The position numbers were made by a program, and so were the translations under genes. The notes under the pieces were generated by a model that searched no databases, was not told the DNA's origin, and worked only from the letters and a program-made list of their open reading frames with translations. Below, piece by piece: positions 1 to 64,000 of a DNA stretch of 64,000 bases (its first letter is position 1; every line of letters starts with the position of its first letter). The stretch is taken from positions 91,824,001 through 91,888,000 of the forward strand of contig NC_086097.1 of NCBI RefSeq assembly GCF_963921235.1, written 5' to 3'. The stretch comes from Mobula hypostoma (Eukaryota).

Positions 1-1020
1 AACAGCAACCAGTCTTCAGAGCTGAATATGGATTGTAGATTAAATTTTTCATGCATCTCAGAACAATGGCCTTCCTGGAGCTGCATTTTGGGTTTCATTG
101 CAGACCAAGAAACACCCCATTGACCTGAGATACCTGCATATGCACAAATAAAGCTCAGAGACAGTGGTGATTAACATTCATTGTGGGTATGCTGGTGTGA
201 AGACCTGGGTGTCTGAAAACTATATGCAACTCAAAGGAAGCATTTTGAATGCATTACAACTATAAAAATTGTCTTGTTGTCACCTTTGTTTTCTAACATC
301 TAAAAGTGTGATGCAATATTGGGTCAGGGAGCCTCTGTCCAGTGTGCCTCCAAATACTTTTAGCTTGTGTGTGCCAAATAAAGACTTTTATACTACCAGC
401 AGTATGTCTCTCTAGTGGCTTTTGTTGACAGTCATAACAATTACAGACACTAGAATTAAGGACACCCATAGTTACAAAGAAGTTTACATATTATTATTAA
501 ATTCAAAGTCTGACATATGTACCCATGTTTATTCCTGTGAACAGCAGAACGCGTTTCATCTCTCTCCCCTTTAAGCAATTGCTCTTCCTTCTCAGTCTTT
601 TGTGTTTTTGATACCATTCCTTACAATACTGTAGAAACATGATTATGATAGAGAAACTGTGTAAAATCAATGGACAGGAAAGGTTTAAATGGATATGAAA
701 CAAATGCAAGCAAATGGGATGAGCTTTAGATGGGCATATTTACAGCAGGACCAGTTTGGCTCAAGGGCCTGTTTTTGTGCTGTATGACAATACTCAGAAT
801 GTAACACTTCCAAGTAGGTGATGAGTTTGAGGCAAATTGCATAGATGAATTTAGGAAAACAGCTTTCTAGATGAGATTAGATTAAGGCTGGGAAGATGCT
901 TCTATATACTATAAACACCACTGTAGACGTTGGGCCAAAAGTTGCGATTTCTGATTGAGGTAACTTCAAATATCAATGAAACAGTTTACACCATTTGAAC
1001 TTTTAACTGTGCATCCTGGG

Positions 1021-1420
1021 ACAATAGACAATAGGTGCAGGAGTAGGCCATTCAGCCCTTCGAGCCAGCACCACCATTCACTGTGATCATGGCTGATCAT
1101 CCACAATCCGTACCCTTTTCTTGCCTTCTCCCCATATTCCCTCACTCCACTATCTCTGAGAGCTCTATCTAACTCTTTTTTGAAAGAATCCAGAGAATTG
1201 GCCTCCACTGCCTTCTGAGGCAGAGCATTCCAGAGAACCACAACCCTCTGTGTGAAAAAGTTTTCCTCAACTCCGTTCTAAATTGTCTACCCCTTATTCT
1301 TACACTGTGGCCTCTGGTTCTGGACTCCCCCAACATCGGGAACATGTTTCCTGCCTCTAGCATGTCCAATCCCTTAATAATTTTATATGTTTCAATTAGA
1401 TCCCCTCTCATCCCTCTAAA
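1021..1420 (-). mobile_element. CR1 LINE 3' fragment
   Basis: Encodes RGDLIETYKIIKGLD...SRTRGHS, the CR1 ORF2 C-terminus; the 3' UTR ends in a short (CTATTGT)n-type tail. Confidence 0.9.
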
Positions 1421-1483
1421 AGGAGGTATCATGCAAAATTAAATTGCAACTAACTCCACTAAATATAACATCACTATGAACTA

Positions 1484-1625
1484 TAAACATGAGAAAGTCT
1501 GCAGATGCTGGAAATCCAAAGCAACGCACATAAAATGCTGGAGGAACTCAGCAGGTCAGACAGCATCTATTGAAATGAATAAACAGTCAGTCAACATTTG
1601 GGGCCAAGACTCTTCTTCAAGACTA
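1484..1625 (-). mobile_element. Penelope-like terminal fragment with degenerate hammerhead
   Basis: ctgcagatgctggaaatcc...ggaggaactcagcagg terminus, shared with the GIY-YIG-bearing copy at 21894-22777. Confidence 0.75.
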
Positions 1626-1949
1626 TATTTGTGTTGCAGCACAACTCTTATAAAATCTGGAAAAGTTTATGTTGGTTTGTGTAAAGAATTATTACAAGTC
1701 ATCTCCAACCCAGAGTGAGAGAATAACATAAAGCAAAATTTAAAAGCAAATTTTAAGGCTAGGTTTTATCCTCCAATTTTGTGGAAGATAATAGAATTTT
1801 GATCATGAAGAAGTTTCCTTTCTGCTTTGTCACAAATGGCTATTCAAAATATTTCATGTACAAGTCCAATGCTTAAAAACACAATTGAAGAACATGCAAG
1901 GCTAGTTACTACCCAATGTTAATTCAGTTTGTCGATGAAGACACTGGAC

Positions 1950-2185
1950 ATTTATCCGGGGGAGACGTCGACTCAGACCATGAGAGGTCTGTGTCGGGGA
2001 TTTTCATGCCTTACAAGGCGCAGATTGGAAGTCTGTGTGGGGCGCCACTCCTCGCACAGACTAGAGCAATGTGTGATTAAGTGCCTTGCTCAAGGGCACA
2101 AACACGCTGCCACAGCTGAGGCTCGAACTAGCAACCTTCAGATCACCAGAGGAACGCCTTAACCACTTGGCCACATGCCCAACAC
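1950..2185 (-). mobile_element. tRNA-derived SINE with CORE-like domain
   Basis: On the minus strand: A box TGGCCAAGTGG, B box AGTTCGAGCC, then gtgcccttgagcaaggcacttaatcac (CORE-like). Confidence 0.7.
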
Positions 2186-2306
2186 AAAGATGAGAACTCT
2201 TATCACAAATGAATGTATTTGGGAGTTATAATCTGTGCCACCTCATCTTCAACCCACCTCCACCCCCTCAAAAATAATGCAAAAACATTAACCAGGTTAT
2301 TTAATA

Positions 2307-2440
2307 GGTCCTGAAGAAGAGTCTTGGCCGGAAATGTTGACTGTTTACTCTTTGATAGATGCTGTCTGGCCTGCTGAGTTCCTCTCGCATTTTGTGTGTG
2401 TTGCTCTGGATTTCCAGTATCTGCAGATTTTTTTTTGTTT
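2307..2440 (+). mobile_element. Penelope-like terminal fragment with degenerate hammerhead
   Basis: gtcCTGAAGA...GAAATGTTgactg followed by gatgctgtctggcctgctgagttcc...atctgcaga. Confidence 0.75.
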
Positions 2441-3488
2441 GAGATCATCCAGGTTGCTGTTCCTCAGCTGATCTCCACAAACCAAAACAAGCAACCCAAA
2501 ACTAATCCACTACTCATCTCTTCAATACTCGCCAGTCATTCCCCAACCGTAATAATACTCCACTAGAAGTATTTATACCCAAGAGTAACAATGGTCTCTG
2601 CTTCATCCACTTACGGTTGCAAAACATTCCAAATTTCAACAAACTCCTGTTTCTTTCCAAACCATACAAATCAAGGTCATTATAGAGCTTAGTGCATAGA
2701 ACGGATTTGATTCGTATATAGAAGAGCTTTTCAACTTGTAGGTATGATCCAACTTCCAATATTAGGCTGCCCTAGTGACATAAGTGCCAGCATTTCATCA
2801 CAGTACATAACATGTATTGGAGCGGCTCTTACAACCACATTTTGTCAACAGTTAAGAATTGATACATTGGACTTATTAGCAAGATAGTCATTAAATAACT
2901 ATACTGTCAAAGGTCTCACAAGAACAAGAGCGCTCAATACCATGGAGATGTCTGTGAAATATTATTCCCACAATAAGATATTCAAGGAGAAAATCCAATC
3001 AAAATAGCGCCGGCGTACAATGCTCCCACGGTCGACATCTGGATGGATCATGAAATTAACTTCACTTCTTTTATGTCTTTTACACCTGTTTTTCATCTTG
3101 TATATGTTGGAACTGTTGAAGCCTGTGATTTACAGTTTGGAGAACATTTGGGTGATCCAGCACTTTGCTGTCTCAGAGGATTTTGGGAGGAGGAGAGCCT
3201 CATAGCGAGGAAGTTGCAGAGGCGCAGGCTGATGTTTGAGTCCATATCGCTGAGCATAACTTCCTTTGTTCACTGATTAAATCGACGAGCAAGATTGAAT
3301 CATCGAAGCAAATGCAGAAGTAAATGCTGACTGCCTGCTTTCTGATCGCTGGTAGGATCGCTCTGTTGACAGAGAGGGAAGCCCACATGGCCTGTTGCTG
3401 AGCCTGGAAAATGTTACCAAGGCTTTCTGCATTTCAGATATGGATATGGACTTCGGATTTTTCCCAGTCTTATACTCTTTTTATATGC

Positions 3489-4089
3489 AAACAACAGGAA
3501 TTCTGCAGATGCTGGAAATTCAAGCAACACACATCAAAGTTGCTGGTGAACGCAGCAGGCCAGGCAGCATCTGTAGGAAGAGGTGCAGTCGACGTTTCAG
3601 GCCGAGACCCTTCGTCAGGACTAACTGAAGGAAGAGTGAGTAAGGGATTTGAAAGTTGGAAGGGGAGGGGGAGATCCAAAATGATAGGAGAAGACAGGAG
3701 GGGGAGGGATAGAGCCAAGAGCTGGACAGGTGATAGGCAAAAGGGGATACGAGCGGATCATGGGACAGGAGGTCCGGGAAGAAAGACGGGGTGGGGGGGG
3801 ACCCAGAGGATGGGCAAGAGGTATATACAGAGGGACAGAGGGAGAAAAAGGAGAGTGAGAGAAAGAATGTGTGCATAAAAACAAGTAACAGATGGGGTAC
3901 GAGGGGGAGGTGGGGCCTTAACGGAAGTTAGAGAAGTCGATGTTCATGCCATCAGGTTGGAGGCTACCCAGACGGAATATAAGGTGTTGTTCCTTCAACC
4001 TGAGTGTGGCTTCATCTTTACAGTAGAGGAGGCCGTGGATAGACGTGTCAGAATGGGAATGGGATGTGGTTCATCTTTACAGTAGAGGA
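3489..4089 (-). mobile_element. Penelope-like element 3' portion (GIY-YIG C-terminus, terminus, intact hammerhead core)
   Basis: Minus strand encodes SHSHSDTSIHGLLYCKDEATLRLKEQHLIFRLGSLQPDGMNIDFSNFR*, followed by a pyrimidine-rich UTR, the hammerhead and the terminal tail. Confidence 0.9.
3587..3622 (-). ncRNA. Minimal type I hammerhead ribozyme motif (Penelope)
   Basis: AGUC-CUGACGA-A-GGG UCUCGG CCU-GAAAC-GUC/GACU. Core intact; stem I AGUC:GACU; palindromic ACGU helix III. Confidence 0.8.
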
Positions 4090-4719
4090 TATTCTGTGTT
4101 TTCACCTGCTCTCTCTTGTTTTTTTGAGTGGGGTGGTGGATTTTGGGGTTAATGCTCTTGTGGTGTTTTTTTTAAAAAAGTTTCTTCGTGTGAGGAGAGG
4201 GGTATTGGTGGGAGCCGATGTTCCTGTTGCATTTTTGTTCATTTCTTGCAGGGAGAGGGGTACTTGGGGCTGATGGTCTTGTTGTGTTCCATGTGGAGAA
4301 GGGGGCTTGAGGGTTGAGATTGTGCTGCCATTTTTTTTTACTTGATTTCATAGCTATCGGGAGAAGGAAAATCTCAGAGTTGCATTCTTCGATAATCAAT
4401 GAACCTTTGAATCTTTGAAATGAAAAAAAAACTGGGTGGAAATTGACAAATATAAACATGATACTCTATTCCTTTACTGTTTTTAAGATAGGAAAGTTTT
4501 GGGGATATATCAGCATTAAGCACACCCTGGTAAAGTTGCAAAATTCAAGATTGATCACAAACCTTTTACCATTCCAGATATTTAAAAAATGGATGCTTTA
4601 CACAGCCATGCCCATTAGGCGCTGAACTGAATCATCCCTAATTTCAAAGACTTCCATCCCCTATGTGGGAGTAGAGCTCAATCTGGGGTCCCCAGGACTG
4701 AAAGGTCAATGAGTAACCC

Positions 4720-5230
4720 TAGCAGTAGTTACAATGTGTGTAACAAGCTCATCCACTCTAAGTATAAACATGTGCATTCAGAGATACTCTTCTGTACACC
4801 ACTGTTTTAATGTATGGTTATTTGAGTTACTGTTGCCTTCCTGCCAAGCTTGAACCAGTCTGGCCAATCTCCTCTGACCTCTCTCATTAACAAGGTATTT
4901 TCACCCACAGAACTGCCACTCACTGAATGTGTTTTTTTAAGATTTTTCGCAACATTTTCTTTAAGCTCTAGAGACTATTGTGCATGAAAATCCCAGGCGA
5001 TCAGCAGTTTCTGAGATACGAAACTACCCCACCTGGCACCAACAATCATTCCACTGTCAAAGTCACTTAATTACATTTACTCCCCATTCTGATGCTTGGT
5101 CTGAACAACCGAACCTCTTGACCATGTCTGTATACTTTTATGCATTGAATTGCTGCAAAATGATTGGCTGCTGAGATATTTGCATCAATGAGCAGGTGTA
5201 CAGGTGTACCTATAAAGTGGCCACTGAGTG
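4720..5230 (-). mobile_element. Tc1-like DNA transposon 5' fragment
   Basis: Terminus TA|CACTCAGTGGCCACTTTATAGGTACACC. Decayed transposase DNA-binding segment LVNERGQRRLARLVQA..RKATVTQIT...SGVQKSISECT. Confidence 0.8.
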
Positions 5231-5762
5231 TATATGTACTTTCAATTATAAATTTTAATTTGATCTGAGGCACCAAAGTGCAGTACAGATGCAGTAGTTA
5301 CATTACTGATGCAGAGATCTGGATGCTGGCCTTTGGACTCAGAAGGAGTCTTCAAATAATGTTTATATCGGAATTGGTTGAGAAAACATAGAACAAAAAT
5401 ACCAGCAGCAGTAAAAGTAACTTTAATGTTGTTAAGCATGATAACCAGAATGAATCAACAAATCAAAATTAATGGTTCAGGACACTAATCTTTTGCAATA
5501 AAATATTAACTTTTACTCATGTCCCTCAGTCCAAAACTTCAAATATTCTTTGCTTTTATTTCAGATTTCCAACACCTAAAATACCTTACTTTAGTGTAAG
5601 ATCTTAAATATCCTCCATAGCAGTCTAGCAAACCATTAGGTCATGACGATAAAGAGACGGCAATAAATACTAACTTAACTAGAAAAGCCTACATCTTGAA
5701 AATGGCAAAAAGGAAAAGATAAAGAATTCAAAACCTGATAGCTCAGGTCTCAAAGATCGATT

Positions 5763-5811
5763 AGATAGATAGATAGATAGATAGATAGAATGAATGAATA
5801 TATATATATAT
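5763..5811. repeat. (GATA)n / (GAAT)n / (TA)n microsatellite
   Basis: Directly visible tandem units. Confidence 0.9.
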
Positions 5812-5914
5812 CTGATGAGCTTTTTACTGCATACATGGTGACAGTTCAATTCATGAAGATCTCCTGAAATCCAACATTAAGAACGAATACCAAAAGCAAT
5901 GACGTCTCAGCAAA

Positions 5915-7525
5915 GTCAAGCTTGTTCAAATTTCATAGAAAATTTATTATCAAAGTACATATATGTCATCATATACAACTGTAAGATTTGTTTTCTTGTA
6001 GGCATAATCAGTAAATCCAAGATTCCCAATGGAACCAATGAAAAATGCACCCAACACAGCAGACAACAACCAATGGGCAAAAGACGACAAACCGCAAATA
6101 TGAAAAAGATCACAAAATAATAAATAAATAAGCAATAAATATCCAGATCATGAGATGAAGAGTCCTTGGAAGTGACCCTACAGGTTGTGGGAACAATTCA
6201 GTGATGGGCAAGTGAAGTTAGTTGAATGAATTTATCCCCACCGGTCCGAGAGCCTGATGGCAGAAAGGTAATCACTATTCCTGAATCTGGTGTGTGAGTT
6301 CTGATGCTTTGTACCCTCTTCCTGATGACAGCAGTGAGAAGAACATAGTGATGGGGGTCCCTAATGATAGGAGAGCTCTATCCGTGATGGACTGTGCCAT
6401 ATCCACTACTTTTTGTTATATTTTCCATTCAAGGGCATTGGGGTTTCCATGCCAGGTCGGGATGCAACCAGTCAATATATTCTCCACCATTGTCACCTGC
6501 ACAAATATGTGTATGCACAGCTGCAAGGAAAAACCTACTTGTAGCAACAGCATGGGCACATAGCATCGGATACACAACATTCACAAGAAAAACAAATTGT
6601 ACACAACTAGACAAACAAGTCTATTGTAGTGCAAAGCTATCATCGTGTTAATATACTGAGGATTGATTAGGGTTGTGTAGGTTGGTTCAAGAAGCAAATC
6701 ATTAAAGGGAAATTGTTGCTTTTGAACTTGCTGGTGTGGACCTTCTGCCTTCTGTACCTCCCATCCAATGGTGAATGCAAGAAGACAGCACGGCTTGAAT
6801 AGTACAGACCTTCAATGATAGATGTTGCCTTTCTGACGTGGCACTCCATATAGATGCTTTTGATGGTGAAGAGAGATGTACCCATGATTTATTATGCTGA
6901 ATTCACTAGGGTCTGCAGCTTATGTTCCTGTGCATTCAAATTATCATACCAGACCATAATACAACCACTCAACAGTACATCCGTAAAACTTTGTTGGAGT
7001 ATTTAATGTCGTGCCAAGCCTTCCTAATCTCCTAATTAAGTAAAGATGCTGGCAGCCCTTCCTTATGATTGCATCTATGTGCGAGGCCCAGGACAGGTCA
7101 TCCAACAATATCAACATACAGGAATTTAAAGCTGCTGACCACTTCCATCGATAATCCACAATGTTCACCCTTCTCCCTCTTGCAGAATTCTTTAGTTTTA
7201 AACAAGGCTGAGCGAGAGGTAGTAGTTGTGTCACTCGAGCAGATGTCATACCTCACTCCTGTAATGCTGCCTCATCACCTCCTTTGATTCATCCAACAAT
7301 GGTGTCATCAGCAAATTTGTATATGGCAATGGATCTGCACTTAGCCACACAGACATATGTAGAGAGGGAGTAAAGCTGACAGTTTATCCCCCTCCATAGA
7401 TGCTGCCAGACCTGCTGAGTTCCTCCAGCATTTTGAGTGTGTTGCAGGAAACTACGCATACAGCCTTGAAGTACATGCATTGATTATCTGTGAGGAGGAA
7501 ATGTTGTTACAAATCATCCAGGAAA
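5915..7525 (-). mobile_element. Decayed, nested Rex1/Babar-type LINE fragments
   Basis: IYKFADDTIVG and DDLSWASHIDAIIRKGCQHLYLIRRLGRLG motifs; a small Penelope terminal piece is inserted at ~7375-7445. Confidence 0.75.
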
Positions 7526-8139
7526 GTTCTTAATGGTGGCAGTGTGTCAATCACCCTTTCTGCTTCTTCAATCTCTTTAATGTGTCTTTCTACTACTTCA
7601 GATAAAATATATTTAAATAAAAATACAGGTTAACCCAAGGCATTCAGATACAAAATGCAAATGATATTTCTACAATCCAAATCCTCACACAAGATGCTAC
7701 AACCCTGCAGAGCCTGTCTCCCAAACTCACTTACATGCATGAGCTGTCCACAAGTTCGGCACTGCAACCTGGGCTTAGTTTTCAGAGTAGGCAAATACAA
7801 GATCTACAAACGTATTTGCCAAGATCTTGCCTAATCATCTACACCATGAAATTTAATGTAGCTGTCGACACTGCTCATCATATCAACTACGTATCATTAA
7901 AATTGTCTGTATGCTCTATCCTATCGAATTTGTTTATAAATACAATACATATTATTCCTAACACAGAATACTGTGAGACACTTATCAATAACTGCCTATT
8001 TGTGCTGATGATGCCTACGTTGTCACTGCTCTATATCTCAACTAGATCAATAACTTGCCTTCCTACAATGATAAATACATGTTCTGCTCTTCATCAAGAT
8101 CATGACTGATTTGCTATCTCAGCAGCATTTCCTGTACTG

Positions 8140-10260
8140 TCCTTTGAATACCTTGACAAATTTCTGGATGTCAATCTGTTTTGAATGTGAATTCAGTTAC
8201 TGAGCCTCCACAGCCCTCCAGTGTCCATAATTTGAAAGCATTTCTCGATCTTATTTCTACATGCCATTAGCCTTACCTCTTTATTCTCAGACTAATCCTT
8301 AGTTCTTGACTCCTCAGCCGGGGATTCAGTATTCTCCCTACATTCAGCACATCAAGCTCTGAAAGATTCTGCGATTCAATTATTAAATCTTTTTCACAGG
8401 CCTAGTTTACTCAATCTCCCCTCCAGCAGCAAACTCCTGCCTAAAGGCAGTTTAGCAGGTCTTCATGGTACTCCCTCACACTACTTTAACTGAAACCAGA
8501 ACTATACACACTACTCAAGATGCAGTCACCAAGACTCCATATACAGTAATAAGAGCAGTAAGACATCTATAGTATTTTCCTGTGCTTGGATTCTTATAAC
8601 ATATCAATTGCCTCTAGAATCACTTGCTTGGCTTGTATATCAGTTTTCAGTGACTTGTGTAGAAGGGAAAGTTCCCTTTTAGCATCGGCATTACCCAATT
8701 TCTTACCTTTCTTAAAAAATTGCTCTGCCTTTGTTTTTGCAGTAGTGGATAACATCACATTTCTTTTTATATTATAAAGCATCTGCCACGTCCTTGTTCA
8801 TTCATTCAGCTTACTCAAATCTAACACTCTCACCTAATTTTGTTTTAGCTAACTTAAAGTATGGTATTTATTTCCATCAGCCAATTAGCTTATATAATGT
8901 ATAAATAGTGTCCATACATAGGAGTATGTAAGTTAACCAATTTCCCCGGGGATCAATAAGGTATGACTATGACTATGAGTACTCTAATAGCCACAGTCTG
9001 CAGTCTCAAAAAGATCCACTTATTCCGATCGTTAGCTTTTATCTGTCTACCATTTCTCAATCCACATGGGAATATTAACCTCAATGTACCCTAACTTCTT
9101 GACAATATTTCTGTCTGGGGCCTTATTTACAATTTCCCAAAAATCCAAATACAATACACCTCACAACACGGTGGATGAACTCAGCAGGTCGGGCAGTATC
9201 CTTGGAAACAATCAGTCAATGTTTCGGGCCAGAACCCTTCGTCAGGACTGTAGAGGGAAGGGGCAGAGGCCCTACAAAAAAGGTGGGGGGAGGGTGGGAA
9301 GGAGAAGGCCGGTAGGTTCCAGGTGAAAAACCAGTAAGAGGAAAGATAAAGGGGTGGGGGAGGGGAAGCAGGGAGGTAGTAGGCAGGAGAGGTGAAGAAG
9401 GAATAGGGGAAAACACAATGGGTAGTAGAAGGGGGCAGAACCATGAGGGAAGTGATAGGCAGCTGGGGGAGGGGGCACAGTGAAATAGCCTCCATGCTTC
9501 CCCTCTCCCACCCCTTTATCTTTCACCTTACTGGTTTTTCACCTGGAACCTACCAGCCTTATCCTTCCCACCCTCCCCCCACCTTCTCTATAGGTGGGCC
9601 TCTGCCCCTTCCCTCTTCAGTCCTGACGAAGGGTTTCGGCCCAAAACATTGACTGATCATTTCCACGGATGCTGCCCGACCTGCTGAGTTCTTCCAGCGT
9701 GTTGTGAGTATTGCTTTGACCCCAGCATCTGCAGATTATTTTGTGTTTACAATACACCTCTTGTTGCCCGTTATCTGCTCTTCCAGTCATATCCAACATT
9801 TCAATAGTCAAATATAATTTTCCTTTGACAATTTCATGCCAACTATTATTCTTCTCAAGGTACTTTGTTATTACAGCCTGCATTATGAATTCTGCTATTC
9901 TCCTTCAACTAAAATTGAACCACCAAGTTGGTAATTCCCAGTTTTACAACTGCTACACTCCAAGTTAAAGGGACAATTCCAAAATAGGATATTTCAGAGT
10001 CCACCCTCACTTTGGCCACCTCTTTCAAAACACTGAGATATAGATTATTGGATCCCTGGAACTGAAATTGCTTTCACTGACTTTTCTGATTGTTTTTAAA
10101 CAACAATTTCCTTCAGCTTCTCATTCTTACCATTCCTTGGTTCTCTAGCAGATTTTTTTTTTGTGTTGTTCTTCAAATGTAATTTCCTTGCCAATTCCTT
10201 ACTTGTTAAAAATTCTCATGCCTGTGTCTACTAGGGACACATTTGACTTTGCTGGTCTTT
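8140..10260 (-). mobile_element. Old, highly diverged CR1 LINE interrupted by a Penelope fold-back
   Basis: The ORF at 8594-8782 (KKLGNADAKRELSLLHKSLKTDIQAKQVI) is a decayed version of the CR1 segment LG.V..QRDLGV..H.SLK...QV. Confidence 0.6.
9163..9747. mobile_element. Penelope-derived inverted (fold-back) insertion with 13-bp target duplication
   Basis: Inverted arms at ~9163-9370 and ~9495-9706, each with a hammerhead remnant. Flanked by TACAATACACCTC at 9150-9162 and 9748-9760. Confidence 0.85.
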
Positions 10261-10389
10261 TCCTTTTCTATAATTAATGATATATTCAAATGATGCGATG
10301 GAGTACAGGAAGGAGGTAGAGTGCTTAGTAACATGGTGTCATGACAACATCCTTTCCCTCAATATCAACAAAACTAAACAACTTGTCAC

Positions 10390-11862
10390 AGGGTGGAGCT
10401 AAGATGGCGCCAGAGGGCGATTTCTTTGAGTTCAACTGCAAAGCAGCTTAAATTCTTCTCTTTAAGGTCTCTTTTCTTTCCTTTTCAAGGTGGGTGGTGT
10501 TCTGTCAGAGTTCGTGATCTATAGCTGCACTCAAACTGCGGTTCTTCATGGCTGATGAGTTCCTGCTCCCACAGCTCGACAGCCAGCCGTTTTCTGACAT
10601 CTCCAGGAGCAGCCTGGAAGATATGTGCCTTCAGGGTGTGGCTCTGTGGATGAATCGATTCCATGCCAGGAGAACAAAACATCATGATGGCAGGGGATAT
10701 TGGAGGGGATACTGGAGGGGATACATCTCCCCTACACCCCGCCCAATTCTCGAATTGGAGAAACTCAGAATAAAAGCGACACTGCGGATTGTAATATTGT
10801 AACAGTGAGCTGTTTCTGGCTCCCCTCTCACTATCGAAGGGGACAACACCACTCTGTCCCTTGTTGGTGACAGAGTGCGCCAGTGACATGTCGAACTGTT
10901 GGGTGAACAGTAGATTTTTCAGGACTGCAGATCATGGTCTCTCTTTAGGGGCTTTGCTATTGCTTGCTTGGGGGGCTGGTGGGTGCTAGGTGCTGTTACT
11001 TCCTACCGGAACAATTTGGAGGAGGGAGAGGAGGGAGGGATGATGCTTTACTGCTACTTGTGCATGGGGGGGAGGGGGGATTTGGGATTTTAACATAGAG
11101 AAAACACAGAAACATAGAAAACCTACAGCACAATACAGGCCCTTCAGCCCACAAAGTTGTGCCGAACATGTCCCTACCTGAGAAATTACTAGAGTTACCT
11201 ATAGCCCTCTGTTTTCCTAAGTTCCATGTATCTATCCAAAAATCTTTTAAAAGACCCTGTCGTATCCGCCTCCACCACCGTTGCTGGCAGCCCTTCCACG
11301 CACTCATCACTCTCTGAGTAAAAAAACTTACCCCTAACATCTCCTCTGTACCAACTCCCCAGCACCTTAAACCTGTATCCTCTTGTGGGAACCAGTTCAG
11401 CCCTGGGAAAAAGCCTCTGACTATCCACACGATCAATGCCTCTCATCATCTTATACACCTCTATCAGGTCAACCCTCATCCTCCGTCGCTCCAAAGAAAA
11501 AAGGCCAAGTTCACTCAACCTATTCTCATAAGGCATGCTCCCCAATACAGGCAACATCCTTGTAAATCTCCTCTGCACCCTTTCTATGGCTTCCACATCC
11601 TTCCTGCAGTGAGGCAACCAGAACTGAGCACAGTACTCCAGTGTGGTCTGACCAGGGTCTTATATAGCTGCAATATTACTTCTCGGCTCCTAAGTTCAAT
11701 TCCACGATTGATGAAGGCCAATACACTGTACGCCTTCTTAACGTTTTATCATCTTTCATTCTTTGGGGTCCTCTTCTGTTTCGTGAATTTCTGCGAAGAC
11801 TAAGAATTTCAGGTTGTATACTGTATACATCCTCTGATATTAAATGGAAGCATTGAATCATT
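10390..11862 (+). mobile_element. Non-autonomous repeat starting with AAGATGGCG, split by a CR1 insertion
   Basis: Starts ggagctAAGATGGCGcc and ends in a short tandem tail (attgaatcattga). A similarly built repeat at ~3000-4420 is split by the Penelope copy. Confidence 0.45.
11093..11740 (-). mobile_element. CR1 LINE 3' fragment
   Basis: PHCRKDVEAIERVQRRFTRMLP...RVDLIEVYKMMRGIDRVD, with a (TTCTATGT)n-type tail. Confidence 0.92.
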
Positions 11863-11954
11863 GACTTCAGAAACTGTTGTGGTACACATGCTACTATCAA
11901 CATCTACATGTTGAGGTTGAGAGCTTCAGGCTCCTAGGTGTGAATATTTACTTA

Positions 11955-12225
11955 CTTATTTGTTTAGTCTGGAATAGTCCCTTCCTGCCCTTTGAGCTGC
12001 ACTACCTAGTAACCTGAGAGGCCCGATTTAACAGTAACCTAATGGACAATGGACAATTTACCTGGATGGTTCATCTTTAGACTGTGGGAGGAAACTGGAA
12101 GACCTGGAGGAAACCCACATATTCCACAGGGAGGATATACAGTAACCCCTTGCAGAAGACACCAGGATTGAACTCTGAATTCCAACTGTAACAGCATCGT
12201 ACTAACCGCTATGTACCGTGGCTCC
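11955..12225 (-). mobile_element. HE1/V-SINE-like SINE
   Basis: Contains the V-domain-like tgtgggaggaaactggaagacctggaggaaacccac. Related copies at ~13750-13925 (-), ~14700-15010 (+) and ~60790-61312 (-). Confidence 0.7.
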
Positions 12226-12888
12226 CCATCATCAATTACCTGCCCTAGTCCAACCACGTTGATATCACAACCATGACAGCTCACAAATATCTCTCCTTCC
12301 TCAGGGGGCTAAAGAAATTTGGTATTCTTATTGATGCACCATAGAAAGCATTCTGCCTGAATGCTTAACAGTTTGATATGACAGCACTTCCACAGTGACC
12401 GCAAGAAACTGCAAAGAGTTGTAGATACAGCTCCGCACAACACAGGAACCACCTCCCCTCTATGGCCTCTGTCTATACTTCGCACTGCCTCAATAAAGCA
12501 ACCTACATAATCAAAGACCTCACCCTCCCTGGACATTCTCTCCTTTTACCCAATCCCATTTGACAGAAGATAGGAAAGCATGAAAGCACCTACCACCAGA
12601 CTCAAAGCCAGCTTTCTAACCCACTATTATCAGACTCTAGAACAGACTTTTTATACAATGAGATGGATTCTTGGCCTCACGATCTACCTAGTTATGATCT
12701 TTCTCTTTATCATCCACCTGCACTGTACTTTTTCAATAGCTTTTACACCTTATTCTGCATTTTACTGGTTTATCTTATTTTAGCTCAATGAACTGTGTAA
12801 TGATTTGATCTGTATAAACAGTATGAAAGATAAGCTTTTCACTGTATCATAGGACATGGTGACAATAATAAACCAATACCAAATACCA
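12225..12888 (+). mobile_element. Rex1/Babar-type LINE 3' fragment
   Basis: RKKLQRVVDTA.H.T.T...CLNKATYIIKD..PGHSL-like C-terminus; AATAAA plus (ccaata)n tail. Confidence 0.7.
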
Positions 12889-15800
12889 ATTGCGTATTGG
12901 TAAGGTTCTCATAGTCTATTCTTATATTTCTTACCGGTTCCTCGTTTTCTATTTAGCTTTTCTTTATCAATTTCTTGGATCTCCATTGCCAAGTTTTACT
13001 ATGTTCCCAGTTTTCTGGACTAATGTTATTTCTGGCAACTCCTCCTTGGATTTAAACACTGTCTTTAATTTCTTCCACAGGCCTCAGTTGGGAGACTTTT
13101 CCTGTTCTGTTTTTGTGACATAAAAATAACTTTTGCTGCAAATTATTCACTACTATTTCAAATCCCAGCTATTACCGGTCCACCTTCAAGCTTTTCAACC
13201 GTTTACTCCCCCAACCCATTAACTTCAGTCAGTTCTCTGCTTTTAAGAACATAGATTTGGACAAAACTGCATTAAACTCAAAACAAAATTATTTTAAAGT
13301 CCTTCATGACATTTTCAATTAACATATTCTCATTGTACAAAATAAGACTTAAAATTACTTTTTCCATAGTTCGTTCCTCAATGGAAGACCATCCAGTATA
13401 CATTCTGTGATTTGATCTTCCACCATACTTCAGCTAATTTAACTTGTTTAGTCAACAAAATAAACGGAAGTCCACCATGATTATATTACCTCTTCATTGC
13501 TTTCAATTTTAGCTGGTAGTCAACTAATATAGAAACGCAGAACTGTTACTCAAAAAAGGGAGCTATTCAACCATCAAATACAAATCAGCAGATTTTAGAG
13601 CAAACTAGTCAATACTATTCCTGCACTTTCTCTATGACCCAACTAATGACCATGCAATTTCCTTTTGAAAACCCTTTGCTACAATTTTCACCACCTGCTC
13701 TAGAAGCCAGTTCTAGACAATAAATAATTAGAGTGAAAGAATTTCCCAATATTTATTTATTTATTGAGATACAGCATGGAACAGGCTCTTCTGGCCTTTT
13801 GAGACACACCTCCCAACAATTCCCCCAATTTAATCCTAGCCTAATCACAGGACAATTTACAATGACCAATTAACCTACCAACCAATATGTCTTTGGACTG
13901 TGGGAGGAAACCAGAGCACCCGGATGTCCATCACTTTGAAACAGTCCTTGAATCATCCACTCATAATTTCAATCCATTTACCCATGATCTTGCCTACAGG
14001 TCTGTACAGACAGAAATGGCTCAATGTATCCATGGTAATCACAATGACTATCTAATCTAAGTCTATTTGCCCACATTAGGCCCATATTTTTCAACTCCTT
14101 TCCTATCCAAGTACTGGTCTAAAGTTTCTGTAAACATTGTAATTGTATGTGCAGCTACCACTTCCTCTGACCGCTCAATCTATGTAATTACTACCTTCTG
14201 CGTGAGAAACTTGCTCCTCAGATCTTCTTTAAATTTCTCCCCTCTCACCTTCAACTTATGCCCTCCAGTTATAGACTCCCCCCACTCTAAGAAAAAGACC
14301 ATTTACTCTATCTAAATAAGGTCACACCTGATCTTCCTACATTCCAGAGTAAAGAAAACAGCCTTTCCAATCTTTCCTTATAAGGGAAGCCTTCCACTCC
14401 TGGCAGCAACCTTGATAATTATTTGTTGCAAAGCAGAAATTCCCAGCTTTTCCGGTCAAAACCCTGTAGCTGAAATCCATGAAATTATTTTTGTACTCCT
14501 TCTCTGCAATTATTCTTGAATGTTTACATCTTTCCCACCAAGTAAAAATTGATCACAATGTTCCCCTTTGTGGCCCAAACAGTGTTTATAAATCTTCAAT
14601 ACAACCTCCCTATTGTTGTAGATTAGGCATATTTATGAATCACAGGATCGCATATTAAAAACAAAACTCTTTCAAAACTCCTGCAACTTTTAAAGGCACA
14701 GAGGCGCAGTTAATAAAACTGCTGCCTCACAACACTGGAGATCGAAGCTCAAACATGGCCTCCAATGAGGTCTGAGTTTGCTTCCTCACTCTTGAGTATA
14801 TGGGTTTTTACTAGGTAATCCAGTGTCCTCCAACATCCCAAGGAGATGCCTTATAGGTAACTACTGTAAATTGTCCCTCGAATAAGAGGACAGTTAGCAA
14901 GAACATGAGGAGAAAAAAAATGGAGTTAACACAAGATGACGTGTGCAAATGAGAGTCGGTGCAGACTGAGTACACTGAAGGGCTCATTTTCATGCTGTAT
15001 CTCTCTAGGACTCCATGACTTATTTACATATACACACCCAGGTCCTTCTGCTTTTGTAGACCATTTAGAATTGTGCCACAGCCTTTAGGAACATCAGACA
15101 TCTTCAAGACATATCCTTGCTGGCTGGTTTGCTAGAGCTGGGGAGGGTTTAAACTAAATTAGCCAAGGGATAAGAACCAGAGAGATCGAGCTGAGGATGG
15201 GGCAGTTGGTATACAACCTGTTGCAGTGTGCAGTGCAGTGAGACTGTGAAGAAGGACAGGCAGATGATAGGGCAAAACTGCAGTCAGTGGGATGAGTTGC
15301 ACTGTAACATGGGGACGAAATCTAAAAAGGTGACAAATACAGGACTGAAGGTGTTACATTTGAAGGTATGCAGTATACAGAATAAGGCAGATGATCTTCT
15401 AGCTCAGTTAAAGATTGGTAGGTATGACGCTGTGGGCATCATTGAGTAGAGACTGAAAGAAGATAATAGTTATGAGGTTAACATTCAATGAGCTTAACAT
15501 ACACATTGTATTTTTTTTTAAAGTGCAATCGTGAACAATAGCCAGATCAGAAATGCTGATCAAGTCAACTAGTTCCCAAAGAGAACTCTGATAGGCCAGT
15601 CAGATGGTTCACTGCGGCTCAGCGATAGAACACAAAAAAAACATATGTACAATTAAGAAACATTTTCAAAAAATAGTAGAAATACTGGAGTCATGATGAT
15701 CATGAAGTCTGCTGGACAGAGACATTTATACACATGCTGTCCATAATTCAAAGAAATTGAAGGATAAGGTTGCAGGGTGACAAAACGTGGCAGGAGCACT

Positions 15801-17892
15801 TGGAACTAAAAACTAATCCCTACCGGGAGAAAACAGCACCTGTTCTTTCTGCACTGTTCTCCAGCAGTTTAAGGACTAAGGACAGGGAGGCAGGCAGAGG
15901 CGGTGGCATGGCTCAGTTGGTAAAAAATGAAATCAAATCCTTAGAAAGAAGTCACATGGGATGGAAGATGTAGAGACCTTGTGGGTAGAGTTAAGAAACT
16001 GCAAGAGTAAAAAGACCCCAATGTAAGTTCTATATAGGTCTCCAAACAGTAGCTAGGATATGAGCTACAAATTACCACGGAAAATAGAAAATGCACATCA
16101 GAAGGGCAATGTTACGATAGTCATAGGGGACAAAAGTAAGCAAAAATCAGGTTCACAATCCCAAAATCCCAAGAGACCGAATGTGTAGAATGCCAAAGAG
16201 ATGGCTTTTTAGAGCAGCTTGTGGTTGAGCCCACTAGGGGAAAGGCAAGTTGTTGTATTATGAACTAGATTTGATTAGGGAGCTTAAGATAAAGGAAGCC
16301 TTAGGAGGTAATGATCATGTTATGATAGACCACTCTGCAATTTGAGAGGGAAAGGCTAAAGTTAGGTGTGTCAGTATTACAGTGGAGTAAAAGGAAATTA
16401 TAGAGGCATGAAAGAGGAGCTGGCCAAAGTTGATTGAAAGGAAACACTAGCAGCAATGGTTGGAGTTTCTGGGAGCAATGCAGAAGGCACAGGAAAGATA
16501 TATCCCAAAGAAGAAATAGTACTATAAAGGCAGTATGGCACAACCATGATCGACAAGGGAAGTCAAAGCCAACATAAAAGGAAAAGAGGACAGATAATAG
16601 AGCAAAAATTAATGGGATGTTAGAGGATTGGAAAGCTTTTGAAAACCAACAGAAGGCAACTAAGAAAAAGTCATAAGGAAAGGAAAGATGAAATATAAAG
16701 GTAAGCTTGCCGACAACGTCAAAGCAGATGCCAAAAAAATTCGCAGATATATAAAGAGTAAAATAGAGGCAAAAGTAGAAATTGGACCACTAGAAACTTG
16801 TATTGGAGAGGTTGTAATATGGGACAAAGGCAAACTAAATAAGTATTTTGCATCTGCCTTCACTGTGGAAGACACTAGCAGTATGCCAAAAGTTTAAGAA
16901 TGTCAGGGGGCAGAAGTGAGTGCAGTTGCTATTAGTAAAGAGAAGGTGCTCGGTAAGTTAAAAGGTCAGAAGGTGAATAAATCACCTGGACCAGATGGAC
17001 TACACCCCAGGGTTCTGACAGAGATGGCTGGGGAAATTGTGGAGGCATTGGTAATGATCTTTCAAAAATCACTAGATTCTGACATGATTCTGGAAGACTG
17101 GAAAATTTCAAATTTCATTCCACTCCAAGAAGGGAGAGAGGCAGAAGAGAGGAAATTATACTCTAGTTAATCTGATCTCAGTGGTTGGGAAGATGGTGGA
17201 GTCTATTGTTAAGGATGAGGTTTCAGGTTCCTTGGAGACACAGAACAAAATAAGCCAAAGTCAGCATGATTTCCTCAAGGAAAAGTCTTGCCTGACAAAT
17301 CTGTTGGAATTCTATGAGGAAATAACAAATAGGATAGACAAAAGAGAATTGGTGGATGGTGTGTACTTAAGATTTTCAGAAGGCATTTTGACACGAGGCT
17401 GCTAACAAGCTATGAGCCCATGGTGTTACAGGAAAGATACTAGCATGAATAAAGCAGTGGCTGATTGGCAGGAGGCAAAGAGTAGGAATAAAGGGAGCCT
17501 TTTCTGATTGAACTACTGTCACTAGTGGTGTTCCCGACCACTTCTTTTTACGCCACATGTCAAAGATTTAGATGGTGAAATTGATGGCTTTATTGCCAAG
17601 TTTGAGGACGATTCAAAAATAGGTGGAGGTGCAGGTAGTGTTGAGGAAGCAGAGGGGCTCCAGAAGGATTTAGACAGATTAGGAGAATGGGCAAAGAACT
17701 GGCAGAAGGATTAGTGTCAGTAAGAGTATGGTCATACACATTGGTAGAAGGAACAAAAGCATAGACTACTTTCTAAATGTGCAGAAAATTCAGAAATCAG
17801 AGGAGCAAAGGGACTTGGGAGTCCTCGTGCAGAATTCCCTAAAGGTTAACTTGCAGGTTGAGTCAGTGGTGAGGAAGGTAAATACAATGTTA

Positions 17893-18157
17893 GAAACTTA
17901 AACACAAGAAAATCTGCAGATGCCGGTATTTCAAGCAACACACATAAAAGTTGCTGGTGAACGCAGCAGGCCAGGCAGCATCTCAAGGAAGAGGTACAGT
18001 CGACGTTTCAAGCCGAGACCCTTTGTCAGGATTAACTGAAAGAAGAGCTCTTCTTTGTTAGTCCTGACGAAGGGTCTCGGCCCGAAACGTCGACTGTACC
18101 TCTTCCTAGAGATGCTGCCTGGCCTGCTGCGTTCACCAGCAACTTAGATGTGTGTTG
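17893..18157. mobile_element. Penelope-derived spacer-less palindrome inserted in CR1
   Basis: Arms of about 110 bp (17935-18047 and 18048-18158) centred on AAAGAAGAG|CTCTTCTTT. CAATGTTA is duplicated at 17885-17892 and 18158-18165. Confidence 0.9.
18060..18095 (+). ncRNA. Minimal type I hammerhead ribozyme motif (best-preserved copy)
   Basis: AGUC CUGACGA A GGG-UCUCGG-CCC GAAAC GUC GACU; predicted cleavage after C18091. Confidence 0.85.
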
Positions 18158-20938
18158 CAATGTTAAAATTCATTTTGAGAGGACTAGAATATAAGAGTAA
18201 GGATGTAATGCTGAGGCTTTTATAAGGCACTGGTGAGGCCCCACCTGGTGTATTGCAAGCAGTTTCGGGCCCTTTTTATAAGAAAGGATGTGCTGACATT
18301 AGAGATGGTTCAGCGGATGAGGTTAACGAGAATGATTCCAAGAATGGAAGGATTTTCGTATGAGTTGCATTTGATGGCTCTGGGCCTGTACTCACTGGAA
18401 TTTAGAAAAACGCAGGGGGTGGGGGGAAATCTCATTGAAACCTATCAAATGTTGAAAAATATAGATAGACTGGATATGGAGAGGATGTTTCCAATAGTGG
18501 GGGACCATAAGGCAGCCTCAGAATAGAGGGATGCCCACTTCGTACTCAAATGAGGAGAAATTTCTTTAACCAAAAGGTGGTGAATCTGTGGACTTCATTG
18601 CCACAGGCAGCTGTGAAGGCCAGGTCTTTGGGTGTATTTAAGGCAGAGGTTGATAGTTTCTTGACTAGTCAGTGTATGAAAGGTTACAGGGAGAGGAAGG
18701 AGAATGGGTTTAAGAGGGAAAATGGATCAGCCATGATGAAATGAGAGAAGGCTCAAACAGGTTGAATTGCCTATTTCTGCACATATCCTTTACGGTCTTG
18801 TACATATAACATTGATAGACATTTTGCTGCCTATTACTTAAAATTTCACTCAGGTACATAAGGCAATGATGGTTCTTTACAAATCCATAGCAGCTCTCTC
18901 AGTTCAGTTCAAAATAAAGGGTTTTCAGTCCTTCTGTCTTTAGTTTCAGGCCAGCAATCTCCTGATGATAGATATTATGCTTCCTTGACTTCCCCACCCA
19001 TTTCAATATTCTTAAACAGGTGAATGACACAAACCATTCAGTTCTCTAATTTGAGACAATTATTGAATAAGAGAACCTTGAAAAGTTTTGGTATCCACTG
19101 TGACCTTTAAACATTGCAGTATTGATGGTGCAGTTACAGTGATTATCATTTCAAAGGAGTGGCAAATTTTATTACAGCAAGTCCATAAAACAATAAACAT
19201 CTCTGTAAAGGCAAAGGAAATGCAGTTTAAATTATTTTCTTATGGGACCATAAGATGGATAAACTTACAAGCTGACCAGAATAGCCAGGGATGAGGTTAA
19301 TCAAATCAGGAATGATAACCTATGCAGAAAAAGTATACTACCTCTTCCAGTTTTCTCCCCACCAGAAGGTAGACTGCACCCATGACTTTAAAATGAAACT
19401 AAATTTCTCCTGTTCACTCTCCTGAAGGAGTGATATTTCAACCCTCAGTTTAACTGTAACATCGACAGAGCCCTTACCCCTCACTGTAACACTGACACAC
19501 CCCTCACACATTTGTAATGGGGAGATGTCATTCAAAAGTGTTCACTTTTAATATAACTAAGGCCCTGGAAACTATAAAAAAATGCTATTAAAACAAGTTC
19601 TGGCAGTTTCTAATATTTGGGGCCTATGGTTATACTACTTACTTACTTAAGCCTGTCATCCCTACTGAGCCCTCTGTCCTGGGCCAGTCTTTCAAGTTGC
19701 CCCTTTGTGTAGCCTATCTTCTTGAGGTATCCTTCCTCTTCCAGGAATTAGATCTTTGGAGCTCTGTTGGCTATTTTACAGAATGAGGATGCTAGCCCCA
19801 TGTCCAACTCTCCTCATCTCGCAGCAGGGCTTGGTGCAGTTTCTGTGGCTATATGCTCATGAGAAATAGATGTCCCTGGCAATCAATGTTGGCATTTACT
19901 CTCGATCCCTAAATTACTACTGAACAGTGGAGGGAGGTAAGAGTCAAACAGAAAGATAGGCATGGAGTCACATTTAGCCTAGACAGAACAAAGATGGCAA
20001 ACTTCTTTCTCTACAGGAAATTAACAAAGCAGTTGGATTATAACATTAATCTGATAGTTCCACAGTTGTTATTATTAATTCTATCTTTATCTATCAGATT
20101 CAATGACATGAATTCAAATTACCCCAACTGTTATGGCAAGTTTTGAACTGGCACAGGTCTCTAGATGCTAATCCAGCAAGTTAACTCTTGGCTACTGTAG
20201 GGCTGAATCCACGATAAAACGTAGATATAGTTGTAGGTTCTTGAGGCACTTATTGATGGCCTTGAACTACTAATGGCAATTTTCAATGTAGTGACACAAA
20301 TTGTTGAAAATTATCCATTACACAGAGAGGGACAAGATAGTTTGCTTCTGAATAGATTCAAAACAGAAATAACAACCCTCAAACAATATTCATATTCATT
20401 GTTCTTTTTATAGACTTGTCTCACAATCCAGGTGGTAATTCCCAACCTAGGGGCTAGCCAGCTTTTGAGTGGCTTATCTAATTTGCCCTTAATTCTTTTT
20501 CTTTCTCATAGTTCTCCATCACTCTAAGACTTGCAGAGTACTGTACTGCATTGCACTGTACTGCTGCAAAAAAAATACATATTTCCTGACATATGTGAGT
20601 GATGATAAACCCAATTCTGAAATGGGTCTCTATTGTGGACTGAGTGGAAAGCAGGCAGGTAGAGAGGAATCATGGTAGAGAAAGGGGAAAGGGAGTGGGG
20701 AGGGAGCAGGAAGCGCCAGAGAGAAATTCTGTAATGATCAATAAACCAACTGTTTGGAATCAAATGAGCTTGCTTGGTGTCTCAGGGATAGATGTGTCTG
20801 CACCCACGCCACCCCCCACTCCTGGCACTCCTTTGCCAACTGTCCCACATCCCTCCCACAGTACTCCACCCTCTCCAATCCTAACATCCTTTCCTCCCGC
20901 CAGATTTACAAACTTGTTCTCTGCTCCACTTTGACAAA

Positions 20939-21000
20939 TACAGTACTGTGAAATGTCTTAGGCACCCTAGCTATATATATGTGCCTAAGACTTCTGTACT
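20939..21000. mobile_element. Tiny Tc1-type MITE remnant
   Basis: TA-CAGTACTGTG..GTCTTAGGCAC / GTGCCTAAGAC inverted termini; a related half-terminus at ~20524-20545. Confidence 0.55.
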
Positions 21001-21893
21001 CTTCTGCATATGTTTTAATTCCCTTTTGAAAAATACTGAATTTCCTATCATTGTTTCAGACAGTGCAGTCCAAATTATAAATCTGTGTACATTATTTTTT
21101 CCCCATTCACCTTAGATAGAATACATTTGCCCTTGTTTACAGAGCCTCCTTTCTGTGAAAACATCATTCCCTTTAACAAAAAAACACTAAAAAAAATTCA
21201 TTGAGATATAGTGAAGAGGGAGGATAGATACAAGCTTCAAGTCTTAGCTGGGTTAGAGACTTGTTGATTTCTTAACTACATTATTATAACATAAAGTACA
21301 CAAGCACTCAGCAAACAGCATTTTAATGGCCAAGGGATCAAACAAGCTATTTCGCTCAGCAATATCCAACACCACCATCAACTGAGTCACTTGACTGAAT
21401 GCACAAATGATATCTTGTCAAATTTAATCCAAGCTTAAATCAGCAATAAACTGTAGAAACATATTTCTGAGAATGTTGGAATAAACTAAATACACTTTCA
21501 AATTCAGAATCAGTAAACATGCAGGTAATCTGCAGAGTAACTATTGCCCTAAATTCAGTTTATCTGCAAGTTAACCAGAGGTCTTAATAACACTACATAT
21601 GATGAGTAAAGCAAAGAGCATTTTTTGTTGAATACTTCTTGACAAGAAAGCAGAACTAACAAGAATTCAAATCAATGGACCCATTTTACATAAAATATCA
21701 GAAAGAACAGAACACAGATCAACATTCCAGTAAGTTCAATTTACTATTATTCCACGGTTACAAAACAAATTACCCAAATTCTGCACATTTGAGTTGTGTT
21801 TACTGATTCATTGCTCCTGTCTCAGACTCACATCTGCTTTTGATTGCTCTCTTCCCCAAACTCTGAAATAATAACAAGTATACATTTAACCAC

Positions 21894-22777
21894 GCAAACA
21901 CGAGAAAATCTGTAGATGCTAGAAATTCAAGCAACACACACAAAATGCTGGTACTCCCTCCCGGCACTTACCCTTGTAAGCGGAACAAGTGCTACACATG
22001 CCCTTACACTTCCTCCCTCATCACCATTCAGGGCCCCAGACAGTCCTTCCAGGTGAGGCGACACTTCACCTGTGAGTCGGCTGGGGTGATATACTGCGTC
22101 CGCTGCTCCTGATGTGGCCTTCTATATATTAGTGAGACCCGACGCAGACTGGGAGACCGTTTCGCTGAACACCTACGCTCTGTCCGCCAGAGAAAGCAGG
22201 ATCTCCCAGTGGCCACCCATTTTAATTCTATGTCCCATTCCCATTCTGATATGTCAAACCATGGCCTCCTCTACCGTCAAGATAAAGCCATACTCAGGTT
22301 GGAGGAACAACACCTTATAGCCTCTGGGTAGCCTCCAACCTGATGGCATGAACATTGATTTCTCTAACTTTTGTAAATGCCCCTCCTCCCCTTCTTACCC
22401 CATCCCTTATTTATTTTATTCCCTGCCCCTATTTTTTTCTTCTCTCTCTGTCTCTCTCACACAATCACTCCTTGCCTGTTCTCCATCTTTCTCTGGGCTC
22501 CCCTCCCCCTTTCTTTTTCCCTAGGCCTCCTGTCTCATAATCCTCCCCCTTCTCCAACTCTGTATCCCTTTTGCCAATCAATTTTCCAGCTCTTAGCTTC
22601 TTCCCTCCCCCCTCCTCCTATCATTTTGGATCTCCCCCTCCCACTTTCAAATCTCTTACTATCTCTTTTCTCAGTTAGTCCTGACGAAGGGTGTCGGCCC
22701 AAAACATCGACTGCACTTCTTCTTATAGATGCTGCCTGGTCTGCTGCGTTCCACTAGCGTTTTGTGTGTGTTGCTTT
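21894..22777 (+). mobile_element. Penelope-like element: inverted 5' terminus, GIY-YIG endonuclease remnant and hammerhead terminus, with 11-bp TSD
   Basis: Encodes PCKRNKCYTCPY...FTCESAGVIYCVRCS*CGLLYISETRRRLGDRFAEH...LEEQHLI. CATTTAACCAC at 21883-21893 and 22778-22788. The hammerhead at ~22677-22712 has a G12>A change. Confidence 0.92.
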
Positions 22778-24529
22778 CATTTAACCACTACTCCTATCCT
22801 TGAAATCCGACTTCAACACAGCTTGGTTGGAATCTATTCAATTATACAGACACTTGTCAGTATTCCTGCGTTGCCATCAATCTAAAACTACACAGATACT
22901 AACTTCTCAGGATTGTGCTAGAAGTCTCATTCATCTCAAAAGTGATATTAATTGATAACTTGTTCCATTATTCTTGGCAGCTCAATCTCATTTTGTTAGA
23001 GAAAGATTGAAAATTGGGCAATAAACTTGCACCTAACTTTACTGAGACCTAGAGCACAACGAAAGACAATCTGACCCATCAAGAATGGTCTGCCCTGGCT
23101 GTGTGAAAGCCCATTCCTATTGCACCACTAAATGTTGCCTTTCATTGTAAAGTAAATTTTCAATTCCCTTTTAAAAATTATTAAATCAGCTACCACAACC
23201 ATTCCAGACATCTCTCTTTACCCACACACTCCCTCATAAAAGAATATTTTTGCAAGTTTTGCTTTTATTAATTGTTTTTCAATGAATACCCTTTGTTCTC
23301 TGACACACCTGCCAATGGAAAAAAAGAACTCTGCTGATTCGGCAGAAATTGCAAATTCTACAATATTAGGCTTCTACTGCAATGTTTGTGGTGTTTGAAA
23401 AATTGCACCTCTTAAACAGTAGGCTTGCCTGCAACCACCCACAGCATACTTAAATGACTGATTAATACCTCATCCTTTTTGCAATGATCAGCATCACATC
23501 GAACGGATCTGTCAAAACAGTGCATAACGTAGAGAAAGTATTCCTTTGCACTTACGTAATTGCACCTCAAATGTTTGAATGAGCATCATAATAGTACTGA
23601 ATGAAGGCATTTGTTGCCACTCTAACATGCAGGTCAACTTAAAATTTGGAGGGCTTTCATAAAGTGGATGGAAAAGACAGAATTGCTCTTCACCTATCAT
23701 CTTTCACAGACCAAAATTCTTGTAATATATGCCACCACAGATCTGCAATAACATGGGACAGAGAACCTAGATTAACATCTCAGCAGAATACTAAGGAAAT
23801 GGTGCCCTGCAAAAGCAGTACTGTCTGCCCTGGTATGTAGACAGAAGATTTTAATGGCACTACTCTAAAGGATTGTAGGGGAAATATCCTGGTCAATTAA
23901 TTATTTCTTAAAGAGCCTCTCTAAACTTATTACCTAGTCATTACTAATTTCAGTCTGTGGAACCTAGCTTCCAAATGTGCTACTTATAGTTGCCTATATT
24001 CTAACTATGCCAATGGTTTAAAAAGTGCTCAATCACTTTAAGATGTGAAAACTTTTATAGGAAACTCGCTCTCTTCATTTTATCATCGAATCAGGAAAAC
24101 AAAGCAGACTCTAATAACATGAATTTAGGAAGGAACGATTAGGATTTTTCCCCTCAGTGGTTGACATTGCACAAACAGACAATAGATTCCCCAAAGCAAA
24201 TAAAAGGGTATGTGACACTGGTTCTGCTTCTGCAACAAGATACAATGTTTGTTCCTCTTCAGTCAGATTCCATTTTACAAAATTACAAGGTGCCATGTTG
24301 TTTGTTTAAAGTAGTACATTTCTAACAACAGATAGCATACAAACTCAGAACAGATTGCCCCTTGAACGGAATAAAGCAAGTCACTACTATAACTCTAGTC
24401 ACTGACACCCTGCAGACAAACATAGGTAGATCAGGTGGACTATATGGAAGATGTCGCCCGAGGTAACATTGTCCACTGGTGCCATCTTGACCTGCCTAGA
24501 AGGTGGCATGCCAATGACTATATTTCATT

Positions 24530-25340
24530 AATAGTTTGAGGTCAGTGGATTTGGTATGGCACCAATGACTCTAGCAAATTTCTGCAAATGTGCAATGGAG
24601 AACATTCTCACTGGTTGCATCACAGCCTGGTATGGACTTCCAATGCACAGGATCCCAAGAGACTGCAGAGGGTTGGAGACCAAGTTCCATTACGGGCACT
24701 AGCCTCTTCAAGTGTAATGCCTCAAGAAGGCTGCTTCCATCATGAAGGATCTCACCATCCAGGCATCAATAGTTTACTGTTGGAATATGAATAATATGAC
24801 TTTGAATAATATCAAAAGAACAACTTTTGGGTAATAAGATGAAGCAACTTCAATTAGTGTGACCAAGCATAGCTCAGAGAAAAAAAACTGGTTTATCTTT
24901 AAGTCTGTACCCAGATTCATTTCTGGACCTCTTGTTCATTAAAGATGAAAGCTGTACCTCACAATGTATCTTAACATGGGCCTTGTACCTTATTGTCTAC
25001 TGTACTGTACTTCCTCTGCAACACTACATTCTGTATTCTGTTATTGGATTTCCCTTGTACTATTATAAGTTCAAGTTCAATTATCATTTAACCACACATG
25101 AATATAGACAAACAAAGCAGCACTCCTCTGAAGCCAAGGTACAAAACGCATTACCAACACAGCATATATGGAATGCTAGCAGAAAACATACAATCACGAA
25201 AAAGTATAGCTCAAGTCCCTGAATGTCGCAGCCTGTAGAATGATGATGCATGGGATGTTGTCTTCATCTAGCTTGTTCTTCCATTGAGCAAACACTGGAG
25301 GGCAGAACCCAGCATACACCAAGACAGCACCAACAGAAGG
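24530..25340. mobile_element. Rex1/Babar-type 3' fragments in both orientations
   Basis: ENILTGCITAWYG..NAQDPKRLQRV motif at ~24600-24680. Confidence 0.6.
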
Positions 25341-25625
25341 GGCATAATGCTCTTAAGTTTTGAAATGATCTGTACAGTTGGCATGCAAACCTAATTTTCC
25401 ACTGTACATGACAAGAATAAACCAGTTCCAAAGCTTGGTAGAAATCACAAGTGTTTGTCTCTTTCAAAGGCTTAACAGGCATTTTTTATATATTATTGAA
25501 TCAATCAAAATTGCCATAGTATTTGATCTCATCTTCAAATTTGTCATCAAGTTATGACACTATTACTGCAAACCATACAGGCTTCAAGTAAACACACAGT
25601 TCAATTTTAACCAAATAATCCTATT

Positions 25626-26332
25626 CAGGTCCTGAAGACCATCGCTGAAGCCGTCAGCGCAGGAGTTGAGTGGGCGAAGTGGTCCTGACCCTCCAAGCAG
25701 ACCATTGCCTTTGTCTGAGCTGGGGAACAGCCAAAACAGCCAAAAGAACATCTGCAGGCATTCTGACCTCTGCAAGGGACTAACAGCTGTTGGTAGACCT
25801 CGAATGGCAGCTGAAGTTCCCCAACCATATCATAGCCACCACCCTACAACCAGACATTGTCCTTGTGTCTGAGTCTACAAAGCAAGTGGTGCTGCTGGAG
25901 CTGACAGTCCCATGGGAAGATCGCTTGGAAGAGGCCTTTGAAAGGAAGCTCTCCAAGTACGCAGGACTGGTCAGCAACTGTCAGCAGGCTGGATGGAGAG
26001 CGAGGTGTCTCCCAGTGGAGGTTGGTTGTAGGGGATTCGTAGCCCGTTCCTTAGCTAGAGCCTTCAGCAATTTGGGCATCGAGGGAGAGAAGAAGAGGAG
26101 AGCCATCCGCAGTACCACCGATGCGGCAGAGAGGGCTCAAGATGGCTATGGCTCAAAAGAGGGGAGCTATGGAGTCATACGTAGTTAGTCATCTGGACAC
26201 AAGCTGAGGTCTGAACAGCCCCGGCTGGGTCACCTGGAGGAGGGTGTATGATGTTGAAAGACCTGAAACACCCGATGATTCTAGGAACATCACTGAAGAT
26301 GTGTCCAGAAGCATCAGTAGATGTATGTACAC
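25626..26332 (+). mobile_element. 5'-truncated HERO-like non-LTR retrotransposon (restriction-like endonuclease domain and 3' UTR)
   Basis: QVLKTIAEAV...TTLQPDIVLVSESTKQVVLLELTVPWEDRLEEAFERKLSKYAGL...PVEVGCRGF carries the PD..(E)..K..KY RLE signature. One in-frame TAA at ~25781; a frameshift at ~26136 precedes RWLWLKRGELWSHT*. Confidence 0.88.
26242..26305 (+). ncRNA. Candidate rearranged (non-circularly permuted) hammerhead ribozyme
   Basis: Stem III: GGGUGU 26242-47 with ACACCC 26268-73. GUA cleavage triplet at 26246-48. Stem I: UGAUGUU 26249-55 with AACAUCA 26286-92. CUGAAGA at 26293-99; GAAA at 26265-68. Stem II: GUGUC 26301-05 with GACCU 26260-64. Confidence 0.7.
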
Positions 26333-27029
26333 AGCATTTATAACAAAGCCTTTTATACAGATTAATGCAATTAGAAATCCAAAAGAAAATAAATTTGCTG
26401 AAAATTACATTTGTTTAACAAAATAACAAAATCAGGCACATTGTTTAAAATACTGAGATACAGATTACATTGTTATTAAAAAAAGCAATTTCAAATCCAT
26501 CTTTCTCCTCAAACAAGAGATCAGAAATTGGTACTTGGCTTCTTTAATGTACTTGCATCAGTTTTCAAACCTTGGTCAGTTATGATTTCTCAAGTCTGAG
26601 TCAAGTAAAAATAAAAGCTGTTGCTCTATATTGGGGAAGGTGATAAAGAGACAAGTGAGCTAACCTTTCATGTCATGTTTGATAAGCATGTTGATGTCCA
26701 ATCTGTACAAAGACCATGATCCTTAGTATGTGTTTATATAAATAAAGCTGTACACAATGCTTTTAAGACTGTCAAGATATCATGTTGCAGAATATAAGAC
26801 GGTGCTTCAAATTCCCTAGACAGCAGAATGCAAGGGGGAGAAAATCCTCAGATGCATCAACAACAGCATTCTCCTTTGCTTAAAAAAACATGAGCAATGG
26901 TGGCAAGGTGGCATTAATTACTCAGCCTTAGAGATCCCAAGGGACCAGACAGTGCAGATTAGCGTGACAGCTTCCCTTTCCTTAACAACGTTAATGAACC
27001 AATTACCCATAAACTTCCACATTGTTCAC

Positions 27030-27275
27030 CTTTTATCATCATCACCGTTATGTGGTGTGTCGTATAACATAGGCAATCATGGTGACCATGGTTGTTCTTG
27101 TCAAATTTTTATTACGGAAGTGTTTTGCCATTACTTTCTTCTGGGCAGTGTCTTTACAAGACGGGTGATCCCGTCCATTAACTATACTGTTCAGAGACTG
27201 CCTGTCTGGCATCTGTGGTGACATAAACAGGACTTGTGATATGCAGCTGCTCTTACAATCATCCACCACCTGCTA
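27030..27275 (-). mobile_element. SINE-like repeat with (TGA)n tail
   Basis: tcatcatca tail and internal gactgcctgtctggcatc...cagctgctc segment; family not assigned. Confidence 0.4.
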
Positions 27276-28639
27276 TGGTAAGGAGGTATCTCTGCCCGGC
27301 CACCCAGTTCACCTTTAGGACATTACGAAATTAAATTCCATAATTACTTTTGTCACAATAGGAGCATCTCATTCATACTTGCATTATTTCATTATATTTT
27401 ACAATATTATTATAGTATAGATTTACAATATTGTATAATATTTAAATACTTAAAGTAAAATATAGAACACTGCCGCTGCAAGTGACGAGTTATTCCGTTA
27501 GAGATGGTATCTGTACCAAAACATTAAATAAGAATACACAGCAACAAGAAAAGGAAGAAACTCGCTGTACAGCAGCAGGCACAAGAGTCAGGAGGTATCA
27601 AACTTGTTATCGTAAATATACATCTGACTTGCTCATACCTAACAGGGGAATATTCTACCATGCTTACCTATCCAGTCAGGCTATTCTAGCCACCATATTT
27701 AATGGCATTTGGGGATAGGTAGTAAATGCTTGACAACAACACACATTTCATGAAGAGTGGAAAATAACAGAGGATCGGCCCAAAGTGACCTCTAATTCAC
27801 AAAGGAAAGTGTGAGATTTTATGCACAGAGGCTTGAATTATTTGATTTATAAATGATTTGCAGTTTCTGGCAGTAGGACTGCTTCACTTAATGGCCTTAC
27901 AGAGAAATCAAGTCACAGATGTCCTTTCACATGCAAAAAATGCATGGCAACCACCTACTCAACACCCTAAGCAAATTTTTTTTTTAAGATTCAAGAGGGT
28001 TTCAAGGCAGATTCTGAAAAGGTCAGCATTTTAGCCACCAACATACTGAAGAATGGCAGCCTACAGGAGGTAATTGGAAAAAGATTAAAATACAGTGCAT
28101 TGTTGTCCCCTCCTCCATCTTCCAAGGTATTTCCTCCGGAATTGTTCCCACATAGATGAAAATGTGCTGAAGTTTTCTTAGTGCTCTGAAGAGATCACAA
28201 CATAACCCACATTCCAATGTCCAGATTTCAAAAGTAACATTTTTACTGCAAATCCTGAAACAAGACGACCAGAAAGATTCCCAATTGATTCTTCTATAAG
28301 CTGAAATATGAATACCGCCACACTGCTCTGATCTCAAGATAGCAATTTCAAGAAACACAGGTAACAAGGTACATTCCTGCTTGTGAACTTCAAGATTAAT
28401 AGTTGAAAGGTAGGATTAATAAAGAATTAAAATGGAAACATGGCCTAAATCTCTTCCACCTGGATAGTAAATTTTCTCTGATTCTTTGAAGCTGAGGTAG
28501 CTTATCTCATCTCTTAACATTGGCGCTGATGGTATTGCACATCTTCTTGATAGCAATATATTACATTCTGCAACAAGTGCTTTTAAAGTAACCACCTTTA
28601 AGCAGAGTGTGAAGACAGTGGAAGTGAAACCTTATTGTG

Positions 28640-28840
28640 TTTTGTATAACAGACAGCTAAACGGAGGGCACAGCGGACAGTGGACAACAATTCCACAGCG
28701 CCCTACACATGCAGCAACTGTAGCAGAGCCTACCGTTCCAGGAGCAGCCTCAATAGCCACAGTCGACGCTGCTCGACAAACCAGTGACTACCCGAAGCGC
28801 AGTATGCATGGTCGACCACGACCAACGGAGGCCACACACT
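28640..28840 (+). mobile_element. RTE-clade LINE 3' fragment
   Basis: Encodes the C-terminal C2H2-like YTCSNCSRAYRSRSSLNSHSRRC followed by a short UTR. Confidence 0.65.
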
Positions 28841-28974
28841 CTAACAGACAGCTTCTGTTTTTGGTATGTACTGTATGTCTCCAAGTACAAAATGTCCCAT
28901 GCAAGGAAAGATTATTGAAACACAGAAAAGGATTCAATTATTCTTCAAAACAGGCAGGCAGGAACTTTCAACTA

Positions 28975-30534
28975 CAGGTTTCCCCCGCCATCCGAAGGTA
29001 GAGCGTTCCTATGAAACGGTTCGTAAGCCGAAGTGTCATAAAGCGAAGAAGCAATTACCATTTATTTATATGGGAAAATTTTGTGAGCGTTCGCAGACCC
29101 AAAAATAACCTACCAAATCATGCAAAGTAACACATAAAACCTACAATAACAGTAACATATAGTAAAAGCAGGAATGATACAATAAATACACAGTCTATAT
29201 ACAGTAGAAATACTTTTCTACAATCATTATTGAACTGTTCTCCGTAGCGAAAATCTCACGCAAGCGCCATTGGCAGCAAATCTCACGCAAGCGCCGCCGG
29301 CAAAAACATGGCGCAAGCGCCCTCCAGTAACCTTTAAGCTATGAAGCTGCCAAATCATACCAAATAACACATAAAAATACACAGCCTATATAAAGTGGAA
29401 ATAACGTATGTACAGTGTAGTATCACTCACCGGAATCGGGAAGACAGCGCAGAGCACACTGATGATCGTGTGTTAGGCTGAGTCGGAGTTTGGGTGGTGC
29501 AGTGGCCCCCACCCTCCAGGCCGCCGAGCGATACATTGCCGCGAAGCATGTAAGAGTGCAGTGGTAGCCGGGAGGCACACAGCACATCTTTAAGAAAAAA
29601 GCCGAAACAAACATGCTAATTAATTAGGTGACACCCGGCACATAATTGTTGGCCCAGATCATTGCCGATTTCCGATTGCATTGTCCCTGATCTGGGCCGA
29701 CAATTACGTGTCGGCGGCACCTAATTAGTTAGCATGTTTATTTCGGATTTTTTCTTAAAGATGTGCTGTGTGCCTCCCGGCTACCGTTGCATTCTCCGCG
29801 AGTCAGTATCTGTACGTGGCCTGGGGGTTGGGGTGGTGGGACACTGGGGTGTCATCTCGTCATCGTCTGTTTCCATTAGAGCAGGCAGCTCATCTTCTTC
29901 TATCTCTGCCCGCCTCGATGTCAAAGGTCGAGGTTCATCGTCTGCTGTGGAAGGTTTGCTTGACTGCTGAGCCTCGTGCATTTTTCTATCACACAGTTCT
30001 TTATAAGGACTTAAACCATCCTGCAAATATCCCCTAAATTGACGTACCCTTTCAAAATTAAAGTCGTACTTTATCATTACTCATTCGGTTTCGATCGTTA
30101 TCCTTTTTTCTTCCAATTGCATCAGCTCTCCACCTGTCAGTTCTTGGTCATGGGATGCCAAAACCTCTTCAACATCATGTTCGTCAGCTTCCACAAGCCA
30201 AACTCACCTTGTCCTTACTTCGTTCACTGTGATCAAAACGCTTAATTATGTCTAGCTTTGCGCTAAGTGTAACACCCTTATGAGCTCTTTTAGGCTTTTC
30301 CAATACCTTGGCACTCATCTTGAAAACGGCTGCTCACAGGCACGTGTTTAAGCAATGCCGGCGAGAACCCGGGGGGAGCAGCTGCTCGGGGTGCATGCTG
30401 CCTTTTATCGCGCGCTGCTTTTTTTTCCCGTAACAGTGAAAACACCTTCTGAAAGTGAAAACAGGGTACTAATGTAGGTCTTTCGTAAAAGTGAGGTTTC
30501 GTAAAGCGAACGTTCGAAAAGCGGGGGACACCTG
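28975..30534 (-). mobile_element. Internally deleted Tigger/pogo DNA transposon
   Basis: TA target duplications at 28973-74 and 30535-36. TIRs CAGGTTTCCCCCGC.. / CAGGTGTCCCCCGC... N-terminal HTH remnant MSAKVLEKPKRAHKGVTLSAKLDIIKRFD (ATG at 30318) joined to a C-terminal remnant VEADEHDVEEVLASHDQELTGGELMQLEE...DFNFER. Confidence 0.88.
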
Positions 30535-31159
30535 TAACAGACATCCAAGTTTTGACTGCAAGTATTTGGGTAACAGCTCCAAATGAAAATACCTTAAAAA
30601 AAATAAGCTATCTTGTACCAGATTTTTAGAACCAAGCTACAGAAATGCAATATGTGGAATTGCACCTGATGTATTCACTCTGACAGCAACTGCTAATTTG
30701 CATGCAGGTTTGTTGCCAGAGTGCACTGTACTTCCTGTTAACTCATTTTGCTGCTGAATATATTTATGTCTTCATCTTGCATAGTTTACTTAGAAAGCAA
30801 TAAAGGTTATGATACAACATTCTCAATTACTGTCTTGGGTCATGAGCAGTAACCTTGGTTCAGTGGTGGTAAAATTACTCAATGGTCTGTGGATTCAAGC
30901 CTTCAAGACTTGAGGACTAATCAGATCAGAAGGCGCTATCCTTCAAAAGCAGCATGAAATTAATGTTTTGACTGCCTTCTCTGATGGAGATAGGAAAATT
31001 CATGTGGCATTCAAAAGCAGTCTGGTCAAAACTTTGCCCTAAACTGCTGTCACTCACAATAAAGGAATAAACTGTGTAATGCATTTTCATTCTTACATCC
31101 ATAGCAATGTGTTAAGTAGTTTTCAATTACATTTCTTAAAACTAATAGCGCTGTGGCCA

Positions 31160-32720
31160 CTCATGTGCCCTCCTGAGATGGTACACTACTACAATAATTG
31201 AGGGGCTTCCTCATCCAAACTGGCCCCTCCAAACCCGTGCGGTGGCTGCACCAAGCTTCACTGCGTCCCTCAGCGCATGCCCCTGCAGTCTTGAATGCGC
31301 CAGTCGGCAGCATTTCACAACTGACATCTCGATGCATTGGAATGCCAACAGGTTTCAGGCAAAACAACTAGTGCCTTTCACTGAGTTGATGATTTTCCAG
31401 CAGCACTTGACGCCCATTGTGTGTGTCCCTGGGTATAGATCAGACAGTCCTTTGTCATGCAACTGCTCGGGATGAACCATAACACAGGTTCCTGCATCTT
31501 TCTCCATACCCTCTTTGTAAACCCACAGACCACAATAAGCTAAACTACCATCTCAACCTCACTACTGTCCTCTTGGGAGCAGCATGTGGTGGGAGTGATG
31601 GTCTGGGTATGCAGGAAGGATCTGATTGGGAGGACCCTCTCAACACTAGCCAGGCAAGGCCTTAGTGCACGTTGGTGAGATCTGGTAATGAGCCATTCTG
31701 CCAGATGGCCGAGGCAGTCTGCTCAGGGAATCACCCCACTGTATCCATTGAGTCCTTCTCCTGCAGCATCTGCAGGACATGGTGTGCTGACCACTGCCTG
31801 ATGGATTTCTTGTCAAAAGTGTTGGTCTGAAAGAACTTTTCCATGAAGAACAGGTAGTATGACAACATCCAGCTGGCTAGGATATTGCATAGCAATGGGG
31901 CTAGATCCATCTTTCGTAACAATGGGGACAGATAAAACCTTGGCATTAGTGTTACTTGGTGTCCACAACCTTAGATTCTACACACAGCGCGATGCAGCCA
32001 CACACAAACTTGTCATCAAGGGGAAGACGACTTTGCCTTATTCTCCAGGGTCTTTTACAAAGTGATCACTGCAACTCACTCCGCGCTGGATCCCTAGATA
32101 AGCCTGAACATGACCCGGGTAATTTCCAAGCTGGAGGAGAGGGGGACAGACCACACCTGCACCAAGTATAGCAAGCCTCACACCACCTCACACTGATGAC
32201 CAGTTTCTTTCCTGTTATCGAAAGAGACACAGTCTTCCCCACAGTCCCAATTTCTGTTATACCTTCCCAACCAGCTCCAGCCAATTCTTGGTGCAGGCCT
32301 TAGCCCCTCCAAACCATATCTCCAGCACCTTCAAGCAATCAGAACCAACACTGAAGGTGACACTGGATCAGTTGGGACAGTTGCCAAAGAGCATGGCATC
32401 GCTCTTCCTGCAGTTCACCTTGGTCCCCAATGCCAACTCAAATTCATCGCAGACGCTAATCAATCTGTGAACTGACTTCACATCTGAGCAGAAGGCAGAG
32501 AGGTCATCCATGTACAGAGAGATTTTCACCTGGGATCCTCCACTGGAGGCAATTCACCCTCCTATGCTCTTCCTGACGGCTTTGGCAAAGGGTTCTACAC
32601 ACCACACAAAGAAGACAAGGGAGAGTAGGCGACCCTGCCTGACTTCAGATTTGATGGGGAATCTATGGTTCCCACACATTGATTTGGACTGCACTACAAG
32701 TATCTGTGCAGAGCAGTTAA
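31160..32720 (-). mobile_element. Decayed L1/Tx1-clade LINE RT region
   Basis: FPIKSEVRQGRLLSLVFFVWCVEPFA (a GVRQGCPLSP..EP relic) and LYMDDLSAF. Confidence 0.75.
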
Positions 32721-32939
32721 ATCTAATTCCTGATTCCCACCCCCCCCCCGCCTCCGAACACCAGAGCCCATTATGGAGAGCATGTCTGTCACATATGTGT
32801 GTGATATCCTGTCATAAGCTTTCTCCTCGTCCTAGCTGACCAGGCAGGCATCCACCACCTGCCCCCGCCCCCACCCTGTAGGTAGGCAATAGTATCCCTG
32901 CATAGCACAAAGCTGTCAAAGATCTTTCTGGACACCAGA

Positions 32940-33370
32940 TCCAACCAGCTCCCCTCCACCACCACTCTCCTCCTTCTGGTGGAACTTGTCCTCACTCTCA
33001 ATTTCGCCTTTGGCTCCTCACACTTCTTTCAAACACCTCCTTATCTCCTTACCTACCCATCACCTCCTTCTGATGCTCTCCCCTTTTTCTTTCTTCCATG
33101 GCCTTCGGTCCTCTCCTATCAGATTCCTACTTCGCCAGCCCTGTATCTCTTTCACCAATCAACTTCCCAGCTCTTTACTTCACTCCTCCCCCATCCCGGT
33201 TTCACCTATCACCTTGTGGTTCTTCCTCCCCTCCCCCCACCTTCTAACTCTGACTCCTCATCCTTTTTTCTTCAGTCCTGATAAAGAGTCTTGGTCCAAA
33301 ATGTCAACTATACTCTTTTCCATAGATCCTGCTTGGCCTGATGAGTTCCTCCAGCATTTTGTGTGTGTTA
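32940..33370 (+). mobile_element. Internally deleted Penelope-like element
   Basis: RT fragment TTTLLLLVELVLTLNFAFGSSHFFQT joined to the UTR and a degenerate hammerhead at ~33273-33310. Confidence 0.75.
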
Positions 33371-33809
33371 CTTCAGATCTTAATCTGAAATGAAAACTGC
33401 TGAAAACACTCAGCAGGTCAAGCAACATCTGCACAGAAGAGATATTACATGTTTTTGGTCAACAACTTTGATCAGAATTGATAAAAGGGTGTCAATCCAA
33501 AACACAATATTAATTCTAATCTCTCCATAGATGTTATAGACCTACTAAGTATTTACTCACATGACCAAATAGCACTGGGATCAAGTTTGAAAGGATAGAC
33601 AGTCTTTCCTATTTGAGAGCCAATTAACATTTATGCTTGACCTCTTATTCTATTAAAATTACAAACTTTCACTCACCACCAATTTGATATCCCTTCTCCT
33701 TCTGTCTAAAATTGTTTTGACCTAGAAAGCACATTAATATTTGTCCACTGGAGAGCCCAGTTGGGTGCTCAATTGAATTCAACAGTTTAGATTTCCTATA
33801 GTAGAATGG

Positions 33810-34306
33810 CATTTACTTTACTTTATTGTTGCCGAACAATTGATACCAGAGCGTACAATCATCACAGCGATATTTGATTCTGCGCTTCACGCTCCCTGGA
33901 TTACAAATCGATAGTAAATATTAAAAATTTAAATTATAAATCATAAATAAAAAATAGAAAAAGTAAAGTAAGGTAGTGCAAAAAAGATCGAGAGGCAGGT
34001 CCGGATATTTGGAGGGTACGGCCCAGATCTGGGTCAGGATCCGTTCAGCAGTCTTAACACAGTTGGAAAGAAGCTGTTCCCAAATCTGGCCTTACAAGTC
34101 TTCAAGCTCCTGAGCCTTCTCCCTGAGGGAAGAGGGACGAAAAGTGTGCTGGCTGAGTGGGTCGTGTCCTTGATTATCCTGGCAGCACTGCTCTGACAGC
34201 ATGCGGTGTAAAGTGATTTCAAGGACGGAAGATTGGTTTGTGTAATGTGCTGCGCTGTGTTCACGACCTTCTGTAGCTTCTTCCGGTCTTGGACAGGACA
34301 ACTTCC
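33810..34306 (-). mobile_element. Rex1/Babar-type LINE 3' fragment
   Basis: QDRKKLQKVVNTAQHITQTNLPSL...RIIKDTTHSASTLFVPLPSGRRLRSL...NSFFPTVLRLLN, with a (GTAAA)n tail. Confidence 0.85.
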
Positions 34307-34864
34307 ATTTGGAAGCATTATATGACATTCGTACATAGTTAGAGGGCCAATGGGGCAGGGGTTTATTTTCCCTGACATTATGGATGGACCAGAAGCCATT
34401 TAAACTTCTTTTCTCCCAGTAAGTCAAAAGGGAAGGAATGAAAAATAAAATATGAAACAAAGGTGTTAAAGCCATAAGCACTTTTATCTCTGATTTTATA
34501 TCCAGTTTTCAGCCAAATCTAGCTCATTGATAGCACATGTCAAAATGTTGCAAAGAAGATTGGCACTGTTATTAAGACACCTTTTTGAAACATTAAAGAA
34601 AGAGCCCATCTGTCCTCTCAAGTGTGTGTAAAAGGCCCCACTGCACACTTTGAAGCACAACAGAGGAGCTCTTCCAGTTCCTCGACAATGTGTGTCCTTA
34701 CTTAACATTATTATAATGTGATCTTATTACTTGTAGAAACTTGCTGCATGCAAACTGGTTCCTGCATTTTTCCACAGATCAAAGGTGGTGACAGTTATGT
34801 CTAGATACTGCTCATAGGGCTAAATATATATTAACAAATTATTCTGCCCTGTTTATTTAATAGA

Positions 34865-36002
34865 TTATATAAGCACACAATCATACCCTCAGTTCTATTC
34901 AAAAGCTCCAAAACTGAACCTCTGTACCTCCCTCTACAACTAGATCCTCGACTTCCTCACCAGGAGACCAGTCAGTGTGGATTGGAAATAACATCTCCTC
35001 CTTGTTAACAATCAACATAGGCACACCTCAAGGATGCATGCTTAACCCACTGCTCTACTCTCTCTACATCCACGATTACTTTATTGTCACCAAACAATTG
35101 ATACTAGAGCGATATCTGATGCTGATATTTGATTGTGTGGCTAGTCACAATTCAAATGGCATCTATAAATTTGCCGATGACACAACTGTTGTTTCAGAAT
35201 TTCAGATGGTGACGAGGAAGCGTGCAGGAGAGAGAAAGATCTGCTGGTTGAGTGGTGTTGCAGCAACAACTTTACCCTCAATGTCAGCAAGACCAAGGAA
35301 TTGATTGTGGACTTCAGGAAGGAGAAGTCAAGAGAACACACACCAGTCTTCATCAAAGGATCAGAAGTGGAAAGGGTAAACAGTTTCAAGTTCCTGTGTG
35401 TCAACATCTCTGAGGATCTACCCTGGGCCCAACAGATTTATGCAATTACAGAAAGGCACAACAGCGGCTACATTTCATTAGGTGTTTGAGAATTGGTATG
35501 TCACCAAAGACACACACAAATTTCAACAGATGTACCTTGAAGTGATTTCTAACTGGTTGCATCACCATCTGGTAGCGAGGGGTCACTGCACAGAATTAGA
35601 AAAGCTGCAAAGTTGTAAACTCAGCCAGCTTCATCACGGCTACTAGCCTCCCAGCATCCAGGACACCTTCAAAAGGCGATGCCTCAGAAAGGCAGCATCC
35701 ATCATTAAGGACCCCATTCAAACAGGACATGCCCTTTTCTTATTGTTACCATCAAACAGGAGGTACAGGAGCCTGAAGACACACACCCAACATTTCAGGA
35801 ACAGCTTCTTCCCCTCCATCATCAGATTTCTGAACTGACAATGAACACTATCTCAGTAGTTTTTCCCTCTCTGTTTCACCTATTTATCTTTTTATAAATA
35901 TTTCTTATTGCAATTTATAGTTATTATGTATTGCAATGTGTTGCTGCGACAAAACAACATATTTCATGACATATGATCGTGATATTAAACCTGGTTCTGA
36001 TT
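34865..36002 (+). mobile_element. Rex1/Babar-type LINE (RT and 3' end)
   Basis: GTPQGCMLNPLLYSLY, KFADDTTVV, KTKELIVDFRK, VERVNSFKFL. Confidence 0.88.
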
Positions 36003-36933
36003 TAGATCACATAATTTGAGGAGAAACATCCACCCAGCCTAAAAATAGGAAATTATGTACTAAATATTTGCAAATTAAAAACAATTTTTTCATCAGCACC
36101 ATACCGGTGCCTTGTAAGCAAAATAACAAAAACATTTAACTCATTGCAACCAAACCGGTCAGTTTCCCAGCTCTGTATGTGCCATGAATCCGATCTTTCT
36201 TCCTCAAAATAATTAAAATCCATCTTAAAACCTGGACCCACAATCACGTGGGATTTAGCCACAAATGAGGTGCCACCACCACAGATGATCTCATCTGGCA
36301 ATACTAGCAGCAGAAAAACAAAAGTATGCCATTCAGTTGAGAGTCCAATCTGTCATTCAGTTAGATAATGACTGCACTGTGCCTCCACTCAATTTACTCA
36401 TATGAGACCCAGGTCCAACACAAATCTTGACCTCATAGCCAATAATAGCTCTAATTGGCCTAAAAATTTTCTGGCTGAATAAGAAATAGTTCTACAGGAA
36501 GAGCAAACAACTGAACAGAAAATACCACCTGGGAACTATACTTGTGAAATACAAAAGATCTACAACTTTTGTAAACTTTAATTTATTGATTATGCAATCA
36601 GGCAAACTATGTTTAATCCAATTGTGTATTAAGTGACATTACTTCAATTGCCTAACTCAGAGGATTGCAATGATGCTGCTACACCAAAAACTAAAACAAG
36701 TACACAAGTACACATTTGAGGTTTGAATGTTTAATTCCTCTTTGTAACCATCAACTCAGCTACAAATTATTCTGCAGAAATTGCCTGTATTGCTTAAAGG
36801 TTAAAAACAGTTGCAAATGCTAATTGCATTTAACACTATTGTCTGAAAGTAAAATTAAATCAAGACAAAATGAAACACAAGAACTATTACAGCTAAATAC
36901 AGATTCTCGCCTTTTCAGCTTTTCCATCTACTG

Positions 36934-37014
36934 CAGAGGTTCTCAACATTTTTTTATGCCATGGTCTCTTACCATTAGCTGAGGGGTCCGTGGATTCCAG
37001 GTTGGGAACCCCTG
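36934..37014. mobile_element. 81-bp hAT/Charlie-type MITE
   Basis: TIRs CAGAGGTTCTCAAC / GTTGGGAACCCCTG; 8-bp TSD ATCTACTG / ATCTACTA. Confidence 0.8.
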
Positions 37015-37024
37015 ATCTACTATG

Positions 37025-37240
37025 CCTTACAATTGTTGCTGTTGTTCCTTTCTGCACCTTGTGGCACATCGGGTGGCAACCTTGCTGTTTCTTTAGCATT
37101 TTTGTCTGTTTTTTTAAAAGGCCGAGTTGCAAGCTCAATGCTCAACACAGCACAAATGGAAAGCACGCAAGAGGCCAGCCGGATTTGAACCCGGGACCAC
37201 TCGCTTTGAAGTCTGGTGCAGGTGCCATTATCAGTGGCCG
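37025..37240 (-). mobile_element. tRNA-derived SINE
   Basis: B box GGTTCAAATCC on the minus strand near 37180-37192, within a tRNA-like head. Confidence 0.55.
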
Positions 37241-37724
37241 GCTGTGCCTTCCAATTACCCTAGACTAATTGGACCAATGTAAAGCTTGTAATGAAGTTAC
37301 AATTATATTGATGGAATACAATACATGCTGCTCAGGCTGTTTATAAATAAACTAAAGAACATAGCACTAAATGTTTTCCTCAAAAATTGATATTCAATAG
37401 TAAAAATTTACAAATTTATGTATGACAACTAACGTGGACATTCAAGAAACAAGTCTAAAGTTTGAATATAGATTGTGATATTTTGACAAAGAGCTGGAGT
37501 TCTTAGCTTCAGGTGTTAATCTACAGTTGGAATGAATAAAATAGCCTGACAATTCAGTGGTATTGATGAATTGCTTAAGGTGCCATCCTTAAGCAAGCTA
37601 TCTTTATTCAGATGATTATAAATCACCAATGTTCTAATTAAACACCAATCCCTTATTAAAATACTGATTTGGTGGTCATTTAGTATTTCCTATTTGTACA
37701 TTGACAGGTTCTCCATTTTCCTAT

Positions 37725-38683
37725 ATACACAAGGATCAGTTCTGGGACCTCTACTCTTCGTGATTTTTATTAACGACCTGGATGTGCGGATAGAAGGGTG
37801 GGTTGGCAAGTTAGCAGATGACACAAAGGTTGGTGGTGTTGTACATACTGTAGAGGATTGTCGAAGATTGCACAGAGTCACTGATAGGTTGCAGAAGTGG
37901 GCTGAGAAGTGGCAAATGGAGTTCAACCCGGAGAAATGTGAGGTGGTACATTTTGGAAGGACAAAGTAAATGGCAGGATACTTGGTAGTGTGGAGCAGCA
38001 GAGGGATCTGGGGGTACATATCCACAGATCCCTGAAAGTTGCCTCACAGGTAGATAGGATAGTTAAGAAAGCTTATGGGGTGTTAGCTTTCATAAGTCCA
38101 GGGATAGAGTTTAAGAGTCGCGATGTAATGATGCAGCTCTGTAAAATTCTGGTTAGGCCACACTTGGAATACTGTGTCCAGTTCTGGTCGCCTCACTATA
38201 GGAAGGATGTGAAAGCATTGGAAAGGGTACAGAGGAGATTTATCAGGATGCTGCCTGGTTTAGAGAGTATGCATTATGATCAGAGATTAAGGGAGCTAGG
38301 GCTTTACTCTTTGGAGAGAAGGAGGATAAGAGGAGACATGATAGAGGTATACAAGATATTAAGAGGAATAGATAGAGTGGATAGCCAGCACCTCTTCCCC
38401 AGGGCACCACTGCTCAATACAAGAGGACATGGCTTTAAGGTAAGGGTGGGAAGTTCAAGGGGGATATTAGAGGAAGGTTTTTTACTCAGAGAGTGGTTGG
38501 TGCATGGAATACACTGCCTGAGTCAGTGGTGGAGGCAGATACACTCGTGAAATTTAAGGGACTACTAGACAGGTATATGGAGGAATTTAAGGTGGGGGGT
38601 TATATGGGGGGCAGGGTTTGAGGGTCGGCACAAAAAAGTGGGCTGAAGGGCCTGTACTGTGCTGTACTATTCTATGTTCTATA
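37725..38683 (+). mobile_element. CR1 LINE 3' part
   Basis: QGSVLGPLLFVIFINDLD...KLADDTKVGG...RPHLEYCVQFWSPHYRKD; ttctatgttcta tail. Confidence 0.93.
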
Positions 38684-38829
38684 CAGATGATGACATTTTT
38701 AGGATACCCAAAACATTAGAGATAATAAATTGATGCAACTTATTTACTACCAATTTAGTAAAGAATATGAACATATATTTGAAAAACATTTGTTCAACTA
38801 CTGTGCCTTCTGACTATAGAAGCATTGAT

Positions 38830-41468
38830 ATAACCATATAACAATTACAGCACGGAAACAGGCCATCTCGGCCCTTCTAGTCCGTACCGAACTCTTACTC
38901 TCACCTAGTCCCACCGACCTGCACTCAGCCCATAACCCTCCATTCCTTTCCTGTCCATATAGCTATCCAATTTAACTGTAAATGACAACATCTTTCTCTG
39001 TAACTTAGGAGATGAAACCCAGGCAACATTTTAGTAAACCTCCTCTGTACTCTCTCAACTTTATTGACATCTTTCCTATAATTCGGTGACCAGAACCCCA
39101 CACAACACTCCAAATCTGGCCCCACCAATGCCCTATACAACCTCAACACCACATCCCAACTCCTATACTCAATGCACTGATTAATAAAGGCCAGCATACC
39201 AGAAGCTTTCTTCACCACCCTATCCACATGAGATTCCACCTTCAGGGAACTATACACCATTATTCCTTGATCCCTCTGTGCTACAGCATTCTTCAATGCC
39301 CTACCATTTACCATGTATGTCATATTTTTTCATCCCAGTTTGGCAAAAGAATAAATCAAGGAAGGTAGTGCACCCATGGCTGACAAGGGAAATTAGGGAT
39401 AGTATCAATTCCAAAGAAGAAGCATACAAATTAGCCAGAAAAAGTGGCTCACCTGAGGACTGGGAGAAATTCAGAGTCCAGCAGAGGAGGACAAAGGGCT
39501 TAATTAGGAAGGGAAAAAAGATTATGAGAGAAAACTGGCAGGGAACATAAAAACTGACTGTAAAAGCTTTTATAGATATGTGAAAAGAAAAAGATTGGTT
39601 AAGACAAATGTAGGTCCCCTACAGACAGAAACAGGTGAATTGATTATGGGGAGCAAGGACATGGCAGACCAATTGAATAACTACTTTGGTTCTGCCTTCA
39701 CTAAAGAGGACATAAATAATCTTCCGGAAATAGTAGGAGACAGAGGGTCCAGTGAGATGGAGGAACGGAGGGAAATACATGTTAGTAGGAAAGTGGTGTT
39801 AGGTCAATTGAAGGGCCAGATGGTCTGCATCCCAGAGTGCTTAAGGAAGTAGCCCAAGAAACAGTGGATGCATTAGTGATAATTTTTCAAAACTCTTTAG
39901 ATTCTGGACTAGTTCCTGAGGATTGGAGGGTGGCTAATGTAACCCCACTTTTTAAAAAAGGACGGAGAGAGGAACCGGGGAATTATAGTCCGGTTAGCCT
40001 GACATCGGTGGTGGGGAAGATGCTAGAGTCAGTTATCAAAGATGTGACAACAGCACATTTGGAAAGCGGTGAAATCATCGGACAAAGTCAGCATGGATTT
40101 GTGAAAGGAAAATCATGTCTGACGAATCTCATAGAATTTTTTGAGGATGTAACTAGTAGAGTGGATAGGGGAGAACCAGTGGATGTGGTATATTTGGAGT
40201 TTCAAAAGGCTTTTGACAAGGTCCCACACAGGAGATTAGTGTGCAAACTTAAAGCACACGGTATTGGGGGTAAGGTATTGATGTGGATAGAGAATTGGTT
40301 GGCAGACAGGAAGCAAAGAGTGGGAATAAACGGGACCTTTTCAGAATGGCAGGCAGTGACTAGTGGGGTACCGCAAGGCTCAGTGCTGGGACCCCAGTTC
40401 TTTACAATAATATATCAATGACTTGGATGACGGAATTAAATGCAGTATCTCCACGTTTGCAGATGACACAAAGCTGGGCAGCAGTGTTAGCTGTGAGGAG
40501 GATGCTAAGAGGATGCAGGGTGACTTGGATAGGTTAGGTGAGTGGGCAAATTCATGGCAGATGCAACTTAATGTGGATAAATGTGAGGTTACCCACTTTA
40601 GTGTCAAAAACAGGAAAACAGATTATTATCTGAGTGGTGGCCGATTAGGAAAAGTGGAGGTGCAACAAGACCTGGGTGTCATTATACACCAGTCATTGAA
40701 AGTGGGCATGTAGGTACAGCAGGCGGTGAAAAAGGCGAATGGTATGCTGGCATTCATAGCAAGAGAACTTGAGTACAGGAGCAGGGAGGTACTACTGCAG
40801 CTGTACAAGGCCTTGGCAAGACGACACCCGGAGCAGCGTGTGCAGTTTCGGTCCCCCAATCTGAGGAAAGACATCCTTGCCATAGAGGGAGTACAAAGGT
40901 TCACCAGATTGATTCCTGGGATGGCAGGACTTTCATATGATTAAAGACTGGATCCACTAGGCTTATATTCGTTGGAATTTAGAAGATTGAGGGGGGATCT
41001 TATTGAAACATATAAAATCCTAAAGGGATTGGACAGGCTAGATGCAGGAAGATTGTTCCCGATGTTGGGGAAGTCCAGAACAAGGGGTCACAGTTTGAGG
41101 ATAAAGGGGAAGCCTTTTAGGACCGAGATTAGGAAAAGCTTCTTCACACAGAGAGTGGTGAATCTGTGGAATTCTCTGCCACAGGAAACAATTGAGGCCA
41201 GTTCATTTGGCTATATTTAAGAGGGAGTTAGATATGGCCCTTGTGACTAAAGGGATCAGGGGTATGGGGGGGGGGAAGGCTGGTACAGGGTTCTGAGTTG
41301 GATAATCAGCCATGATCATTCTGAATGGCGGTGCAGGCTCGAAGGTCCGAATGGCCTACTCCTGCACCTATTTTCTATGTTTCTATTTTGATTAGTCCTA
41401 CCAAAATGTAGCACCTCACATTTTTCAGCATTAAACTCCATCTGCCATCTTTCAGCCCACTCTTCTAA
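38830..41468 (-). mobile_element. CR1 fragment (38830-39325 and 41386-41468) split by a younger, opposite-strand CR1
   Basis: The reading EEWAERWQMEFNAEKCEVLHFGRTNQN (41386-41468) continues as MTYMVNGRALKNAV on the other side of the insertion. Confidence 0.85.
39326..41386 (+). mobile_element. CR1 LINE (RT region to 3' tail)
   Basis: PEDWRVANVTPLFKKG, QHGFVKGKSCLTNL, SGVPQGSVLGP, FADDTKLG, RGDLIETYKILKG. Confidence 0.93.
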
Positions 41469-41472
41469 TATA

Positions 41473-42312
41473 CAGTGGATTCCAGTTAATTGGGACACAT
41501 CGAGACCAGTACATTTTGGCCCAATTAAGAACCTGCCCTAATTAGCCAAAGATTTATGGAGATAGTTAAAAAGATATTTTAAAAAAGACAAACTATCATT
41601 CAACTCAGTAACGAATTATGTATTTAAATGAAGTTCGAAACAAATTAGAACAATCCCAATACTACTACAGTCCTATAAAATTGTGTATTAGTTCCCAATA
41701 GTTACCTACAGAGGAATTCATCCAGTGCACGCTGCGTATTCTTTTGATTAACTGTAAATGAACAAAACCAGTGCAGACATCTACTGTAGATAATTACTGC
41801 CTATATACGAAGCTTTCACTAATTGCATCCTCAAAATCTTCATTTTCATTTTAACATTCAAGATCATTTTCAATACCTTCGAATTCTTTGGAGTTCCTAA
41901 CTTGTTGAAGTAGTGAAATTGGTTCATTTACACTCCTGGTCGTTTCTGGCATCTCCAAGCCCCAATGCTTGAAATGGTAGAGAGCAAAACAGTTCTGAAT
42001 TCTCTCACTGCTTATTTCTCACCAACTATCTGTAAAATCACGGCTTTTTGAACACAAACACACACAACCGAAGCTGTTTAAAAACTGTTTGCTCTAAGCA
42101 CGATATAATGTCTAACAGCGACACAGGTATGCACAAGCGACACTAGTCAGAAACTGTTCAGCAACAGTCTCCTGTCCCAATTAAGCAGCCTAGTGTCTCA
42201 AATAAACAGAAGAAATCCTGGATGTTTTCTTGATTAAGTTTTGTTCTTTAAGAGTTGTCCCAAATAAGCAGTTGTCTGATTAACTGATGGTCCAATTAAC
42301 TAGAATGCACTG
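41473..42312 (-). mobile_element. Non-autonomous Tigger/pogo element
   Basis: TA TSDs; TIRs CAGTGGATTCCAGTTAATTGG / CAGTGCATTCTAGTTAATTGG; remnant DSW*EISSERIQNCF (pogo W...I.NCF motif). Confidence 0.82.
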
Positions 42313-44379
42313 TATTGTATTTTTAAACATCTGCAAAAAATGTAGTAATTATAACTGTGTTTATTACTGAAATCTCAAATTGATTTCTTGGGTTAAACTC
42401 AAAAAAAATGATTCAAAATTAATTTAAAGTTGGTTAAAGTTCAGTCGCAATCAAAATGCTTCTCTTTCCTTAAGAGACACAAAATACGTGGCAAGAAAAA
42501 AAATCCCAAATTGAACCTCGTTTAATTCAGTGTTAGTGAAGAATTTCTCACTAAACACTGTAATCAAACTAGACTCCTTAATAAAATTATTTTACAGATC
42601 CTATCAAATACCTGATGGTTCAGCAAAATTTCCCAGTAAGCAAATTTCAAACAGACTCAGAAGGAATATGCTTGATCTGCAGAATCAGCTGGTATCAATT
42701 GACATTTGTCTCCGCCTGCTTAATCTAAAGAGATCAGATCATGTCTCCCAGGCTGGTTGCAGGATGACTGAGATGTCTCTACCAATAACATGCCAACCAT
42801 CTCACATCGATCCAACTGGTCCCAAAGGTCGTCTTCTGCTGGATTCAACCCGATGACGATTGATATCTCATGATCTGCCTATTTGTGGAAACCAAGCTCA
42901 GATTTGGTTGGAAAACTCCCAACACAGAAGATGAAAGATACACTATCATGGCACTACCTCACTGAAGAGCAACCAATGCTCTTTGGATCAATCCCCAGCT
43001 GAAGAGACAACTGGCAGAAAAATAGTGAAAACCACATGGTGTGCAATCCACTTAGCAGATTCTTCAAAAAACAAAGCCTATGCAAACAAAAAACATCCAG
43101 TTATTTACTTTGCATTTTACAACACTGAACAAGGTTTCACTCCATTTAAATTACTTCCTTTGTGATAAAAACATGTGAGGTTCTTGCCAGTCACTCCTCC
43201 TTTTATCTGCCATAAACAATAGAATTTCAGATGTACCAACAGGCACTGGAGATTTCAGTATTTAATGAATGTCAGTCTTGTCTAAACTAGAGATTTTTGT
43301 GGTCATTTCTCACTTCCGATTTCATTACATCTGGTTTGTGAATAAACTGGTTCTCCACTTGCCTATAAGCATTTCGTGATTATACACTACAGTTCAATAT
43401 GTTGTACTTTGCCAAACACAAAAGTAAATCATTTGGCTGCTGGTAAATATGTTACTCAATTGCTTCTAAATTTAAGGTGGTGGGGGGGGGGGGGAGGAGG
43501 AAGAAATTCAATGGAACTGCTTAGCACAGATTGTTCACATACTCTCCCTTCAGCACTGCCTGCTCCACTTGTACATGGGTCAAGTATGCACTTAGTCCCT
43601 GTAACTAACATGCCAAATAGTGCTTTGGGGGAAAAATAAACAATTGCAATTAAATACATAGACAATTTAAAGTAATAAAAATATTTACAATTACAGATTA
43701 CAAACAGTACAATATTGTCTAAAACACCTGCAAAAACTGAAGCCTACTCCCAATTATGACAGCGTTATGCAGCAAGGTGACTGAACAGCAGTTACATTTT
43801 AAAAGCTTTCTAAGATAAACATCATCATAATTAAATATTTCTATAAATCTGCAATGATCAAGCGGTCAGAGGCTCATTCTTCTTTGTACTCATTTTTAAA
43901 AGCAGCATCGCCTGTGGTATCCATAGCTTAATTCATTTAAACAATCATTGTCCCAATTTACAGGCTTCCCACACTTCTGCCAAACCCGTAAAACTTTTTA
44001 AACAATGGGGATTTGATAAAAATGCATACACAAAAAGAAATATTTCAATATATCGTCACCAATGTTGAAGCTATTATCTCCTCTCTGTTTCTCCCTTGCA
44101 TCATTTCGAGGCAGACAACAATCCTTGCCCTTTGGTAGTTCATCATCCCTATTTACACCAGATACTTCTCGCCTCCATCCCAGCCTTGTCACCCGCCACC
44201 GATCCCACCCTGTGTCATTTACTCTCTCTGTCTTTCTGTCTCTCCGTCTTAATTCTGCAAGCCTGCATCAGCCCTGCCGGGCAATAATTCTGCCACACTC
44301 CTTGCCCTCCCCCACTTCTCACCCTTAATTTGAACACAGACAAGTCCAGACGCCCCAATTGCAGCCCACTGCCACCTTT

Positions 44380-44810
44380 AATCGTCCACTGCTATGCCAG
44401 CCGTGCCCGCAGCCCTTCTGCCTTGTACCTGGGTATACAGCTGGGCGAAGAGCCGTCTATCTCCCAGGTGGCAAAGAGGTTCATAGGCACGGGCTTGTTG
44501 AGTCCGGACGAACCAGTGAAACTGAGTCTCCCCTTCTCGGCCATGCTGCGTGTGTCAGTAGTCGGTGTACATACTATGATCGGGTACCGCTATCCCCAGC
44601 ACCTCCTCCAATCTTGCAACCGCTCTCCCCGGCTTCCTTCACCGCAGCGCCGGACAACCCACCGGAAACGCATCACACCGACTGCGCGCTCCGGCAGCCC
44701 CCGCCCCCGCGCGCGTCCCCGCAGCTCGAGTTGACGTCACCGGCTCGCTCACACACCCAACGGACTTTCGCCGGCGAGAGGTGTGTGAGTGCGTGGTCCT
44801 TGCTTCTCCG
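44380..44810. promoter_or_regulatory. CpG-island promoter of PACS2 with a full CRE (TGACGTCA 44732-44739) and GC boxes (~44698-44720)
   Basis: The only non-repeat CpG-dense stretch in the window. It overlaps exon 1 and contains ccccgcccccgcgcgcg and a palindromic CRE about 190 bp upstream of the ATG. Confidence 0.85.
44429..44544 (-). CDS. PACS2: PACS2 (phosphofurin acidic cluster sorting protein 2) coding exon 1
   Basis: Reverse complement reads ATG GCC GAG AAG GGG AGA...TGT ATA CCC AG|GTACAA = [38 protein letters not shown](R). This closely matches the vertebrate PACS2 N-terminus (MAERGRL...[22 protein letters not shown]). 116 nt, with a phase-2 GT donor at 44428-44427. Missed by the ORF track. 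Confidence 0.95.
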
Positions 44811-45051
44811 AACTTAATTTGGACGTTCTCACTGGCAGGCAGGGTCTGGCCTTTGGCAACCCTGGGGATTTTAGCCCAGAATCTCGTCTACACTCCCACT
44901 GCGCGGGTGGAAGAGCTCACCCCTTGGGGTGGGGGCACATTCCTGGTAGGGGAATAGCTGAGTCTTGAGGGGAGCACAGTCCCGGTGGGTTTGCGCACTC
45001 CCTGAAGTAAGGGGCATAGTGATGGGGGAGATTACAGTCCTGAGGGAAGGA

Positions 45052-45365
45052 AACAAAAGGGAAAATCTGCAGGTGCTGGAAATTAAAGTAATACACACAA
45101 AATGCTGGATGAATTTAGCAGATCGGGCAGCTTCTATGAAAAAGGGTAAACAGTTAACGTTTCCAGCTGCGGTTCTTCATCAGGACTGGAAAAATGAGAT
45201 AAGAAGCCAGACTAAGAAGGTAGGGGGAGGGGAGGAAGAAGTACAAGGTAGTAGGTGAAACTGGGAGGTGGCGGGGGGCGTGAAGTAAAGAGCTGGGAAG
45301 TCGGTTGCTGAAAGAGATAAAGGGCTGGAGAAGGCAGAATCTGATAGGAGAGTCCAGTCATTCTC
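45052..45365 (-). mobile_element. Penelope-like terminal fragment with hammerhead remnant (~45151-45188)
   Basis: Minus strand reads cAGTC CTGATGA...GAAACGTT AACTg; stem II is decayed. Confidence 0.75.
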
Positions 45366-45581
45366 AGGTGGGTGTGCACAATGCTGGGGAGAAGAGGGCA
45401 GGGGGGGCGGAGTGTAGAGGTAGTGACAGCAGAGTTCTGAGGAAAGAAATGCAGTCTTGTAGTGTTGGCGGGGGAACAGCAGAGTCTTCAGCAGGCAGTG
45501 AAGCACAGTCCTGAGGGAGGAGTGCATTATTATGAGAAGGCACAATCCTGGGGGGAGGGGGCAAGAGAGCACTCCTGAGGG

Positions 45582-46138
45582 AAACATAGAAAATAGGTAC
45601 AGGAGTAGGCCATTCGGCCCTTCGAGCCTGCACCGCCATTTATTATGATCATGGCTGATCATCCAACTCAGAACCCCACCCCAGCCTTCCCTCCATACCC
45701 CCTGACCCCTGTAGCCACAAGGGCCATATCTAACTCCCTCTTAAACATAGCCAATGAACTGGCCTCAACAGTTTGCTGTGGCAGAGAATTCCACAGATTC
45801 ACCACTCTCTGTGTGAAGAAGTTTTTCCTAATCTCGGTCCTAAAAGGCTTCCCCTCTATCCTCAAACTGTGACCCCTCGTTCTGGAACTCCCCAACATCG
45901 GGAACAATCTTCCCGCATCTAGCCTGTCCAATCCCTTTAGGATCTTATACGTTTCAATCAGATCCCCCCTCAATCTTCTAAATTCCAACGAGTACAAGCC
46001 CAGTTCATCCAGTCTTTCTTCATATGAAAGACCTGCCATCCCAGGAATCAATCTGGTGAACCTTCTTTGTACTCCCTCTATGGCAAAGATGTCTTTCCTC
46101 AGATTAGGGGACCAAAACTGCACACAATACTCCAGGTG
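45582..46138 (-). mobile_element. Young CR1 3' fragment with uninterrupted ORF2 C-terminus
   Basis: HLEYCVQFWSPNLRKD...RGDLIETYKILKGLDRLDAGRLFP... with no stops; same subfamily as 39326-41386. Confidence 0.93.
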
Positions 46139-46429
46139 TGAGTGAGTGAGGACCAAAGGGAAGTGTACAGTCCTGGGGGACATGTAGTTTTGAGTACTGA
46201 AGGACTATTCAGTGAGGGAATGCATTAGTGGGTGAAGAGTACAATACTGAAATACTGTATTGCTGCATTGCCAGAGGTGGCATCTTTCTGCTGGGAAACC
46301 CAAGTACAAAGAAGAACAGGAGATTTCTTACCTGCTCATGTTTGGATCAATAAGTGTAATTGAGTCTCCATCGCTAAAATAGATTATCTGTTTGTTATCA
46401 CATTTCCCTTTATAGATCTTTGTTAGAAT

Positions 46430-47950
46430 ATAAAACAGAAGAGTACAGCACAGCTACAGGCCCTTTGGCCGAGAATGTTGTGCCAGACCAATTAAATTAG
46501 TAATCAAGTGGCCAACTAAATTAATCTCTTCTGCCTACGCAATTTCTATGTCCTTCTATTTTCCTCACATTTGGGTGCCTCATAAATGTCTCTTAAAAGT
46601 CCCTAATGTTATCTGCCTTTACCACTACCCCACATTCCAGCACCCACCACTCTGTGTAAAAAAAACTTAACCCTCATATCTCCTTTGAAATTACCCCCTC
46701 TCACCTTAAATGCATGGCCTCTGGTATTAGACATTTCAACCCTGGAAAAAAGATACTGCCTCTCTGCACCTCCCACAATCTTATAAACCATTATCAGATC
46801 TCCCCTCAGTCTCCACCACTCCAGGGAAAATGACCCAAGTTTGTCCAACCTCTTATGGTAGCAGGTGCCCTCTAATCCAGGCAGCATCCTAGTAAACCTC
46901 TTCCGCTCCCTCTCTAGAGCCTTGATGTCTTTCCTATAATGGGGTGACTAGAACTGTATACAATTCTCCAGATGTGGTCTATATTATAAAGCTGCAACAT
47001 AACTTTCTGACTTTTGAACTCAGTGCCTTAACTCATAAAAGCAAGCATGCCATACGCCTTCATAACCACCCTCTCAAACTGTCATGATGAGGCCGCACTT
47101 AGTTTGGAGAACAAGGCCTTATATTCCGTTTGGGTAGCCTCCAACCTGATGGCATGAACATCAATTTCTCAAACTTCCAGTAATGCCCCCTTTCACCATT
47201 CCCCATCCCCCATCCCCTTTTCCCTCTCTCACCTTACCTCCTTGCCCACCCATCACCTCCCTCTGGTGCTCCTCCCCACTTTTCTTTCCTTCTGTCTCTT
47301 TCACCAATCAACTTCCCAGCTCCTTACTTCTTCATTCCTCCTCCAGGTTTCATCTATCACCTTCTGTTTCTCTCTCCCGTCCCCCCACTTTTTAAATATA
47401 CTCCCTAGTTTTTTTCTCAAGTCCTGCCTAAAATATCGACTGTACTCTTTTCCTGGATGCTGCCTGGCCTGCTGAGTTCCTCCTGCAATTTGTGTGTGTT
47501 GCTCTATCAAACTGTGTAGTCACTTTTCGGGAGCTATGAACTTGGACCCCAAGTTCCCTCTGCTTATCAACACTTTTAAGGATCTTGCCCTTAACAGTGT
47601 ACTGTCTCTTTACATTTGACCTACCAAGGAGCATCATTTCACATTTGGCTGGGTTAAACTCTTTCTGCATCCATATCCACAACTGATCTATATCCTGCTG
47701 TATTCTTTGTCAGTCTTCTATGCTATCCACAACACCATCAATTTTTGTAACATCAGCAAACTTACTAACCCACCCGTTTTCATTTTCGTCCAGATCATTT
47801 GTATACGTCACAGTCAGCAGAGTTCCAGTGCAGATACTTGCAGAACTCCACTATTATCAGACCTCCAAATAGAACAAATCCCGTCGACCACTACCGTCGA
47901 TCTTCTATGGGCAAAACAGCTCTGAATCCATATGGCCAAATAGTCACTAA
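46430..47950 (-). mobile_element. CR1 fragment interrupted by a Penelope 3' fragment (47083-47502, +)
   Basis: CR1 motifs on both sides; TCAAACTGT duplicated at 47074-47082 and 47507-47515; the insert encodes FRLGSLQPDGMNINFSNF. Confidence 0.85.
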
Positions 47951-48187
47951 CGTAAACAACAAACACACCCAAGGTTGTGGTGAGGGCAGCTCACAAGTCG
48001 CTACAATTCCGGCTCCAACACAGCATACCCACAATGCTCGGCAGAACAACACCAAACACAACAAAACAGGAGATACCAAACAACAAAGCAATGATAGTGA
48101 AACGAGTTCTGTTCTTCCCTCCCTCCCACACACCCACACATCCAAACACATACACAGTCCAGGAGAGGCCATCTCCTTCATTCTCAG

Positions 48188-48535
48188 GTGTATAAGATAA
48201 TAAGTGGTACTGATCATATTGATAGCCCGAGGGTCTTTCCCAGGACTGAAATGGCTAACATGAGGGGGCATAGTCTTAAGGTGCTTGGAAATAGGTAAAA
48301 GGGGGGATGTCAGAGGTAAGTGTGGTGGGTGCGTGGAATGCACTGCCAGCGAAGATGGTAGAGGTGGATGCGATTAGGTCTTTTAAGAGACTTAGATAGG
48401 TTCATGGATCTTAGAAAAATAGAGGGCTATGCAGTAGGAAAATTCTAAGCAGCTTCTAGAGTAGGCTACATGGTCGGCACAACATTGTGGACCAAAAGGC
48501 CTGTAATGTTCCGTAGATTTTCTATGTTCTATGTC
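48188..48535 (+). mobile_element. CR1 3' fragment
   Basis: 3' UTR similar to the copies ending near 60437 and 11100; ttctatgttctatg tail. Confidence 0.8.
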
Positions 48536-48749
48536 TCCAGTGGACTTGTGGATTTGCAGACACTGGGTCCCAATTTATCCAACAGACTCACAGAGATTCG
48601 CACACCCTGTCTCCAGCCATCAGGCCTCGAATTCTGGACTTCTGATCAAACTTCAGGCCTCAATCTAGACCTCTGTTCAATCTTCAGGCTTCAAGCCAGA
48701 CCTCTGATCGACCTTTGGGCTTTGATCCAGACTTCCAATCAACATTTGT

Positions 48750-49093
48750 GCTTCCATTTGGATCCAAGGACAGCAGACCATAGAATAAAGAGAAGGAGAT
48801 GGGGCACCACATGGAAGATGGTGAAGATGTGGGTAGGTTGTGAGGGTGGACAGGGTAAAGTGAAAGAGATAAGGGACCACAGGGATAAGAGGGTAGGGGG
48901 CTTGCTGAGGGGAGTGGTTGTTAGAGAAATCAATTTTGATGCCATCAGTTCAGAGACTACAAGATGGAATATTTGGTGTTTGCTCCTCCAATTTGCGTCT
49001 TCCTCAGCCACTGAAAGGACTCAGCTCATTTGTGTTCACTCCCATCCAGGCTGGAGGGACTGCCTTCAGATGTGCTGTGCAATTCCTTTTTTC

Positions 49094-49141
<48 letters not shown>

Positions 49142-49627
49142 GTCTGGTAACATCAATATCAATTTATCTAGCTTGCTGCAACCACTCCTTCTGTTCCCCT
49201 TCCCTGCAATTTTCCTTATTCCTGTGGCCCCTTTGCCCCTTCCTCTCCCCTACCATTACCCTCACCCTCACAATCTATCCATCACGTTTACCTTCCACCC
49301 TCTGGTTCTGCATCTGCTTCCCTTTATTCCATGGTCTACTATCCTCTCCTATCAGATTCCTTCTTCTTCAGCCCTTTGCCTCTTCTACCCATTACCTGCC
49401 AGCTTCCCCCATCGTTCCGTTTCTCAACTTCCTCACCTGGATTCACCTATCACCTGCCAAGCTCATTACTCTCCCACTTGCCCTTTCCCTACACTTTTAT
49501 TCTAGCTTCTCCCTTCTTTTCCAGACTTGATGTAAGGTCCCTGGCTAAAATATCGGCTGTTTATTTCCCTCCATAGATGCTACTTGACCTACTTGCCAGA
49601 GTTCCTCCAGCATTTTGTGTGTGTTAC
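48750..49627. mobile_element. Old Penelope fragments in both orientations around a (CT)n microsatellite (~49095-49137)
   Basis: EDANWRSKHQIFHL..ELMASKLISL relic on the minus strand; terminal gatgct...gttcctccagcattttgtgtgtgtt on the plus strand. Confidence 0.6.
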
Positions 49628-50009
49628 AGTAAACACAAAATGTATTTAATTAACTGAACTAACTTACAACGAACAATGATCGTAGGTTGCTACTTGCTGG
49701 AGGCCACTCTAGCATTTGGAAATGCTAGGAAATCTGGAAATCAAGAAGGCCACCTCTTACTCTTGATGTATCTCTAAATTTAAAAAAAATTACAAGTGCT
49801 TGCATTACAGAAAATCACAATGCAGACGGTTTTCCAAGAATGCAACCCTTCCATAATGCAAGGGTACTCAGAGCTTGATGGGCAGCATGGACAAGCTGAG
49901 CTGAAGGATTTTTTTTGTGCTAAATGATAAGGAGACAAGAAGGTGAAACTAATAAATTATACTTAAAAGGTAGAATTGGATGAAAGCAATCTTGTCATAT
50001 TAAATTAGT

Positions 50010-50578
50010 TGGGATGATATGTTGCAGTTGTACAAGATGTTGTTGGGTCCATATTTGGAATATTGTGTTCAGTTTTGGTCAACATGCTACAGGAAAGATG
50101 CCATTAAGCTAGAAAGAGTACAGAGAAGATTTATGAGGACATTGCCAGGACTTGAGTGACCGAGTTATGGAAAGAAATTGAGCAGGTTGGAACATTTTTC
50201 ACCGCAGTGTAGGAGAATGAGGGGTGATCTTATAGAGGTATACTGTGTAAAATCGAGAGATATAGCTAGAGCAAATTTTTCTCAGGGTTGAGGAAGTAAG
50301 AACTAGGGGCATAAGATTGGGAGAGTGGACAGATTTAGTAGGAACCTGAAGAGAAACTTTTTTCACCCAGAGGCTGGTCAGTATATGGAATGAGCTGCCA
50401 GAGGAAGTGGTTGGGCCAGGTATATTAACAGCATTTAAAAGGTACTAGGACAGATACATGGATAGGAATGGTTTGGAGGAATATTGGCTAAACATGGGCA
50501 AGTGGTACAAGCTTAGAATGGGATCTTGTTTGATATGGACCAGTTGGGCTAAAGGGCAGGTTTCCATGCTCTATGACT
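50010..50578 (+). mobile_element. Old CR1 3' fragment
   Basis: PYLEYCVQFWSTCYRKDAIKLERVQRRF relic. Confidence 0.85.
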
Positions 50579-51661
50579 TTCTCCAATTATTCTCCAGGAC
50601 TGACCTTCCATAGCAACATTCCAAGTACACATGGATATAAATAGCCAGAGTGTATGGGGAAAAATGGCTTGTTTTCTGATTGGCAGGATAGAACAGGTGG
50701 TGTGTACTAGAGACCCGTAGTGGAGTTTCATGTTTTTACCATATATATTAATGAACAGGCAAATGAATAGTCCTATATATACATGATATTAGGTTAGAAG
50801 ACACCATAAATTGTGTGAATGAGAACAGAAAATTATAAACAAGCAAATTAAGTGAGCGGTCAAACTATTCTGGATGGATCTTGTATTCAGAAGCTGGAAT
50901 TCAAATGAAAAAATTGCTGCTTCAGATCTATCTGGCTTATTACATCCACCTTTGAACAGTTCTACAGGAGGGGGAAAACATTGAAAAGTCATCAATAGAA
51001 TTAAATGTAGGATATGAAGGATTAAATTCTGAAGGCAAATTGCAAAAAATCCTTCAGAAGTTTGAGGGGAGATCTAACTGGAGTCTCTAAATTGACAATA
51101 CTGTTCATTTCATTTATAGGGAACATAATCTTAAACTTAGTGTGTTTAACAGCATGTCTTTTCAGAAACAGAGGTGGAAACAGCTTCTTTAGTAGGAGGT
51201 ATGTGGAGATAAACCAAAAATTTCTAGACAGCTTGAGCAATCAATATACCATGTTCAGGAAATTGCTAGTTAATATGAAATATCATTTATATTTTTACAT
51301 AATACTTTGACAAAAAGTAATCTTTGAAAAAAAGTCCAGAAATTACTTTGCTGTTCAGTGGTGTTAAAGCTGTTTGGTGGATCAATCTAACACTCCTTAT
51401 GAAAATTCCATGAGTATCATGGGCTTCAATTGTGAGGTTCACAGACCAGCACTGCCAGATTGTCCCAGGAAGCACAGACCTATGTCAGTTTTGGCACAAT
51501 TTATTCTATTAACCTATTGCAAGTTCTTGCAGCTTGTCAGCGTTTGGCCTTATAGATGCAATCTGAGAAGCCAGCTCTTAAAAGGACAAACCAAAATACA
51601 AGCAGCACTTTTTGAGATGTAAGGAAATTTTACTGCTTTTAAGTTCGTGGATGCTGCAAAA

Positions 51662-51769
51662 ATGGGATGTCAGCGGGAGCTAATCAGGCTGGTACCCATA
51701 AGAGGGATGTTCATTGTACTGTGGATACTTCCAGGTCTACAGCTAGATGCTTCTAACAAGAAGCTGCTA
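51662..51769 (+). CDS. Candidate first coding exon with signal-peptide-like sequence, gene unknown
   Basis: Kozak context aaaATGG; 36 codons MGCQRELIRLVPIRGMFIVLWILPGLQLDASNKKLL; followed immediately by a consensus GTAAGT donor (phase 0); lies in repeat-free DNA. No homolog recognised. Confidence 0.3.
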
Positions 51770-52212
51770 GTAAGTTATTTGTAAGGAATAATGTGTTTTG
51801 GGAAAGTTGTTGACTGATGAAATGGTAGAAGTCTTCTCTTTCAACTGGTGAGTTTGTGTGCAGTGAACCACAAATTTTGAGATGCGGCAAACCAGAAGGA
51901 TACTGAAGCAAAGAGAGTGAACATAACTTTGCCCTTCAGAGGCAAAGCAATTTACAGTCATGTTTAAGATTGCAGGTGGTCACAGATCTCAGAGAAGTTT
52001 GAAAGTTGACCCTTTTACTCCCATGGTTTCAGTGAATAAAACTTTGTGAGTAAACAGGGAATGTTCTTTTTGAGACTGAAAGTTGCAATGAAGATGCAGC
52101 TTGCACATCATTATACTTTTAATGTAATTTGAGGGAATATTCTGCTGAAAAAGGTGGTTAAGGCAAATGAATATCTTATCAAAAAGTTAGCATCGGATTT
52201 TCAAGTATAAAG

Positions 52213-53067
52213 TGTGACGAGAATACACATAAAATTAAGATGTTTGCTGGCCTGGGCTAGCATCAATGGCATCAGCAGTTGGTCTGCCACCTGCCCTCAG
52301 GGGAAGGAGAGATAAGGAACAATGGAGCAGCATCTGGAGATGTGTAATGAAGGGACGTGGGAGAGAGAGAGCTGTCTGGAGCAGCTCCCCCTTTGAACCC
52401 TGAACTGTTTGAAGTGATGGACAGGCGATACCCCAGCAGGGGGATAAAAAGGGACAGGTTCACTAAGACAGACAGAGACGCCACCCGAGGTAACGAGACC
52501 CTGGAAGCGGTGCGCCTCTCACGAGTGGGTGAGAAGTACCAGACAACGACCAGGGTGGAAAGGTATGATCAGCGGGAACCCGGTGTGTGTCCGCCCTTGC
52601 CTCGGTGCCGGGTTCACTGCAGAGGATCGACCGCATCTGGAGGAGGGGTCACAGTCGGTGACCTCAGGTGACATCACCAAGGACCCGCCCAAAAGTTGCT
52701 TGTGAGCCATCTCGCCGGTCTGTGAGTGAAGCAGTGTCTGAATGATCAGTTGTTCCTGTTCTCTCTCTCTCTCTTCCCCCACGTTGTCCATCGCCATGGC
52801 AACGATTACTGCGAACTGAACTGGACTGAACTTTGAGTTATTTTGAAATTTGGTCATTTACCCCTAGACAACGATAGAGCTTGATTGATGCTGTTATCTT
52901 AATTCTGTGCACGTGTGTTTATCATCGCTGAACTGTTGCATTTATTATCCTTTCGATTACTGTGTTGCTTGTTTCTTTAATAAAACTTCCTTAGTTCTAG
53001 TACTCCAGACTCCAACTGAGTGATCCATTTCTGCTGGTTTGGCAACCCAGTTACGGGGTACGTAACA
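52213..53067 (+). mobile_element. Solo LTR (855 bp)
   Basis: TGTGACG...CGTAACA termini (6/7 inverted match); near-TSD TAAAG/TAAGG; TATA-like GATAAAA at ~52443 and AATAAA at ~52979; CpGs retained. Confidence 0.8.
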
Positions 53068-54159
53068 TAAGGTACCCAGCAATGGTTAAAATAATATTGG
53101 ATTAACTGACTTTCAATTGGATAGCATCATTTTCATTCTGGATCCTCAACCTTACTGCTGTTTTTTTCATTATTGTTTCATTTACTTCTTTAAAGGGTTG
53201 GTATGATTTGTTTTTCCATTCACCATGGATTTTCCACTGAAAACATAAATTTCTTTCTTTGGTATTGAAGTCATTTGTGTATTTGTATCAATGTCTATTC
53301 TGATTTTGAATTTCAAAGTATATTCCTACAATTTTTAATGATATCATAACTGACTGTGGGAGTATGTGAAGACAACACAATGAATAGGAAGCAATGAATT
53401 GTCTTTCCAGTGCTTGTTCTGGTGAAATGTGATGTTCCTCCCCAAATTACAGAAGAATAAAGCTTCATTGACTGGAGTATGTGGACTTTCAAAACAGACA
53501 GACATACCCAATTAATCAAACATTCACCTGTTTCCAGATATTACTGATCTCCTTGACTGGAAGCAAGTAATGATATTATAATTTAGAAATGTTTTCACCT
53601 CTATAAAAAGAATATGGCAGTTCTCCAAATATTTAGTCACCATATAATTTAGGGGATCACCAGTTTTAATTAAATAGAATAATATTCCCAGCAATGATTT
53701 TTGCAGGCCAGCTCAGATAACTGCAGCTGATATCCTATGTGTTAGGATATCTTTATTACTGTGGAGTATCATTTTTCATTGGAGCGGATTTCCTACATTT
53801 TCTCACTTGTGCAAAACTTCTGTGCTCTGATATTGATAGCTGGCAGTTCATCCCTGCTGTTGTCATCACAGCCAAGAGAGAGTAAATCTATCCAAGGCAT
53901 CCTTACACTGTTCTCTATACACAGGCACTTCTTCTCATGAAAGTGCAATCTTATCAGATATGTTCTCTCCCAGGTTTCCAGTTACACTGTGTCTTCCCTC
54001 ACAGAAATCCTTTCACACAGAACAAATCAGGATTCAAAACATATTTTCCAATATGATGCCTTATGGTGAATTTACACACTTTGGTCTCATTGTATCTCTT
54101 TTCTTAAATGTAAAATATATATACTGCTATTGAAAAGAGTTTATAGTTGTGACTATAAT

Positions 54160-56545
54160 AATGATAAGCACTTTATCGACCCTAAGTGGGAAATTATTTC
54201 GGTACAGCAGTAAAATTTAAAAACACACTCAGCAATGATAATAAATAATAATAAAAACAATAATATTAATAATAAAATACAGAATATTAATATGCACAAT
54301 AATTTACCAATGTGCAATGCAATAATAATGTATCAAATAATAAAACAGAGACTATTGTACTAAGATGTGTGTTCGCCTGTCGGACAGAGATGAACTGTTG
54401 TATATGCTTATTGCATTTGGTAGGAAAGACTTTCTGTAATGATCCTTGTGACAGCAGAGCTGAGTGAGTCTGTTTGAAAGGGTGTTCTGCCGCTTATTCA
54501 GCAGGTCATGGAGAGGATGTGCCTGATTGTCCATAATGGATAACTGTTCGTTTAGTGACCTCCTCCACTACTAACTCAAAAGAGTCTGGGCTGTAGCCAA
54601 GGATGAATTCAGCCTTTTTGATGAGTTTATTTAACCTTTTTGAATCACCAGCACCGATGCTGCTCCCCCAAATAAAGCTGGAAAGAAGACTGCACTCACT
54701 ACAACAGACTAGTAAAAGATCCCCAACATCCTGCAGCACACATTGAAAGGTCTCAGCTTCCTTAGAAAATAGAGTCTGCTCATCACTTCTTGGTGTTGGT
54801 TTTCCAGTCAAGTCTGTTGTAAGGTGAACACCCAAGTATTTGTACTCCTCCACCACTCCAACGTCTTCTTCCAGAATGCATAGAGGACTCATTACAGTCC
54901 TCTTCCTCCTAAAATGAATCACCATCTCCCTGGTCTTGGCCACATTCAGGAGCCGGAGATTCCTCCCGAACTACTCCACAAACTTGTCCACCAGTCCTCT
55001 GTACTCTGATTCCTGCCCATCTCTGATATACACAACTCCTACTAGTCTCTGATACACCCAACCACCACAGAGTCATCAGAGAACTTCTGCAAGTGACAAG
55101 ATTCAGATTTGTTCTGAAAGTCTGAGGTGTACAGTGTGAACAGAAATGGAGACATGACAGTCCCTTGTGGGGCTCCAATGCCATTCACCACCATCTCAGA
55201 CTGAGAACTACCCAGCCGTACAAACTGGGGTCTATCTGTCAGGTAGTCAGTAATCCAGAAGATAGTGGATTTCTCTACGCCCATCCTTTGCAGCTTCTCG
55301 CTCAGAAGTGGCTGAATTGTATTGAAGGCACTAGAGAAATTTTTAAAAATGTGATTCTCACAATGTCACCAGCATCATCCAGGTGGGAGTGAGCTCTCTG
55401 CAACAGGGAGATGACGGCATCATCCACTCCCACATGAGGTTGAGAGGCAAACTGTAGAGGGTCCAATGAAGATCTCACCTGTGGTCCAGGTTAAGACAGG
55501 ACTAGCCTCTCCAGCACCTTCGTCACATGAGATGTGAGGGCAATTGGTCTGTGGTCATTAAGTTCAGATGGAGTCACCTTCGTGGGTACAGGAACCAAGC
55601 AGGAAGTCTTCCATAACACCAGTATCTTTTCCTGACTTAGACTCAGATTGTAAAGGTGCTTCAAAATACCAGACACAAGGCTTACACAAGCCTTCAGTAC
55701 CCTGGGGCTGATACTATCGGGTCCAGTAGCTTTGCCTCGATGTAGTCTCTCCAGCTATCTCTTAACCTGACCTGCAGTCACTGTCAGGCAGGGGAGGGTG
55801 GTCATCCCCATGGCGGCAGGATACTCCAAAGCTGGGGGGGTTTGGAACACAAGCACTCACCAGAGGGGTGGAGGGAGAAGGCTTCGGGGACAGGCAGGGT
55901 GTCAGGTTGGGCAAGTGGGGGAGGGGGACAGCAGGAGGTCTCATGCTGAACCTGTTGTAAAACAAGTTCAATTCGTTGGCCCTCTGCAGGCAGCCCTCAA
56001 TCTTCCTTTCCCCAACCTTGAAGCTTCATGCCCGACCACACATCCCTTCTGCTATTCTGCTGGAGCTTGTACTCCAGCTTCCTCTTGTAGGATTCTTTGC
56101 ACTCCCTCAACTTTACCCTCAGTTCACTCTGAACTCACCTCAGTACTTGTCTGTCTCCAGGCCTGAAGGCTTTCTTCTTCATATTCAAAACTTCTTCCAG
56201 GTCACTGCTGATCCAGGGCTTGTTGGGAAGCAGCGTACAGTCTTGGCTGGCAAGGTGGTGTTCTTACAGAATTTGATATAGTCTGTGATACAATCAGTCA
56301 TTTTGTCAATGTCCTCCCTGTGTGGCTCACATAACACATCCCAGTTCGTCCTCTCAAAGCATTCATGCAGTGCCTCATTAACATACCAAGTCCACCTCCT
56401 TACAATCCTTGTTGACACAGGCTGCTGCTGGACTAGAGGCACGTACCTGGGTGTTAGCAGGACCAGGGTGTGATCAGATCTGTCAAGTGGGACTATATGG
56501 TGCTTGCAGAGTGCTGTTAATAATACATGTTCTACATTATACACA
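54160..56545 (-). mobile_element. Rex1/Babar LINE (endonuclease end to 3' UTR), decayed
   Basis: PLDRSDHTLVLL, WKTSCLVPVP..LNDHRPIALTSHVTKVLERL, GAPQGTVMSPFLFTLYTSD, QKFSDDS, KTREMVIHFRR. Confidence 0.92.
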
Positions 56546-58474
56546 ACATAGTGAAAAAGGCAGTAGGTAGTTTATATTAAATGAATTAGATAAACAAAGA
56601 ATGCTTACTCATACAATATATTTACTATATTACTCAAATATATTGAAATATTAAATACACAACATTCCTCCCTGATTAGCTATAAGCACCAACTCGATAT
56701 AGAATGCATTTCAACTTATGTACCTATATATAGTATATACAGTATACTATATAAGACAATTGCTATATAGACATCCACAGCATAGTAAATTTTAAGTTGT
56801 CCCATTCTGGCCGAAAGATTTAATTGCTCTGGAGGAATTCTTACTCTTGTGGGATAACATCTTTCCTGACAAGGGGGTCACACTGCTTGGCAGATGAGAC
56901 TTGTGGCTGTGAAACAATCTCAGGTTCTCGGGCTGCCTCCATGGTGGTTGTAGGAGTTAACTGTGGGACTGCAGGAAGTGGTTCTAACAGCTGTGAACAC
57001 CTTTCTTCTGGGTGTGTTGGCATCCATTCTTGATATGCTGATCCATTATAGGCCACCAGACAAAGCTTCGAGCCAATGCTTTCATTTCAACCATGCCTAG
57101 ATGACCCGGTATGTAACTCCTCCAGCACTTTAGCTCCTAATTGCCATACAAGGCAACCCCATCAAGGGCAAAATGGGGGAACTGGGATTTCCGCAGCACA
57201 CTCCAGCCATTTTTGGGTGGCCACATAGGCTTCAGACACTGGGGTTCTTTTATGGTTTCCCTTTTGATCATCTCTGCCATAATAGGGAGATTTCCAATTT
57301 GCAGTATGGAGAATACGTCAAGAGGAGTGTCCTCTCTAGTAAATTTTTCAGGTACTTCCTTTTTGAAGGGCAAGCCGGAAAATCCGTCAGCATTTCCATG
57401 ATTAGCCATCCTCTTGAATTTGATCTTGTAATTATGTCCTCCAAGAAATGAAGCCCCATTGCTGCTGTTAGTGGAACACCCTCCTGTGGATTGGAAATGG
57501 ACATTAGCAATTGATGGACAATAATGAGGGTAAAATCTCTCTCCCCCATACAAGTACTGATGAAACGTTCTACACCCCAAACAAATTTCAAGGCCTTTCT
57601 GTCAATCTGTCCGTAATTCTTCTCTTCAACGATAAGGGAACATGATACAAAGACTATGGGGCATTCACTTCCATCACTCATGTGACATGACTGCCCCTAT
57701 ACCATAAGATAAGGTCTCACAGATAACTTCACTGGATGATGTGGTTCATAATGTCTGAGTAGAGTATCAATGTCTTTTGGAAAAATCACCTCACACTGCT
57801 TTGTCCATTGCCATTTCTTCCTGATCTGTAGTAATGAGTTCAAGAGGTGAAGCCAGGTTTGACAGGAACCTGTTATAGTGATTGACAAATCCTAAAAAGG
57901 ACCACAACTATGACACATCCTTCGGCCTTAGTGCATTCACTGCTGTTCGAATTTTCTCAGCACACTTGTGTGTCGGTGGTGTGACTACAGTAAGTGATGC
58001 TTGGTTTAAAGAATTCGCACTTGGCACACCATGCTCTGAGCACCTAATCTTCTAATCTTTTTAACACTGTCAAGAGATTTTGGAGATGTTCCTTGTCATC
58101 CTCACTGGTAACAATGATGTCATCCAGGTAACACTGACTACCAGGGCAGCCTTGTCGCACCTGGTCCATAGCTTTCTGCAGAGTGAAAGCGCAGATGCTA
58201 CTCCGAAAATAAACCTATTATAGTGGTAAAGCCCTTTGTGAGTGTTTTTTGTGAGAAATCTTTGGACTCTTCTTCCATCTCCCATCAAAAGGTAGGCCTC
58301 AGCTCTTTGTGTTTTGTTGTATTTTCTTTAAGTTTTGCCTTTAAATCTGAATTAGTTTGTGAGGCCCTGCCACAATGGTAACATAATTTGTTTGGCTGCA
58401 CCAGCTTCTGTTTAGACGTTGCCATTTTGTTCAACTCATTTGTGTCCCTTTCTCCTGTTTTCATTGATACTATC

Positions 58475-60437
58475 ATTATGATGCTATTAGGCAGGAACTT
58501 GGGAACATAAATAGGGAGCAGATGTTCTTAGGGAAATGCACTGCAGAAATGTGGCAAATGCTCAGGGAACATTTGCATGGCATTCTCCACAGGTATGTTC
58601 CATTAAGACAGGGAAAGGATGGTAGAGTCAAAGAACCACGGTATACAAAGGATGTAGAAAATCTAATTAAGAAGAAAAACAAAAGGTTCAAGAAACTAGG
58701 TACTGTCAGAGCTCTAGAAAATTACAAGGGTGCCAGGAAGGACCTCAGGAATGAAATTAGTGGAGCTAGAAGGGGTCATGAAAAGACCTTGGTGAGCAGG
58801 ATTAAGGAAAACCCCAAGGCATTCTACAAATATGTGAAGAGCAAGAGGCTCTGTGTGAGAATAGGACCAATCAGGAGTGAGAACGGAAACATGTGCGTGG
58901 AGCTCGAGGAGGTAGCAGAGGTACTTAATGAATACTTTGCTTCAGTATTTACCAGTGAAAAGGACCTTGGCAATTGTGGAATGACTTAAAGTGGACTAAA
59001 ACGCTTGAGTGTATAGACATTAAGAAAGAGGATGTGCTGGAACTTTTGAAAGGCATTAAGTTAGGCAAGTCACTGGACCAGGCTACTGTGGGAAGTGAGG
59101 GAGGAGTTTGCTGAGCCTCTGGTGATGATCTTTGCACCATCTATAGGGACGGAAGTAGTACCAGAGGATTGGAAGGTTGCAAACGTTGTTCTCTTGTTCA
59201 AGAAAGGGAGGAGAGATAACCCAGTAGAGATATACACCAGTGAGTCTTACTTCAGTGGTGGACAAGTTGTTGAAGATCCCGAGAGACAGGATTTGTGAGC
59301 ATTTGAAGAGGTTCTCCATGTGAGACTTTTTCAGAAAGTAGTGAGGCATGGGGTCCAAGGAGACCTTGCTTTGTGGATCCAGAATTGGCTTGACCACTGA
59401 AGGCAGAGGGTGGTTGTGGATGGTTCGTATTCTGCATGGAGGACGGTGACCAGTGGTATTCCACAGGGATCTATTCAGGGACCCCTCCTCTTTGTGATAT
59501 TAATAGATTACCTGGATGAGGAAGTAGAAGGGTGGGTTAATAGGTTTGCTGATGATACAAAAGTTAGGGGTGTTGTGGATAGTCTGGAGAGTTGTCAGAG
59601 GTTACAGCGGGTCATTGATAAGATGCAGAACTAGGTTGAGAAGTGGCAGATGGAGTTCAACCCAGACAAGTGTGAAGTTGTTCATTTCGGTAGGTCAACT
59701 TAGAATGTAATATTAATGGTAAGACTCCTGGCAGGGTAGAGAATCAGCGAGATCTTGGGGTCCATGTCCATAGGACATTCAAAGCTGCTGTGCAGGTTGA
59801 CAGTGTTGTTAAGGAGGCATATGGTGTGTTGACCTTCATCAACTGTGCGATTGAGTTCCAGAGCCGTGAGGTAATGTTACAGCTATATCAGACCTTAGTT
59901 AGACCCTACTTGGAGTTCTGGTCACCTCACTACAGGAAGGAGGTGGATACCATAGAGAGAGTACAGAGGAGATTTACAAGGATGTTGCCTGGATTGGAGA
60001 GCATGCCTTATGAGACTAGGTTGAGCGAACTTGACCTTTTCTCCTTGGAACGACAGAGGATGAGAGGTGACCTGATAGAGGTGTATAAGATTATGAGAGG
60101 CATTGATTGTATGGATAGCCGGAGGCTTTTTCCCAGGGCTGAAATGGCTAAAACAAGGAGGCATATTTTTAAGGTGCTTGGAAGTAGGTACATGGGGAAT
60201 GTCAGAGTAAGTTTTCCACGCAGAGAGTGGTGGGTGTGTGGAATGCACTGCCAGTGAAGGTGGTAGAGGGAGATACAATATGGTCTTATAAGGGACTCTT
60301 AGATAGGTACATGGGCCTTAGAGAAATACAGGGCTATGCAGTAGGGAAATTCTAGGCAGCTTCTAGAGTAGGTTACATGGTCGGCATAACATTGTGGGCT
60401 GAAGGGCCTGTAATGTGCTGTAGATTTTCTATGTTTC
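58475..60437 (+). mobile_element. CR1 LINE inserted in the Gypsy gag
   Basis: [55 protein letters not shown]. gag reading resumes on both sides, with TGATAC at both junctions. Confidence 0.92.
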
Positions 60438-60841
60438 TATGATACAGTGATTTCAACTGCTCTTTTAAATGCAAGTTGCACTTCAGTTAGGAGCCATTTT
60501 TGAATGCTTTCTTGTAAGATTCCATAAACTAAATGATCTGTCAATGCATCATTAAGCCCATCACTGAACTTACAAAACTCAAAGAAGCTCTTCAATTCAG
60601 CAATGTACACTAAAATACACTCCCTCTCCTTTTCATTCCGCTTATTAAACCTAAATGCAATTGACAAAGGTTTCAGTTCTAAATGTTCTTGTATACTTTC
60701 ACAATATCAACAAAGCTCATTTCGACTGGTTTGATAGGAGCATTTAAACTTATAAGCAAACTGTATGCACTTCCACCTAATTTATTAATTAATATATTTA
60801 TTGAGTTACAGCATAGAATAGGCCCTTTGAGCGTTATAACA

Positions 60842-61068
60842 TCTCCATGTGAGACTTTTTCAGAAAGTAGTGAGGCATGGGGTCCAAGGAGACCTTGCTT
60901 TGTGGATCCAGAATTGGCTTGACCACTGAAGGCAGAGGGTGGTTGTGGATGGTTCGTATTCTGCATGGAGGACGGTGACCAGTGGTATTCCACAGGGATC
61001 TATTCAGGGACCCCTCCTCTTTGTGATATTAATAGATTACCTGGATGAGGAAGTAGAAGGGTGGGTTA
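60842..61068 (+). repeat. 227-bp direct copy of 59313-59539 flanked by an 11-bp direct repeat
   Basis: Identical to the source by eye; AGCGTTATAAC at 60830-60840 and 61071-61081. Confidence 0.92.
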
Positions 61069-62824
61069 TAAGCGTTATAACGTTACCCAGCAATCCCTGA
61101 TTTAACCCTAGCCTAATTGCAGGAAAATTTACAATGAACAATTAAACTACCAACAGTATATGTTTGGAATGTGGGAGGAAACTGAAGCACTTGGAGGAAA
61201 CCCATGCAGTCACAGATAGAACATACAAATTCCTTACCGACAGTGGCAGGAATTGAACCTGGATCACCAGACTGTGAAGTATTGTGCTAACCACTACTCT
61301 ACCATGCTGCCAATGCACTCAGAAAACCTGGCACTTACTTTTCATTGGCTATTTCATTTGCTTCAAAATACTGCGAATACATCAGCCAGTTATCTTTCAT
61401 GCAATCAAACGTCTATCTTTCCAATATAGCCAGCCATTTATGCTCTTTTTAAATTTATTTAGGCTTATTATCAGCCACTACCAGCTGTTTAGGAAGCCAT
61501 GATTTCATCTCTTCTCTGCCTTTTTTATAAATTCAAATGTCTCGCAATGCTTTTTTAAAAAAACTCAAATGTCTCATTGCAATTTTATTTTTCTTGAACA
61601 TCTTGCTGCACTTCAACAGGTAGGCAGTCTTCTCAAGTTTGTTTAAAACTTTCTCATCACTACTGTTATGTTTTGTCACTCCAAAACATAAAACTAATTG
61701 AAATAAAAACATGGAGCCAGGAGAAGCAAGCTTTAGTTTTGTTTTACTTTAAGGGAGGTGTTTACTGATGACATGGTGACCGTTCATGTACTTTTGCATA
61801 TAACCCATAATGAATTATGTATACAAAGAATGCTTAATCAACCAATATATTTACAATATTACTCAAATATTACTGAAATATTGAATACACAACAGTAGAA
61901 TGCTGGGCCATGAAAAGCATAGCCTAAACAAACAGAAAAGGAGCTTTTTCAACTAGGTTTACAAAAAAATAGCCTATTTAAGGTCTCATATTCTATTTCT
62001 TATGATTTGACTTCCTTTTTATTTTAATGTTTTAAATTATTCTCTCTCCTCCTCCATATTTTATATAGGTGTTTCCATTTTTGGAAACAGCAATTATCAC
62101 TTCATATCCTGCATCATCATTACAACTAGCTCTTCAGGTGGAAAGGCCAGCCAAGGTAACAAGCCCTACTTTTTTTTCATTGCTCCAACAAAATAGCATA
62201 GAAAGAGACCAATAATCCCATTATTCCTCTGCTATTATTTTGCTAGAAGTAATCCACTGGCCTACTAAACTTTTGTATCCTACTCACCTAAAGTTTTTAT
62301 CAATTTTCCCCCCTTTTTTGATACTCTTTCATACTCACAATGACAAAGCAGTCCATTACAGGGTTTCTGTCTATTTGCAGCAAAATTATGACAATGTAAG
62401 AAAACAGACAAATTGCAAGATATAGGCTTTATATACAATTTTACTTCAAGAAAATGACTTAATTCATGAGAGACACTTCATGATTTCAGGAAACGTGATA
62501 GTTGAGCTGCATGCAGCATGTTGTCAAAACCACCAATTTCATTATGTTCTGGTAATCTTCCCTAATGATATTTGATTAGTAACTATATGTCAGGACGTAA
62601 AGGACACCCTCCTCTTACTCTTACAATGTGCTGAGAAATTTTCTGCATTTGTCTAAGAGAACAAACCAGAATCCTGCATAATGTTTCATCTAAAAGATAT
62701 CACTTCTCACAGGGTCCTTCAAAAGTAGATTTTCCTCACCAAATTATTTCAATTGGATTTGGGGTCTTCAGTAAGAGACAGGAATTTAAGCAGACAGGAA
62801 ACTTGCAGCTTACCTTTTTGTTTT

Positions 62825-63060
62825 AGTCATAGTCATACTTTATTGATCCCGGGGGAAATTGGTTTTCGTTACAGTTGCACCATAAATAATATATAGTAAT
62901 AGAACCATAAATAGTCATATGTAACTTATGCTAGTAAATTATGAAACAAGTCCAGGACCAGCCTATTGGCTCAGGGTGTCTGACCCTCCAAGGGAGGAGT
63001 TGTAAAGTTTGATGGCCACAGGCAGGAATGACTTCCTATGACGCTTTGTGTTGCATCTTG
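62825..63060 (-). mobile_element. Rex1/Babar-type 3' fragment
   Basis: (tagtca)n tail plus ctttattgatcccggggg, and RHRKSFLPVAIKLYNSS. A short matching tail piece is at ~8935-8976. Confidence 0.7.
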
Positions 63061-63562
63061 ATTGGAAACAAAACTAGGCAAAAAGTAAAAATCAATTGAA
63101 TTTACTGTTATTTAAAGTTCACCTACAACTATTTGCAGAAGGGCTGTAGGACAATGAGTATTTATATTACCTGCCAACTAACTACCTGTTTCTACATGAT
63201 GAGATCATACATGATTGAAGTTTTAATTGTTTTTCATTGACTAGCAGTTTTAAGGAAAAACATACTTAGAATCTGGAAAAAAGGGCAAATTAAAAATAGA
63301 ACATTAAACATAAAAAAATGAAGAAAAGTGGAATGGAGTAAACTAAAAGTTATATACCATTGTTTTATTAATGATCTTGGAACTCATTTAAACCTCACTT
63401 CAATTATTGAAACTCAAATAGACAGGGCATAAATGAAGGCAAGTAATCCAATTTCATTACTTTCATTTAAAGCTGCCTTATATATTTGTGTGCCCCTGTA
63501 TTCACAAACTATTCTTGCAGTACTTGGACTTCAGTCATAGTTTGTATAATTTTCAAAACTGG

Positions 63563-64000
63563 AATTGGTTTATTATTGTCATGTGTACCGAGATACAGTG
63601 AGAAATAGTTCTGCAATCTGTCCACACAGATCATTTTAAAATATAAGTATATTGAGGCAGTACGTGGGAAAAGCAATAACAGAATGCAGAATATAGTGTT
63701 ACAGTTACAGAGAAATTGCAGAGGAGGCAGACAATGAGGTGCATGGCCATAATGAGGTACTCTGTGAGGTCAAGAGTGCATCTTATTATACTAGGAAACA
63801 GTTCAATAGTTTAATAACAGCAGGATATAAGATGTCTTTGAGTCTGGTGCTATGTGCTTTCTTGCTTTTGTATCTGCCCATTAAAAGAAAATGTCTAGGG
63901 TGGGTGGTGGTCTTTGATTATACTGGCTGCTTTTCCAAGGCAGCATGAAGTATAGACAGAGTCCATGGAGAGGATGCTGATTTTTGTGATTGACTGACCT
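63563..64000 (-). mobile_element. Rex1/Babar-type 3' fragment
   Basis: ggaattggtttattattgtc tail and LYTSCCLGKAASIIKDHHPP relic. Confidence 0.65.

What the first reader, a model, noticed from the sequence alone, without database searches (positions are those of the whole stretch)
26242..26305. Hammerhead ribozyme with scrambled (non-circular) strand order in the 3' UTR of a HERO-like RLE retrotransposon
Seen in sequence: every conserved hammerhead element is present and sits next to the correct helix. GGGUGU-A (stem III strand plus GUA cleavage triplet) runs into UGAUGUU. GACCU-GAA-ACACCC supplies stem II', GAAA and stem III. AACAUCA-CUGAAGA-U-GUGUC supplies stem I, the core, an extra U after A9, and stem II. 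Stem I is 7/7 Watson-Crick, stem III is 6/6, and stem II is 4/5 including a G-U. Established knowledge: types I, II and III are circular permutations of the order [III-NUH-I]>[I-CUGANGA-II]>[II-GAAA-III]. Here the last two blocks are swapped, which forces a pseudoknotted topology (4-nt and 12-nt linkers) that standard hammerhead models would miss. Rearranged hammerheads have been reported as a rare class; I cannot check whether this family is among them. Inference: other RLE elements such as R2 use 5' HDV-like ribozymes, so a 3' hammerhead suggests a different transcript-processing system, for example cutting read-through or tandem transcripts after A26248.
Basis: partly seen in the sequence, partly recalled or inferred. 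Interest (0 to 1): 0.88.

Follow-up and report, generated by a model that had tools for sequence, protein, structure and literature searches.

The report
Permuted hammerhead ribozyme in LINE tail
The last hundred bases of a very abundant jumping gene here look like a rearranged (type-SGC) hammerhead self-cutting RNA, a form so far reported only from environmental RNA samples, and three diverged families of the element keep its catalytic letters while changing paired letters in step.

Summary
At 26242-26305 all hammerhead core letters sit beside the right helices in the order S-G-C. This is the published type-SGC non-circular permutation (Eckert 2023), including the extra base after A9 that the authors' own search pattern carries.

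The copy is a 5'-truncated, 711-base piece of a ~3.6 kb R2-like LINE. About 3,239 copies carry the motif's 15-mer.

Two further families in the same genome, B and C, and two metagenome relatives carry the same 3' UTR module; the relative nearest family C is ~54% identical in protein to this family.

- **Core conservation:** across families, CUGA-GA, GAAA and U16.1 stay fixed. N7, H17 (A or C), the extra base and the I-II linker vary.
- **Covariation:** stem I shows two compensatory flips, stem III one, and an outer helix two.
- **K-turn:** stem III continues through a K-turn-like loop.

Against: an invariant U-C mismatch in stem II, a weakened stem III in the youngest subfamilies, no fourth helix, and no cleavage data.

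Self-cleaving ribozyme: about 0.6. Main rival: a non-catalytic recognition fold for the reverse transcriptase.

The parts
25625..26335 (+). 5'-truncated copy (about 711 nt) of a ~3.63 kb non-LTR element; ends ...GTACACAGC with no poly(A)
   Evidence: 30 other copies align up to 26335/26336 and start at many different 5' points. Full-length unit measured.
25784..26188 (+). Open frame of 134 aa, the C-terminal end of the element's single ORF (PD...ELTVPWE...KY stretch, read by eye as the restriction-like endonuclease part)
   Evidence: No Pfam hit on this piece alone. Longer copies give RVT_1 and zf-RVT and R2 proteins as best solved relatives.
26233..26238 (+). Outer helix (P-x) 5' strand CCTGGA; pairs with 26280-26285
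   Evidence: helix 1: 82.8% of cells paired, 3 of 6 pairs with changes on both sides (U-A/C-G at columns 11-59, G-C/A-U at 14-56). Present in the MFE fold.
26239..26241 (+). Non-bulged strand of a K-turn-like loop (G, G2n, A1n)
   Evidence: G2n is G in 24 of 34 rows (the rest A, mostly at a CpG); A1n is A in 31 of 34. The K-turn consensus is recalled, not tested by a tool.
26242..26247 (+). Stem III 5' strand (16.6-16.1) GGGTGT
   Evidence: helix 2: 84.8% paired. L105 has C16.3-G15.3 in place of U-A, and G16.4-U15.4.
26248..26249 (+). Predicted cleavage site, between A17 (26248) and U1.1 (26249)
   Evidence: By analogy with hammerhead numbering. H17 is A in this family and C in families B and C, and G in none of the 34 aligned rows. 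8-9 short copies start within 0-2 nt of it.
26249..26255 (+). Stem I 5' strand (1.1-1.7) TGATGTT
   Evidence: helix 3: 98.8% paired; pair 1.6-2.6 is U-A in this family and B, and A-U in 19 of 19 C rows. Pair 1.4-2.4 is flipped in L106.
26256..26259 (+). 4-nt linker from stem I to stem II (GAAA; TAAA in family C, TGAA in L106)
   Evidence: Published type SGC has a linker of typically 3 nt here.
26260..26264 (+). Stem II 3' strand (11.5-11.1) GACCT; C at 11.1 in most copies (CpG)
   Evidence: helix 4: 72.4% paired; pair 10.2/11.2 is U-C in 34 of 34 rows.
26265..26268 (+). G12 A13 A14 A15.1
   Evidence: GAAA in 25 of 34 rows; 8 read AAAA (G12 lies in a CpG) and 1 reads TCAA.
26268..26273 (+). Stem III 3' strand (15.1-15.6) ACACCC
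26274..26279 (+). Bulged strand of the K-turn-like loop: L1-L3 GAT, G1b A2b, 3b T
   Evidence: A2b is A in 34 of 34 rows, G1b is G in 30 of 34, L2 is A in 32 of 34, L3 is T in 31 of 34. L1 and 3b vary between families.
26280..26285 (+). Outer helix (P-x) 3' strand TCTAGG (TCCAGG in most copies)
26286..26292 (+). Stem I 3' strand (2.7-2.1) AACATCA
26293..26300 (+). C3 U4 G5 A6 N7 G8 A9 (CTGAAGA) plus one extra base (T)
   Evidence: CTGA.GA in 33 of 34 rows. N7 is A, T or C by family. The extra base is T here and in B, and C in family C. The published SGC pattern reads CUGAUGAUG.
26301..26305 (+). Stem II 5' strand (10.1-10.5) GTGTC
26312..26323 (+). Small 3' hairpin CATC-AGTA-GATG
   Evidence: helix 5: U-A changes to C-G at columns 94-101 between families. 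Present in the MFE fold.
26324..26335 (+). 3' tail TATGTACACAGC, the end point of all copies

Best explanation
The 3' UTR of this R2-like (RLE-type) LINE carries a non-circularly permuted, type-SGC hammerhead ribozyme. The S block (stem III strand, GUA, stem I strand) comes first. The G block follows (stem II strand, GAAA, stem III strand), then the C block (stem I strand, CUGAAGA plus one extra base, stem II strand). The three helices therefore cross each other as pseudoknots. Stem III runs on through a K-turn-like internal loop into an outer helix. My inference is that the kink brings the end of that helix back to the distal end of stem I, to which it is joined by 0-2 nt.

Predicted chemistry (inferred): Mg-dependent self-cleavage between A26248 and U26249. 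This would leave a 2',3'-cyclic phosphate upstream and a 5'-OH on an 88-nt 3' fragment.

Most likely use (inferred): most full-length copies lie directly behind a partial 3' end of another copy. The ribozyme in that upstream piece can then free the element's RNA from read-through or tandem transcripts, as HDV-like ribozymes do for R2 and hammerheads are thought to do for Penelope-like elements. The copy in the element's own 3' UTR must stay uncut in the RNAs that are reverse-transcribed, so cleavage is probably slow or held off by the bound protein.

Shown here: the sequence, its conservation pattern, the covariation and the tandem arrangement. Not shown: cleavage.
For: 1. All core letters lie beside the right helices. 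The order equals the published type SGC, with its short stem I to stem II linker.
2. The authors' own RNAMotif pattern for type SGC contains CUGAUGAUG and CGAAA. That is the same extra base after A9 and the same G10.1-C11.1 pair as here. Validated SGC-1 and SGC-2 read ...GUC AUGUU..GGACC GAAA..AACAU CUGAUGA U GGUCC.
3. Three families in this genome share the module:
   - this family;
   - family B, 363 exact pattern hits against 0 in the control;
   - family C, at least 832 candidates.
4. Two metagenome relatives also share the module: L105, 86% aa identity with an intact 1112-aa ORF, and L106, 54%.
5. Comparing the majority letter of each family over columns 18-82, 14 of 65 columns vary. None of the 12 fixed core columns varies, while N7, H17 and the extra base do. 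My arithmetic puts this at about p 0.05 and p 0.008.
6. Compensatory changes:
   - stem I pair 1.6-2.6 is U-A in 13 rows and A-U in 19 (all C rows), and 1.4-2.4 is flipped in L106;
   - stem III pair 15.3-16.3 is G-C in L105;
   - the outer helix shows two events and the 3' hairpin one.
7. Overall, 84.6% of cells are paired, against 35-44% when partners are slid. 0 of 500 shuffles reach the observed covariation score.
8. Chance expectation for the published descriptor is about 0.2-0.7 per genome; none of 200,000 simulated sites passed at the observed helix strength.
9. 27 of 30 full-length copies follow a partial 3' end through the exact junction ...ACACAGC|TTACACCC. 21 of these pieces are long enough to hold the whole motif.
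10. Weak support: 8-9 short copies of this family and B begin within 0-2 nt of the predicted cut. About 2 begin at -3 to -8, and 2 (in a 100-of-229 sample) at +1 to +8.
Against: 1. No cleavage data. Only assembled contigs of sequencing runs were on offer, not raw reads, so RNA ends could not be seen.
2. Stem II has a U10.2-C11.2 mismatch in 34 of 34 rows and shows no compensatory change.
3. The most abundant young subfamilies of this family and of C read GGTTGT. That puts a U-C mismatch at 16.4/15.4 in stem III. G is the majority at that place in three other organisms' contigs.
4. The published descriptor taken literally passes 0 of 34 rows. With any N7, any extra base and one stem II mismatch allowed, it passes 2 of 34 (5 of 34 with YGAAA).
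5. The fourth helix, which was required for activity of the published SGC-3, is not conserved here.
6. Every retrotransposed copy carries the motif uncut upstream of its 3' end. Only 1 of 27 upstream fragments is near 88 nt.
7. The whole 147-nt 3' UTR is conserved, as expected of a reverse-transcriptase recognition element. Conservation alone therefore does not prove catalysis.
8. L106 has G8U, G12A and G10.1A, but its ORF is broken, so it is a decayed copy.
9. Rows were not chosen blind. B copies were fetched with a pattern that fixes the C block. Two C rows were dropped by my filter, and one of them, L118, has C3 changed to T.
Confidence: 0.6

Rival explanations
1. The module is the folded 3' UTR that the element's own reverse transcriptase (and perhaps a host K-turn-binding protein) recognises to start target-primed reverse transcription. 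It consists of a K-turn hairpin, a loop-to-downstream pseudoknot and a 3' hairpin. The hammerhead-like letters are contact points, or a dead relic of a ribozyme, and the RNA does not cut itself at a useful rate.
For: - The whole 3' UTR is conserved, not only the core.
- The helices with the most covariation, the outer helix and the 3' hairpin, are not part of the hammerhead core.
- Stem II is imperfect in all rows, and stem III is weakened in the most successful subfamilies.
- All copies keep the site uncut.
- R2 proteins, the best solved relatives, are reported to bind a pseudoknotted 3' UTR (PMC12222951; start of the abstract in the search listing only).
Against: - It gives no reason why 12 junction letters should equal the hammerhead core, why the variable places should be exactly N7, H17 and the extra base, or why the arrangement should match a validated permuted ribozyme down to the extra base after A9.
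- The chance of such a match is about 0.2-0.7 per genome or less.
Confidence: 0.3
2. A box C/D snoRNA-like element or retro-copy: AUGAUGU as box C, CUGA as boxes D' and D, CGAUGA as box C'.
For: Weak matches to SNORD78: 14.9 bits (E 9.5) in the window and 17.6 bits (E 2) in L031, against a gathering score of 38.
Against: - The matches are far below threshold.
- There is no terminal stem next to boxes C and D (read).
- The D' 'CUGA' is CCGA in copies with the CpG intact.
- Only 8 nt lie between box C and D'.
- The box-C letters pair with the strand upstream of CUGA, and that pairing covaries.
- The GA motifs of a hammerhead core and of the K-turn-like loop explain the faint likeness.
Confidence: 0.03
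3. A chance look-alike with no function, carried along in a young repeat.
For: Copies of this one family are about 92-96% alike, so within-family conservation says nothing. Relaxed descriptors hit 4 other places in the window.
Against: The module is kept in three families whose proteins are down to ~54% identical, with compensatory changes.
Confidence: 0.02

Closest known systems
Type-SGC (HRIMA-1 and variant) non-circularly permuted hammerhead ribozymes, Eckert, Friedrich, Weinberg and Weinberg, NAR 2023 (PMC10085705; read: abstract, sections 7, 13, 14, 15, 18 part 1, supplement parts 1 and 8 and two searches in it)
   Same: The block order S-G-C is the same. So are the full core, the G10.1-C11.1 pair, the one extra base after A9, the short (3-4 nt) stem I to stem II linker and the cut near the 5' edge of the motif. 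Stem I contains the same AUGUU/AACAU letters, though two pairs further from the core.
   Different: - The published examples come from metatranscriptomes (probably circular RNA replicons). This one lies in a vertebrate-type genome, inside an autonomous LINE, in thousands of DNA copies.
- Stem II has a fixed U-C mismatch.
- The helix that closes the C block is missing. Instead an outer helix plus a K-turn-like loop extends stem III and closes the S and G blocks.
- It is not found by the authors' literal pattern (0 of 34 rows).
Minimal type I hammerheads in the pseudo-LTRs of Penelope-like elements
   Same: Both are hammerheads carried near the 3' end of a retroelement whose full-length copies sit behind a partial upstream copy, so the motif also lies upstream of the element.
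   Different: Those are unpermuted, with a very short stem III, and are thought to act as dimers. Their host element uses a GIY-YIG nuclease, not an RLE.
HDV-like ribozymes at the 5' end of R2 and other LINEs (recalled: Eickbush and Eickbush 2010; Ruminski et al. 2011)
   Same: Both are self-cleaving RNAs of an RLE-type LINE that could release the element RNA from a longer transcript. Both cut at their own 5' edge.
   Different: They have a different fold and sit in the 5' UTR. No HDV-like match was found at the 5' end of this element (E up to 10).
R2 3' UTR pseudoknot bound by the R2 protein (PMC12222951, search listing only)
   Same: Both are a pseudoknotted 3' UTR of an R2-superfamily element.
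   Different: No hammerhead core is described there. No sequence comparison was made here.
Kink-turn (K-turn) motifs, as in box C/D RNAs and Kt-7 (recalled consensus)
   Same: The pattern matches: canonical helix, 3-nt bulge, tandem G-A/A-G, then a second helix, with the four key purines conserved.
   Different: Here the motif sits inside stem III of a hammerhead-like fold. My one search listing (12 of 50 listed) showed no natural hammerhead with a K-turn.

Membership tests
Hammerhead ribozyme | Core C3 U4 G5 A6 N7 G8 A9 between stems I and II | tested here: met
   CTGA.GA in 33 of 34 aligned rows, fixed in the majority letter of all three families, with N7 varying. One extra base follows A9.
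Hammerhead ribozyme | G12 A13 A14 between stems II and III, and the A15.1-U16.1 pair | tested here: met
   GAAA in 25 of 34 rows (8 AAAA at a CpG, 1 TCAA). Pair 23-44 is U-A in 33 of 34.
Hammerhead ribozyme | Cleavage triplet N-U-H (H not G) | tested here: met
   GUA in this family, GUC in B and C; G in 0 of 34 rows.
Hammerhead ribozyme | Stems I and III supported as helices | tested here: met
   Stem I is 98.8% paired with two compensatory flips. Stem III is 84.8% paired with one.
Hammerhead ribozyme | Stem II as a regular helix from G10.1-C11.1 | tested here: inconclusive
   4 of 5 pairs. 10.2/11.2 is U-C in 34 of 34 rows. The only both-sides change is one single-row cell (UA at columns 40-78, where both letters lie in CpGs), so there is no family-level compensatory change.
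Hammerhead ribozyme | Site-specific self-cleavage that core mutations abolish | not testable with these tools
   Only contigs of sequencing runs were available. 5'-end counts give a weak hint.
Type-SGC hammerhead (Eckert 2023) | Block order S, G, C with a short stem I to stem II linker | tested here: met
   (4-nt linker).
Type-SGC hammerhead (Eckert 2023) | Match to the authors' RNAMotif pattern hhead-SGC | tested here: not met
   My re-implementation: 0 of 34 rows literally. 2 of 34 (5 of 34 with YGAAA) when N7 and the extra base are free and one stem II mismatch is allowed.
Type-SGC hammerhead (Eckert 2023) | Fourth helix enclosing the C block (needed for SGC-3 activity) | tested here: not met
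   GATGATTC/GAAGCATC would pair in this family only. Its 3' half belongs to a covarying 3' hairpin instead.
K-turn | 3-nt bulge, tandem sheared G-A/A-G, Watson-Crick pair at -1b/-1n, flanked by two helices | tested here: met
   Met at the sequence level only. The kink itself is not testable here, and the consensus is recalled.
Box C/D snoRNA | Rfam score above threshold, terminal stem, guide of 10 nt or more | tested here: not met
   14.9 and 17.6 bits against a threshold of 38. No terminal stem, and 8 nt between C and D'.
RLE-type (R2-superfamily) non-LTR retrotransposon | Single ORF with reverse transcriptase, zinc-binding part and C-terminal nuclease part; variable 5' truncation; no LTR | tested here: met
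   - RVT_1 E 1.4e-14 (54.7 bits, above its 29.6-bit cut-off); zf-RVT E 3.1e-05 (25.0 bits, just under its 27.5-bit cut-off).
- R2 proteins are the best solved relatives, E 3e-27.
- Truncation is variable.
- The nuclease motif was read by eye only; Pfam gave nothing.
HERO clade | Placement in a reverse-transcriptase phylogeny | not tested
   No reference sequences were at hand.

The most novel reading that the evidence does not exclude
This is an autonomous LINE that works partly like a retrozyme. The K-turn-braced, permuted hammerhead cuts tandem or read-through transcripts at two successive motif copies. That gives a unit-length RNA with 5'-OH and cyclic-phosphate ends, which a host ligase circularises. 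Reverse transcription then starts at the fixed ...ACACAGC point and runs round the circle more than once. This would produce the head-to-tail junction with a variable partial upstream copy that is seen in 27 of 30 full-length insertions.
Probability: 0.1. Interest if true: 0.95.

Novelty: new variant of a known kind. Interest (0 to 1): 0.78.

Why it matters
- **Reach of the permutation.** Non-circular permutation of an RNA fold has so far been shown only for hammerheads from metatranscriptomes of unknown hosts. A member fixed in thousands of copies in a vertebrate-type genome, inside an autonomous LINE, would show the permuted form is not confined to virus-like circular RNAs.
- **Structural question.** It would give a natural case for the open question of how the far end of stem III can join stem I. 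Here a K-turn appears to do this.
- **LINE biology.** It would add a third ribozyme solution, after HDV-like and Penelope hammerheads, to how retroelements trim their transcripts.
- **Testability.** It is directly testable with a 110-nt transcript.
- **Search methods.** Standard hammerhead models and even the published SGC pattern miss it, so similar cases may be widespread.

Tried and rejected
- **Rfam:** no hammerhead match at gathering scores over the whole window or at E up to 10 around the site. This is expected for a permuted form.
- **Earlier notes of this scan:** nothing by sequence or words.
- **RNA evidence:**
  - All 24 runs offered were Logan contigs, none raw reads, so starts and ends of RNA could not be read.
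  - Contigs of three runs bridge the site, and the table of molecule ends was empty. This is no evidence either way.
- **Fourth helix:** I considered 26274-26281 pairing with 26308-26315 and dropped it. It is not conserved in B or C, and it competes with the covarying 3' hairpin.
- **snoRNA reading:** rejected (see rivals).
- **HDV-like ribozyme at the unit's 5' end**, which would explain the exact junction: no Rfam match at E up to 10.
- **Peak at 88 nt among upstream fragments:** 1 of 27.
- **5'-end count for family C:** 16 hits against 4 in the control, uninformative.
- **RNAalifold:** its own consensus was weak and unrelated (-4.7 kcal/mol).
- **Nested MFE of the window copy:** not unusual, z -1.43.
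- **L107:** holds no 3' module.
- **Literature:** searches for a type-SGC or other hammerhead in RLE or HERO LINEs found only Eckert 2023 and an R2 engineering paper.
Full report
**1. The observation.**
- Stem III: GGGTGT (26242-26247) pairs 6/6 with ACACCC (26268-26273).
- A17 is 26248.
- Stem I: TGATGTT (26249-26255) pairs 7/7 with AACATCA (26286-26292).
- Stem II: GACCT (26260-26264) pairs with GTGTC (26301-26305) in 4 of 5 places, with one G-U and one U-C mismatch.
- Core letters: GAAA at 26265-26268, CTGAAGA at 26293-26299, and one extra T at 26300.
- The linkers are 4 and 12 nt.

Rfam finds no hammerhead, either at gathering scores or at E up to 10. This is expected, because the strands are out of order.

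**2. Is it more than chance?**
- My descriptor scan covered both strands, all six block orders and blocks up to 150 nt apart. It finds only this site at the observed stringency. It finds 5 sites once one mismatch per stem is allowed, so loose matches are common.
- I simulated 200,000 random core sites under a first-order model of the window. One passed the published type-SGC descriptor, which scales to about 0.2-0.7 per 3.48 Gb genome. None passed at the observed helix strength.
- A lone match would therefore be suggestive only. The comparison below decides.

**3. What the order means.** Eckert et al. 2023 (PMC10085705) divide the hammerhead into blocks S, C and G. They show by assay that the order S-G-C occurs in nature as type SGC.
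- The site here has that order, with the same short link from stem I to stem II (4 nt here, typically 3 there).
- Their supplement shows that the validated SGC-1 and SGC-2 RNAs, and their RNAMotif pattern, read CUGAUGAUG and CGAAA.
- All their type-SGC sequences come from IMG/M metatranscriptomes.
- My literature searches found no report of such a motif in a eukaryotic genome or a LINE. These were listings only, in the held library.

**4. The host element.**
- The window copy runs from 25625 to 26335 and is 5'-truncated. Other copies start at many different points and all end at ...GTACACAGC without poly(A).
- The full unit is about 3.63 kb with one ORF.
- Longer copies and the intact relative L105 (1112 aa) give RVT_1 (E 1.4e-14) and zf-RVT. 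R2 retrotransposon proteins are their best solved relatives (E 3e-27).
- The C-terminal PD...E.K-like stretch was read by eye only; Pfam gave nothing on it.
- It is therefore an R2-superfamily, RLE-type LINE. 'HERO-like' was not tested.
- The ORF stops at 26186-26188, so the motif lies in a 147-nt 3' UTR, about 30 nt from the element's end.
- The 15-mer that starts at U1.1 occurs 3,239 times in the genome: 2,997 + 104 + 69 + 69.

**5. Copies of this family say little.** They are about 92-96% alike.
- Two variable places matter. 11.1 is C in most copies, with T in the window copy through CpG decay.
- 16.4 is T in 20 of the 31 copies and in nearly all pieces next to full-length copies. That puts a U-C mismatch into stem III of the youngest subfamily.
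- In contigs of three other organisms, G is the majority at that place: 89%, 100% and 75% of depth, against 15% in the first run.

**6. Diverged relatives.** Loose ends of contigs pointed to a second family. A pattern search found it in this genome (family B, 363 exact hits against 0 in the control). I read 18 copies.

A protein-based scan of metagenome contigs gave two useful loci. L105 has 86% aa identity and an intact ORF. L106 has 54% aa identity and a broken ORF. L106's 3' UTR led to a third family in this genome (family C, at least 832 candidates), of which I read 20 copies.

I aligned 34 rows: 3 of this family including L105, 12 of B, 18 of C, and L106.

Rows left out:
- Six B loci. L067 has a deletion, L071 is a copy of this family, and L072, L076, L080 and L082 carry indels.
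- Two C loci that my filter missed. L118 has C3 changed to T, and L124 has a changed linker.

B rows were fetched with a pattern that fixes the C block. For B, the count of 363 genomic hits says more than the rows do.

**7. What is fixed and what varies.**

Fixed in the majority letter of all three families:
- C3, U4, G5, A6, G8, A9;
- G12, A13, A14;
- A15.1-U16.1;
- G10.1.

C11.1 departs only by CpG decay to U.

Variable between families:
- N7 is A here and in C; in B it is mostly T, with C or A in a few rows.
- H17 is A here and C in B and C. It is G in none of the 34 rows.
- The extra base is T here and in B, and C in family C.
- The linker is GAAA, TAAA or TGAA.

Over columns 18-82, 14 of 65 columns differ between family majorities. 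None of the 12 fixed core columns is among them, while the three 'free' places inside the core are. By my own arithmetic these two facts have chance probabilities of about 0.05 and 0.008. This is the pattern a hammerhead predicts; a generic protein-binding fold does not.

**8. Helices.**
- **Stem I:** paired in 98.8% of cells. Pair 1.6-2.6 is U-A in this family and B (13 rows, plus 2 decayed). It is A-U in all 19 C rows. Pair 1.4-2.4 is flipped in L106. These are transversions on both strands of a pseudoknot helix.
- **Stem III:** in the intact element L105, pair 15.3-16.3 is G-C instead of A-U, and 15.4-16.4 is U-G. Both sites are CpGs, so this is weaker evidence.
- **Outer helix (26233-26238 with 26280-26285):** two compensatory events.
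- **Small 3' hairpin (26312-26323):** one compensatory event.
- **Whole structure:** 84.6% of cells paired, against 35-44% with partners slid. 0 of 500 shuffles reach the covariation score. The tool's caveat about related sequences applies.
- **Stem II:** never covaries, and keeps its U10.2-C11.2 mismatch in 34 of 34 rows.

**9. A K-turn-like loop.** Between stem III and the outer helix lies an asymmetric loop, GGA opposite GAUGAU.
- It has a 3-nt bulge followed by G-A, facing G-A on the other strand next to a C-G pair.
- The four key purines are conserved: A2b in 34 of 34 rows, G1b in 30 of 34, A1n in 31 of 34, and G2n in 24 of 34 with the rest at a CpG. L1 and the 3b/3n pair vary.
- This matches the K-turn consensus as I recall it. 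No tool tested it.
- It would explain two things. The first is the faint SNORD78 matches. The second is how the far end of the stem III extension can join the distal end of stem I with 0-2 nt. Eckert et al. leave that join open for some of their RNAs.
- The fourth helix that their SGC-3 needs is not conserved here, so the architecture is a variant and not a copy.

**10. Where the motif sits in full-length insertions.**
- Of the 30 best matches to the 5' end of the unit, 27 are preceded, through the exact junction ...ACACAGC|TTACACCC, by a 5'-truncated 3' end of another copy, 25-825 nt long.
- 21 of those pieces are long enough to hold the whole motif. 3 of the 30 have no upstream piece.
- This looks like end-to-end template jumping, or copying of tandem or circular templates.
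- It places a complete motif about 88 nt upstream of most full-length units, where a cut would free the element RNA from upstream transcript.
- The fragment lengths show no peak at 88 nt (one at about 89).

**11. A weak trace of cutting in vivo.** I listed copies whose base 20 nt upstream of U1.1 is not the family's G: 242 hits, of which 238 were listed. I classed them by eye and fetched 20.

Of 15 candidates for a start at the site:
- 5 were unrelated chance matches (L088, L092, L093, L098, L099).
- 1 was a deletion variant (L095).
- 9 begin within 0-2 nt of the predicted cut. Four are of this family (L085, L087, L089, L096) and five of B (L086, L090, L091, L094, L097). L097 is doubtful.

Other positions:
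- About 11 copies begin at -9 to -12.
- About 2 begin at -6.
- In a second listing (100 of 229 shown), 1 begins at +2 and 1 at +4.

So there is a local excess at the predicted site, and an unexplained second one 9-12 nt upstream. Numbers are small and the classing is by eye. A stall of the reverse transcriptase is an alternative explanation.

**12. What could not be done.**
- The sequencing-run search offered only assembled contigs. Laid on a junction locus, they showed related families and variants but no RNA ends.

**13. Verdict.**
- The sequence observation is right.
- The fold (stems I and III, outer helix, 3' hairpin) is real and selected.
- The pattern of fixed and free letters is that of a hammerhead core in the published type-SGC order.
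- I put self-cleavage at about 0.6.
- The main rival (about 0.3) is that the same fold serves only as the recognition element for the reverse transcriptase, with the core a relic or coincidence. The imperfect stem II, the weakened stem III of the youngest subfamilies and the need to keep the 3' end uncut all speak for slow or regulated cleavage at best.
- Either way it is not a member that the published pattern would find (0 of 34 rows). It adds a K-turn-like brace and a LINE host, so I class it as a new variant of a known kind.

Noticed in passing
L037-L066 (for example L057:1206-1500 followed by the unit start at 1501); not in the window copy, which is truncated: 27 of 30 full-length copies are joined head-to-tail, at exactly ...ACACAGC|TTACACCC, to a 25-825 nt 3' end of another copy. 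3 of 30 start cleanly at TTACACCC. This fits template jumping, or copying of tandem or circular RNA.
   Followed up: partly
window 26244 (16.4); L112-L117, L120, L123-L126: The same G-to-T change at 16.4 (GGGTGT to GGTTGT, weakening stem III) marks the most abundant young subfamily of this family and, separately, subfamily C2 of family C. It may be a parallel change or an exchange of 3' modules. It is unexplained.
   Followed up: no
9-12 nt upstream of the predicted cut (window 26237-26240); loci L100-L104: A second cluster of about 11 copy 5' ends lies just upstream of the stem III strand, at the K-turn-like loop. I have no explanation for it.
   Followed up: partly
window 26204-26223: A further conserved hairpin of the 3' UTR, GGGG(T)C-TGATCA-G(C)CCCC with a palindromic loop, is kept in all three families. 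It is mutated in the window copy (GAGG, TGAACA).
   Followed up: no
window 21867-22331 (+): Two adjoining open frames read by eye like the GIY-YIG nuclease end of a Penelope-like element (..LLYISETRRRLGDRFAEHLRSV..). Pfam gave no hit. Earlier notes of this scan report many Penelope hammerheads in this genome.
   Followed up: no
window 26287-26303: In this family and B, ACATC (the stem I 3' strand) can instead pair with GATGT (G8 to U10.2) as a small hairpin, which appears in the MFE fold. This would be an inactive alternative fold. Family C lacks it because its extra base is C.
   Followed up: no
G000 places listed (for example the copy held as L046): Recurrent internal deletions end exactly at TGATG (U1.1), often between short repeats (CCTGGA|TGATG, GGGGTC|TGATG, TCGCC|TGATG). 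Some remove the whole S block.
   Followed up: no
window 26244-26300; L031:3845-3901: There are faint matches to SNORD78 (14.9 and 17.6 bits; threshold 38). They are probably due to the GA-rich hammerhead core and the K-turn-like loop, not to a snoRNA.
   Followed up: yes
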